A DNA stretch of 64,000 nucleotides from Entomortierella parvispora E1425. Lineage: Eukaryota > Fungi > Mortierellomycota. Under the pieces are notes generated by a model. It saw only the letters and a program-made list of their open reading frames with translations, was not told where the DNA came from and did not search any database. Below, in pieces: positions 1-64,000 of the stretch. How positions within the stretch are numbered: position 1 is the first letter of the stretch; each line of letters opens with the position of its first letter. Where the stretch lies: contig BQFW01000004.1 of NCBI GenBank assembly GCA_020891255.1, forward strand, positions 372,001-436,000. Direction: 5' to 3'. The position numbers and the translations under genes are program-made.

Positions 1-2
1 AG

Positions 3-1934
3 GAGCAATGGGGTTTGGCCGATCGTGTCTCTCAAAAGGCCCACAAGATGGCCTCGCCTCGCGAGGGCGGTCAGTTCCCCAAGGAAGGAGGCAAGAAGGA
101 GGGCAAGCAAGGAGGTAAAACCTCAGGGTTGGGCATTCAAGCTAGCGGATCCGTCACATCAGGGGGAAGCGATGGACCCCATTCAGCAGGACCCAACTCT
201 GCTGGATCCCAGAGCGGCGCTGCTGCTGCTGGTCAGAAGGGAGGAGCCCAAAAGCCCCCAACCGCTCCCTCTCAAAAATCCATGACCAAGGCAGAGCGTC
301 GTGAACTTCAGGAGAAACAAAAGGCAGAGAAGGCAGCTCGTTTGGCCTCAGGATTGCCTGCCTCAGGGAAGAAGGCGGCTCAGGTTCTTGCTCAGCCCAA
401 CTCTGGATTCTCCCCTAACCCTTCGAAATCCTTGGCGACTTCGTTCCCTGGAGCCGAGGCCGAAAAGGCCATGGCTGGAGGCGGTGAATCAACTAACCAA
501 ACCAAGAGACGTGAAAAATTGACCAAGGAGATTGGATTGTTTGCTCATTTGGATCCTCCAAAGTTTGCCAACACTGCTTCGGCTCCCAAGGATCTCCATC
601 CCGCTGTTGTGAATGTTGGATTGCAGATGGCTCAGTTCAAGATTTGTGGAGCAAACGCTCGCTGCGTTGCCACCATGAGCGCCTTCCGCAAGGTATGGAC
701 TTTTATGAAGAAAGGCGACACACCTCTGATGCAACAGGTTGGCTGACATGATGACACTGTATTTCTATGAAAATAGGCCATTCAAGATTACCAGACACCA
801 CCCAACACGACTCTTTCTCGCCACATGCAGACGTACTTGAACCCCCATATCAGCTACTTGGTGACATGCAGACCCATGGCTGTCAGTATGGGTAATGCCA
901 TTCGATACCTCAAGTACGAGATTGGAAAGAACCTGGATTTGCCTGATGAGGATGTAAGATATTTTATTTTCTGGCGCTTCAGCTGAATCGATGGCGGCGG
1001 CCTTGTTTTGTTGTTTTGATGTCTTTTTTCCATCCGAGGCAATCCTTCTAACCTTTGCCATTTCTATCATTTCAGGCCCGTGCTTTGTTCTTGGAGAAGA
1101 TCGACAACTTTATTCGTGACAGAATTACGATGGCAGATCAGGTTATTACCAGCTTGGGATTGCAAAAGATTCAGGATGGTGATGTGATCTTGACCTATGC
1201 TCGCTCCTCAGTCGTGCAAGGGTTGCTTTTGGCCGCCCATGCCAAGGGTATCAAGTTCAAGGTCATTGTTGTTGACTCCCGCCCCCGTTTCGAAGGCAAG
1301 TTTGAAGTACCCTTTGATATTCAATTATATCTGGATAAATATAATCGCTCTGAATTACTAACCCCTCTTCCACTTTTGACCTTTTCGTATAATAGGAAAG
1401 CAACTTCTTCGTGCATTAGCCACAGCTGGAGTGCCTTGCACCTATGTTTTGTTGACGGCCATTGGACATGTGATGCGTGAGGTCAACAAGGTCATCTTGG
1501 GCGCTCACTCGTTGTTGTCGAACGGAGCTCTTTACTCTCGTGCCGGTACAGCTGTGGTGGCTATGTCTGCCCATGAGCGCAAGATTCCCGTGATTGTCTG
1601 CTGTGAGACCTACAAGTTCAGTGACCGTGTCCAGCTGGACAGTTTTGTGCAGAACGAGATTGGAAACCCAGATGAGCTTGTCAACGACGCCAACAACAAC
1701 TTTGGTCATAGCAGTACCCGCTGGCAGGAGAGCGTTCGCGGGGGGTTGTCGTCTACGACCAACGGAGCTACGGGTGCCGCTGGTGTGTTGAGCGGGTGGA
1801 AGGAGTCAAGAGATCTGAAGTTGTTGAACTTGCTCTACGATTTGACACCCAGTGAGTTTGTCACAGTGGTCATTACCGAAGTAGGATTGATCCCTTGCAC
1901 CTCCGTGCCCGTTATTCTCAGAGAGTTCCTGTAA
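3..1934 (+). CDS. GCD2: Translation initiation factor eIF2B delta subunit; 4 exons in window (~3-692, 777-953, 1076-1295, 1396-1934); 5' end open or starts at ATG 48
   Basis: Spliced product contains GANARCVATM, ILTYARSSVV, VIVVDSRPRFEG, VILGAHSLLSNGALYSRAGTAVVAM, CCETYKFSDRVQLDS and LYDLTPSEFVTVVITEVG. These are IF-2B family motifs, and the long Lys/Gly-rich N-terminus is typical of the delta subunit. Confidence 0.95.
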
Positions 1935-2322
1935 GTTTTTTTGAGATCCGAATCCGATGGGAAAGAACTATGAGTATGTCCCTTTGTACATTGTTGACTG
2001 ACGATGCGTCAATCCTTCTATCCATCTCATAGGCCAATGATGCAGCAGTAATGGAAGGTCGATCTTTGACCAGAAAGAATATAGACGAGACAAAAAAATT
2101 ACATTGAATGACTGTACGACTGTTCAGTCTGGCATCTAACACACATTGGAGGGCTGATTCAGAAGACAACCCTCTCCTTTTCAATATATCACCACAAGGC
2201 TATTATCATTCACAATGAGAACCAAAGGGATGTCTGGTTTGAAAATGCTGTATTTTGGGGGATGAAAATGCAAAATGGAGAGGGAAACTTTTTTGTAAAT
2301 AAGTTGGGTCGAAAACGTCTCT

Positions 2323-4888
2323 TTAGTTCTTCTTGGAGCGCTTTCCATCGCGAGCTGATTCTGTTGCCATGGCACTCTTGCGCTTGACGGTATCGACCAA
2401 CAAAGACAATGAAGGATCCTCAAAAAGACCAGAGGCCTTCTTGACGCCACCGCCACCAGAATTGCTGTTGTTGTTGTTGTTGTTGTTGCCTCCCTTCTTC
2501 TTGTTGGTATTCTTGTTGTTCTTGTTTGATTTTTGGTCAGGTGTCCGCTCAAGGATCTCTTCGCCCTGGGCAGCCGTCCGCCTTTGACGCTCCTGCATCA
2601 ACTCGTTCATAGCCTTTGTCTTCTTGAAATTAGGGTTGGTGGGATCCAAAGCAAAGTGATGGGACTCGTGCAAAGCGCTGAAACGAGGATCCTGAACATC
2701 AATCTTGAAATCATCCTGCAAGTCTTCACCCTTGTTCTTGTCGTTCTGACCGTTCTGCTTGTTCTTCTTCTTGTTCCTCTTCTCGTTCTTCTCGGCCTTT
2801 TGAATCTCCTTCATGTTGAAATGTTGGTTCGATTCCCGGTTGTCCTCCATCAACAACTCGAGCTCGGCCTTCTTGCGGTTGTCCTCCAGTCGCTCCTCCT
2901 TGGTGCGCTTCTTCTTGTCCGACTTCTTCTTGTCCTTCTTGTCCGCGGCTCCCTTCTTGCCCTTAGCGGGCAACATCATGTCACCACCGGCGAATTCCTC
3001 CGCAAAGTAAGAGTCGTTCATTAAACGCTCGTCTTCATCATCCGAGAACAAAGCTTCGCCACCTATAATATAAATGTCAAGAAATAAAACATGTAAGCGC
3101 CTCTCCCAGATATAACAAACAAATAAATATAAAAATAAAAAATAAAAATAAAAGCACCACTTGACTTACCCATCTGCTCATCTTCGCTCTCGCCTTCACT
3201 CTCACTGCCCTTGAGCTTGGCAGCTCTCTGCTCCTTGCGACGCAACTTGCGCTCCTTCTCCTTGCGCTTATAGGCCTCAATGGAGGTCTCTGCCTTGGCA
3301 GGCTCAGCCTCACGCTGCTTCTTCTCCTCCAACAACTCGGCGGCCTTCTCGCTCAAACCGGGGGCGAATGTGATCTCCATCTCCTGGTTCTTGTCGTCGT
3401 CGCTCTCAGCATCACTGTCATCCGAATCCTTGCCACCGGCCAACAGAGCACGGTACTTGCGTCTCGTCGCCTCCACATCGTCCTCATCCTCTGAATCCTC
3501 CTCGTCCGAGGACGCCAAGTAGGCCTTAAAGTCCATATCCTCCAGATCCTGCTTGGAGAACTTGTGGCGGGTGACCTTGATTCTGTCCGCATCATCCTCG
3601 TCCCAGGTCAACTTGACGTTGGAATGCTGGAAAACCTGGGTCGTGAACTCGTTGGGCTTGTAGTTCTCGGGGGCACCAAAGGATTCATCCCGAGGGGTAT
3701 CGTCAAACTCCATGCCGTCGGGAATATAACGAAGATCGAAAAAGTTGGCACTGCTCTCGTACTCGGCGCCATCGCAGGCCTCACAGATGGCCTTGGCGGT
3801 CTCGACCGAGTCGCAGTCCACGACCGCATAGTAGTACTTCAGACGATCCAACTGGTACTGACGCAACGCATCGGCATCAACCTGTTCACTGCTGTCGTCT
3901 GTCTGGTCCTTGATCAAGGTCTCCTGGGTCACCTCATCCTCATCCTGTTCCGAATCAGACGCATCCTCGTCCAACTTGATCTTGGAACCCGCCTTCTTGA
4001 AGATCTCTGCTGGAGGTCCCTCACGCTCCTCACGCTCCAGACGCTCCTTTCCAAACTCGGAGGGGTAAATCTTGACCGATCGAATGGCACCCTTCTCGGG
4101 CTTGAAGCCTGAAAAGACCTTGAAGAGATCTGTGGACTTGACGTGATCCCAGTCCAGGTTCACGCAAGCGAAACGGTGCGACTCGTCTCCTCTGGGGACA
4201 TCATCGTCCTCCTCTTCTTCTTCTTCTTCCTCTGCAAGCTCGGCCTCGCGGTCCAGTTCAGCAGCTGCGTCCTCGTCAATCTCGGAATCAGACTCCTCAT
4301 CCGAGTCGGAACCAGAGATGACACCACGACCACGCATGGGGTCATAGACATTGTCCTCATCCTCGTCCGATCCAGACACGCTGACATCCTCTTCGTTGTC
4401 GGATCCTGAACCGCTAGCAGCCTCCTCGTCTTCCTCGTCTTCTTCTTCTTCCTCCTCTTCCTCATCCTCGTCGCTTCTAGTAGGTCCCTTCTGGAGCTGG
4501 TAAAACTTCTTCATTTGCTGATCGCCTGCCTTTCCTTGGAGCTTGCGACCGTACTTGTCAACCTTGGCTATAAAGACGATCGAAACAGGGGTAAAAAGTC
4601 AAGTTTAGTACAAGATACAAGAGAGCAACCAAGAGGTTTTGTCCCTCCTTCCTTTCTCTTTTGTTCTTCAATACGACTCCTTTCTTATCTCTTGGGAGGC
4701 TACTTACGTGCGCTAGAGAACTCCTTGCCCTTGAGCATAGAAGAGAAACGAGAGTCGACGGTGACCTTGGAGTCCTTCTTGGTAGGTCGCATGAACCGAG
4801 GATCGCGATGGACATGGGCGAAACGGGCATCCTTAATGATGGGACCCTGGGGGCCCTTCTTCTTGTCGTCTTTACCCTTAGGCGCCAT
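2323..4888 (-). CDS. ESF1: Pre-rRNA processing protein ESF1 (NUC153 domain); 3 exons
   Basis: N-terminal DARFAHVHRDPRFMRP...DSRFSSM, RFACVNLDWDHVKSTDL, LRQYQLDRLKYYYAVV, FFDLRYIPD, and C-terminal DPRFSALHESHHFALDPTNPNFK. GT-AG introns join the frames. Confidence 0.95.
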
Positions 4889-5820
4889 GGTGATGATGGA
4901 TGGAGGGGGGTGTTTGGTAATGGATGGGGGTTGATGAAATGCCTGACCTTTTTTTGCTTTTCTCGACTGCATGCACTTTTTTCTTTTTTTTTGTTGCCTC
5001 TGTTTACTCGACAAATAACGCAGTCACGCTTTTTTTTCTTTTTTTTTTGCCTCTCTTGCATGGATATGTCAATCGTTACTTTACTGCTCTCTCTCTCTCT
5101 CGGTCGATCATAATGGGACTGAGAGATTTGGGGACATTGGACACATTACTCAATACCTTTGCAGAGATAGACTGGGTCTCCGATGGACTGTTTGCCGCAT
5201 GGTCGAAAGAGGCACTGTTGCCCCTGAGCACGAAAGGATAGAGAACTGGGAATGATGGAAATGAAATGAACACTGAAGAATCGCAAAGTATCACATATGT
5301 CGACTGCCACAGGTGACACACCTGCTTGTGGACGAGTTGAAAGACTACTTCTCCATGCGAAGACTAAGAAGAGATTCAGAAAAAGAGCGCCTGTTAAAAC
5401 ACAGAGCGATAGAAAGCATGCTTCACCAACGGAAATGAATAAGAGTACAAAAGCAAAGGCCAACAGGGTCCTTTCCTGACCTCAAAGAGGCGATTGAGGA
5501 GTGAAGTCCATGCCCATGATACCAAAGGCGCGTCAAAGAAAAAGACGGCTAGAGGAACCTCCCAGACAGCATTTACATGGGTTAGGAGCACTGTGATTGG
5601 CCGGAGGCCCTCTCAATGTCGACAGGATCTATGATAGGCATGGTTCATCTCCAATGCCAAAGTACACTGTCCATTCTAGCCCATTATATACACCATACAC
5701 ACGCGTTTTCACTTTTCACAAAATATAGATTTGACGCAAGGGTTGTTTTTTTATTTCTCCAACAGAAATCAAATCCGCTCTTGCAAGCAAAATATATACC
5801 AAATGAGATTTGATAATAAT

Positions 5821-7062
5821 TTACTTGAGGGGAATGAAACGGGAAGAGTGGGTAGCACCGATACCGGGACGACCGTGCTTGACGGGCTTGTAGGTAATGG
5901 AGAACTCACCGAGGTAGTGACCAATCATCTCGGGCTTGATCTCGACCTGGTTGAAGGTCTTTCCGTTGTAGACACCGACAATGGAACCGATCATCTCGGG
6001 GACGACAATCATGTTACGGAGGTGGGTCTTGACAACAGCGGGCTTCTCCATGGCGGGAGCATCCTTCTTGGCCTGACGCAACTTCTTGATCAAACCCATG
6101 GGCTTGCGCTTAAGACCACGCTGGAAACGTCTACGGGGACGGGCGTTGACAAGGTCCATGAGCTGCTCAGAGGACAAATCCAAGAGCTTGTCAAGGTCAA
6201 TTCCGCGGTAAGAAAACTTGCGGAAGGTGCGCTTCTTCCTCGCGTCAATAGCGGCGTCGTCGTGATGTTCGTCAGCCTAAAAAAGGTGGTGAAAGTAATA
6301 AAAGAAAAGTCCTTTGTGAGTTTTTTTTTTCCTTTTCGCTCCTTGTGGCACTTTTTTTTTTTTTTTTTGGCTGCTGTCGTCGGATGGTAGAAGAGATGTC
6401 GAGGGTCGGTAGAAAAAAAATATTCCAGTGTTGTTGGAAGTTGTTGTCTTTGTTGTCTTGACTGAATGGTGATCGCGCTCTGAATCCGCTGATGCAGTTG
6501 TAAGCTCCAGCATCTCCTTTACGAATGGCTGACAAGTTCCCAAGGTCAGAGGTTCCAGGCAGCAGAGCCGCATAAAACAATCTTGTTGTGTTCACTCATC
6601 GGCGTTTGTTCAGGAGACGCAGTTCCAGACTGCGGCATCAGCGGTTCATTCCTCTGTCCTGAATGCAAACCATGAAGTGAAAGACAGAAAAAAAGGCGAT
6701 CGTCTCCCTGCACATGCGTTGATGATGTTCCTTTAATCCAGTTTTCCAGCACAGGTAATGTCTCTGTGGAGCAGCGCAACGTCTCTTTTGAGATTGCCCA
6801 TTGGCCGGCTGACCAGGATATTAAGATGGACCAACAGATCATCCTGAAATCCAGTCATCTCCCATGAACTTCCAGCATCTCCATTTTCCATGGATGAGTG
6901 GTGATTCCTGATTCCTGGGCGACGTAGGGCGTATAGGTTGATGAGGTTGATGATGGGTGCTTTGAGATCGATGGATAGGTCGATCGATGGGTTCCGTCCC
7001 ATGGTGGATGCATGGCTCAATGCAGTATAAAAAAAACGCAGTCATCGTATCCGTAGTACCAT
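5821..7062 (-). CDS. RPS15: 40S ribosomal protein S15 (uS19); ATG-only first exon at 7062-7060, ~780-nt intron (7059-6277), main exon 6276-5821
   Basis: [12 protein letters not shown]...[27 protein letters not shown]...[22 protein letters not shown]. The main exon opens after TTTTTTAG. The position of the ATG|GTACT first exon is inferred. Confidence 0.95.
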
Positions 7063-7131
7063 GATGGGTAAGTTTTGAAAGGGAGTTTTTCACAGGGCAG
7101 AGCGCTCGCCTCTTTAGAGGGGCCTAGGAGA

Positions 7132-7139
7132 CAGTCACA
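7132..7139. promoter_or_regulatory. Homol-D box (CAGTCACA/TGTGACTG) in the RPS15/RRP1 divergent promoter
   Basis: Exact match to the Homol-D element known from S. pombe ribosomal-protein promoters, 70 nt upstream of the inferred RPS15 ATG. Confidence 0.55.
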
Positions 7140-7356
7140 CATTCATTGTTCACGTGATCAGTATTTTGATTTCTTTTTTTTTCTTTTTTTTTGAAGGGCA
7201 AGCAAGCCCTTGGGACTATTGGTTGCAGTACAGAAGGCCGCCTTCATTCACAAACAGGGCACACATTGCATTTATTCATCCCATCTCCGCCTTCATCACC
7301 CTTCTGTCTTCATCACCACACCCTTTCACCCTCATCTCTCATCACTTTTATACACA

Positions 7357-8972
7357 ATGGTCGTCATTGGCTCAGCAGCAGAGTCGTCATCGCCCTTCGG
7401 AAAGAGGTTGGCCGCCAACGGTATGAAAACTTGACTTTTCCTCTTGGAGCCAAGGGTCGGCAGGATTACCTCAAAGACTAGCCGGTCAATCATCATGAGA
7501 GACTCCCTGACATCAAAGGATCCTATCTAACATGCCTTTGCGTTGATCCTCTAGACAAGAAGACCAGAGATAAGGCCGTCAAGGCTCTTGGAAGATGGAT
7601 CTCGAACAAGAAGGACTTTTCACATTTGGAATTGATGAAGCTTTGGAAGGGTCTTTTCTACTGTAAGGAACTCTCGGTTCGATTATCATGTTGGCTCAGA
7701 AGATAAAGGATCTATAAGATCTACCAGGTCTTAACATGACTTTCCGCAATTGATCTGTAGGCGTGTGGATGTCTGATAAGCCCGTCATTCAACAGCAACT
7801 GAGCGATACCATTTCAGCCTTGATTCTTCGTGTACCCCGTGAGAGTGTCATGGCCTTCATTGCTACCTTCTGGGAGACCATGTGCGCAGAATGGCACGGC
7901 ATCGACCGTTTGAGGTACAGGACAATCCCCCGCTCTTGAACCCATGAGGCGTTTTCCAGAATGCCCACAAGCCTTTTTTTTTTTTTTTTTTTGAAGATTG
8001 TTAACTTTTTACTCCACTTTTTCCCCTCCAGATTGGACAAGTTTTACTTCTTGCTTCGTCGTTTCTTGCTCTACTCATTCAAGATGCTCAAGGAGAACCA
8101 GTGGGATTTGGAGACGATCGAGGAATTCAGCACAGTCATGATCAACGGCCCATTAAAGTAAGAAATCGCCACCGCCTACAAGCAAGGGATCAGAATGGGA
8201 CAAATCTGGAAAACTCGATCTAGTATTAATAATTTTCGACTTTTTCCATTCAACTTCATATAGCGCAACAAGCAAAAAGGTACCCGATGGTATTCGTTTC
8301 CATTTGATCGAAATTTACTTGGAGGAGCTCGAGAAGGTGGTGGAGATTGCACAGTCCGGTCAGGTGCCAACAGCCCATGTCCTTGGACCCATGTTCCATC
8401 TCTTGAAGAGCACTGTGAACGGAAAGGTGTTCAAGAAGGTCGCCGAGGATGTTTTTGAGGAGATTCTTAGAAAGACTGGTAGGTGCAGGATACGCTCAAC
8501 TGTTGTATATTTGATCTTCACTGATCTTCATATCGGACTAGCATGCTGACCCTATTCTTCTTTTCTTTCTTGTGATCTTACAGCTGAAGGCGAAGGAGAG
8601 GACTCTGACTTTGAAGACGAGAGCGAATTGACCGTTTTCGACAAGGATGAGGACGAGGATGAAGATGATGAGGAAGAGAAGGACGACGAAGAGATGGCTG
8701 AAGATGATGAGGACGAGGACGAGGATGATGAGGCTGCTGCCGAGAAGGCCATGGAGATGGAGGAGGACGAGATGGAGAGCACATCATTCGATTATGATCT
8801 TCTCGGTATCAAGGAACGTCTTTTGGCCGTTGTTCAGGATGAGGAGACCGTGGATCAGAACAAGCGCAAGGTGGATGTTTTGTACAAGGCTTACCAGGAT
8901 TTCTGCCCGTTGGATGAGGATGATTCGGACATGGAGGACGAGGCAAACGAGGAAGAGGAGGATGAGGCATAA
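7357..8972 (+). CDS. RRP1: rRNA processing protein RRP1 (Nop52/NNP-1 family), multi-exon
   Basis: Spliced FGKRLAAN|[12 protein letters not shown]...[10 protein letters not shown]|[14 protein letters not shown]...[16 protein letters not shown]|[10 protein letters not shown], followed by an acidic C-terminal tail. Confidence 0.93.
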
Positions 8973-11308
8973 AGCGAGGGACACGAGTGTTCTCTTTGAC
9001 TCAACAACCAACACAAACATATCTCAGATTTCGATCTTTGAAAGACGATCCGATCTGGCTTTTGCATATCCATTATTATCTCTACACAACCCTTGCATAT
9101 TTTCGACCGCATCAAAATAAAAACAAATAGCCCCCAACCTCTACTCCCTCTTATCACTTCTCACTATTACCGTGGGTCTGATAGGGTTCGCTGCTACATT
9201 AGTTTTTATGGTAGACTGCAGTTCTCCTGAAGATGGAGCAATGAAACTACAATGTAAACCGACATAGCCACGGAATCGCGTTGGTAACCGCGTTTGAATC
9301 TGATGAGCAAATCGGTCACACACACACTTCCTACTCCTGGTCGTACCTTGGTGCGACCTGTGGACCAGGGTCCGTTGAGCTAAATAGACTACATCCACAA
9401 AAAACAATGCCCCTTGTCACGCGGGCACGTAGAAAACAACATGGACAGAACAGGTGGTTTGCCGTGGTGGATCCCGCCAAGGATCATGGTTTAGCAAGAT
9501 GAAACGCGTCCATGCGCGCCTTTGTATCCCGATACGGATCAGTTGACAATCCTCCTTTTTTTTCCTTTTTTTTTTGGGAACGCCGCGCCGGTGCCCTCTT
9601 GGCTCTCTTTTCCCTTTTCGTCTTTTTCATGAGGGAGCGATCGTTAGAAACAGTACCGGGATGCTCTTCCTCACTCCAGGTCTGACTGAGTACTACTGTA
9701 CCACACGTTTCTGTGCCTGCGGCTCAATGGCTCTCTATCGGCTCATGTGTCTCTCTATTTTATTTTTTTTTAGGACGGGGTCGGGAAACAAAACTAGCTT
9801 TACTTTTTGCCGTCCTCTCCCCCTCGACCGCCGCCCCCTTGAAAGCTCTCCAGCTCCCGTCTCTGTCTATCTCTCTCCCTCTCTACCATCCCTCTCTCGC
9901 CAGCTCCTGTTAGCCGAGCTACTAACGACGTCAGTCTGTCACAGTTTACACTCTCCAGATCTCTGAATCATCAGGAATTGTAAAAATAAAATAAAAAGGT
10001 GCCAACCAGGCTCTACCAGGGTCAGGTGTGGGGGTGTGGGGGGTGCGAACGGAATGGCGCGTCCCCTCTTCCAATGTTTTTTTTTTTGACTGGGCGAAGC
10101 AGTAATCGAAAAAAAAGAGCAGAACGAATGAGAGCAGTAAGAGATGAAGAACAAAAGGGAAATGTGACGCGACCACTACGCGTTCTTGCTCGGAAAACAT
10201 TAACAGCAAAAGAGGAAAGGATCATACACCATCACACAACAGGAGAAAGAGCGGGAAGACAAGAGATAGAGAAAGAAACAAGAGGATGAAGAAGAAGGGG
10301 TAAGACGGATAGAGACAATGAGAGACAGGCGGAAGGGGTTCTCCTCAGAGATGGATGACGAGGGGGAGAGAGGAAAGGGGATTGAGGGATCAGAGGAGAT
10401 GCTTGTTGACGGTTGGTGGGTCCAAGGTGAAGGGACCTTCCCCATTCTTGTCTGTTTGTCGTTTGTAGGAAGGAGGTGACCGTCGTCATTTCTTGACTTT
10501 TCTCTTTTTTCTCTTTGACATTGCCTGTTTGCAGGCGCACCAGTCAGCAAACCTCCGTCTTTGGCACGATGTTTAGGTCCGAATGCAGCAGCTGTGCATC
10601 AACATTTTTTTTTCTTTTTATTTGGTGCGGGGTCCTGCAAGTTCCTGTGACTAAGAGTGTAGTGTCAGACTGAGCATGAGCTCAAAGTCGACTATGATGA
10701 TATGATGAGAAGATGATACTGACGATGGTTATGGTGATGATGAACCTGAAGATGGCGAGCAAGGATCAGGACCTAGATCAGGGTCAGGTATGGGAACTCA
10801 GAAACTGACCCGACCCCACCGTCTACATCAGCATGATCAGCGGAGAGGGGTGCACATCCTGGATGCCCCTTCTTGGAATTGTCCCAATGCCCATGGTGTT
10901 CGAAAGAGAGAGAGAGCTCAGCTCGCTTCAAACATTGCCCACGGTCCTCCAAAACTGCAGTCAACAACAGCACGATAGGCGATGGTCGAATGACCCCAGC
11001 AGGCAGCAGTAGACAGCCATGAATGCAATGACTGCAGAGCACGGACGAAGTCGCCTTCATGCGTTGATCCCGTTTGTTGATGCTGTTTTCATCGAGTGCC
11101 TTTGCTCGCTCTCCCTTTCTCCTTTTTTCTCTCTCTCTCATTCTCTCTCTTCTTCTAGCTCCCTTTACTTTCCTCTCTTTCCTCCTCTTTCAACTCTCTT
11201 TTGAATCTCCCTTCTCAGTCCCCACCCGCAACCTTCATACTCTCCTCCTCCCTCACTCTCTCACTCTTTCTTCCTCTTTCTTCCTCTTTCTTCTCACACT
11301 TTACACAC

Positions 11309-12145
11309 ATGGCTGACACCACCGCTCACGTTGAAAGCACTCCCCACGCTGAGGTTGCGGCCCCCGCTCCTGTGGAAGTTGCCGTTGTTGAAGCAACCAC
11401 AGCCCCTGCAGAGACTGCTCCCGCTGCCGAAGTCGCAGCTGCTGAGCCAGAGGCCACCTTTTCGACTGCTGTTGAGCCATCGGACGCTCCCGTCGAGACT
11501 GGCGATGCTGTTGCAACCGAGGCTGCGGCTGCCCCCGCTGAAGGCGAAGCTGAGGCGGCGACAGAGGCAACAGAGGAAGAGACCTCAAAGGATTCACCCC
11601 CACACTCGACTGGATCGGACAAGAAGAAGTCTTGGATCTCAAAGCTGACAAGCAACATTAAGAAGCTTGCTACTACAGACAAGAAGCTTAAGACTGAAAA
11701 GGGTGCTGCCACATCCCCCACTGAGGGTGAGGCTCCCGCCATTGCTGCTGAGGAGGAGACTGCTGCTGCTCCTGCTGATGCTGCCGAGGCGCCTGTTGTA
11801 GCCGCAGTGGCGACACCCGAGATCACGGAGGAGGCTGCTCCTACGGAGGCCGCGACCGAGACACCTGGTGTTGCTGAGCCCGCTGCTGAAGACAAGCCCG
11901 CGGCCGAGCTCCCTGCCGACGCCCCCCAGAAGCTGAGCAAACGCTTGTCATTCAACATCTTCAAGAAGAAGGAGAAGGCACCCGCACCCGCATCCGCCAC
12001 CGTGCCTGAGGCGACCGACTCAACAGAGGCTGCTGCTGAGGGCGAGACGACCACCCTTGCTGTCAAGGATGCCGCACCAGTGATTGAGACCAACATCCCC
12101 ATGGAGAATGTTGTTGAGGAGACCGCAGTGGCCACCACCAACTAA
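11309..12145 (+). CDS. Ala/Glu/Pro/Thr-rich, probably intrinsically disordered protein (278 aa), function unknown
   Basis: Single open frame with strong coding-like codon usage after a CT-rich leader. It carries two short basic/hydrophobic patches. Confidence 0.85.
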   Translation: MADTTAHVESTPHAEVAAPAPVEVAVVEATTAPAETAPAAEVAAAEPEATFSTAVEPSDAPVETGDAVATEAAAAPAEGEAEAATEATEEETSKDSPPHSTGSDKKKSWISKLTSNIKKLATTDKKLKTEKGAATSPTEGEAPAIAAEEETAAAPADAAEAPVVAAVATPEITEEAAPTEAATETPGVAEPAAEDKPAAELPADAPQKLSKRLSFNIFKKKEKAPAPASATVPEATDSTEAAAEGETTTLAVKDAAPVIETNIPMENVVEETAVATTN

Positions 12146-14442
12146 TCCCCGGGACTTTTTTTGCCCAGCGCACTGCAACACAAGGTAAGGAAAGGATGGA
12201 CGCACATATGAGAGCAGAAGACGTTCTCAACTTTTTTTTAGGGAGAAGGTGTGCTTTTGTTTGGTCGTTCATGCACCATAGATTATGGAGATGGTACATG
12301 AACATAGTGGAGATTGTGGGGGGGGAAGTGCATGGCTTGTTTTTCTCTTCCCTTTTCTTTGCTTCTCTCCTGCTGTGTGTCCCGTCGGGAGGGGAACTAT
12401 AAGATCAATTCAAGGAGACAACAACCCAAGCATGAGAAAGAGAAAAAAATACAGCACGAAAAATGAGGCAGGAGGCGAGATAAGCAATTGGGAAAAGTGC
12501 ATGTTCATGTGCCTTTCTTGTTGCATGTTGTGCATCGCTTTGACCAACAAAAGGGCTGCTTCAGATGGGAGGTACTTGTATGCGGTATTGCGCCTGGGCC
12601 TTTCCACTTTCACTATTCGCTTTTGTTCTGCTGGTCGTTGTTCCGCCCCCACTTGATTGCCGAAAGATCTCTGCCCCATGTTCGCGTGTCACTGCCGCTC
12701 CCTCTCCTTCCGCCTTTCCATTTCACTATCCCCTGACTCGTCGCCTCTCTGTCTCTCATTTCACTTTCTCTTTTTCAATTATACCAACACCCCCTTGAGT
12801 TTCCCTTTTTTTTTTCTTTTGTGCTTTCTCACTCTGTCTTTCTCTCTCTCTTTCTCTCTCTTGAACCCCCTTGGAATCGTTTTACCCCCTCGCCTATTGG
12901 CCACGTTGTAGCCCAAAACGCGATGGGTTCATTTCATTCTCTAGAGCTGAAAGGATCTATGAGATTGACTTAAGAGATGTCTTTTATCTTTGTGTTTTTT
13001 TCCTTTTATTTTATTCTTTTCAAGACGCGTTGTATTTTTGTCGCTGCAGAGGAGGAAAAGGAAAAAAAAAAAAAAAAAAAGAAACAAAAAGCTTGAGAGC
13101 ATTCAGAAATAGCAAATATTGTGGCCACTCCAACCGCAGGATATCTTTGTGGCGCCCGTATTCCAACACTTCATTTTGGCTGACCAAACTTGTTTGTCCA
13201 TTTCTCTTTTCTGTTGCACAAAACGTCTTAGGATGACAGGGGACCCGACATAAAGGAAGAGGCTACTATTCGACCGTTGATGATGATGACAAGACTATAG
13301 CTCCGTCCTGTCCTTCGATCTCTTTCCAAACCTGGAACCCTTCTTTCTCTCACCGTTCGGACAAAACAAACAAAACAAAACAGCAACCAAAACCTCCCTA
13401 CGAAAAGCAGACACACTCACAACATGACCTACCCTTACCATGGAGACCCTATCCTTTGCTCCAGCAATTGAGAGTTGCGCTACCTTCAACGCCATTTGCA
13501 GACTCTCTATATTTCTTCCTTCTCGTCCTCTTTATTTTTTTACCCTCACCCTATTAGTCTCTTTTAATACTAGTAAAGGCTTGATTTCCTTTCAACTACG
13601 ATTGAGAATGATGCTTGAGAATTGGAGAAGGGGGAGAGGGGAAAAGGCAAAGTGAAGATGAGTGAGCAGTGAAGGAGTTAGAGAAAAGATGGGGGAGGAA
13701 AAACGTAAATTCAGGCACGGAATATCTCTGACCTAATGAAGGTGAAGAAAGGGCCTGCAGGAAGGAACAATTATTTGGTAAGGAATGTGATGAGAGCGAG
13801 AGCGAGAAAGTTGATCGAGATAAATGCAGCCTATGAGGGAAGCCAGGGCAGATGCAAGGCCGTAGAAAGAAGAGTGGAATCGAACAAGGAGGGTACGATT
13901 TCCTATCCCCACCCCTCCCCCTGCCGTTGACGTGCAGTCTGGCTTTCGAATGTTTGTTCAAGGGAAAAGAGGACTGATCGGATCGAGATGGGGGGGAGAG
14001 AAAGACAACCTCCAGAAAGACACGAAATTGGGGGAAGCGTGGATGGAAGCAAAGACGATAGGTGCGAGAGACGTGCGGAAAAGCGGGGTTTGCTTTGTAA
14101 AAGTTGTGCCGTGGGTCCAGCCAAGGAGGAAATCAAATCAATCGTCCTTTGTCCGACGAGACAAGATTTGAGCACGTCGTTCGGCCAGGGCAAGACAGGG
14201 CTGGGCTGGGCAGATAACAGCCGATCTCCTCTCCCACGCAGTCAGTGCGTGCGTCGAAAGAGATGTGCAATGATTTGGCCGAGCGAGGAGCACAGAAGCA
14301 CAGAAGCACGAGCGGAGTGCGTCGCACGCAACAAATGTTTTATCCGGGGCTGGGACGAGATCAGACGTGGTCACAGACGGTGCAAAGGGGGGGGACTCGC
14401 TGGACAGTGGACGACGCTTTATAAGAACGCCCCTCTTCCGTG

Positions 14443-14476
<34 letters not shown>

Positions 14477-14735
14477 TCTTCTTCTTTTTTCACCCCCACC
14501 CTCCACCCGCCCTTCTTTCATCCTTTGCTTTTTGTGCACCTCCCTTGTCAGCAACAACAACAACAACAACAACAACATCAACAGTGTCACCCGTCCTGGT
14601 CACTCCCCCCTTCACGAGATCTCTCCTTTTTCACCTCTTTTGTGGCATTCATTGACTTGACCTAGCTTGCCATTCATTGCATTCCTTTCCTCTTCTCCTC
14701 CTCCTCCTCAACACCAACTACACACCACATACAAC

Positions 14736-17193
14736 ATGCCTATTGTATCCAGTCTCGCCAACAACCCCACGGTTCAGGTTCTTCAAGCCTACTTGAACAA
14801 CCCCCGTTTGTCCAACATCAAGAACATCGTCTTCATCTTCTTTATCTACAAGATCCTCTCTTTCCTCAACACCACCTTTGTCGTCCATGGTGCCTCCAGA
14901 ACCTACAACGAAGTCAAGCTTTACTTGAGTGCTGTAAGTGGTCCTTGTTGTGTCTCCGCGATCGTCATCATCACGCATCGTCCCTATGATCAAGATGAAA
15001 AAACGAAAAATTTGAGTGGTGTCTGACCTGGATCGAATCCCTGATTCCCCTCCCCCTCATTTTGTTTCTATTGGTTACGAACATACTAGCTTGCTTTCAA
15101 GTATGCAAAGATGCTGCCAAGTGTCAAGGAGAAGTTGAACCGTGAGCTCGGAAAGGCTGCCAAGGACATTGAGGACAAGGTCGCACCTCAGGATGATACG
15201 CATCCCCGCTATACCACCTTGCCCCGTCATGGATTCACGGATGCGGAGATGGACAAGGAATTGAACAGGTAACGCACGAAACCAACAGTCTATTGTTTGG
15301 CATCGGAGCAATTGCTGAGTGGCGGTGGTGGCGACATTGCGCACCTGAAAACTTGTGACAAATGGAATGGAACGATCTATCTTTTTTTAAAGGGGGGGAA
15401 CGGAGAAGTGAGGTTGAGTGAGCGAGAGCAATCGAACAACGACATCATCAGCTACCGCCGCTACCGGTTCAACCCCAATTGTATCTTCGTCTTGGAACCA
15501 AATACAACACGAAAGAGGCAAGATCCCTTTCCTCCGCAAAGGGCTCATTCCGACTGCTTTAGTAAAGACATCGATAGCAGCAACAGCAACAACAACCACA
15601 ACCACAAAACAACAACGCTGTTGGATTGGCTCAACTATTGTTGACGTTACATCGGTCCGGGCAAGAGCTTTATCGTACATGATGGTGCATTAAGGACGTG
15701 AAGAGGAAAGAGGAACGGGGAGGGGTCTCAACAAAAGGCCAACATCTCAAACTGACATGACTAAGGTTAATGCCGTTGATTTGTGTTACTAACATCTTTT
15801 TATTTTATTTTTGCTTTAACAGATACAGCGAATTGCCCCACACTGCCTGGGAGAAGGGCCGTGTCTCTGGAGCCGTCTACCATCACAACAAGGTGCTCTC
15901 AGACTTGGGTGCCAGAGCCTACAAAATGTTCTCATCTGCTAACCCTCTTCACCCTGAAGTCTTCCCCGGAACCCGCAAGATGGAGGCCGAAGTCTGCGCC
16001 ATGGTCACCAACCTTTTCCACGGTGGCCCCAACGCCGGAGCTGTCATGACCTCTGGAGGTACTGAGTCGATTTTGATGTCCTGCAAGACCCATCGCGAGT
16101 GGGGCAAGGACGTCAAGGGAATTACCAAGCCCGAGATGTAAGTTTTTTTTCTTTGTTAATTTCTTGTACAAGAGTTTCTCCGCTTGCTTCATTTTTTTCT
16201 GTTCACACTATTTCGTGGTCTCTAACTTTCACTCCTCAATGAATTAGTGTCGCTCCCGTCACCATTCACGCCGCGTTCAACAAGGCCGCCGACTATTTCG
16301 GCATGAAGATCATCCTTGTGCCCATCGACCCTGTCACCATGCAGGCCGACCTCAAGGCCGTCAAGCGTGCCATCAACAAGAACACCGTCTTGATTGCAGG
16401 ATCAGCCGTCAACTACCCTCACGGAGTCATGGACGATATCGAGGCTCTCGGTCAGTTGGCCTTGAAGCACAACGTTGGATTGCACGTCGACTGCTGTCTT
16501 GGATCGTTCATGGTCGCGTTCGCGGAGAAGGCTGGTTACAAGTTGCCTCTCTTTGATTTCCGTGTGCCAGGAGTGACTGCCATCTCTTGCGATACCCACA
16601 AGTACGGATTCGCCCCCAAGGGTTCTTCGATCATGATGTACCACTCCAAGGAGTTGCGCCGGTATCAGTACTTCAGCTTGCCCACCTGGCCCGGTGGAAT
16701 TTACGCCTCGCCTTCCGTTGCTGGATCGCGCCCCGGTGCCTTGATTGCTGGATGCTGGGCCACTTTGATGCACATTGGAGAGGAAGGTTATATTAAGGAG
16801 GCCAAGAAGGTCATTGGCGCCCAGATCAAGGTCCGCAAGGCGATCGAGGCCATCCCCAGCTTGTACGTCTATGGTGAGCCCCGTACATCCGTGGTCGCCT
16901 TCAATTCTACAAAGTTCAACATTTACGACATCAGTGATCAGATGAAGAAGCGCGGCTGGCACTTGTCGGCCTTGCAGTCCCCCCCTGGTGTCCACTTTAC
17001 CTCCACCATCCCCTCAGCAGATGCCTCGGATGAGTTCATTGTGGATTTGCAGGAGGTGATGCAGGACTTTGAGAACGGCAAGGTCACAGAGACTGGATCA
17101 ACAGCAGGCATGTACGGTATGGCCGCCACTGTCCCAACAGATGTCGTCGCCGATGTTTCCTTGGCCTTTGTCGATGCCATGTACAAGCCCTAA
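14736..17193 (+). CDS. DPL1: Sphingosine-1-phosphate lyase (PLP-dependent); exons ~14736-14933, 15090-15269, 15823-16137, 16248-17193
   Basis: GRVSGAVYH, SANPLHPEVFPG, MTSGGTESILMSCK, LHVDCCLGSF, ISCDTHKYG (PLP lysine) and GGIYASPSVAGSRPGA. Confidence 0.96.
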
Positions 17194-17566
17194 AGGATCT
17201 ACACTTCAACAAAAAAAAAAAAAAAAAAAAAAAAATAGGATACCAAGCCTCCATGTATAATAACAATAAATTCAAAAGACAAAAATCCTCCAGTGATACA
17301 TGATATGAGGCTTTAAAGTCAATGAACTGGGGACCATATTCTCTTCCATCTGCTCCTGCTCTGTTGCCTTGTCGACAACTCGGTACGGGAGCGACAACGA
17401 GAATCTGATGCAATTTGGACAATTGTCTTGTCGGCCATTTTGGTGGCGTTACAAAGACGGGTGTCACGTGCGCTCATCGCATCGCATCTTCCTTCCCCCT
17501 CTCATTGTCGTTGCACTCGCTCGTTCCCATTGTCATTCCAAAGACCACTTCTTCCACAGCATCAAC

Positions 17567-18290
17567 ATGAGTCAACCATCACGGCATCGAGTAATAGCGC
17601 TCTACAAGCAGGTACATTTGTATAGGACCATGCTTCAAGCCCTGTTGACCATCTTGACTTCCTTCTCAATTGTTTCTGCGCACCCTGTCATTTCCCACCC
17701 CAAAGGCAACCGTTACCCAGTCTTCGGCTCGCTGTATATCCCCTTCTTCTACCATTCCTGCCTCTATCACAGATCCACGATTTGCGGATCGCGTTTTCTG
17801 CCTAATTTCTGACAAGGTTGTCCTGTTTTTTCCTTGACTCTATCGCGATATTCTAGCTTTCATACCTCGGACGCGAATATCCAGCAGGATCCGATTTTTT
17901 CCACAAGAAACTCAAGTCGGCGTTCCTAAAGAATAAGGATCTCAAGGACCCAGCCGAGATTCAGAAACGAATTGACCTTGGCGACTATGTTTGCAAAGGT
18001 AGAGGAGGAACAAAGAAGAATGGATAGCAGGTGGAACAGTCTTGCACACACCATAAAAAAAAAAAAAAAGACGCGTTCTCGTGAACCCATTTTTGCTTCT
18101 CCGTTTCGCTCTCTGACATCCCGACATCTTTTTTTTTTTTACTATTCATGTAGAAATCGAGGCTATGTACCATATCAACAAATACCGAGCCATGAAAAAG
18201 AGATACTACGAGGATCATGAGGCCGAGTCACTACAGCAGAAATTGGAGAGCAAGTGGGCTTCCTCAGAAGGCACGCCCTTGAAGAAATAA
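17567..18290 (+). CDS. LYRM5: LYR-motif protein, LYRM5/ETFRF1-like; exons 17567-17611, 17857-17998, 18154-18290
   Basis: Spliced MSQPSRHRVIALYKQ|LSYLGREYPAGSDFFHKKLKSAFLKNKDLKDPAEIQKRIDLGDYVCK|EIEAMYHINKYRAMKKRYY closely follows the LYRM5 pattern. Confidence 0.9.
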
Positions 18291-18420
18291 AGTAGAAAAA
18301 ATTGACAACAAAGTCGACTGTATCCACAATTAAAAACAATGACAACAATATCTCTATCTTACAGGCACGCGCACATTGAACAGATTTAGAATGAACATGC
18401 TGCAACGGACACCACTGCAC

Positions 18421-18430
<10 letters not shown>

Positions 18431-18462
<32 letters not shown>
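18431..18462. repeat. (CT)16 microsatellite next to a poly-C run
   Basis: Read directly from the sequence. Confidence 0.9.
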
Positions 18463-18464
<2 letters not shown>

Positions 18465-18627
18465 TCTCCGTATAACATGGACAATCCACAGATTCATTCA
18501 GAAGCGTAGTCAAAGCAAACAGTGTCCCAATGCCCGTACAATGCAGCCTTATCTTCATTGGCTGCCATGATATTAGAATTATATAGTCAGACCCTTGAAT
18601 ATTGGATCCAAGGATGATCGCTCAAAT

Positions 18628-19700
18628 GTGGTCACTGGGACGGGATCTGAAGAACGGCCGTTTTTGGACGAGTTGAGCGAAAAACAAGAATACTTGGTTT
18701 TATGACATGGGTCGACGCTTTTCGACGAGAAGAGCACAACGCATTTGGTCCCAAGTGGATGGGATGACTTTTTACTAGTCAACATTGCTGTTCAAAGGTG
18801 CATCGAGTCTACTACAGATTGGCGCTGGAGCCGTATGGGGCAACGGGATGAAGCATCAGCGATCAAGAAGAATTTTTCTTCCTTCAGTCGTACGTGTTGC
18901 GTTCGAGGGCGAGAGGAAGGATCTATGGAGCATCGGTTTTTTGACGAGTTGGACGAAATCCATGAACCATTGATTCTATGACATGAATCGATACTCCTTC
19001 GAAAGAGAATTTCAACGCACCAGGTCTTGCGAGTGGGGGATCATCTTTCGCTAGTCAACATTGCTGTTCTAAGCTCAGGCTGCTCGGTCCTCAATGTCGA
19101 CTAGTAAAAGATCGTCTTCTTCATCTGGGACTAAGTACGCTGTGGCCCTATTGTCGAGAAGCATCGATTCATGTCATAGAATCAAATGTTCATGGATTTC
19201 GTCCAACTCGTCAAAAAACCGATGCTCCATAGATCCTTCCTCTCGCCCTCGAACGCAACATTTACGATTGGAAGAAGATTTTTCTTCCTGCAATCGCTGA
19301 TGCTTCACCGACTTTTGAACAGTAATGTAGACTAGTGAAAGATCGTCTCCTTGACCTGGGACCAAGTGGATTGTGTTCTCCTCGTCGAGGAGTATCGATC
19401 TATGTCGTAATATCAAAGATGTATGTTTTTCGCCCAACTCGTCAAAAAACTGCCGATTCATGGATCCACATCCACGGTCAGATCCTTCAAAGTCAGGTGA
19501 TGTTACCCTCTTCAGAAGCAAATGTCACTTAATAAAAAGTCGTCTCCCTCAACTGGGACCAAGTGGATTGTGTTCTCCTCGTCGAGGGGCATCGACCCAT
19601 ATTGTAATATCAAATATTTGTGGTTTTCGCCCAACTCGTCAAGAAACTCTGAATCATTTCCTTTGGTCGATCCAGCTTCAAATCAGTGAGCAGGTGATTT
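18628..19700. repeat. Array of five ~200-240-bp related units: two forward (~18628-18800, ~18845-19073) and three inverted (~19091-19309, ~19312-19510, ~19520-19700)
   Basis: Shared core TTTT(T/G)GACGAGTTG...TCGA...GGTCCCA...CTAGTC in each copy. 18895-18992 is the reverse complement of 19163-19260 at 96/98 positions. Unit boundaries are approximate. Confidence 0.9.
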
Positions 19701-21397
19701 GCGCAGGCAAAGACTTTACCTACGCCCCGCTTCACCCTTCATTCTGGTCATATCGGGAAGAGACGCGATGACTAGAAAACACCTTACGAAAAACTGGTTG
19801 ATCATGAATTGGAGAAAGATCCTCGCTGTCGAAGAACTCTCAAACAATCGGCTGGCAAGTTACACAAAGTCTAGACAGAGGCAGAGAGAAAGGTTCAAAC
19901 CATCGAGTCTTGGCCTGAACTCTTCCCTTTCCCATTGCAGACCTCTCCCTCTCTCTATCGTGTTTAATGTTCGCCTCCGCCGCGTCTTTCTCCGCACACT
20001 CCATGGCCGAGTGCGGTGCGACGTTTGCTGCTGGTTCCCACCATTTTCTGACTACAAAGTATTTTTTTTATTATTTTTATTGTTCTTCAGCCCAGACGGC
20101 CCAGTTCTTGTCCCTGGCTACTATAACCTGGCGCGCAGTCTTGTAATCTTGTGATGCCGAAGCCCGTAGATCCTAACCATCTCCACGAACGCGCTCGCTC
20201 CTCTACCCCAGACCCAGTTTTCAGCATCAGCAGCAAGGGGGAAAATTTCCTGGGTCCCTTTGCTGCTTGCCCAATCGGAGGACTCTGTGTAACAGTGACC
20301 CACTTTCGTTGTCCCTCACTCTTCCTCGACCTGCTGGAGATGGTTTTGTTTCCTCTCTGGCGTTTAGACATTCATGGTGAGTGACAATTGGTCGTTTTCA
20401 TTTTGTCCCGGCATGGCGACCTTGGTTTTAATCTGGTGGATAGGACAAACAAGACAATGATGTCACATGGCGCCATTTACTCCCCTCCTACTTCCAAACC
20501 CCCACTGTCTTTCGCCTCATCTATCCTGTTTTTGGCCCTGAGAGGGCAGACAAGAAAGGGAAGCCTGGATGTTGGGGGGTAAGCAGGCGACCTGAAGGCA
20601 AGGGTCAGTGCTCGTCTGTGGTTGAAGTGTGAGCTCGTCCCTTCCAGCTTTTTCGATGCCATACTCGGTCCGCATTGAGAGATAGATCAAGGGGCAAAAC
20701 ATGACAAAATACAGAGACTAACAGGTGAAGTGCAACCACCACACCGTGCAGGGCGCTGGTCCAGTCTGCGCAGACATCTGACCTTGGGGCTGCAGTGATC
20801 GCTCGAGAGGATCTTGAGAATCTCCACAACCTCCCTCTTCGCAGGCAGGCAAAAGAAGAAAGAGAATCAAGCTACCCTCGGGAGAAAAAGAACCAGGGAC
20901 GAGATAGGGACTCAGCAGGAAGGTCTCAAACAGCTCGAAATGGCAGGAAACTGTCCAAGAGAGCATTTTTCATTTTAGTTTCGGCGACTGAATTGGGCAA
21001 GGTAGGGTGATGGACAGTCCACGGTGTTTGCTACTCTTTCGAGTTGTGTTGTGTTCAGTTCGATTGAAAAGAAGGCAAGAATGCCACGGCGCATGGTCGC
21101 TCTTTGTTTGGACACAACAACAACAGAGGGAAGCTAAAAGGGCCAGAAGGCAGAGGCGTTGTGCCGTTGGACAGGCAACGATTGACGATCATTGGGAGCC
21201 ACGGGACTTTATATAAAAAGAGTTCATCCCCCCCTGCTTCGTTTTACTTTTTTTTTTCCTTCTTTCTTTTCTCCTTTTGTTTCTTGTCCAGCACCACTTC
21301 CTCTGCTCTCCCTCCTCCTACCTTCGATTTCTTTTGGTCATCGACATTGTATAATATATCCACCTCTCTCTTCCACCTAAGTAACACTATCAGATAA

Positions 21398-22952
21398 ATG
21401 GCTGAAGTGTTGCCTACCAACCACAGGAGCGAGAATCGCCACCAAGGCTATGGATCTATGATCAAGGGCAATGTCGAGGAGCGTTTGACATCCTTCAGGT
21501 CTGGACTCACCCTCGGTGAAATGAGTGGATCGCTTGGAGATCTGGGCACCCTCTTGCCCATCCTGCTGTCCTTGGCCTTAACTGGTCAGATTGATCTCAC
21601 GGCCAGTTTGATCTTTGGAGGTGTCTGGAACATTGTTACTGGTATCATGTTCCGCATGCCCATGTGTGTCCAGCCCATGAAGTGTAAGATTCCTTTGGAG
21701 TTATTGTTGTGGTGACGCCAATCCTTTGCCTCTCATCTAATACAAATCCTTTATTTCCTACCATGCAGCCATTGCTGCAATTGCTTTGACTAACCAGATG
21801 AGCCGAGGTGCTGTGATGGGTGCCGGTATTTCTGTCTCGATGGTCATATTTTTCCTTGGCGCGACGCGTACGATTCACCTTGTCAAGAAGTTTACTCCCA
21901 TGTCTGTGATTCGCGGTATCCAGCTCGGAACCGCTATTTCGTTCGCTGGCAAGGCTGCTGCTCTGGTGAAGCAGGCCAACACCTTTGGAGGCGAAGGCTG
22001 GGATTGGGCCAACAACTACGAGTGGGCATGTGCGAGCTTTATTATCGTGTTCTTGTTCTATTACCGATCCAAGAGGGTTCCCACGGCCATGATCCTGTTC
22101 TTCATCGGATTGATCATTGCCTTCATCAAGCTGTACACCAACCCTCCCAATGGCGCCAATTACCCCAAGATTGGCATTTACACTATCTCGACCATTGTGC
22201 CCACTGTCGAGGAGTTTAAACATGGTTTCTTGTCAGCCGGATTGGGTCAAATTCCATTGACGGCCTTGAACTCTGTAATTGCTTTGGCGGCCTTGGCCAA
22301 CGATCTGTTCCCTGAGTTGCCAGCAGGAACCCCCCACATCTCTATGTCGATTGGTGTCATGAACTTGGTTGGTTGCTTCTTTGGCTCGATGCCCTTCTGC
22401 CATGGCTCTGGAGGATTGGCGGCCCAGTACCGCTTTGGCGCTCGCACAGAGGTCTCCATCATCGTCTTGGGATCGCTCAAGATCTTTTTTGGTCTGTTCT
22501 TTGGCAGCTCATTGATGGGCCTGATCCAGTCCTTCCCCTCCTCGATTTTGGGCATCATGCTCTTTATCTCTGGTGTGGAATTGGGTGCCGCGGCCAGAAG
22601 TGTGAACGATGGGGTGGTCGACGACCAAAAGCGCCACGCCAACTTCATTGTCATGACCGTTACCGCTGGCATGCTGGTGGGCTTTAGTAACGATGGTATT
22701 GGTTTCTTGGGCGGTATGGTCACGGCCCTCTCCTTCTACATTGGCTCCAGGATTGGTGGTACCATGGACAATGACAACACTGGCATCTTGCCCGAGGGTC
22801 TCCCTCTCCGTGAGAACGTTCTTCAGGCTGACAGCACCGCAGCCTTGACCACTGTCCCTTGCGAGAGCAACGATGAGCAGCAAGAAGGCGGTTCTACCCA
22901 CAAGATGGTCTTTGGGGAGAGAGAGTCTGCTTCCAGCCACCAGAGCGTTTAG
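21398..22952 (+). CDS. Molybdate transporter, MOT1 family (MFS_MOT1); 2 exons
   Basis: EMSGSLGDLGTLLP, PMCVQPMK|SIAA, QIPLTALNSVIA and MPFCHGSGGLAAQYRFGART are the MOT1 family signatures. Multiple hydrophobic segments are present. Confidence 0.92.
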
Positions 22953-23136
22953 AAAAACAAGACATTGTCGTCTTATCTGTATTTAGCCCCCACCATCGTA
23001 ATATACATATCATTCTTTTTTTTTTATCAGTTTATTACTTTTGAAGCAGATCGTGAACGTACAGGTTACGGAAATGACAGGGAAAAAAAGACAAGGAAGC
23101 AAGAGTGGAGGACTATCCAAACTTCTTTCGATCATC

Positions 23137-25589
23137 TTATCCCATAGGCAAACCGCAAATCTCGCAGTTATCGTCTCCATGGGTGTTCAAATACGTGCAG
23201 TGGCGACAAACCCAAGGGGCATGTGCCGTGGACGATTCGCCTCCACCACCTCCAGAAGATCCTTGTCCGCCGCTTCTTGAAGATCCTGCGCTCTCCTTCA
23301 AAACTGTCAACAGAGTTTGCCATCCTGGCATCTGCGCCAACTTGTTGGCATCCTCTTCTTGCTTCAACAAGGCAATCCGAACGAGAAGCGTCATCTCCTC
23401 CTATATTTGTCAACGAGATATTGTTTCAGGTTAGAAAAATTGTTGGAGGGTCATCCTTTTCACTTGGATTCACAGAAGAATAAATCATACCGCGTCGTTC
23501 AAGATGCCCATGCTGCGAGCAAACAGCAAAAAGTGAAAGTTGGACGCAACATCCACCAGCTTTCCAGATTCCAGATATCGGTGAAGTGCTCCAGCATCCT
23601 GACTGAACGCGCCAACTCTGTTCTCCACTGGGAAATCCTTAGTAGATGTGAACATAGGCGAGGCATTGACTGGGAATCCATGTGTAGCCTAACCAACGAC
23701 AACCCGAGAATTCAATTAGCATTGAGACCAGTACATCCACGAAAAAGGAGAATAAACGACCAAAACAAGACACTTACGTTCACCAAGAGATATTCAACTG
23801 GGAAGGAGGGTTTAGCATCTTTCTGAACGACAAGGTTGTACTCATTCTTGTACTTGAAAAACACATCCGGGATATAGCGCTCCGATGTGGGCTCCTTGAC
23901 TCGCATGATACCTGGCTCCACACTGGGCTCAACAATATCAGCCTCCACCATGCCAACGCAGGTATTGGAAACCTGGTATGAAGACACATCAATGTTGCCT
24001 TCCAGGTTGCCTGAAATGACGCAAGTAACGAATTTGGATCCAAAAGTGCCGGTCGAGGAATATTTGGTGGCGTTGGGGTGTTTTTGCTGCATCACTGCCG
24101 CAAACTGGCACTCCTGTGACGAGAAGAAGTAGGATCCAATGTGGCGCTTACAAAGAACGGTCCCTTTGCCTGATCCATCGTCCGTGAGGTCGGTGTAAAT
24201 CATGCCCACTCTTTGAAGGCCACAGGCAGTGGCCATCTCATCAGCTGATTTCTCTCCCTCGATAGGGGCCTCCAGTTTGAGACCTTCACTATCACCTTCC
24301 TGAGGAGGCTCATAGATAGCCTCTACTACAGCTTTGATTCCCAGCGGAACTTCTGGGTAGGGCTCATAGCGGCCATAAAGGTACCCGAATCGCTGAAGAC
24401 CAGTTGAACGCCAATATCCGATGAAATTGTCAATAATGGAGGCGCTAGAGAATTCAACATGATCGACCATACGGAAAGTCTTCGTAGATAGCAGAAAAAG
24501 TACGTTAGTCTTCAATCCAACTTTTTTTTAAGCCTGATATCAACATGGCCCTGGAAAAGACACATACCTGACGTTGCAAAGTGATAGCACTAGGCTGGCA
24601 TTTTGTGCAGATACTTGCAGGCCATGGAGGATGTCCCGAACTGCAGTTGGTCTTGACTTTGTACGATGGTTCTTCGAGCGAGGGAAGGGTGAGATAGTTG
24701 GTTCCTTGCTTTTTCTCATGGGATCCAAGCTTGCGCAGGTAGGCATGGAAGGACATGCTCTTGATCTTGTGCTCCTCCAGGTACGCGGGGTCAAAGGGTT
24801 CCAATGGCATACAATAGTCACACATGCCGTTTGAAGCATGTTTACAGCTAGAATATACCAGACAACAAAACAGCGCGCGCGTCAGTGACGAGCACTCTTC
24901 CTGCGATAGGTACTCTCTGCATACTCTCTAACAACAAAGCTTACAACTTCGCATCCTTGTCCCGCTTAATGAGCCCTTTCTGGGTGTCGAGGTAGTCGTC
25001 CACTGCGTCCTGGACAACAATATTCTGAGATTTTGCTAACTGAGCCTGTGGTGCAGCCTCTGCGAATCCAACATACAAGAGATCACCGTGCCTGATAGAA
25101 AATTAGTGGGCTATGGAGTCAGCATCCAGAAAAATGTAACGAAACCAACACTGGCACTAAGGCAGAAACACTTACTTGACTCCCAGTTCAGCAAGGGTCT
25201 TCCCTGAGAGGCTGTCCATAGGCGTGGCTCCGGCACTGGGTTGATCGCTGACGGTAATGGTCGAGGGGTCTGTGATCCTGAGTTCATTTGCAATCTGATT
25301 TTCAAAGATAAAAAGTACCGCAGTCAGTCAGTCAACCAGTCAAATGAATGAGCATTGGTCCATGGGCCGTTGGAATCTATGCACGGTCCTGCAAACAACC
25401 TCTCCATACCTTGTTCCTGAGGACGGTGATATCGTCCGTGGGGTTCACCTCTATCCGGTGAGTTCCCTCCTTGCTACGCACTCGAACAAGCTGGAGAAAA
25501 AAACGTGGCAATTAGCGTTCATCCGTGGTCAAGGAAATTTAACCACTGGAGAATTAATGTCTTCAATCCTGACAATTATTCATTACCAT
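23137..25589 (-). CDS. NPL4: Nuclear protein localization protein 4 (Cdc48/p97 cofactor); ATG-only first exon, multi-exon
   Basis: N-terminal UBL-like [13 protein letters not shown], zf-NPL4 motifs [10 protein letters not shown] and [40 protein letters not shown], and a C-terminal NZF finger [10 protein letters not shown]...CEICGLP. Confidence 0.96.
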
Positions 25590-25755
25590 GGTGCAGTTGT
25601 TGTGTGCGGTTGAGGATGGATTGGGTATTGGTAATGAAGTTGTGGTAGTGATGAGTGGAAGAAGAATGTAGAATGCGCACATACGCACCGTTACGCAACA
25701 CAGCATGGAATCGTGACTGCGCTTTATTCGACCGACGCGTCGCTGGTTCACGCAG

Positions 25756-26910
25756 CTAATTCAACGCGACGGATCCACGGTTCGGGCCTAACTTCCAGGC
25801 CACAGCCCTGATAGTGATTGAGGCATGGCGGAGGTCATGACCCATCTCCCGCTCGATCTCTGGAATCTCTCCTATCGTCTCGGAAGTCAAAACATCCCCG
25901 CCCACTGCGGAAGCAAAACTGGCATGGAACTCGGGAGGGTCGTAGAACTTTGGCTGCCCATACTTCTCAGCGATCACATCCATCTCAGCCACAAGGCTCT
26001 CCAACTATTACATGAAGAGGAAGACCAGCTTTGAGTTACCTTTTCGTTGCGATCGTACTTTGAAGATGAAGCTCCCTCTCAGCCTTACAAGCGTGTTCTT
26101 ACCTCAGCATGTCCAGCACCCACGCGAAAACTCACAAAGGATCGAGAACAGTCGTCGTTTGAAAAACATTGAAGCCCTGAAAACGATATTGTGAACTTTT
26201 TCCGAGTCTCAAATTTCTCTTTTAACTCGGCTGCAAACCGGTCGAGCTGTATTTGTTGCAGGTACAGTGGTCGGGTTAAGCTGATATGAAGTTCGGTAGC
26301 ATCACTAGCGTCTTCAGCATCCTGGCGTTCCGAGTTGGGTATCTTCATAGACTCTATAGATGGAAACAAGGATTCTATGGTGGCTGCTGACTCTCGAACA
26401 ATTTTTGACTCTCGCATGTGTTTGACAATGCTCGATGCCATATCAAACAGGTCCTCGGACAACTTCACTATCCCAACATGAGAATGAGGTGTCAGTAATT
26501 TTTAGGGAGACGATACTTATTAGATGAAGAAAGAGGCTCTATTACCTTCAAGATAGACATGTACAGGCCAAGATCCCTGAATGTGGGGTCGCTGACGAAC
26601 TTTTCCTCCATACTTTTGTGGATCTTCTGCGGGCCGTTCCCGATCTTTGAAGAGATCGGTGAATGTGGAAGGCAGCGGAGGTGGGGCCGCTTTTACCCTA
26701 TAGAGAGAAAGAGTAGAGTCGTTAGCCAATGAAAAGGTAGAGAGGGATTATTGCTACAGTTGCGACGTACCTCTTCCCGGAGGCAGAGTTGGGCTTGGAA
26801 GTGAGTGGCAAGGCACGCTTGTTGGCTGCCTTGACCTGCGCCAAGGTCACATTGCTGTTTGAATGAGGCTCGTCCTCGTCGGATGAGGAACCGTAATCAA
26901 CAAGGGGCAT
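25756..26910 (-). CDS. USB1: U6 snRNA 3'-phosphodiesterase USB1/Mpn1 (2H phosphodiesterase), multi-exon
   Basis: MPLVDYGSSSDE start, GSWPVHVY, the two HxS motifs (LHISLTRP and FHASFA), and PKFYDPPEF. Confidence 0.92.
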
Positions 26911-27223
26911 TCGTAAGTGAGCAAGGGAATGAATCCGGGGGGAAGGGAAATGGGCAAAGCAATGGGCCTGACTTAATGCAACACAAAGAGAGAGAAAGAG
27001 AGAGAGAGAGAGACGGGCGAAGCCAACGAAACGGACAGAGCGAGGCATCTGAGAAGGGGACCGCCAAATGAAATCGCGTCCAATTTCGTGGCGCATGTTT
27101 TGATTTCAGCACACCCAAACACCCAAGTCGCGTTCGGTCATGAACAGAGAAAAGCCAGCAGGGACCCGCTCCCTCCTTCTTCATTCCATTCACCCCTCAA
27201 TCCATCCATTCCCGCTTGCTGCC

Positions 27224-30200
27224 ATGGCCACTTCTCGGCCCATTCCGGAGCACCTCCTTCCCCTGTCTGCTGTCCTGGGTCCCGAGGTTGATGTCGCCAC
27301 TCTCGAGAAGCTGCATGCTCTTTCGAGGGGCGATGTCACCGCAGCCATCAATCATTACTTTGAGGGCACCTACCTTACCGCCGCCATTCCTGCACCTCCT
27401 CCTGGTCCTAGACCTGGCTCGATCGCTTCCTCTCCATCTCGGCAACGCCAGCTACCTTCAAGGAACGCAGCAGATTTGACACTTGACGACCTGGAAACGC
27501 CTCAGGCTGCGGACAGCCCAAATCAAAAGAAGCGCAAGGTTCACGATTCCTTCTTTCCAAAGTTCCTTGGAGAGCTCACCATTGTCGCTTATGCCCTCGG
27601 CGGTATGGTAAAAGTCAAAGCGGGAGACCAGGTGCGGTTTGAGCGATCCAAGCCGAACCCACAGCTCCAGCTCGGTCGCAAAAGAGGAGCCGGATCTGGA
27701 TCGGCATCGTCTGGTTGGGGAGGACGTGCGATGAAGGAAAACAATGTGGTACGCTTTACAACTATGGCTGGGTTCGAAATCGGAAGACTCCAGGTTGACA
27801 CATCTCGATGGGTTTCTAAGGTCATGGATTATGGTCTAGCAGAGTTTCAAGGAACTATCATCCTGGCGCCACCAATCCTGTGCACAGGAGCGGAAATCGT
27901 GCTGACTATGAAATGCTATCTGACTGCGGCTGCTTTCAAGGCTCTGGGAGGGAATAGCAGTGCATTCACAGGAAAGAGCAAGGCGATGGCAAATGACCGG
28001 CTAGAGACGGTGCATGAGCTAGACCTGAAGTACCGCAAGTACGCTATCAACGTCCTGTTTCGGGAACTGGCGTTGACGCCTGTTGCCACCAACTCGCCTG
28101 CCGGGCCCAGAGATGTCAATGTTGAACTGTTCAGCTCCACACCAGAGGAATCTTCAGTGGCGAATGGAGACGAGGATGAAGAAGAGAAAGAGCCCGAAGT
28201 TTCTGACAAAGAACTGGATGTACTGTACGAAAAGGCGCAGCAGCATGGACGCGAGTTTGAACCAATGGATGCCCCGCTATCCATGACCTACACTCTAAAG
28301 CCATATCAACAACAGGCCCTGGCGTGGATGTACTACAAGGAATGCTCGCAATCAAAGGACGAACATCAGACGTTGCATCCGCTATGGGAGGAATACGAGT
28401 TCAAAACTGAAGATGGGCAGGACATTCGATCGGATGATCCAAAGCGGTACTACTTCAACCCATACTCCAGTGAGCTGAGTCTTGAGTTCCCCACAAGCGA
28501 TTCTCTTTGCAGAGGCGGGATTTTGGCAGATGAGATGGGCTTGGGTAAGACGATCGAAACACTTAGTTTGGTCCACACCAACAAGTTTGATCGCTCCACA
28601 TTGGACACTCCAGAGCAGGCATTTGCAAGACTCTCTACCTCCAATACTGCTCCAAGGCGGCTTTCTCCCACAACTTTGATTATTTGCCCAATGAGTCTGT
28701 TGTCACAATGGCGAGATGAGGCAGTCAACTCATCGGATGGATCGCTCGGCGTGGAGGTCTACTATGGCTCCTCAAGAGACTGGACGGACGAAACTCTCAT
28801 TCAGCGAGATGCCCCTGACGTGTTGATCACAAGTTATGGAACTGTCATGTCAGAATACGCCTCCTTGATTGGAGGTCAGGACTCGAGCAAGCCTACAGAC
28901 CTAGAGGACGTTCGGACTCAAAACAAATGGAAAAAAGGAAGCGCACTATTCAATGGTAGGTCTTCTTGAAGGAGATGACTTAAACTACCTTACACATCAT
29001 AGTCCAATACTAACAGACACAACGCCTTTGCCACTCCTCATTATTCTAGTGGAATTCCACAGGGTTGTACTCGACGAAGCTCATCAGATCAAAGGAAGAA
29101 ATACGAAGACAGCGAAAGCGTGCTATGCCATTGATGCAGCAAGGAGATGGGTCCTTACCGGAACTCCTATCCAGAACAAACTCGAGGACTTGTTCTCGCT
29201 TGTTCACTTCTTGCGGTCTGAGCCTTGGTCCAACTTTTCATTCTGGAGAACATTTATCACCATTCCATTCGAATCAAAGGACAAGGACAAAGCTATGAAG
29301 GTCGTCACGTCAGTCCTGGAACCTTTAGTATTACGTCGAACAAAGTCAACCAAAGATGAATACGGAAGACCAATCATCAGCTTGCCAGAGAGAGTTATTG
29401 ATATTGAGTACTTGGAATTCTCTGAACCAGAAAACGACATCTATCAAGCATTGTTTAAGGATGGAAAGACAAAATTCAACCATTACTGCAGAGCAGGGAC
29501 AGTTCTTCGACACTACGCCAGCATTTTCCAATTACTCATGAGGTGCGGTGACTTCTAGGCGGAAATCAAATCAGTATATCTTTTTTTGATATATGTCTGA
29601 CCAACAGCCTCTCTTGTTTCCTTACTCTTGACCATAGGATGCGACAAGTGTGCGACCATCCATTTTTGGTAGTGGGAGCACACAAAGACAAAGAGACAGA
29701 GAGCCTCAAAGATGGACCCATCCACTTGGACGAGCTGATGGCAAAGTTCTCTGGCGAAGGTGAAGGACAGGAATCGTTTGGCGCGAGCGTCCTGCAAGGT
29801 TTGAAGACTGGAGCTGTTGCAGAGTGTCCAGTTTGTTTAGAAGACATGGACGGTGGTGTTCTTTTACCTTGCATGCACGCCGCTTGCCGCGGTTGTGTGG
29901 TGGACTTTCTTCAGGTATGTGCGCCTCTGCATCTCAGTGATTGGATGCTCTATTGAAGGTAAAATTTATTGACAAGTGCCTCTTTCATAGGCCCAAGACG
30001 ATGCAGGAAAACAGGGGGAGTGTCCAATATGTAGGCAGGGACCCATTACAGAAGATGACTTGATTGAATATACAACCTCAGAGGTCAAGTCGGAGGTAAA
30101 ATCCGAGGTATCGGACGTAGTCGCTGGTAACATCCTAGGCGGCCAGCAAGGAGGTGGTTCCGAACGAGTCATCCAAATCCGTCGCAATAACTTCAAGTCT

Positions 30201-30823
30201 TCCTCAAAGTTGGACGCACTAATGCGTCATTTGAACAGGATCAGAAAAGAGGAGCCGCGGACGAAATCGGTTGTGTTTTCTCAATTTACCGGCATGTTGG
30301 ATTTGGCTGAAGGTGTCTTGGAGCGCGACGGATTCCAGTTCTTGCGGTTGGATGGAACTCACAGTCAAGCGAGTCGTGAGAAGACCCTGCAGTTTTTTAA
30401 AGACCCCGACCATCCTGCACTGGTGATCTTGATCAGTTTAAGAGCTGGTGGAGTTGGACTCAACCTGACTGCCGCCAGCCGTGTCTACATGCTTGTAAGT
30501 CCCGTTTCGTAGCATAGACTGGACTTGACTATACTACTTTAGAGCAGTATGTTGACAACATCCCCCCTTACTTTTTCTTTGCCGTTTAATGCACTTAGGA
30601 TCCCTGGTGGAACTATGCAGTTGAATCACAGGCGATTGATCGTGTCCATAGAATTGGACAGGTACGACCTGTGGTCGTGAAGCGGTTTATTATCCAAGGA
30701 TCGGTCGAGGAAAAGATCTTGGCTATTCAGGGCAGGAAAAACGCACTAGCTTCTGGACTGGGCATGACCAAGGCTGAGTCGCAGGGCGCGCGTATGGAGG
30801 ACCTTCAAGAAATCTTTTCATAG
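27224..30823 (+). CDS. RAD5: DNA repair helicase/E3 ligase RAD5 (HIRAN, SNF2, C3HC4 RING, helicase C); 5 exons
   Basis: HIRAN region VVRFTT...EIGRL, RGGILADEMGLGKT, RVVLDEAH, LTGTPIQNKLEDL, RING CPVCLED...PCMHAACRGC...CPICR, SLRAGGVGLNLTAA and QAIDRVHRIGQ. Confidence 0.96.
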
Positions 30824-31232
30824 GAAGGGAATCGTCCTTTCCCTTTGTTGTATTCTATTTTTTTTTTTTTGGACCTGTCATCCCGATTGTACAAATTTCT
30901 CGATCCCGAATTACGGGAATAAACTAAATCGCTTATTTTGTTTTTATCCTGGAAATATTCAGCAGTCCCTTGTGTGGCTTGCGAAAAAAGAAAAAAGAAA
31001 AAAGTAAACAGCAGCTCTGCTCTCGTGCACACACATACTCCTGTCGCTGTTGTGCATTCCTTCGTTGTTGACCATTCAGCTTTTTTTCTGTCCAGTCCTT
31101 TTCATTCTTCATTCTTCTCTGTGACACTCTGGTTCCCATCTGCGCCCCTTGTCTCCTCTTGCATTCTGCATCACCCTTTGCATCACCACAACTCCGCCAC
31201 CCCCTACTCTCTTCTCATTACAATATAACACA

Positions 31233-33282
31233 ATGGCAAAGAGCAAAGCCAAAAAGCAAAAGACTGCCGCTGGAAGCCAGCCAAAGCCTATTGCTGATGT
31301 CAAGGCCATCACTGCCTTGAGCGAGGCCCGGTCCCGTAACCGTGGATTTGTGGCCCCAAAGAAGGACGACAAGCTGAAGCCCAAGGAGAAGTCTGAGGTT
31401 GAGCTCGAGAATTTGATCTTTGGCGATACAGACGAGCATATGGACCAGGCATTCTCCAGAGTTGGACACGAGTTGAGCAGTGATGAGGAGGACATTGACG
31501 AGCGGGACGAATTTGACTACGAAAACGAGGGCGGTGTCCTTCCTGGAGGAAACGACGATTTGTTCTTTATGGACTCTGGACCAACACCTGTCCCTGAGGA
31601 GGAGAGCGAGGGCGAGGAGACAGATGAGGAGGAACGGGAGAAGGCAAAACTTGCAGGTACAGTATCCATGGAGCACCACCATTACTCAACCTACTTTGGA
31701 CTTCATTGCTCTCTGAAGGATGACCCTAACATAGCCATTGTCTTATCACCATATGTATTCATTAGCCATCTACGGTGGACGACCAGCATGGATCGATGAG
31801 GATGACAAGTCCTTGCAGGTCTCGTTGAAGTCGGCAAAACGCCTGAAGAAGCTTCGCAAGGAGGAGGCAGAGGATGTTGTGAACGGAGTCGATTATGAAC
31901 AGCGTTTGAGAAGACAGTAAGTGAGAGGATACTAAAAATGCTCCTGCATGGTAAAGAATAGTTGTGCTTGTGATCAGCCTGCTAATCATATCTTCCTAAA
32001 TTCACAGGTTCGAAAAGGTTTACCCAGTTCCTAACTGGGCCCACCCCGAAGGATCCAGGAAGCGTGGTCGCGGTGGCGCAGGAGCAGACTCGGATTCGGA
32101 CTACTCGGACGAAGAGGAACAACACGAGGATACTTCCATCTTGATGACCAGCATGGGATTCCTCGAAAAATCAACAAAGCTCCGCACCCTTTCCTCAGAA
32201 TCAATCTCTGTCACCCGCGTTAAAAACGCCAACCAGATGGCCTACTCCCAGGCTGTGATCCAATCGGTCGAGTTCCACCCCAACTCTCAAATGTTGCTCA
32301 CGGCAGGATTCGACAGAACTTTGCGTTTGTTCCAGGTGGATGGAAAGCTGAACCAGTTGATGCAGACGGTCTTTTACAAGGACATGCCCATTTATAAGGC
32401 CGCATTCTCGGCGGCTGGCAATGCCATCGTAGCTTCGGGACGTCGCAAATACTTCTACACCTATGATATCCAGGCTGGTCGTGTTGACAAGAGTCAGGGC
32501 ATCTATGGACGACAGGAAAAGAGTTTGGAAAAATTTTCGCTTTCACCCTGTGGACAGTGGATTGCATTTTTGGGACGGGATGGTTATATCATCTTGGTGG
32601 CCACGAACACGAGGCAATGGGTCAAGAACTTCAAGATGAACGGCAATGTGCGCGCGATCGTTTGGTCCTCGGACAGCACGTACCTGTACTCTGTTGGAAG
32701 TGATACCGAGATTTATCAGTGGGAGGTGTCGACGGGCAAGTGTCTGCATCGCTTCATGGATGATGGCGGATTCAAGCCTACCTGCATAGCCATTTCGCCC
32801 AACGACGAGTTCATTGCTGTGGGGTAAGATTTCTTTCTCTACGTTCTTTCACCTATCATTATGTTGGAGAAAGAGAACCCATGTTTGCTCGTTAAAAAAA
32901 ACTGCATGCTAACATCCCTTCTCTCTGTTTGTTGGCATTCCCTAGATCCAAGAGCGGTATTGTCAACGTGTACGACCGTACCTGCTTAACGACGCGCAAC
33001 CCCAAGGCTCTCCGTGCTATTGGCAACTTGACGACCTCTATTCATACCATGCGATTCAACCACGATAGTCAGATCTTGGCCATCTCTTCCAAGGCTCGCA
33101 AGGATCAGCTGAGATTGATCCATATTCCTTCGTTGAAGGTGTTCCCCAACTGGCCCACAAAGGGTACACCATTGTCTTACGTGACCAGTTTGGCCTTCTC
33201 ACCACGGAGTGGATACCTGGCGATCGGAAACGACAAGGGCAAGGTGTTGCTCTACCGTTTGAACCATTACCCATCTGCATAG
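31233..33282 (+). CDS. UTP18: U3 snoRNA-associated WD40 protein UTP18; 4 exons
   Basis: KSEVELENLIFG, PAWIDEDD, YEQRLRRQ|FEK, SVEFHPNSQMLLTAG, and C-terminal LIHIPSLKVFPNWPT...AFSPRSGYLAIGNDKGKVLLYRL. Confidence 0.94.
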
Positions 33283-33376
33283 AACACCATAGAGCACAAA
33301 TATTCATCATCATCAATCAAAAATCATTTTTCAACCTCTCATCTTCATATGTTTATTCATATATTGGAAAAAAATT

Positions 33377-34306
33377 GTGCATACAGTATACTCGTCATTG
33401 TTAATAGCTCAGGCTTTATGTCTCCAGCATGCCAAACACAGGGCAGGCGCTGTCAAAGAGGTCATCCCTGTCCTCCAGGGCGGATCCTCAGGATCACAGG
33501 CCTGCCCCTTAACGAAGACTTGCACACGCGTCGAAGAACGCGCCTTCTTCCTTCCTCCCCTCCCCCATTTCCAGTGATAACATACCTCCCAGCAAGCATA
33601 GAACCCGATAGTCACGGCCAGACACCAAAGTGTTCATACGCCGACCATACTGTTGAAGAGCTGGAGCTATTGGACTCTGATGAAGAGGTTAGGCTCTTTG
33701 AATATTAATTCCTCCGTCGCAAACAAAAGGCTGGCATGAGGAACTAATGACTGAATGCCCATTTGTAGCTTGCCATTACCTTTGAAGAGCGCCAAGACTC
33801 CCTTTGAGACTGTGGCGGTGCCCGAGTCGACTCTCATCTCTTAACAGAACACAGGACCCGCCAAAAGTCACTGCAGACCAGGATGAGTTTAAAATGGCCT
33901 TCGAGCTGGTTGGAAGGAGGCGCTTGCCCTAATCAAGATGCCCGAGACGCACAAGACGACGGTCGCCCATATCCGCCATCTCTCAGGCCTCACACGACAG
34001 ACCAAGCGCAGGAAAAAACGCGATTGAAAGAACTTTGGATATCCAATCTGTGTACGACAAATTTAGGGACCATATCGTCTCTGAAAGCAAACACTTTCTG
34101 TTTCTCACTGGAAAGCAGAAAAAAGCTGAATGGGATCGACCTCTGGCGTCTAGCAAGGTTTGGGAAATGTGCACTGGATGAAGGCGCACCATATGGTACC
34201 CTTGGTACAGATCATATATGACCAGGGCACGGTCTACCGACTGGTCGTACGGACCCGAGGCATCATGGTACTCGGTGAAGTTTGTGTGTTCACAGTCCCC
34301 ATGCAC
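33377..34306. pseudogene. Possible decayed gene relic of unknown family
   Basis: Short protein-like frames on both strands, and one canonical-looking intron (GTTAGG...ACTAAT...TAG, ~33688-33768) with no long open frame. No family recognised. Confidence 0.25.
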
Positions 34307-34604
34307 CTAAACGCAATTGGCGCATTCCAAGCATCCCGGTATTGGAATAGTTCAGAGTAATAACCTTTAAATACTTCAGATCTGCAGTCACCACACGCGA
34401 AAGCTGCATGCTCATTCGATCTCTCTTTTTCTCCCTCTCTTACACACACACCCTCGCCGGATTCCCCGTTATCGCTCTCTCCGCGAAAATCATTGTGCAC
34501 GGTGGGCATCTTTTGTCAAGCAAGTTACACACTGGTCCTCTTTTTTTTTTCTGGCCATCCAACATTCTTCCTTTCCTCACTTCTGTCCCAACATCCATAT
34601 CACC

Positions 34605-35058
34605 ATGCTTTCAGTCTTTAAACACCTTGCTACCTTGAGTGTGGCTGTTGCTGTCTGCGCCACCAGCGCTCGCGCATCCTTGGACATTGTTGGTCCTGGC
34701 AATGGTAAAGCCCATTTGGTAACATATTTTTTGTACGGCCACGAAAGTTCTAATCACCGCTCAACCATGACTAGGAAATGTATGGGTAGTGGGCCTGCCA
34801 GCGATCATTGTGTGGAAGTTCAATTCCCCTTTGAAGGCCGACGACACAATGGTGATCTCCATCGTAGACATTACTTCTCCCAAGACGGTAACGATCCTGG
34901 ATAAGAAGGCTATCCTTGGACTCGAATACATACCTCTGTTGGCGGTCCCTGAAGTCGACTGTGGATCGAACTGTGTCCTTGAACTGTCTGCAACCTCGAC
35001 CACTGGTGGAGCGCCTACCGTTGCTCGCTCCGAAGTTTTCACAATCTTGAAAAAATAG
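34605..35058 (+). CDS. Small secreted protein, probably Ser/Thr-rich GPI-family (Kre9/Knh1-like) beta-sandwich, without an anchor; exons 34605-34704, 34775-35058
   Basis: Signal peptide MLSVFKHLATLSVAVAVCATSARA, then G|GNVWVVGLPAIIVWK and VPEVDCGSNCVLEL...SEVFTI*. It resembles the downstream gene. The family call is inference. Confidence 0.75.
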
Positions 35059-36260
35059 ACTTGGAAGCATGCTGAGATCTTTACAGGAAATGTAGGTCGC
35101 CACATTTGCATGCCATCTGAACGGGCTGTTTTGCGTCAAAGGGGGGAAGCCCTTTGGTTAACTTTCTTGAAAAATAAAGACCCCCGGCTGGGTAGTCTTG
35201 GCCGTCAGCCATCAATTAGAAGTACCTGAGATACCGAAGAGATTGAAACAACCAGCTCAGGTTCCTTCAATTGCGGTGATGGTTGTTGGAGAACTATATA
35301 TATCAAGCAAGCTAAAGCACTTGCTCTAGTTAGGCCTTTGAAAGGCAAGTCCAGGATGACTGTTCAATGATACTGAGACGGGAGTAGAGCAATCGCCTCC
35401 AACGTCTTCAGCTTGACTGCTGCGTCGAACATAATGATAGTCAGCTCGTATCTGGGCCCAAGACTGTCAGACACAGTTGATACAAAGGTTCTCGCAGATC
35501 AAATACCACAACCAAGGATAACTTTGCAAGAACGAACCGCCTTGAGTCCTGGCCTCGAATTGCAAGGAGAGAGGGGCCAGGCTCTTTGAGGTGGCGCAGG
35601 TGCTAGGTGCCAAACAAAAGCACGGCATTGACGTGGGTGGGGATGAGCTGAATCGGTGGTCAAAGCGTGAGACGATCTGCTCTCAAATGTGCAGGCGTTG
35701 ATGACTGTCTTCCAGACTTGGACAAAGAAAAGTTGCAGTCCCTTTCTTGTGCCATCCCCCCTTTTCCCCGTTCTCCCTTCGAACATTTTTTTTTTATTTT
35801 TTTATTTCGAGAAACGGTCAATTTTGCGATGAACTAGAGAGGAGAGTCAGGACCTCCGTTTTGTCGTGACTTTTTCGTGCAGAGAGAGAAGAAGGAGTGA
35901 GGAGGAGGAGAGGAGGGCGAGAGCTCTCTATGGTGTGGATGTGGGGTGTTATGTGAGTTGCCAGGAGACGCGTTTTGCTACCCCATGCATGGCGTTCCGC
36001 TGACAGACAATGATTGCCTATTACTGACCATTGTGGATGAACCTCTTGGCCTGTTACCTGGTTTCTTCATTCTCTTTTGTTGACCTCCTCATCCTCCACC
36101 CCTTCCTTCATTTTTATTTCTCTTCCCTTTCACTTCACATTCTTCTCTCTTTTCTCTCTTCCTTTCTTCTTTTCTTGCTCCTAGCGGCTCATCGGCATCC
36201 CATCAATTTTTTTTCACGACCCCACACGTTCCAACGGACAACTATTTTTACAACAACATC

Positions 36261-37035
36261 ATGATCCCCACCACTCGCTCTTTGACCCTCTTGGCAGCCG
36301 CCTTGGCAGCTTGCACCTCCACCGTCGTAGCTGATGTTTGGAGCACCGATCCTGTCGAAGGTACTTCCTCTTTCTAGGCCGCCCTTCTGAGGTCCCTCTC
36401 CCTCCCTCTCCCCCTTCCATTTTTCTTTGCAGGACAAAAAAAAAGGCGAAGGACGAGACTATTGTCGTGGCCTACGATCTGAAAGGAGCTTTTTTTCCAT
36501 TCATCAATCGATCCATCGTCTGTTTATTTATTTTGTTTAATTTTCTTTTTTCTTTCAGGAACGGAATGGAAGATTGGTGCACCTGCCAAGGTCAAGTGGC
36601 AGCTCAAATCACCCACCTCCCAAACGGATGTGGCCACCATTTACCTGGTCGGTGGTGATTCCACCGCCTACAAACGATTGGCGACTTTGGGCGAGAATGT
36701 GGTCCTGGGTGACCATGACGGAATACATTCCCACAACTTGGTGATCGCCAAGGTGCCCGAGGTGGCCTGTGGCTCCCAATGCGCGATCGAGTTTGAGATT
36801 GCGTCTCAGATCGCCAACAAGCAACGAGGCGATTATTACTCTCACCCGTTCACCATCTCGGCGACAGGTGATACCGTCGCCAAGGGCACAGCGGCGGCAG
36901 CAGGTGGATCGGCCGTTGTCACGGACAAGTCGGCCCCCAGTAAGGAAGTCAAAGGAATTGTTGAAGGAACATGGCGCTCAGTCTCTGGAATCTTTGCATT
37001 GAACACGACTCCTAACATTCATTATTTTCCTTTTG

Positions 37036-37075
<40 letters not shown>

Positions 37076-37256
37076 CGGTGGTTCTCCTCAGACGGCGGCC
37101 ACACCCAGTGGCCCGATCACTCACGTCCAGAATGCTGCCAATGCGACTCAGGCGAACTCGAGCTCTTCAGCTGCGGCCAGCACCCAGCAGTTTGCGATTG
37201 CCGCTACCTTGGCCACCATGACTGTGATGATTACAGGCCTGACCCTCATTCTTTGA
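36261..37256 (+). CDS. Secreted, probably GPI-anchored Ser/Thr/Ala-rich protein; exons 36261-36360, 36559-36939, 37072-37256
   Basis: Signal peptide, W-K-I-G-x-P-x-x-V-x-W domain start, VPEVACGSQCAIEF...YYSHPFTI, a Ser/Thr/Ala linker and a hydrophobic C-terminal tail. Confidence 0.85.
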
Positions 37257-37505
37257 AGAGCTCCCTCCACCTTTGCTCGTTCATCCTTGACTCGTTCAAT
37301 CCCTCCTGCTCCCCCCTTGGTGTTTATCTCCTGGATAATACTTGCCATGCTATTCCAAACTAAATGACACAACCCAATAAACTCTCCTTCACGCCTGCCG
37401 TACCAACCCTTCCTTCACCTCACTCAAAGATGTGTTCCTGAAAAAGAATGATATAAGAAAATGCACTTTTTTTGTAATATATTATCTTTTTTTTTAAAGA
37501 AGCGT

Positions 37506-39075
37506 CTACTGGTCGCTTGGCTTGACATCATAGCGTCGTCCACGGATACCCCAGATACCCCAATTGCACTGAGCAGACTGTCGGACATCGGTCATGTTGA
37601 TCTCATGCTTCAAACTCCTGAAAGCGTTCTCTCTGGGCTTCATCAACCAATCCAGTTCGAAACCCGAGTTTTCAATCTCGTTCACGTCGTTCATGACATC
37701 CTTCTCATCGAATCCTGTTCCAAAGATGGCGCACTTTGTGTCCAACAACAAGGGCAAAGTAGGCTTCCACATCTCCTTGGTGGCTGGGTGAGAGAGACCA
37801 GGGGAGAACAAGAAGAAGACGTCGTAGTAGGGGTTGAAAGGTCCAGCCTCGGCATGGTAAGACTCGTACCGGGACGAGTCGTAGACAAAGGTCATTTGTT
37901 CATAATGAACATGTTGATGAGGCTCCTTGGATTTGGTGTGAGGGGGGATAGCATCCGGTCCAACGAAATGAATCTGGAACGCCGTCGACGGGAACAGGTA
38001 GGCCAGCTGCATGTAGATATGAGGGGGCAAATGAGACTCTGCACGGGCGCCTAAACAAAAGATACGGACGGTGTGTGTGGCGGTGCTGCGAAGATCCTGA
38101 TTTTGAGTGATTCCTGGGAGCATGGCGGGGTGCAAAGTGTGGCGAAGGGCTAATCAAGGAAGAGAAATACTGCGAAGGTTAGCCTGATGAATATTCGCAA
38201 GAGCAATAGAACAAAAAAAAAATCATTCAAAATAGACGTGCCAGCTAATGACTTCAATCCTTCAACTGTGAGGTCCTTTCCCAACTGGTAAGGCGAAGAC
38301 TGATGAAGCACCGATCCGATAGTGAGGGGATAAGTCAAAACATGGGAGACATGACGCATGGACCGCTCCGAGTTCATGCTGAGGAATCCACGAGTGTACA
38401 AAAATGTATCCCAATTTGACAAGTTGACAGCCTCATCGCGATGTTGAGCACCTAGAAGTAGGATTTTAAGGTAAAATAAAAAGTTAGAACAGGATAACCG
38501 GGATAAAAAAAATTGACCATGCACCCCCCCACCCCATGGGTTTCGGAAGGATATGGCATGGATCCCGATCGGGAATAGTTGAGCACCATCCTACCTGGGA
38601 ACTCGAACTCCTTCATCCGACGGCCGGATCGGAGGTCGTGCTCGTCTTCGTTGACTTCCCGGAGGATTCCACAGACATGTTTATGGTGCTCCTTGTCAGC
38701 CTTGTAATGCTCCTCGCTGCAGTGGGTAGGGTATCCACAGTCGGGGCATTCAAACACGGGTCGTTTGCTGTTCTTGTGTTCCGGGTGGTCGTGTTCCTTG
38801 CAGACGGGGCAGGAGCCATGGGCGTTAATCCATTCTGCCTTGGTGCGGACGGGGGCCAAGGGTGATTTGCTGAGGGGATGGAAGAGGTCGGCCTGTTCCA
38901 GGACGGGCTCGAATCGGGAGGTGAATGCGGCGTCCTTGGATTCGGGCTTGCGGGAGGTGAAGAAGGATTTGAGAGAGAGGGATCGGCGAGCGGCAGAAGC
39001 GGAGGAGATGGCGGCGGATGCGCTCCTTGGGAGTATCCTGAGGGCCGGGGCCAGGGGTCGGAGCCTTGAAGCCAT
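37506..39075 (-). CDS. MSS51: Mitochondrial COX1 translational regulator/assembly factor MSS51; 3 exons
   Basis: Arg/Ser-rich presequence, FHPLSKSP, CPDCGYPTHCSEEH, LREVNEDEHDLRSGR, NWDTFLYTRGF, LGARAESHLP, FLFSPGLSHP and NWGIWGIRGRRY. Confidence 0.93.
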
Positions 39076-40465
39076 TTAGGATGTGCCGAGGGTTAGGAAG
39101 GGAGGGAGGGAGGATGGATGAACGGGATGCAGCAGGAACGAACTCGCTATTGTTGCGCAGATCTGCATGTGTTTCCCTGTGCGCTGATCTCTTCGGTGTG
39201 TGTCTGCTTTCTCGGCGTGCTTGGGTTCCTGCCTGTGCTCGACAGACGCGAGGGTCACGTGCAGATCGCTGCACGTGGAGGAATCGTCACCGAAGATGCA
39301 TTTGTAGCGCATGCAACTCTCGCGTCGACTCGAATTTCAGAAGCTCGTCAACGACAGAGGCTCCAGAAGACGATCAGTGAGTTTCAACCTCATCGCCGAG
39401 ATATGTACTGGACCCAGCACGGCCTCTGACTGAAAACGGCTGTGGCCGCTTTTCAATCTCGAACTCTAGCGCAGGACATGGGATTTCACCAAAGATTTCA
39501 TCGTGGAGTACTTTGCCCCACGACGTTGAAAACTTGAACTTATGGATGACGACTTGGAGGGAGACAGTAAGGGCAAACTTCATAAAAATGGTATTTTATA
39601 TAAAGGCTTCGCATGGACAACACTCCAGCGCAGGCAATCAAAAAAATCTCGCGTATTGAACCAATGTATTTTTTTTTATGATGCTTTGCTAGGTGACAGG
39701 AGGAGTCCACGGGGTGTCTTTCAGATATGAAGGTGCGAAGCAGCACCAGACAGGGCAAAGTCAATAGCTTGCCTCCTTGCCATAGTCCCATCCCTTGTAG
39801 CAACACTCCCGACCCTCGAGTTATTGAAGGTAAGAAGCTGGAAAGTCTGAGTAGCGCTTAAGCTGTACAAGATATCGACCTATTTTTTTCAGTCTTCACG
39901 GTAGATACACCTGAGAAACACCGGAAATCCAGCCACCCATGTGCAGAAGAGATCATGGGGATACCAAGACATCCATTGTCACCGGGACCTTGTCGAGAAA
40001 GATATCGAGTTGAAATCCCTGCACGTCAATGTTATTTGCAACAAATCTAGATGCAAATCATACTGTGTTAATCCTCCCTTTTAGCGAGCATGTCTGGGAA
40101 CTGGAGAAGGACACGCAACTCTTTCTCAGTCCTAGTGGAAACGACTGGTCTCTACTAGCACTGAAAAATGATGAGAAAATCTCTTTTCTTTTTCACGTTC
40201 GTCTTCATTGGCATTCAATCCTTTATTCATTGTGTAAAAGGGTTGTTAATTTCGGAAACAACTCGGCGCAGCAAACAACGAGATTCTGAATAAAATATGT
40301 ATGAAATTGAAGGCAATTGGAACGCCGTCCTTATATCCTGATCCATGTGCCCCCTTGCCAACCCACCAAGCCGACATTGTCTGCTACGTAGCCACGACTA
40401 TCTTAATTGTGGCATCTGTTTTAACGATGCACGCTGTTCATATATGAATGATACGAAGAGGTCTT

Positions 40466-43226
40466 TTATTCTTCATTGAATTCAAACCGTACACGCGAGC
40501 TGTTGACTTGCTTGCACTCGCGTGCAAGTGTCCTGCCGAGCCCAGGTGAGCCACAATAAAAGACGCCGACAGTAGTACTTTCCCTTGGCGGTGAAGTCGT
40601 CCCGCTTCCTTGCGCAATTCTATGCTTCATCATGTCAAAAATGGCGGCAAAGTCCGGGCGTCCATAGTGGATATTGTGAGGACCAATGATGGCCTCTCCT
40701 TCTTCCATCATCCTCGTTGCTCGCTCCTCACTATCGAGAATATTCTGGGGAGGAGCTGTAGACGAATCCCCGGGAAACGATGATGGGTGCTCTGAGAGTG
40801 GTAGCGAGTGTATAGAGGTCAGCGAGATAAGTGAGTGGGTCAAACCGGATCCAAGGCGGTGGTCCTCCCAGGGCGATAGCAACTCTGCTTCCTCCTCATG
40901 CTCGTCATCGTCTTCGGAATACCGCCTCCTGACAATATCGATGGTCCTTAGATTGGGCAGCAATGGGGGTGCATCCCGTGCACTCCTTCCTGGCTGTCCT
41001 GGTTTCCTTGATAGGGTCCGGCGGGGAATAGCTTTCGTTGAAGTAAAGTAAATATGAATGCGGATCAACCCGGTCCTGAACAACTCTAGAGTCTTTTCCA
41101 TCGAGAACAGCGCCTGGAACCAGTCTAATTTGTTGGCATCTCGAGATATCCAGTACAGATCCAGTGTTTGCAGCCGTGAACTTTGTGTCTCTTGATGCCG
41201 AAACCTGGGTGGAGAGATTTAAAAAAAAAAAAAAAAAAGTTCATTAATACGGGTTACACAGACTCATATGCGGCCCTAACAAACTGAGACCATGCCGGGC
41301 GCTCGTTTTAGTTTTAGGGGGGTGTCGTTTAGAGCTCAAAACCAGAACATACCAAATGTGTCGGAGGATGCCTGAAAAGGTTGTAATGCCGTTGCCTGTC
41401 CCGATCAAGACTGCGTGGTCATAGGTCAAGACGTCCTCTTTGGGCCCTCCATAAGGGCCGTCGATTTTGATGAGTGGCAATAAGGACCGATCAAGGACCT
41501 TTCGAGGTTCCTCCAAGCGGGGAGTTTCTGGTCCATGACCGAACAGGCGACCGAGATTTCCTGTCCAGTCGCCGTCCTGGCGAATATCCAGGGAGATGTA
41601 GGGTTCAATAGGCGAAGAGGTGATGGTGAAGGGGTGCCACTCGTGTTTTGAGAGTCGGGGTATATTGAGGTAGACGTGCTGTCCTGGGCGGTAGTGCATA
41701 GAAGGGTGCTTGAAGTTCAGCTCAATAGCCCCTCCTGGATGTGCGATAGCAGAGGAAAGCGCAATCGAAGGATGTCCTTCATAGGCTCGGAGCACCCTTT
41801 CCACAAGGTAGATCAGTGACACCAGCACCACATATCTCCAAGATCTGTATCCTCGACACTGACCCTCATTAGTCTTGACAAAGCATCCGTATCCATGAAA
41901 GGAAAAGAGGACCATGACCACCAATGCGAGATGATGGGTGTACCAGAACAACTCGTACTTGCGTTGCCGTATCCGACTGTGTGCTGTGGTGTACATGATC
42001 CCGAGGAGGAGCAACATGCCGTATCCAGTCACTCCCGCCCAGGTTTGGAAATGGTAGCCGACAGCTGGTCCTCGTCCTAGTTGCTCCAATCGATAAAAGT
42101 TGACGCAGTGCCCCAAGACATGGATGGTGAGGAAGGCGAGGACATGGTAGGCCATGTATTTGTGATAGGCTGTCATCCTAGATTGACTGCCCTCGGAGAT
42201 GGTCCCATGGCCGAGTCCGAGAAGCGCAAAGGATATCCGAGATATGTAAGAGAGCAGCTTGCGACAAACTGGGAGCATGATCAAAGCCATGTCAAAGGCC
42301 AGACAGAGGGCAGCTCCACGGGAGCAATAGATCGAGAATCCGATGGTGTTGATATCAGAGAGGTCCTTGTCGTCGCGCTGGAGGTGGAATCCATAGAAGA
42401 ATATTGCTACGTGGCAAAGCGAGAGCGACCACTTGACGGCTGTTGACATTATAGTTGAGTTTAGGAAGAGAATGGACGACTGACGGTGATCAGTTGTGAC
42501 ATTGAGGTAAGGCTGACTGATGGAGAGTGATGTTGGCGTGAAGAATGAAAGAAGGTCGACATTGCGAGCCAGTCAGCGCCAAAGCCAGAAGAGGAACAGA
42601 CAGACAGCAAGACAGGCGGGCGGGGGCAGTGCTTGGACCAGGGATATGGATTGGGCGTTGCGCAAGAGACGGGATCGACAGTTACGGCCAAGGTGAGCAG
42701 AGTGGAGGGAGAAGAAGAAGAACCAAAGATGACGGTTCGCCCTGAGTGCGGAAAAGGTATTTTTAGCATGCACCCACTGAGAGGAGAGGGGAACAGAGCG
42801 ACTATTTATTTCCATGCACAGTTCTTTCTAGTGCATGGAAATACACCCTACCCTCTTCTGCTGGTCTGGGGTGTTGCGCCTGTTGTGTGTTGTGCCACTA
42901 ATTTGAATGAATGAACACACAGACTGCGAGAGCACTTCGCGTGTCTGAGAGCACTTTCGGGTTCATTCATTCCTCCTACAGTACCGGTACTTCTCTTCCT
43001 GCCTGCTGCTGCTGGTGCTTGTCTGCGGTGTCTTTGTATCTGTTTCTGCGTCTTTCGTGTCTGTGTCATGGTTTCTCTCTTTCTTTCTCTCTCCCACATG
43101 CATCCATCGATACGGCTCTGACAAAAACATGCACCTCCACTGACACGAGTGCAATACAAGGAGAGTGACAGGCAAGAACAAACGCTTACTCCAGTGCATG
43201 TACGTGTACAAGGTGACTGGGTACAT
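40466..43226 (-). CDS. NADPH oxidase (NOX/gp91phox-like), divergent; inferred exons 43226-43190, 42439-~41353, ~41206-40466
   Basis: NOX TM2 SRGAALCLAFDMALIMLPVCRKLL, heme histidines (YHK...IHVLGH; FWYTHHL...FHG), FAD motif EWHPFTITS, IDGPYG and VFYCG. The first exon (MYPVTLYTYMHW) is inferred from a phase-1 GTAAGC/CAG join. Confidence 0.88.
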
Positions 43227-43631
43227 TCGAGGGCGGTCTATCTTGCTTGTTTTTCTGTACCAAACAGATTGCTACAACACCACCCAGGCCCAAAGAGAAG
43301 AAGGATATGCTCAGCGACCAGCACAGAAGCATCGTTCAGAGCGAGTGGTGTTTCGTTATTCATTGAGAATGTTATTTTACGGTTCGTTTGAGAGCGGAAA
43401 AGCCCTTTTTTATGATTGAAGAATGTCCAAGAAGCGAGTGGAGGAAGAAGGCCTTTTGTTGTTGTTGTTGTCGCTATGTATACTCCCGTCCTCTCTTTTC
43501 TCCCTCTCTCCTTTGCTCTCTCCATTCCCTCCTCATCAGCGGCTCCATCATCAGCTTCTCCATCATCTCTCATTTCCCATCTTCATTCCTTCCCCTTTCT
43601 TTTGCGCCGACCCTCTTGAGAAGCGAGCCCA

Positions 43632-46600
43632 ATGAGTTCGCGCTTTGCCAACTCGGCCGCTCCGTCCCAGCAACAACAGCAACACCAGTATGTGCCACCG
43701 AATCAGTACCAGGAGGGCCATCATGTCGTGGCCGACAGTGCTGATTGGAACAACAACCCCTACGCCGATCAGTCCATGGTAATGCATCTGTCTGTCCCAT
43801 GGAGATGAGTGAGATTCGATTGCGGTGTGTTTGCCGCCACTTTCCCTCCAAACGCGTCTCTCCGTTCAAGGAAAAATTTGTATTAACTGCCCTTTTCTCT
43901 CCTGGTTCCTCTACGGTCCCTGCAGAAAAACTCGGTGGGCTCCATGAGTTCCTACAAGGGCTGGGCCTCGACTGACCCAACAGCCTATCCGCAGCAACAG
44001 CAACCGCAACATCAGCAGACAACCAAAGTCCCTCCTCCTCGTGGATCCTCCTATGGAAGAAACCGAAGTAACAGCAACAACAGCAATGCAAGTGCTGGCC
44101 TGGGCTATGGCCACAACTACAACCACAACTACAACCATCCTGGAGGCAGTCATCTTAGTCAGGTCAGCAACAGCAGCAGCATTCCGTACGGACACCACCA
44201 CCATCAGCAGCAACAACAGCAGCCGTCTTTGTATCCCCATTACCAAGATGTTACAGGGTACCAGCCATCAACCCAGTTTACGCGCACAGACTCGAACGGC
44301 ACTGCCAGATCAGATGGGACCAGTACGACCTTCAGTAGACCAGGAGAGGGTTCCCAGAACCTTCACAACTATACTCAATCTAGTCAGGGACAGCAAGGAC
44401 AACATGGACAGCAAGGACAACAAGGTCCGGATGGACTGATTCCAGGATACCCTACTGTCGATACCGAAAGTCGATATGTCGGCTACCCTAGACCCCCTCA
44501 GCCCATAGCCCCAGCTCAACAGCAGCCGCAACAGCCAAGACAGCACCGTGCAACTCCATCAGACACCTCGTATATTTCAGTTGGTCGTACAAACCATGAT
44601 CCGACACAGTCAATAGAGCAAGGTCCCCATTCCCAAGGATCGCCGCGGATGAATCAACGAGCCCTTCCAAAAAGAAGAGATCCTGGAAATGGTCTTGCTG
44701 CTCCCAGTGCCGATGGAGAGTTGCCTTCTCTGGATCAGTACGAGGCCATGCTCCAGCAAATGACCTCTCCCAACCTCGGACCCACCAGTCCCAAGGATTC
44801 ACGATTCGGTCAGAGGCGCTCAGAGTATGAACGCTCTGATCGCTCCCAGAGACAGTCCCGGAAACAGCAAGAACCACCTCTGCAGCCCCCCTCTTTGCAT
44901 CAAGAACTGAATCAATACCCTACCAACAATGGAATTGGTGGCAATATCGGCGTGTCTCCTGAGGACAGAAAACATCGGAGACGGAGCAGTATGCCCAGCT
45001 CTTTGGGTGATATGCCCACTCGCATCGTGACTGAACTAAAGCGCCGGAGCAGCGGTTACCATTCACCTATCGACGGATTACAACTTTCTGTGCCCATTAA
45101 TGAGAGCGGTTTGTACGGAAACCAGGATGGTCAATGGCACAATGGTTCAGTCCAGGATCCCAACCTTGGCTCAACTTCTCATGTCCGTCAACAGCAACCG
45201 CATCAGCAACAACAGCAACAACAGCAACAATACCAATCGCAGAGTACAATCTCTATGCAGGAGGATGATACCCGCTCCATTATTTCGGATGGCTCTAACC
45301 GACACAAGCTAGAGTTGGAGCAACAACGTCGGAACAAGCGAAACTCTCCTCGACTTTCGCAACTCGGTTCCAAGCCACCGTTGACCTCAAAGTCGCAGCT
45401 ACGACTGAGCCATACTCTAAGCCAGTCTGATGCAGATGATGTAGCGACTTTCTCCAACACCAAGGACACTCACCAAGAGAGCCCCTCTTCAAGGCCTGTC
45501 GCGGATGACAGCGATCGTCAGATGGAGCAGATTGAGCTCGAACTGCAGCAACTCCAACAGGGCATCTCCACGCCTCGAAACCACAATAGCGGCTCCAAGA
45601 GCGCGACTCCGTCGTCTGCTCGCTCAAGAGCAACAACGCCTCTAGGGATGGTCGCTGAAGAAGAAGTGCCAATGCCCAAGGGGGCCCCAAGCCTCCAACA
45701 ACTCTTTGCGTCTATGGATGACGGTAGCGGTCTCCAAAATACTCCTAACCGCTCTACCACTCCACCCACAAGATCCAGACCCACTACGCCTGTCACAGGA
45801 GTTCTTCCGCCACCAGGACCTCCCCCAATGACATCAGCACCCTTACCCCCTCCTCCAAATGGATCACCAGCTGCACGCAAGGGACCCTCCTCCAACGGCC
45901 GACGTGGCACTAAAGCAAACGTGTCTATGTCGACTCCGATCCAACCCCCTTCAGCACCACGACCAAGAGCAGGCTCGGTTGCATCTGGGGCTATCTCAAT
46001 TGATGGTGCCCTGGCTCAAGCTCCCCCTTCGCTCCCCCTGCCGTCGCTTCCACCTCCTTCACAGCCATTACCCTCACTTGCACTTCCTGGAGATGCAGCT
46101 TCTCAGCGCCGAAGGAAAGCTTCAGGTGGCCGTGATCTCATCCAACCTTCGCAACAGCTTCTTTACGAAACTCAAAACATGTATAGCCAGGACTCCTTAC
46201 CTACACCGCCTTCATCCTTGCCAATCAATGTGGAGCTTGATCCAGCGTCGTCTCCGACCCCCCCTTCCCCGTACTCTTCGATATTCTCCCTTCCTTCCTC
46301 CACGGCCTCATCACCATCTGCTACCTCGGCACAAATTGCTCGAATCAGAAAGAGGATCAATACACTGGAAAAAGAATTAGAAGTCTTTGACAGAGAACAA
46401 CCCATGCAGGGCCGTGATGGATCAGATATACAGTTCCAAGTAGATCGTCTCAGACAGGAGAAGGAAGGACTGGAACAGAAGCTGGCTCTTTTGTTGACGG
46501 AGGCAGGGTCCACCTCTCTGGCTGCCAATACCACTTCCATCTCAACCTCCAGACCATCATCGGGTGGACGCGCGCCTATGCAAACGACCTTGATTGCGCT

Positions 46601-47822
46601 GGATCAGGACCTGTTGCAACCGCCTGGCGTATTGCCTCCAGCTGAGGGACGATCTGTATCCGAATTGAGCATGGAGTTGGAAACGCTGCGAATGCAACTG
46701 ATCGAGAAGGAGGAGACGATCACGCGGATGTCGGTGGGGCAGCGCGAACACGACCAGAACGCTCGCCCAGTATCGGAGGTGCGTTCGAAGTCGAAAAAGA
46801 ATACAACAAACACCTTAAATGATATCCAACGGCTGCAGGGTCTCTTGGTCGAACAGGGGCTAAACTCGAACCGAAGCAGCAGCAGCAATGCAGAGGAAGG
46901 ACAGGAAAACTCATCGTTGGCTCTGCACGCGCTCCAGCAAGAATTGGAAACGCTCCGGCAAGAGACAGCTTCTCAGGAAGAAGTCAAGGCAACAATGGCT
47001 CGAGAACTCGAAGCTTTCACGGCCCGATCGCAACAAGAGGAGGCACAATACCGCACATTGCAAGATACTGTGCAGCGACTGACATCCAAGGTCAGTCGTA
47101 TGGAGGCTCAGCACGCGTCAGAAGTGAAGCAAATCCAAAGAGATCACGAGGAGCTGTTGGAGAAGGTTGTTATGGAGCATGCAAACACGCTCACTGACCT
47201 ATCGGAACAATCCAAGACGGACTCTGAGGCACAACTCCGCCGCTGGCGCGAGGACCAGGAAAAGGGCAGTGATCAAGATAAGCAAGAGTCTCTGGCCCGA
47301 GAGAAGGTGCTCCTAAGAAGACTGGAGGCTCAAGCGCTCAAGAATGATCAATTGGAAGAGCGGATCTTGGAACTCGAGAGATTTCAAAACGACCATGAGG
47401 AGGAGAGTGAGAATTGGTTGAAGACCAACAAGTCGCTGGAACGACAGTTGGCTATTGAACAATTGCAGCAACAAGAGAATCTGTATCGGATAGAGCAAGT
47501 GGAGAAGGAGAACCGACGCTTGCGAACAATCTTGGCAGATTTGGACTTGGCCGCTCAATTGGCCAAGATCACAGCGGAGGGCCATGAGACGGAGGATGAA
47601 GATGCGCTCTACGAGAGTACCACTTCCCGTGCTCGTTCAAAGGGGGCGCAAGACTTGTACAAGGACCAGAGACAAAAGTGGCTGGACCGGACGCAGGCTT
47701 TGGAGCGCAAGATGGCCAGGTCAGAGGAAGAAGCCACGGTGATCATGCAAAGGAATATGGAACTCATGGTCGCCTTGGAAATGACCCAGTCTGCCTCTTC
47801 GTCGGTCGCGACGCCAATGTAA
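43632..47822 (+). CDS. Large hypothetical protein (~1340 aa): Gln/Pro/Ser-rich disordered N-terminal two-thirds and a C-terminal coiled coil; exons 43632-43778, 43926-47822
   Basis: 3.9-kb open exon. An upstream exon joins in phase 0 (ATG|GTAATG ... CAG|AAA). Heptad-like Glu/Gln/Leu-rich C-terminus. No family recognised. Confidence 0.85.
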
Positions 47823-48550
47823 ATGCACCCTCACCCCCTCCATCATCCACAAACACATGAACTACCATCACAACAAAAAAAAACGACAACAATTCTAGAT
47901 AGCTGTCAATCCTCGACGACATTAAAAACCACAAACTACTTTATGATTGCCAAGGCTCGATTTCCTGCCAGTGGGAGGATTAAGCCTCGGTATCGCACTC
48001 GCGGAAAGCGAATTCTGACATTTTGAACTCTCCCTCGCCCTGGGCTGTTGTTTTTTTTTTTTTCTTATTTCGCCATGCTCTGCGGCCTCGCAATGTGGAT
48101 TGCAGCAGCGTGTACCAGGCGAACACGTTTGCTTGGACGCGTAAAAATGAAGGAATAGAGGCTGGCGTTCGCTCACAAAACAAGGGTATTGTGCGGGAAA
48201 CATCTATTGTCATTGCTGCCGCCAAAGTCTTTCCATCCCATTCAGCCCGTGCTCGTGCACCAACCTTCACCGGATCAACATCAGGGGCTTGCACTTTTTG
48301 CTCTTTCGCCCTTCTGCATTGGTTTCAAAGCAGACTCTACGTGGAGAAAAGCTTCTGGGTAAAAAAAACTCAATTCCTCATCGTCACCCATTGTCTCCGT
48401 CCCTCCAACGTGGAGCAAGGGTTAGGCACTTGTATTTAAAAAGGGAGCAAAAGGTAACCCGCTAGAAATTCATACAAGCCAAAGACACAGAAAGTCATTC
48501 TCATCATCTCCTTCTCCCCCCTCCCCCTTTCTCCCATTATCCCATACATT

Positions 48551-49772
48551 ATGAACACGCAAGATCAGGAGCCAATTCGTCCTTTGTGCACGATCATCAA
48601 TGGCGAGAACGCCTATGCCTTCGCGCTCGCCTTCCGCAAGAACAATATCCCAGACCTCCCTCCCTCTACTCGAAGCATCTACCGCGGCCTCGATCTGGTC
48701 CTCTTCCGATCCAAGGTCGTCGATACCTCTTCTTCTTCTTCTTCTCCGACCAGTAACAACCCCTCCTTTCCAGGGACGTCCTGGTACATCACCCGTACCC
48801 TTTCCGCTTCTGAGGATGATCTCGTGAACATGCTCTTGTTGCCGCCTTGGAGAGATGCGGATGGAAACATCTTGTCGCCGTATTATCCTGACCTGAAGAC
48901 AGATTTTGATCAATACCGTCAGTTGTTGACGGGTCGACTGAGCTTTACATGCGCGGTGGATCCAGAGAGGGGCACGGTCGCATTGCATGGCACCGCGCCA
49001 GCGCCTTGGTTCTCGACGTTTGGGAACAAGGAGGTGGTGTTTGAGCTGGGGATCTGGCACACCCATTTTGAGGCTGCGTTGGTGGCGGCCAGGGAGGATT
49101 CGGATATGGACCGGGCCATGTACCCGCTCGAGCCCGCTCCCAAGGACATGTCGAGATCGCCCCTGAGTCTGGATGATACGCCTTATTCAAACAGATCGGT
49201 GATCTTCCCGATCCCGACGACCTCCCCTCCGGCTTGGGCAGAGGGGGCGGGGGCGGGATCTTGGGCCAGAACGGTGTTTGACTCGACGAAGGGTCAGCTC
49301 TCTTTTGAGATTTTGAATCGTGTGCAGTTTCCAAACTCGTTGTCTTCGGCTCAGACTCTGGTAAAAGTTGTCTCCCTGTGGTCTTTGCTTTTTGAATCTC
49401 ACTTGGGTCGTTCTCCTTCTAATCTCTTGGAATTTATCCTGTCCTCTTCTTCTTCTTCTTCTTCTTGTTCTTCCTCCTCGCCTTACAGAACGAGACTCAG
49501 TTCGGCAAGGACCTTTTGTTTGCACAATCGAATGGGACCCTTTACACGTTTGGCACGCGCTCCAATGACCATGTCTTGACAAAACTGAATTTGGGCTATG
49601 AGGGTGCAGATCCAACTAGCATCACTGCGACTGTGGACAAGTCGTTTGCCACGACTGCGTTTACCAATGTTGGTAACGGTTGTGACTTTACAGCCGCGAA
49701 CAAGGACGTTGCTATCACCGCACTCAACAACAATGTTTATATCATGTGCAAAGATAATGTAAGAAGAAAAAT

Positions 49773-49804
<32 letters not shown>

Positions 49805-50488
49805 TTGGTATACATGCAAGAAGAGGAACTTGTCATTTTGACCTCTTTTTTTTTTTTTTTTTTTTTTGGGTGATCCCTCAAATAGAACAACGTCGCTCAG
49901 ATTCTGATCCACAATGGGACCGTGTTCGATCCGTTGTTCACGGTCCAACTCACGGCCCAGATGCATTGGCCCTACACTCTGTTGGTGACCTCCGATACCC
50001 CAGACACGCTGGACATTCCCAAAACGGCGACTCCCCCAGTGAGCCCCTCTGCCTCGCCCAGCCCTGTCAACATTCTCCATATCCAAGCGGACTATGGATA
50101 CCAGGCCAGCATCAACCTTGATACCCGATCTCTGATTTGGTTCGACACTAGGGGGTTGACCTCTCCCGAGTACTCTCAGTATCCCTACAATGACAACTAC
50201 TCGGCGAGTGCGTTGCTAGCTGGAAGCAGTGATACGTTATCGTCGTCGTCGCCTTTGTCGGCTGGAGGAATCGCTGGCGTCGTGGTGGGTTCGTTGGCGG
50301 TCGTGGCCTTGGGTGTGGTGGCGGTGGTGGCGGGTGTTCGTCGTAGGAGAAGACAGCAGCAGGGGCAGCAAGGAAACGATGTTGAGCTCGAGTCCACACC
50401 GGTTGATCAGACACCCGCGGCTACTACAGTGACCGCTCCGGCTGAGATCGCATCCGCGCGTCCTGGCGAAGCTGAATCGAGAGCTTGA
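48551..50488 (+). CDS. Single-pass membrane protein with a beta-rich ectodomain; exons ~48551-49360, 49489-49758, 49888-50488; N-terminus uncertain
   Basis: Introns join three frames in phase. A Ser-rich juxtamembrane region precedes the TM segment IAGVVVGSLAVVALGVVAVVAGV and the stop-transfer RRRRR. Confidence 0.75.
49778..49804. repeat. (GA)n microsatellite inside an intron
   Basis: Read directly from the sequence. Confidence 0.85.
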
Positions 50489-51131
50489 TGGTGGTTTGGA
50501 TCCAGAGGTGCCTGAATCACGAAAAGAAAGTGGATTCTAAAAACCTGTCCTTTTTGCTTCATACTCGCTCGAAGAAGGCATCGGGATCGGAGAATATCTG
50601 CAAATGGATGCAAGAGTATCCCCCAAGCTCGTCCGAGAGCATAGGACTACACAACAAACTCTGCACTGAGTCATTCTGATACCATGAGACATTCTCAGGC
50701 GACTCAGTACTCTATGGTCCTCTGATGTCTTCACTAGCGTCTGCTTTCGTTGCCTTTCTACGAAGAGGACTAGAAACGGTGATATGCAAGCGTCGGCGAC
50801 GTGCTCGCGCCGCTCCAAGAAGAAGACACCCCAAATGATGATGGCCACAACTGGCTTTTCGAAATCCTTGAACGTCCGCAGTAAGAGGAACTCTTACTTC
50901 CAAAGACAAGATGAAAGAAAAACGCAGGTGGAGGGATTCCCAGTAAAGTATGGCTGTCGCGACGTGTTGACCTAATTGTATTATGGGCCATCCAACCACT
51001 TCCCGTAGGACACGCCAAAAGGAGCATTCGCTACATAGACAGACAGTTAGCAAGGTCGATCACTGCCAACAAGCAAAATAGAGGCAGGCAGCTCTCTCCC
51101 ACAGGCACTCTTCTCACAATGAGTGGCAAAT

Positions 51132-51139
51132 AAAAAAAA
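51132..51139 (-). terminator. Pol III T8 terminator; first run of 4 or more T downstream of tRNA-Gly
   Basis: Plus-strand A8 at 51132-51139. There is no AAAA on the plus strand between 51141 and 51250. Confidence 0.75.
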
Positions 51140-51234
51140 GAACTCAGATCCCCGTTTTTCAAGTCCGAAGACAAGATGTGCACCGTACAGGATGGTGCTT
51201 AAAGTAGAAACGGTGGTCATTCCAATCATTGTTC
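51140..51234 (-). ncRNA. Candidate box C/D (k-turn) RNA co-transcribed downstream of tRNA-Gly
   Basis: Terminal stem GAAC/GUUC, box C-like AAUGAUU, box D CUGA, internal GCACC/GGUGC and GUC-UUCG-GAC hairpins, ending at a T8 run. Confidence 0.7.
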
Positions 51235-51250
51235 AAGATTCGCACAGCTA

Positions 51251-51321
51251 TGCGTGGTCCGGGAATCGAACCCGGGTCTACCGCGTGGCAGGCGGTAATT
51301 ATACCACTAAACCAACCACGC
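51251..51321 (-). tRNA. tRNA-Gly (anticodon GCC), intronless, 71 nt
   Basis: Acceptor stem GCGUGGU/ACCACGC, anticodon arm ACCGC-CUGCCAC-GCGGU, A box TGGTTTAGTGG and B box GGTTCGATTCC. Confidence 0.97.
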
Positions 51322-51702
51322 TTGAAGGTGCTGATATGAGATTCAGTTCCAGCTCCTCCAAGTTCTGGATCCCCGACTCAGATTTGCCACCAATTTCGAG
51401 CCCAGAAAGTCACGTGCTCGGATGATCACGTGCCGACTTATGTGTGTTTTTTTGGGAGCGGTTTTGAGAAGCTGTGGATGCAGACTACACTTTCTCAGGT
51501 CTCATGCCCTCGGGGGTCCTTTGCCGAAAAAAAAAGACAACACTTTCTGAGGAGGACACTGTGGCTGCATGGATCGTGATGTGATGTCAAGGATATATTA
51601 TGATATTATGATATCTTTTTATTGTGTTTTTGGGGGGAGGAGAGTTTTATACAGATTTCTAAGAGAAAAGAGCGAGAGTGACGAGAGAACAGAAAAAAGA
51701 GT

Positions 51703-53383
51703 TTACTCGCGCTCCCAGAGGGCAGCCATACCCATACCGGTACCGATGCACATGGTGGTGACACCGAGCTTGGCGTTCTGGCGCTTCAACTCGGGCAACA
51801 AGGTGGCGATCTGACGAGCACCTGTGCATCCCAAGGGGTGACCCATGGCGATGGCACCTCCGACGGGGTTGACCTTGTTGATGTCCAAGCCGCACTTCTC
51901 GATGGTGTAGACGGCCTGGGAGGCGAAGGCCTCGTTCAACTCAAAGACGTCAACGTCCTTGATCTGGATACCGGCCTTCTCGCAGACGGCGGGGATGGCG
52001 TAGGCAGGGCCGACACCCATGATCTTGGGAGCGCAACCGACGACGGCCGAGGTGATGAACTTTCCGACGATGGGGAGACCCAACTTCTCGGCGGTCTTGC
52101 GCTTCATGAGCAAGACGGCGGCGGCACCATCGGAGACCTGGGAGGCGTTACCGGCGGTGGTGGCACCGTCAAAGGCAGGGCGCAACTTTGAGAGGGACTC
52201 GACGGTGGTACCGGCACGGATACCGTCATCCTTGGAAACAATGATCTCCTTCTCGTTGTCCTCAGCATCCTTGATCATGGTCTTGACAGCGACAATCTCG
52301 CTGTCAAACTTGCCCTCGGCCTGAGCCTTGGCGGCCTTCTGGAAGGAAAGAGCGGCGAAAGCATCCTGCTTGGCACGGGTGACGTTGAACTCGCTGGCGA
52401 CGTTCTCGGAGGTGATACTTTACAAAAAAAAAAAAAGAAAAGTCGAAAAAAGAATGTTAGAAAATGCCATGTCACTCTAAAGCATCCAGTGGTGTCACTC
52501 TTTTTTGTCTTTACTCCAATGAGAGCAGATCAGATCAAAGAAGCGAATAGTCAACGCGAATTGAACTTACCCCATGGGGAGCTGGCAGTCAGCAGCAGCC
52601 TCGCAGGCCTCGGGGATCTTCTCGGAGGTCTGGGCAGCCATGGCGGAGGCGCCGTATCCCATGGTCATGGACTCGACACCGGCACCGATACCAATGTCGA
52701 TCAAACCGGTCTGGATGTGGGTGGCAATGTTGACGACGGCCTGGAGACCGGAAGAGCACTGACGGTTGGTGGTGTAGATCGAGGTCTTATCGGGGTATCC
52801 GGCGTAGAGAGCAGCCATGCGGGAGACGGTGGCACCACCGGCAGCCTGGAGAACGTTTCCGACGCAGATGTCGTCAACGATGGAGGGGTCGATCTTGGTG
52901 CGGTCCTTGATGGCAGCGAGAACAGCGGCCAAAAGATCCTCACTACGAGTTGAAGGGCATTGACAAAAGCAAGCAGAGGTATTAGTGGGGGATGAGCTTC
53001 GGACCAGATCAAAGAGGAAGAAAAACGGGTTCGGGGTCTTTTGGGTGAATCGATCGGTCAGTCCTGGTTGGAACGTCCGCACAGCGCCAGCTTTTGATCC
53101 AATTGAGCTCGCTCCGTGTCCTGGTACAGGCCGATCGTCTTTGTCGTGCTCCTGAAAGTGTGTTGTCCTTGTGCAAGTGAACACGGTGGTAAGGACAAAC
53201 AACTTACGGGACAGTGTCCTTGAAGCCACCCTTCTTGCCACGGGTCATGGGGGTGCGGACGGCATCGACAATGACAACATCATCAGCAGACTTGACACCA
53301 ATCTTTGTGGGGATGTTGGAGGTCTGAGCAGCGGTGGGCTGGACAGTCAAGTGGGAAGAGATTTGTGCAAGACGGGAAGACAT
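51703..53383 (-). CDS. POT1: Peroxisomal 3-ketoacyl-CoA thiolase; 3 exons
   Basis: PTS2 signal RLAQISSHL, NRQCSSGL (catalytic Cys), NEAFA, GGAIAMGHPLG and TMCIGTGMG. Confidence 0.96.
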
Positions 53384-54082
53384 TGTAATGTGTGTGAGTG
53401 GGGATGGGGTATGAACTGAATGAGGAGAAACAAAAAGAAATAAAAAAAGGGAGAGTGGGGGGGCAGAAGTGGGGAAGAGGGTTTTATATGATCGAGGCCG
53501 ATGATCGAACAAACAGGAGCAAGGAACGAACAAAAGCTGAAGCGGGAAGTCGTGTCACGGGCAGACCGACCACGACCACGGAGAAGAAGGGCACAGAAAC
53601 TGCTTTGTTGCCAACCTTGTTTCTCTCCACCCACGGCCAACGCAGCGCAAAGTGACCGGGGACGAGCAATTGCATGCAGGCAGACCGACGTTGTGCAAGA
53701 CCGTGGACAGCACAAGAAAACAGAAAGGTGGAGAGGAGCGGGAGATGATCAGCCGAAAGGAGACCTCCGTCAATAGGAAATGACATCGGCGCCGTGCGAG
53801 CCTCAGGTGGTGGATTCGCTTTCCATTGGCACGTGAAAAAAAACGTAAAATTTGTTCTTCCTGTCCCTCTTCGTCACCCTGCGTGCCTGTCGTCCGTTGG
53901 TTCAAGACGATCCCACCAAAGGTACCTTTTCCTTTTGCTCCCATGCCATGTGCGCAGGGACGGACAGCAAGGGTGCACTTTAGCCAGCTTGGTGCGCTTC
54001 TCCCCACATGTTAGAGCTAGCTCTCTTTCCTTCCCACCCTTTGTTTGTCCCTTCAGGTCCTCCCAAGGAACACAGCAGCAAC

Positions 54083-54114
54083 AATGCAGCAGTGCAGCAG
54101 TGCAGCAGTGCAGC
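54083..54114. repeat. 8-bp tandem repeat (A[A/G]TGCAGC)x4, intergenic
   Basis: aatgcagc agtgcagc agtgcagc agtgcagc. Confidence 0.8.
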
Positions 54115-54644
54115 GTAGACTTCCAGGCATCACAGCTCTTGGTTCAATTACTCAAGCCTCGTCCCTTGCCACCCAGACCTGCGTTCTGCATCTTGCTTCT
54201 TTACACCCTTTTATTGGGGTGTACCTCCCCCTTGCCCTCATATCTCGTCATCCATGACGTCGCTTCGCTCCATTGTGGAGACCTTGCTTCTATGACTGAC
54301 CAATCTTTTTTTTTTTTTTTTTTGTTGTCGTGTGGCCTTTCTTTCGTTCTTTCTCTCGTTCCGTGCCTCATTTCTTTAAAAGCAAAAGCGGGGTGTTGAA
54401 GAATGCCGAAATGAATCAATGTCGTTTTTTTTTGTGGAGAAATAAAGAGATCTGACTGCAACAGTCCTTGGCCATGTATCGGTTCGTCGGTCACACAAAT
54501 AACCTCCGCAAGGCGTGTTTTGATCCGTTTGCACAGCTGCACTCAATTGTCGGGCGCGTTGGTTGTTGACAGTGAATAATACAAGTTTCTATTTTATTAT
54601 TTTATTTTTTTATATTTTTGCTTTTCTGGACATTAACATTTGGT

Positions 54645-57600
54645 TCATGAGCTGCCAAACTCCTTCTTTATCGTCTTGAACAGATCCCCCAGATGACGAT
54701 GACCGGATGATGCTGTCGAGTTCATCGAATCTGTCCTCAATGTTCCTTTTCTTCCTCCTCCTTCTCCGCCGTTACCATTACCACCACTACCGCCATTGGT
54801 GGGACCTTCCAAAGTCGGACCTTTAGTGTCGTAAGGTTGCTCCACGAGATCATGAGGGTGAACGTGTTCCTGATCCGAATGCCGCCTTTCATTGGCCTTC
54901 TCCTGCAACGCCTTCTCGACCAGAGCTCGATCCTTGTCATCAATCTCATGGACCGCTGTCCGTATGACTCCGTTATCCTCTTCACGTTCCACCTCATGGA
55001 ATTTAGAGACGGATGGGACTCTTCCTCTTGCTGGGTGATCATGGCCTTGACTTTGGAAAGGTTGCAATAGCCGGGAAGAGGGGAGGGAAGGTGATTGACC
55101 TGTATTTTGTTGTAGTTGTTGGTTTTGGTGGTAGACGGCTGGAGGTGGTTGTAATGTGGAGGAGGTTCCTGACTGGGCCGAGGCACCAGACCCAGAGTGA
55201 TTGGAGGTGATGTCGGAAGGTCGAATGTTCAGTCCTTGACTGGCAGGATGACTTTCACGTAGGGACTCGATCAAGCCCGGGTCCTTGTAATCCCGATAGC
55301 TCGAATGGGGTTGATTCGAGTTGATGGAAGAAGAGTAGCTGGAGGGTCGACTGCCTCCATCGATACTAATTCCGTCTCCTGCACCCAGTCCGGCAAAGGC
55401 GCTGCCGCTACGTTCCGATGGATCTGTGCTGGTGACGCGGGTCAAGGGAAGAATGCCACTGTTTCCAATGCCCATTCCGACTCCTGCTGCTGCAACAACG
55501 CCTGTGCCAGCTGGACCTCCGACACTCACGCCACTGTTGGAGTAATTGGGACTGCGGCTACCAATGCCTTTGCCCCATGCGGCCTCCTTCATCTCCTGAA
55601 CAACGTCTTCCAGGGTTCGTGTGTTGTTTGTGTTTGTGCGACTCAACGGCAATCCATCGGCACCCACTCCAGTGCTGGTGCCTGAGCCACTCCCAGGGCC
55701 AAAAAGTCCTACAGGGTTGAATCCTGGACCCAAAGATCGACCGTTCAGCGATCGTTGATCATATCCAATGGACCTCTGACTCTGGCCATCGTATCCAATT
55801 GTCCTCTGCAGCTGCGAGTCGTCCTCCATGAGTCCACCAATACTCGAGCCACTGATTGTAGGCGGCCGTAAGACAATCTCGTCGCCAATGTTGATATGAG
55901 GCAAGCGGGTCACGACATGGGAACTCTCTTCTCGTTTCCGGGACCAGGTTCTTGTGTACTTGTATTGCAGATGCAGCAGTGGGACCGTGACACCATGGAT
56001 CAAGACACTGGAGAGGACCAGGAACATAACAATGGGCCAGATGATGGAGCGTACCCTCAAGAGTCGGTCCACATTGTGCGGATTATCACCTAGATTGTTA
56101 GGGTTCGTCATTCCGGCCGTGACCTTGGAAAAAAAGACGGCGCCGACGCCGATGGGACCGAACCAGCCAGCAAAGGCAGCCTCACGGCGGGTAGCAAGAG
56201 CAGGGATAAAAGGTTTCAGGGCAATGACAAAGGGCATTCGACGAAACAGAAGTACCAAGATTGCCAGGACAATCATACGCCAGATCGAGAGGCCGAGCGC
56301 TGGGTCATGGAAGCTAGAAAAGGGAATCGAAGCTCCAATGTACACAAAACAGGCCAAATTGAGAAGCATATCAATGATTTCCTGGATATGGGCTTCTGCA
56401 ATCTCGTTCGAGAACCAGTCGCTATCAATAAAATGAAATACAAAGGAAAAGATGAGGATGTGCATTTCTTTTCAGTTGCGTTCACTTCTTTTTTTTTGCA
56501 ATAGACACCCTTGTGTGTTTGTATTTGTCACTCACTCCCAGGCAAAGACATTTCCTGCAATGAAGCAGGCCAAGAGATCATCCGAGGCTAGGATACTCAC
56601 ACAGCCCGAAACCGCCAGGGCCAGCGCGATCGAAAACACCAAGAAGGACTCCTTGTCGATCAGGTTCCTAAAAAAGGAAAAGCGAGGGTCATGCGCTGTG
56701 GATCAGTCCTCCAGTCTTTTTCTTTTCTCCTCTTGGCTGCAGAGGGTTGTGGTTTCTTGGATCCCCTTCTTTCTGCAAGATCTTGGATTTTTTTGTTTAC
56801 CTGTTTTTGGCTCCTTTGACCAGTTTGCGGGCTGCAGCGCCAATCAGCCCTCCAAGAACAATACTCAACAAGATCTGGTAAGCCCAGACCAAATAGAACC
56901 ATTGCGCAAAGGCCTGACCCAAGGAGCGCTCCCGCATGATGTACAATCCCAAGAACAAGAACGGTAATCCCATGCCATCGTTGATGCCGGATTCTGCAGA
57001 TAGAAGGTATCGGATCCTGGGCGGGACGTGCTTTTCTGCAAACCTGCCCTTAACCACCGAGTTGGACAAGACGGGATCTGTCGGGGTAACGCAGGCAGCC
57101 AGGACCATGGATTCCACAAAGTCGAGGTCTGGGATCAACCCCCAGATCAAGAGGGCGGAAGTGAGCCACATCAAGATCATGAGCGGGACAATCATCATGA
57201 AAAGCGAACGTCTCTCCTTGACCATGTACGATCTAAAAGAAAGGGTGGTTGGGGGGTAGAAGAGATAAGAGGGGGAAAGGAGGTGAGAGAAGGAAGCAGG
57301 GAGCGGGGAAGGAGGGGAAGGGTCAGTTCCAGGGTGTCGAATCCTCCTTTGTTTTTTTTAGTGCCGAACAGCAAACATAAAAGATGGAAGTACCGAGGCA
57401 AGGACACTCCTGCAGCCATGACTTGAACTGCAATAACGATTCTTGTGAACTCCAATGTGACACCATCAAAGTTTTTCCATGACATGGGATCAAATATTCC
57501 TATGGCGTATGGTCCAATGATGATCCCAAAGGCCGTTGCAACAACTAGTGCACAAGTGGTTGCAGATATGGTATTTTAAAAGAAGGGGGAAGAGTAGATG

Positions 57601-58313
57601 GTTACTATTGTTTTCTGCGAAAAGGTGCCAATTGAATGCTGATACTGTGGTTGCCGTATTTCTCTTTTTCCCGTGTCTTCCCGTCCTTCATTGCTATCAA
57701 TAGAGAAAAACGCATTGATAAAGTTGTGCTTCAAAAGCCGTCGATTCCAAGAAGAATGAAGGTGGCAACTGGGACTGAGAAGGAAAGTGAGGAATTGCTT
57801 CGCAAACGAATAAAGCCAAGAAAACAAAAAAGAAAAATATGATAATGACGAAACGAAGCTAGTGTGGGCCAGATATAAAGGCACTAGTGCCAAAAGAACA
57901 GGAGGGGGTTGACTAGATCAAGTTGGGGAGATGAGGCAAAAAATGAAGACAAGTGAAAGAGGAGGGAGGCGGGAGAGAGAGATATAGAGAGGAGAGAGGG
58001 CAGGAGTAGTTGGGTTCCCGGCCAGTCCAGTCAGCCATGTTTGTAGTCCCTTAGGGGACGATGCAGTTGCGCACGCCCTTTGTTTCCTGTTCCTGGCAGT
58101 GCTTTTTTGTGTATGCGTCTCTTCCTCCCCTCCAATGGTAAGCGAAATACGAGCAAAAAAGTCTGCAAAAGATAAAGATGACTTACATGCCTCGGAGATG
58201 AACAGTTTTTCTTTGACAAACAAACTGACCAGTCCGAAAAAGATGATGAAGCATCCTAAAAGTGCGTAAGCAACATGTTCTGGAGCAGTGTCCAGTACCA
58301 CAGTCATAGGCAT
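54645..58313 (-). CDS. NHA1: Plasma-membrane Na+(K+)/H+ antiporter (CPA1), multi-exon, long disordered C-tail
   Basis: FTRIVIAVQVMAAGVSLP, ACVTPTDPVL, LSAESGINDG, SDDLLACF, AFAGWFGPIGVGAVF and VLSSVLIHG. Confidence 0.95.
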
Positions 58314-59734
58314 CTTGTTTTTTTAAATAAAAGGACCGATGCGACGGTCGCCCGAATCGGAAAAAAAACGTTGGTTTTTGTTGGTTTCTGTTGTGTCCTG
58401 ATTAAGTTGTAAACAGAGGACAAAAAGGAAAGTGTGGAACGAAACGGGAAAGGAACGAAGAGGAGAGACGTCAAAAGATGAGAAAAGAGAGCCGTTGTTG
58501 CCCTGTGCGCTGTGGTGGCGGGGTTTTCTGTCCGTGCGTTTGTGTGGCAACTGGAGCGGCGAAAAAATTAAAAAAGGGAGAAGGATCGATTCTCTCTTGT
58601 GCGTTGGGGTATGAGGGTTGAAAAGGAAGAGTTGAGTATGACGATGGGGAAGAGAGGCTGGATCGAGAGGGTTGATATCAAGAGCCGCAGATCGATCGAT
58701 GGGTATAGAGTAGAGATGGTGGTGGCGGGAAGTGGATGGGGTATCGGAGGGATGCAATGCACAGGGCAAAATGGGGAGGAAGACGGATGTGACAGAGACG
58801 GGGCCTGTACTTTATAGTCAGCACAGGACGGACATGGAGAGAGAGGATAGAAAAGGGGGAGAGTGATGGGTGGGATGAGCAAAGAATGAATCGAATTAGA
58901 AAGGAAAAAAGGAATGGTGCATTGCGAATGTCAATGGGGCCAAGAAACGAGCAGATTCTAATCAACCTCACTTCATTCACTCTACTCAAATACAAAGGTA
59001 AAACATGAAAAAGATTCCTTTGTTCGTTGTTTGTGTGGGTGAATTGGCGAGTGTGTCTCGTTCGTTCTTTTTTGCATCTGTGCAGTACGGAGATGATTCT
59101 TGTCTTTACAGTTTCTTTGGTGTCCTGCCAATCCCCCTTCTCCCTCCCGCCCTTCCCTTCTTTCCAGAAGGAGGGGAAGGGGCCTGATGACAATATGACA
59201 ATGACGGCACTTTAAACGCAACGGCCAAAAGATCTTTTGGAGGGAGGGACACCAGAACTCAAAAAAATAAACCAAAAAGTAAAAACAGAAAAGGAACGTT
59301 CGATCGTGGCGATGATCTTGCAACGATCTCCTTTCCATCCCTGCTATTTATCCCTCTTCTTCCCGCAATGTCAATGACATCGTTCGTTCCGTTTGTTATG
59401 TTATCCATCGCGCGATCGTTGCACGCGTGTCACGTTCCACCTCTTTTTCCCAGGGGTGAGGCGGTGAAACAAAACGATCCATGCACTTAGCCCACGGACG
59501 ACCACAGGACACACACCACAGCCACTCCTCTCTCTCTGTCCCTCTCTCCGTGCTTGCGGAATGACGGAACAACTGTTCTGCAAACCGCTATCATGTCCGT
59601 GCCCACTCACAACATCATTCCAATATCGCCCAACTACCCTCAACCTGGATGATAGTACCTTTTCAATGATAAAAAATCACCATTAATTTATTTTTTAGTC
59701 AAATATTTTTTCATCCTCCTTCCCATGGTATCAT

Positions 59735-62558
59735 TTATCCTGCGAACTGGCACCGGGTGCTCACCACCATTCCGTTGACCTCGGCCTCTGCTCTAATCTC
59801 TGTAGCTCCAAAATACATCCTCAGTTCAAACATGACCTTATGGCCAGGCGCCGCTCCTGGGATGAAGGGCAAAGGAATCAAGAAGTCGCCAATCTTTTCG
59901 ACCATGGGACTGTCGACATAACGGGGCAAGTGCATGGTCGAGCACGCGTACAGGGGTGAGTTGACTGGTTTCGGGTACTGGTAGGTCACGTAACGCTTCT
60001 TGATACACTCGTCAATCCCGACCTGTTGTCCTGGAGCGACATAGACCGAGAACCGATCCCGGGCTCGGAGCAAACCTTCATGGTCCCGAACTTGCTTATG
60101 AGGCATATCGTATCCGACCTCAAAGGCCATCAGGGAATCTACACCGTACCAACGTCTTGCCACACGGGCCGCCACAATACGAGGAGTGATTCCAGCCAAG
60201 GCTGCTCCGCGGACCACGGCTAATTCTGCACGGGGTGGGCAGACAATCAATGGTACCCTGGCCCCAAACTCGGATCGGACACGGGTCTGCAAATAGCCGG
60301 AGCAACCGAACCCTCCGACCAAAAAGATGGCTTGGCAGTTGAAGTTTGTCTGTTGCAACTGGTGTTGGATCAAGCGAAGACAATCATCCACTACGGGATC
60401 AAAGACCTCCCGACGCATTTCCTCCGCGGTCACGGTCAAGACGCCGTCCTCCAATCCAATCTCATAATCGGTCAAATCAGCCCGTCCAGGAACTGCGGGC
60501 ATGGTAATGTATTGGTCGTCCACACCATCGAACAAGGGTTTGACATTGTGGATAAAGTTATCCATCAGGGTCACCCAGTTGGCGGGCGTCAGACCCTTGT
60601 CCTGCCATCGGGCAAACTTTTGACGGAAGACAGCCTCCATGCGCTCGTCCAGGAAGATAGAGCCACAACTGTGCCCACTGCCGCGAGTGACCTCTCTCAA
60701 TGTCCGGCCCTGGGGTCCAATAGCAACCTCAAAGACAATCAGGTCCACAGTGCCTCCTCCGGCGTCACAGATCATGAACCGCTGTCCATGACCGATTTGG
60801 AACTGGTCACATTTCTTTTCACAGTACAGGGCAGCGGCCTCGGGCTCCGAGATCAAGAGAAGACGGTGAGGGGGATCCAAAGGGGTGATCATCCCGGCCT
60901 GGAGGGCCGCTTGGCGCATCATGGCTTTTGCATGGTCGTTCCACATTGCTGGAACGGACAGACAGTACTGAATATGGCTTTGATCAAAGTTTGCTCCAAA
61001 GCCTCGAAGAACCGTCTAATGTATGTGAAAAAAAGAGGTCAAACCTTTGCGGAATAGCCTGCGGTCTCTCTCTTTCACTCTCAACCCTCCACTTTTTTTT
61101 TCTTTTTCCTTTTTCTTTTTTTCTTTTTTTTCCATTTACCTGCACCACATGAGCATGAAAGAGTCGAAGATAATCCGCAATGGCATCGACCACCGTCAAA
61201 CCGTTAGGAAGGGGTTCGTGCGGTCCAGAAGATTCGTCCAGATGCAATTTGTACTTTGAAAGAAGCACATGGTTTTTGTATGGCGGCTTGGTCATTGCGA
61301 TTTTAGCCGGATAGCCCCATTCTTCAATCACTCTGGAGTCTGGACCATAAAGGTTGCATGTCGGGACCTTGGGGTAGTTGTGAGTCTGTTTTGGCCTAAA
61401 AAAAGTTTCCATCCAAAACCATCAGCATTCAAAAAAAAAAAAAAAAAAAAGTTCTCACCAACAACTAGCTCTTTCGTACCATGTAGAAACCTCGTGGACC
61501 TCGCCATCTTGCTGGTACGCGTATGCCATGGAAGAGAATGTAGTTCCCCAGTCAATGGCCATGATAATAGGGTAGGTATGGTTGGGCCCGAATGCTGGTT
61601 GTTGGTATTGCTGTTGTTGATGCTGTTGTTGATACTGTTGTTGATATTGTTGCTGCATGGGAGGAGCTCCAAACTGTCCTCCATTCCAAGCGTTAGACAC
61701 GGGTGGACTAGACACAGCTTGACTGTATGGAGGGCTGGGCATCTGATATGATGTACTGTAGGTGGGCTGGGAAGGGGGAGGTGGGTGATAGACAGGCTTG
61801 GGTGGTGGTGCTGGGGGTGTTGATGCCGGAGTATAAGGCGAGGCCATGGATGGAGAGGACATGGCTGGGGAGTTGAGCGAGAATCCTCCCGCCGAGGCAG
61901 ATGTGTGAGTGACAGCAGGGCTTGTGTTCGTCGTGGCCGTTGCCCCAGAGTTGCTTCGGGCAATATTCTGGTCCGCAAAAGGGGCCGACGCTAAATTCAA
62001 GTCTCTTGAAAGGCCAGAGGTGTGGGAAGCAGGGGCCGTGTGAGGGTTGCGTGGATCCAGGGGTGGTTCAGTGTAGTCAAAAGTGGTGGAGAAACCTGGG
62101 TTGACCGTGGTGACGATCGCGTGTGGGTCCAACGGCGGAGACGAGACCTGGGGCAAGGTACCGATGGTGACTGGTGCCGACATTCCACTCGTGAAGTTTC
62201 CACTCTTTCCGGTGTCGCTTCTTTGTGGCTCTGCATCGGAGCTGTTTTGCTGCTGGTGATGCGGTGGTTGGTTCTGCAGCGAGGGCGAGGGAGGAGGAAA
62301 TTGCTGAATGACCTTGACATTCGATTCTGCATTTGCGACACCTCCATTTTCATTTTCATTTTCATTGCCATTGCCATTGCCAACGCCAGCACCGCTGTCA
62401 TTAGCGCTGGTGGTACCACCAGTCTTCGCAGAGGTGGCATCATCAACAACGACATGGACATTGTCGGTCGATTGAGCGACAGAGGCAGCCGTTACAGAAG
62501 CTGTCCCGGTCGACCCCTTGTCGCCCTTGTTCTTCTTCTTCAGGAAGAATTTCTTCAT
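59735..62558 (-). CDS. Atypical Hsp70 (HSPA12-like actin-fold ATPase) with a Pro/Gln-rich N-terminal extension; 3 exons
   Basis: AIDWGTTFSSMAYA, YCLSVPAMWND, LLISEPEAAAL, ICDAGGGTVD, IFLVGGFGCSGYL and AVVRGAAL. Confidence 0.92.
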
Positions 62559-62990
62559 TACTGAGGAGGTCGGCGGTTAGAAAAAAAATAAAAAAGGGAC
62601 GCGAGAGTTGTCGCGTCTTGAGGGCTGTTTCAATTGGAGGGAGGCTGTAGGGTTTTCGTTGGTTCTCAGGGAATAGGTCTATTGCTCCGTCTGCCCGAGA
62701 ATAGGGGTCAAGAGGTGGTTGATGGGTGTCTGACAGGGGAGGAAGGTGGATGCGGTTGAGATGGAGAGAATGAATGGAGGAGCAGAACGAGAAATGGAGT
62801 AGAAAAGAAAAAAAGAGAGAAAGAAGGACAAACGGAGGGTTCTTTTTCATCGCTAGAAAAACACGCAAGGCAGGGCTCCTAAATGGCGGCGTCTTTAAAT
62901 TTGCACTGCCTCTTTTGCCTTGCCCGAGACGCTGTTCGTTTTGCGTGTATATTAAGGTGTTTTTTAATAATCTATAGGATAGGTCGACTC

Positions 62991-64000
62991 TTACACGACC
63001 TTATACAAGACCATTGCTAGGGGTATCATCGCGTCCGCAGCAAAGACTCCATATTCCTCTCCAGCTGTCGATCCGTTTTGCTTGGCCTGATTTGGATTGC
63101 ATACTTCACGTCTAACCACATCCCAACCCTTTGGAGGTCGCTTCATCTTGTCTGAGCTGCTCGGGACATCGTAAACTCGTCCCAGTGCCGCAAAGGTCAA
63201 GATCACGCACTGGACTCTGTTCTCTGGATCGTATACTGGCTCCTTCTTGGATCCCGAGGTCAGTGCTCTCGTTGCCATCAATTGGTCGTGCGCCCTTGAC
63301 GAATTTGGTGAAAGGTAGACAAGTTTATCTCTATCAGGTCACCAAACAGTGGATATTAGCAATTGGCTCCTTGTGTGGTCTGGTCCTTTGGTAACAAAAC
63401 TTACTTTGAAAGAAGGTGTTCATATCCATCGTTAAAGATAAAACAGCTGTCACATTTGTCCTGCATGCAGTTTCGGTACATGCCTTCCAAGCCGAGCTTG
63501 CATCGGAGATCGGTAGCGTGCCAAAGTGGCCTGCACACACGCTTGTCCCAGCTCTGGCTTTCAAGGTACCGGTCAAAACTGGACGCCGTCAACGGGTGGA
63601 TGGGAATGAAATTCAAACACTGAACGCGGGGTCCTCGTTGATCCAGTTCATCTGGGATCCAGGTGGAGTAGAAGTAGTCCAGAATAGATCGCGTCAGAGG
63701 CGACTTTTGAGTCGTATCCAGAGGTAGCGTCATGGGCAAACGCGAGGCCAAGCAGTAAAGATGAATCGAGGGGCAAGTAGGCGCCAGTCTGGAAAGCTCT
63801 TGCCGTTGATGGGCCAGGATTTCTGGAGGAGGTCGTTGATTATAGGGCGACACAGTATGACACAGGAAACACTCGCATACTGATTCCGGAGGCAAGGACG
63901 AAGGCATGTCGACTTTGGGCTTGATTCTGCTTGGGCGGACAGGGGTCGCAAGGGCGAGTGGAGAGGTAGCCAGAGGTGAAGACCCTGCAGTCATCTTGCG
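62991..64000 (-). CDS. PARP-like ADP-ribosyltransferase-fold protein; intron 63404-63331; 5' end may lie beyond the window (in-frame ATG at 63994)
   Basis: Spliced LWHAT...CKLG...C...CDSC...K|DKLVYLSPNSSRA...VILTFAALGRV...PPKGWDVV...EEYGVFAADAMIPLAMVLY. The motif order matches the PARP catalytic fold. Confidence 0.7.

Follow-up and report, generated by a model that had tools for sequence, protein, structure and literature searches.

A probable tRNA-Gly(GCC)-led Pol III dicistron with a structurally conserved RNA of C/D-like, kink-turn-compatible ends in Mortierellaceae

The closest described systems are dicistronic genes in which a tRNA leads a second small RNA. tRNA-snoRNA dicistronic genes are described from plants only (PMC2780460, PMC2566860), and tDNA-Gly(GCC)-snoR43 of Arabidopsis and tRNA-Met-snoRNA of rice are such units (Kruszka et al. 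2003; PMC2566860, PMC2780460). In Yarrowia lipolytica, tRNA-Trp(CCA)-RUF70 and tRNA-5S rRNA dicistrons are found, and 28 of the 30 tRNA-Gly(GCC) genes lead a second gene (PMC2566860). RUF70 is an RNA of about 70 nt that lies behind all 13 tRNA-Trp genes and was recognised by its distant T-run and by compensatory changes (PMC2566860). Among snoRNA-like RNAs of other function, SNORD13/snR45 and snR4 use an antisense pair that flanks C1773/C1842 or C1280 of 18S rRNA (PMC9670809). An earlier note on the DNA analysed here knew of no tRNA-C/D RNA dicistron from early-diverging fungi, which agrees with the plant-only record, and a search of the literature on Mortierella snoRNAs found nothing relevant.

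The window, by which we mean the whole 64-kb stretch of Entomortierella parvispora DNA that was analysed, carries such an arrangement on its minus strand. A canonical tRNA-Gly(GCC) gene with internal A and B boxes lies at 51251..51321 and was called by ARAGORN and by Rfam (RF00005, 65.9 bits). From its discriminator base, a spacer of 16 nt (51235..51250, minus), free of any T4 run, leads to the terminal stem of a structured RNA of 95 nt, the second cistron (51140..51234, minus), and directly 3' of this RNA stands a T8 run, the putative Pol III terminator (51132..51139, minus). Read on the minus strand, the 95-nt RNA starts with GAAC-AAUGAUUGG and finishes with GAUCUGA-GUUC. The earlier note had proposed exactly this order of tRNA, spacer, C/D-like RNA and T8, and all four are present; it had also pointed to the lack of a T-run directly after the tRNA, and the first run of T4 or longer in the window is indeed the T8, 111 nt past the tRNA. 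At gathering thresholds, the Rfam scan of the locus returned the tRNA only, and so did a scan of 351 nt with permissive filters and E-values up to 10, so that the description of the second RNA as an orphan stands in that no snoRNA family was matched at E up to 10. Neither Rfam nor ARAGORN gave a match for a 5S rRNA or a second tRNA 3' of the tRNA-Gly, which sets the locus apart from the tRNA-5S units of Yarrowia. An ORF of 100 codons lies on the strand opposite the unit. It was rejected as a gene, because its frames are broken in the homologues and its matches in a protein search are ORFs antisense to tRNA-Gly genes; a protein-coding explanation of the whole locus was discarded on the same broken frames and because the antisense ORF has no relatives outside the tRNA part.

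Like the plant units, this locus combines a leading tRNA-Gly(GCC), a short spacer, a downstream RNA of putative C/D type and a single T-run after the second gene, and release by tRNase Z would be expected here by analogy. It differs from the plant tRNA-snoRNA genes in its fungal host, a member of the Mortierellomycota, in its single copy as against 12 copies, in its degenerate box C and lack of a detectable relation to Rfam C/D families, and in the interior of the RNA, which is a conserved three-way junction without a conserved guide. With RUF70 it shares the make-up of a fungal tRNA-led dicistron, an orphan structured RNA, a distant T-run and compensatory changes, whereas its length of 91-95 nt, its C/D-like ends (RUF70 has none), its position behind one of many tRNA-Gly genes and its occurrence across genera are unlike RUF70.

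On its own, the window sequence does not reach significance. For the 95-nt RNA a fold z-score of -0.26 was obtained, which is unremarkable, and the bare end motif, defined as a 4-bp stem, NNUGA ... UGA and the closing stem at a distance of 60-110 nt, was seen 10 times per 128 kb against about 5.9 times expected from shuffled sequence. When a run of T6 or longer was added to the motif, a single instance was seen per 128 kb, namely 51140..51234, against 0.05 expected. The significance of the unit comes instead from homologous units in two other lineages, from covarying helices and from sequence conservation that ends at the terminator.

The first homologous unit was reached through the neighbouring thiolase gene in Mortierella polycephala (L001) and consists of tRNA-Gly(GCC), 1 nt, a 95-nt RNA, 7 nt and T7. 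The second lies on a soil-metagenome contig (L003), the one locus found by a DNA pattern scan of JGI metagenomes, and consists of tRNA-Gly(GCC), a 7-nt spacer, a 91-nt RNA, 2 nt and T9; the same kind of pattern scan of prokaryotic genomes gave no unit. All 71 positions of the tRNA are the same in the window and both loci, and the first run of T4 or longer follows it after 103 nt in M. polycephala and after about 100 nt in the metagenome contig. Spacers vary in sequence as well as in length (16, 7 and 1 nt in the window, the metagenome contig and M. polycephala, respectively). The earlier note had made its proposal depend on conservation of the boxes and stems downstream of related tRNA-Gly genes, and we found both the stems and the kink-turn core retained 3' of tRNA-Gly(GCC) in these two other Mortierellaceae lineages, with compensatory changes. 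Outside the unit, the flanks of the metagenome locus have nothing in common with the window. In M. polycephala the unit is inverted relative to the thiolase gene, and among 11 thiolase loci from other Mortierellaceae it is found only once, in M. polycephala itself, with no tRNA beside the thiolase gene in the remaining 10. Considering these unrelated flanks, the inversion and the 10 thiolase loci free of tRNA, the unit is, as read from its positions, mobile about the genome as a block.

The limits of the unit were further defined by aligning to 49500-53000 the DNA contigs of three further isolates that carry the same species label. Contigs X26 and X29 align from inside the tRNA to 51132, with 1 mismatch and 1 gap and with 10 mismatches and 8 gaps, respectively, and X33 aligns from inside the tRNA to 51128 with 13 mismatches and 3 gaps. 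Past the T-run, the DNA of the related strains is unlike that of the window; in X26, 699 other letters replace 606 nt. On the upstream side, similarity of X28, X29 and X33 covers the 5' flank or leader of the tRNA gene (51322..51396, minus), reaches 51395/51396 and is lost from there as far as the thiolase gene, about 189 nt being replaced by 122-163 unlike letters. The conserved island thus extends from about 75 nt upstream of the tRNA, through the tRNA itself, the spacer and the RNA, to the T-run, and it ends at the terminator. Read depths of the contigs bearing the RNA were 117.7, 322.9 and 80.3 against about 120, 295 and 80 for flanking genes, which corresponds to a single copy, and the 95-nt stretch occurs once in the 64-kb window. 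A tRNA-derived SINE or other dispersed repeat was ruled out on these two counts. The tRNA-Gly(GCC) itself has a depth of about 10-50 times single copy in the related strains, where T4 follows at once in two other copies seen on loose ends, and the RNA is attached to only one of the many tRNA-Gly(GCC) copies.

When folded alone, the RNAs of the window, M. polycephala and the metagenome contig each adopt the same Y shape, in which helix P1 closes a three-way junction with hairpins P2 and P3. In the window, P1 (51147..51218, minus) pairs RNA positions 17-27 with 78-88, P2 (51180..51198, minus) is GCACC/GGUGC with a 9-nt loop, AUCCUGUAC, and P3 (51163..51172, minus) is GUC-UUCG-GAC. All three interior helices named in the earlier note, the hairpins GCACC/GGUGC and C(UUCG)G and the helix CCGUUU/AAACGG, are part of the minimum-energy fold. 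P1 reads CCGUUU/AAACGG in the window and CCAUGU/ACGUGG or GCCUUU/AAAGGC in the others, and its 10 pairs show 5 double, 2 single and no broken changes relative to the window. In M. polycephala, P2 is replaced by CGUCC/GGACG with 3 double changes, 100% of its cells paired and the loop core CCU kept, and the place of P3 is taken by CACC-UUUCUA-GGUG with 2 double changes. Over the 41 comparisons with the window in a hand alignment, 29 pairs were unchanged, 2 had single and 10 had double changes, and none was broken. The independent minimum-energy folds of the window and M. polycephala RNAs have 28 of 29 pairs in common within 2 nt, while 1000 dinucleotide shuffles of the M. polycephala RNA gave a mean of 2.4 shared pairs and a maximum of 16.

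In a model-fitted alignment, 85% of cells were paired against 72% in shuffled controls (reached in 0/500), and double changes fell at 6 pairs, where 2.5 were expected (3/500) and controls with a slid partner gave 0-1; with three lineages only, and with both alignments fitted to the structure, these covariation statistics are weak. RNAalifold on an automatic alignment recovered P2 alone, as P1 and P3 are shifted out of register by indels there. The covariance model derived from all three RNAs scored them at 110.9, 100.1 and 81.2 bits and found nothing else significant in 130 kb. As modelled from folds and alignments together, a conserved three-way junction of P1, P2 and P3 is shown for the RNA interior, and the pattern of covariation in these sequences is what a functional RNA fold predicts.

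Another explanation would be that the tRNA has a long 3' trailer without a stable product, acting as a cis element that tunes 3' processing or termination of the tRNA or as a source of trailer fragments. The RNA runs that were searched for the unit contained only words of the tRNA and nothing of the 95-nt RNA, as a trailer would have it, and tRNA genes with distant terminators occur in other eukaryotes (PMC3141230). Against this, a discarded trailer would hardly account for compensatory changes in three helices, for lengths held at 95, 91 and 95 nt, for end motifs kept across genera, or for the restriction of the RNA to one tRNA-Gly(GCC) copy among many, and we regard it as very unlikely. A functional, co-transcribed structured RNA behind the tRNA is, on the other hand, likely.

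The two ends of the RNA are its best conserved letters, while most helix sequences have changed. In the window, the 5' half of the kink-turn-like end (51223..51234, minus) comprises the stem strand GAAC, the bulge AAU, GA and UUG, with AUGAUUG as the box-C-like sequence, and the 3' half (51140..51147, minus) comprises box D, CUGA, and the stem strand GUUC. Box C has the consensus RUGAUGA and box D reads CUGA; kink-turns bound by Snu13/15.5K/L7Ae occur in box C/D RNAs, in the U4 5' stem-loop and in the U3 B/C motif. The terminal stem has 4 bp in the window and in the metagenome contig (CUGA-GUUC) and 3 bp in M. polycephala (GAC, with UUGA-GUC). In the hand alignment, the A/U-A-U bulge and the tandem G.A/A.G pairs are invariant among the three lineages, so that a canonical stem, a 3-nt bulge and tandem G.A/A.G are present at the sequence level in all three RNAs and the geometry first proposed for the window alone extends to the other two. 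The deviation of box C at its end, already remarked upon in the earlier note, likewise recurs: box C reads AUGAUUG in the window and AUGACUU or AUGAAGA in the others, with RUGA invariant and the last three letters (UUG, CUU or AGA) differing by lineage. A G.U pair joins position 6 of box C to position 1 of box D in M. polycephala, and this pair is absent in the window and the metagenome contig.

The motif resembles known kink-turns in its canonical stem, its 3-nt bulge ending in U, its tandem G.A/A.G pairs, sheared in the known cases, and the pyrimidine pair that comes next. It is unlike them in that it is compatible at the sequence level only and in that the G.A pairs lead into a weak stem: the positions next to these pairs are U.U, C.U or A-U, followed by U/C, U/C or G.U, and one or two weak pairs with a 6-nt bulge are all that lies between the G.A pairs and P1. 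The ends are accordingly described as C/D-like and compatible with a kink-turn, which is short of proof. The weak and variable non-canonical stem is also what would be found if the RNA were a structured Pol III transcript of another class, comparable to RUF70, whose ends are a closing stem and bind no kink-turn protein. The dominance of the three-way junction in the molecule and the frequency of the bare end motif by chance fit such an RNA, and RUF70 is a precedent for tRNA-led orphan RNAs in fungi (PMC2566860). A simple closing stem, however, leaves it without explanation that conservation is strongest in the stem, in the AU-ending bulge of 3 nt and in the tandem GA/GA despite the changed helices, and we consider an RNA of another class unlikely. 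The kink-turn-compatible reading of the ends is the one we retain.

If the RNA were a canonical box C/D snoRNA, it would guide 2'-O-methylation of rRNA or snRNA through an antisense element beside box D or D'. Its terminal stem, its AUGA ... CUGA ends and its length of 91-95 nt are those of a guide, and in the Arabidopsis unit the partner of tRNA-Gly(GCC) is a C/D snoRNA, snoR43 (PMC2566860). The segment before box D is at the same time the 3' strand of P1, and it varies together with its partner (ACGGGG, ACGUGG and GGCGG). Confined in this way to P1, the segment does not behave like a guide for rRNA methylation that has been conserved: over the 10-15 nt that precede box D it is paired to the 5' strand of P1 and follows the changes of that strand, so no invariant target holds it. 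The longest word common to the window and M. polycephala RNAs is 6 nt. Internal C' and D' boxes are absent, as is any internal CUGA, and a second AUGA is found in the window and metagenome RNAs and not in that of M. polycephala.

Antisense targets were sought in a complete S. cerevisiae-type rDNA repeat, and a lineage-specific target may still exist among the rRNA, snRNAs and tRNAs of the fungus itself. Viral contigs contained no eukaryotic rDNA; the repeat came from a contig contaminating a prokaryotic assembly and was validated by the length of its 18S, 1800 nt exactly, and by primer sites that would be expected. No antisense match of at least 9 bp ending beside box D was found in S. cerevisiae 18S, 5.8S, 25S or spacers, and matches in this rDNA numbered about 20 per RNA, at chance level and with none common to the three RNAs. 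As a separate observation, at least 120 assemblies labelled 'bacterial' or 'archaeal' in GTDB (L014-L093 among the loci) contain eukaryotic rDNA with an exact 18S 3' end; several of these contigs were checked and have about 9 kb with an ITS1 of S. cerevisiae type, which looks like contamination.

The absence of any Rfam C/D family at E up to 10 points in the same direction, and a canonical guide is, in our estimation, improbable. The suspicion voiced in the earlier note that this is not a standard methylation guide is supported by the covariation of the segment before box D with the internal helix and by the failure to find a conserved rRNA antisense element. As far as the sequence comparison goes, the 95-nt RNA is not a canonical methylation guide. 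Around C1773 and C1280 of 18S rRNA, bipartite antisense was limited to matches of 6-8 bp with G.U pairs at positions that are inconsistent across the homologues, and an acetylation guide of the SNORD13/snR45/snR4 type was ruled out, as there was no consistent bipartite 18S match in the three RNAs. The RNA is similar to SNORD13, snR45 and snR4, whose C/D ends close conserved internal stems that are relevant to function, in having C/D-like ends around conserved stems, and in that none of these is a methylation guide (PMC9670809); it differs from them in the lack of consistent bipartite antisense and, from SNORD13, also in that SNORD13 is a Pol II gene.

Elsewhere in the window, at 40163-40292 on the plus strand, a canonical box C, AAUGAUGAG, is found near 40168, and UUCUGA follows near 40285. 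Rfam C/D matches there are below threshold, and the covariance model gave 19.8 bits at 40163-40253 with an E-value of 0.08, which is not significant. The stretch is possibly an ordinary C/D snoRNA whose host is non-coding, or else a chance resemblance.

Upstream of the tRNA, paired CACGTG(A) E-boxes lie at 51411-51416 and 51427-51432, 90-111 nt from the gene. They are two of 7 CACGTG in the 64-kb window. In M. polycephala (1510-1535) and in the metagenome contig (25-60), the only two CACGTG of each locus are placed 64-104 nt upstream of the tRNA. With spacings of 16 nt in the window, 20 nt in M. polycephala and 30 nt in the metagenome contig, a paired E-box element appears to be common to the genera. 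The pair could be read as the promoter of a Pol II unit, in which the tRNA would be merely a 5' processing signal, and its presence 64-111 nt upstream in 3 of 3 loci is in favour of this. Such a unit would not be expected to carry T7-T9 after the RNA, directly in the window, 2 nt further in the metagenome contig and 7 nt further in M. polycephala, nor should the conservation among related strains stop at the T-run. A Pol II origin hence seems barely credible to us, and transcription by Pol III is retained as the reading of the unit. The paired boxes are read here as the upstream element that Pol III genes of this lineage usually have, and so as a mark of a normal tRNA gene of the active type; the idea that they serve as a promoter special to the second RNA was rejected.

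A second CACGTG pair with the same 16-nt spacing is located at 39256-39277 with no tRNA nearby, between a zinc-finger-like ORF (38452-39075, minus) and non-coding sequence, and Rfam and folding of the 120 nt next to it gave nothing. The neighbour of the unit is a gene for a peroxisomal 3-ketoacyl-CoA thiolase (51703-53350, minus), whose last exon (51706-52278, minus) is 100% identical to Entomortierella parvispora GJJ70375.1. The thiolase gene stands beside a Na+/H+ exchanger gene (54645-56465, minus), and this gene pair is syntenic across Mortierellaceae (L007, L008, L010 and L011), whereas the DNA past the thiolase stop codon differs in nearly every Mortierellaceae genus. The window also contains an uninterrupted ORF of 1295 codons (43935-47822, plus), which is enriched in Gln, Ser and Pro and whose C-terminal third resembles a coiled coil.

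Taken together, the locus is probably a tRNA-led Pol III dicistron with a new, structurally conserved, C/D-like kink-turn RNA. We put at roughly 60% the reading that it is a two-gene Pol III unit whose second RNA is a non-guide snoRNA-like particle with a C/D-type kink-turn. By extension from the plant and Yarrowia dicistrons (PMC2566860, PMC2780460), from which transcription by Pol III, cleavage, trimming and protection by protein are all derived here, an ordinary tRNA-Gly(GCC) gene would recruit Pol III through its A and B boxes. Because this tRNA has no terminator of its own, the polymerase would read through, passing the end of the tRNA, the spacer and the RNA of 91-95 nt, and would halt at the T7-T9 run. 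RNase P and tRNase Z would free the tRNA, and exonucleases would trim the downstream RNA back to its terminal stem. This stem, together with the 5' AUGA and the 3' (C/U)UGA, could then form a kink-turn of box C/D type, on which Snu13 would probably sit, perhaps with other C/D core proteins, and which would in this way protect the RNA. For a particle of the Snu13/C-D type as such, we put the odds a little short of even. The role of the RNA is more likely that of a non-guide snoRNA-like particle, a chaperone or a scaffold, and any pairing in trans would be confined to the P2 loop with its core CCU or to the junction strands, since the compact fold leaves only those free.

By these comparisons, the RNA represents a new family; the arrangement is of a known kind, and the lineage is new to it. 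In the literature that was searched, tRNA-led snoRNAs are described in plants only and tRNA-led orphan RNAs in Yarrowia only, and the known range of tRNA-led small-RNA production would be extended to an early-diverging fungal lineage. The unit could also provide a compact natural tRNA-RNA expression cassette for these oil-producing, plant-associated fungi. As a small RNA with C/D-like ends and no guide, its product bears on how snoRNA-like particles gain functions other than methylation. A wider proposal, which we hold tentatively and rate as rather less probable, is that of a new Mortierellomycota-wide family of non-guide kink-turn RNAs made by Pol III behind tRNA-Gly(GCC), with their function residing in the Y-shaped interior. 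If this were true, the RNA would form a Snu13-type particle, for example a chaperone of ribosome assembly or a protein scaffold, and tRNA-Gly(GCC), which is also the leader in Arabidopsis and Yarrowia, would be a promoter and processing cassette that was used repeatedly or is ancient.
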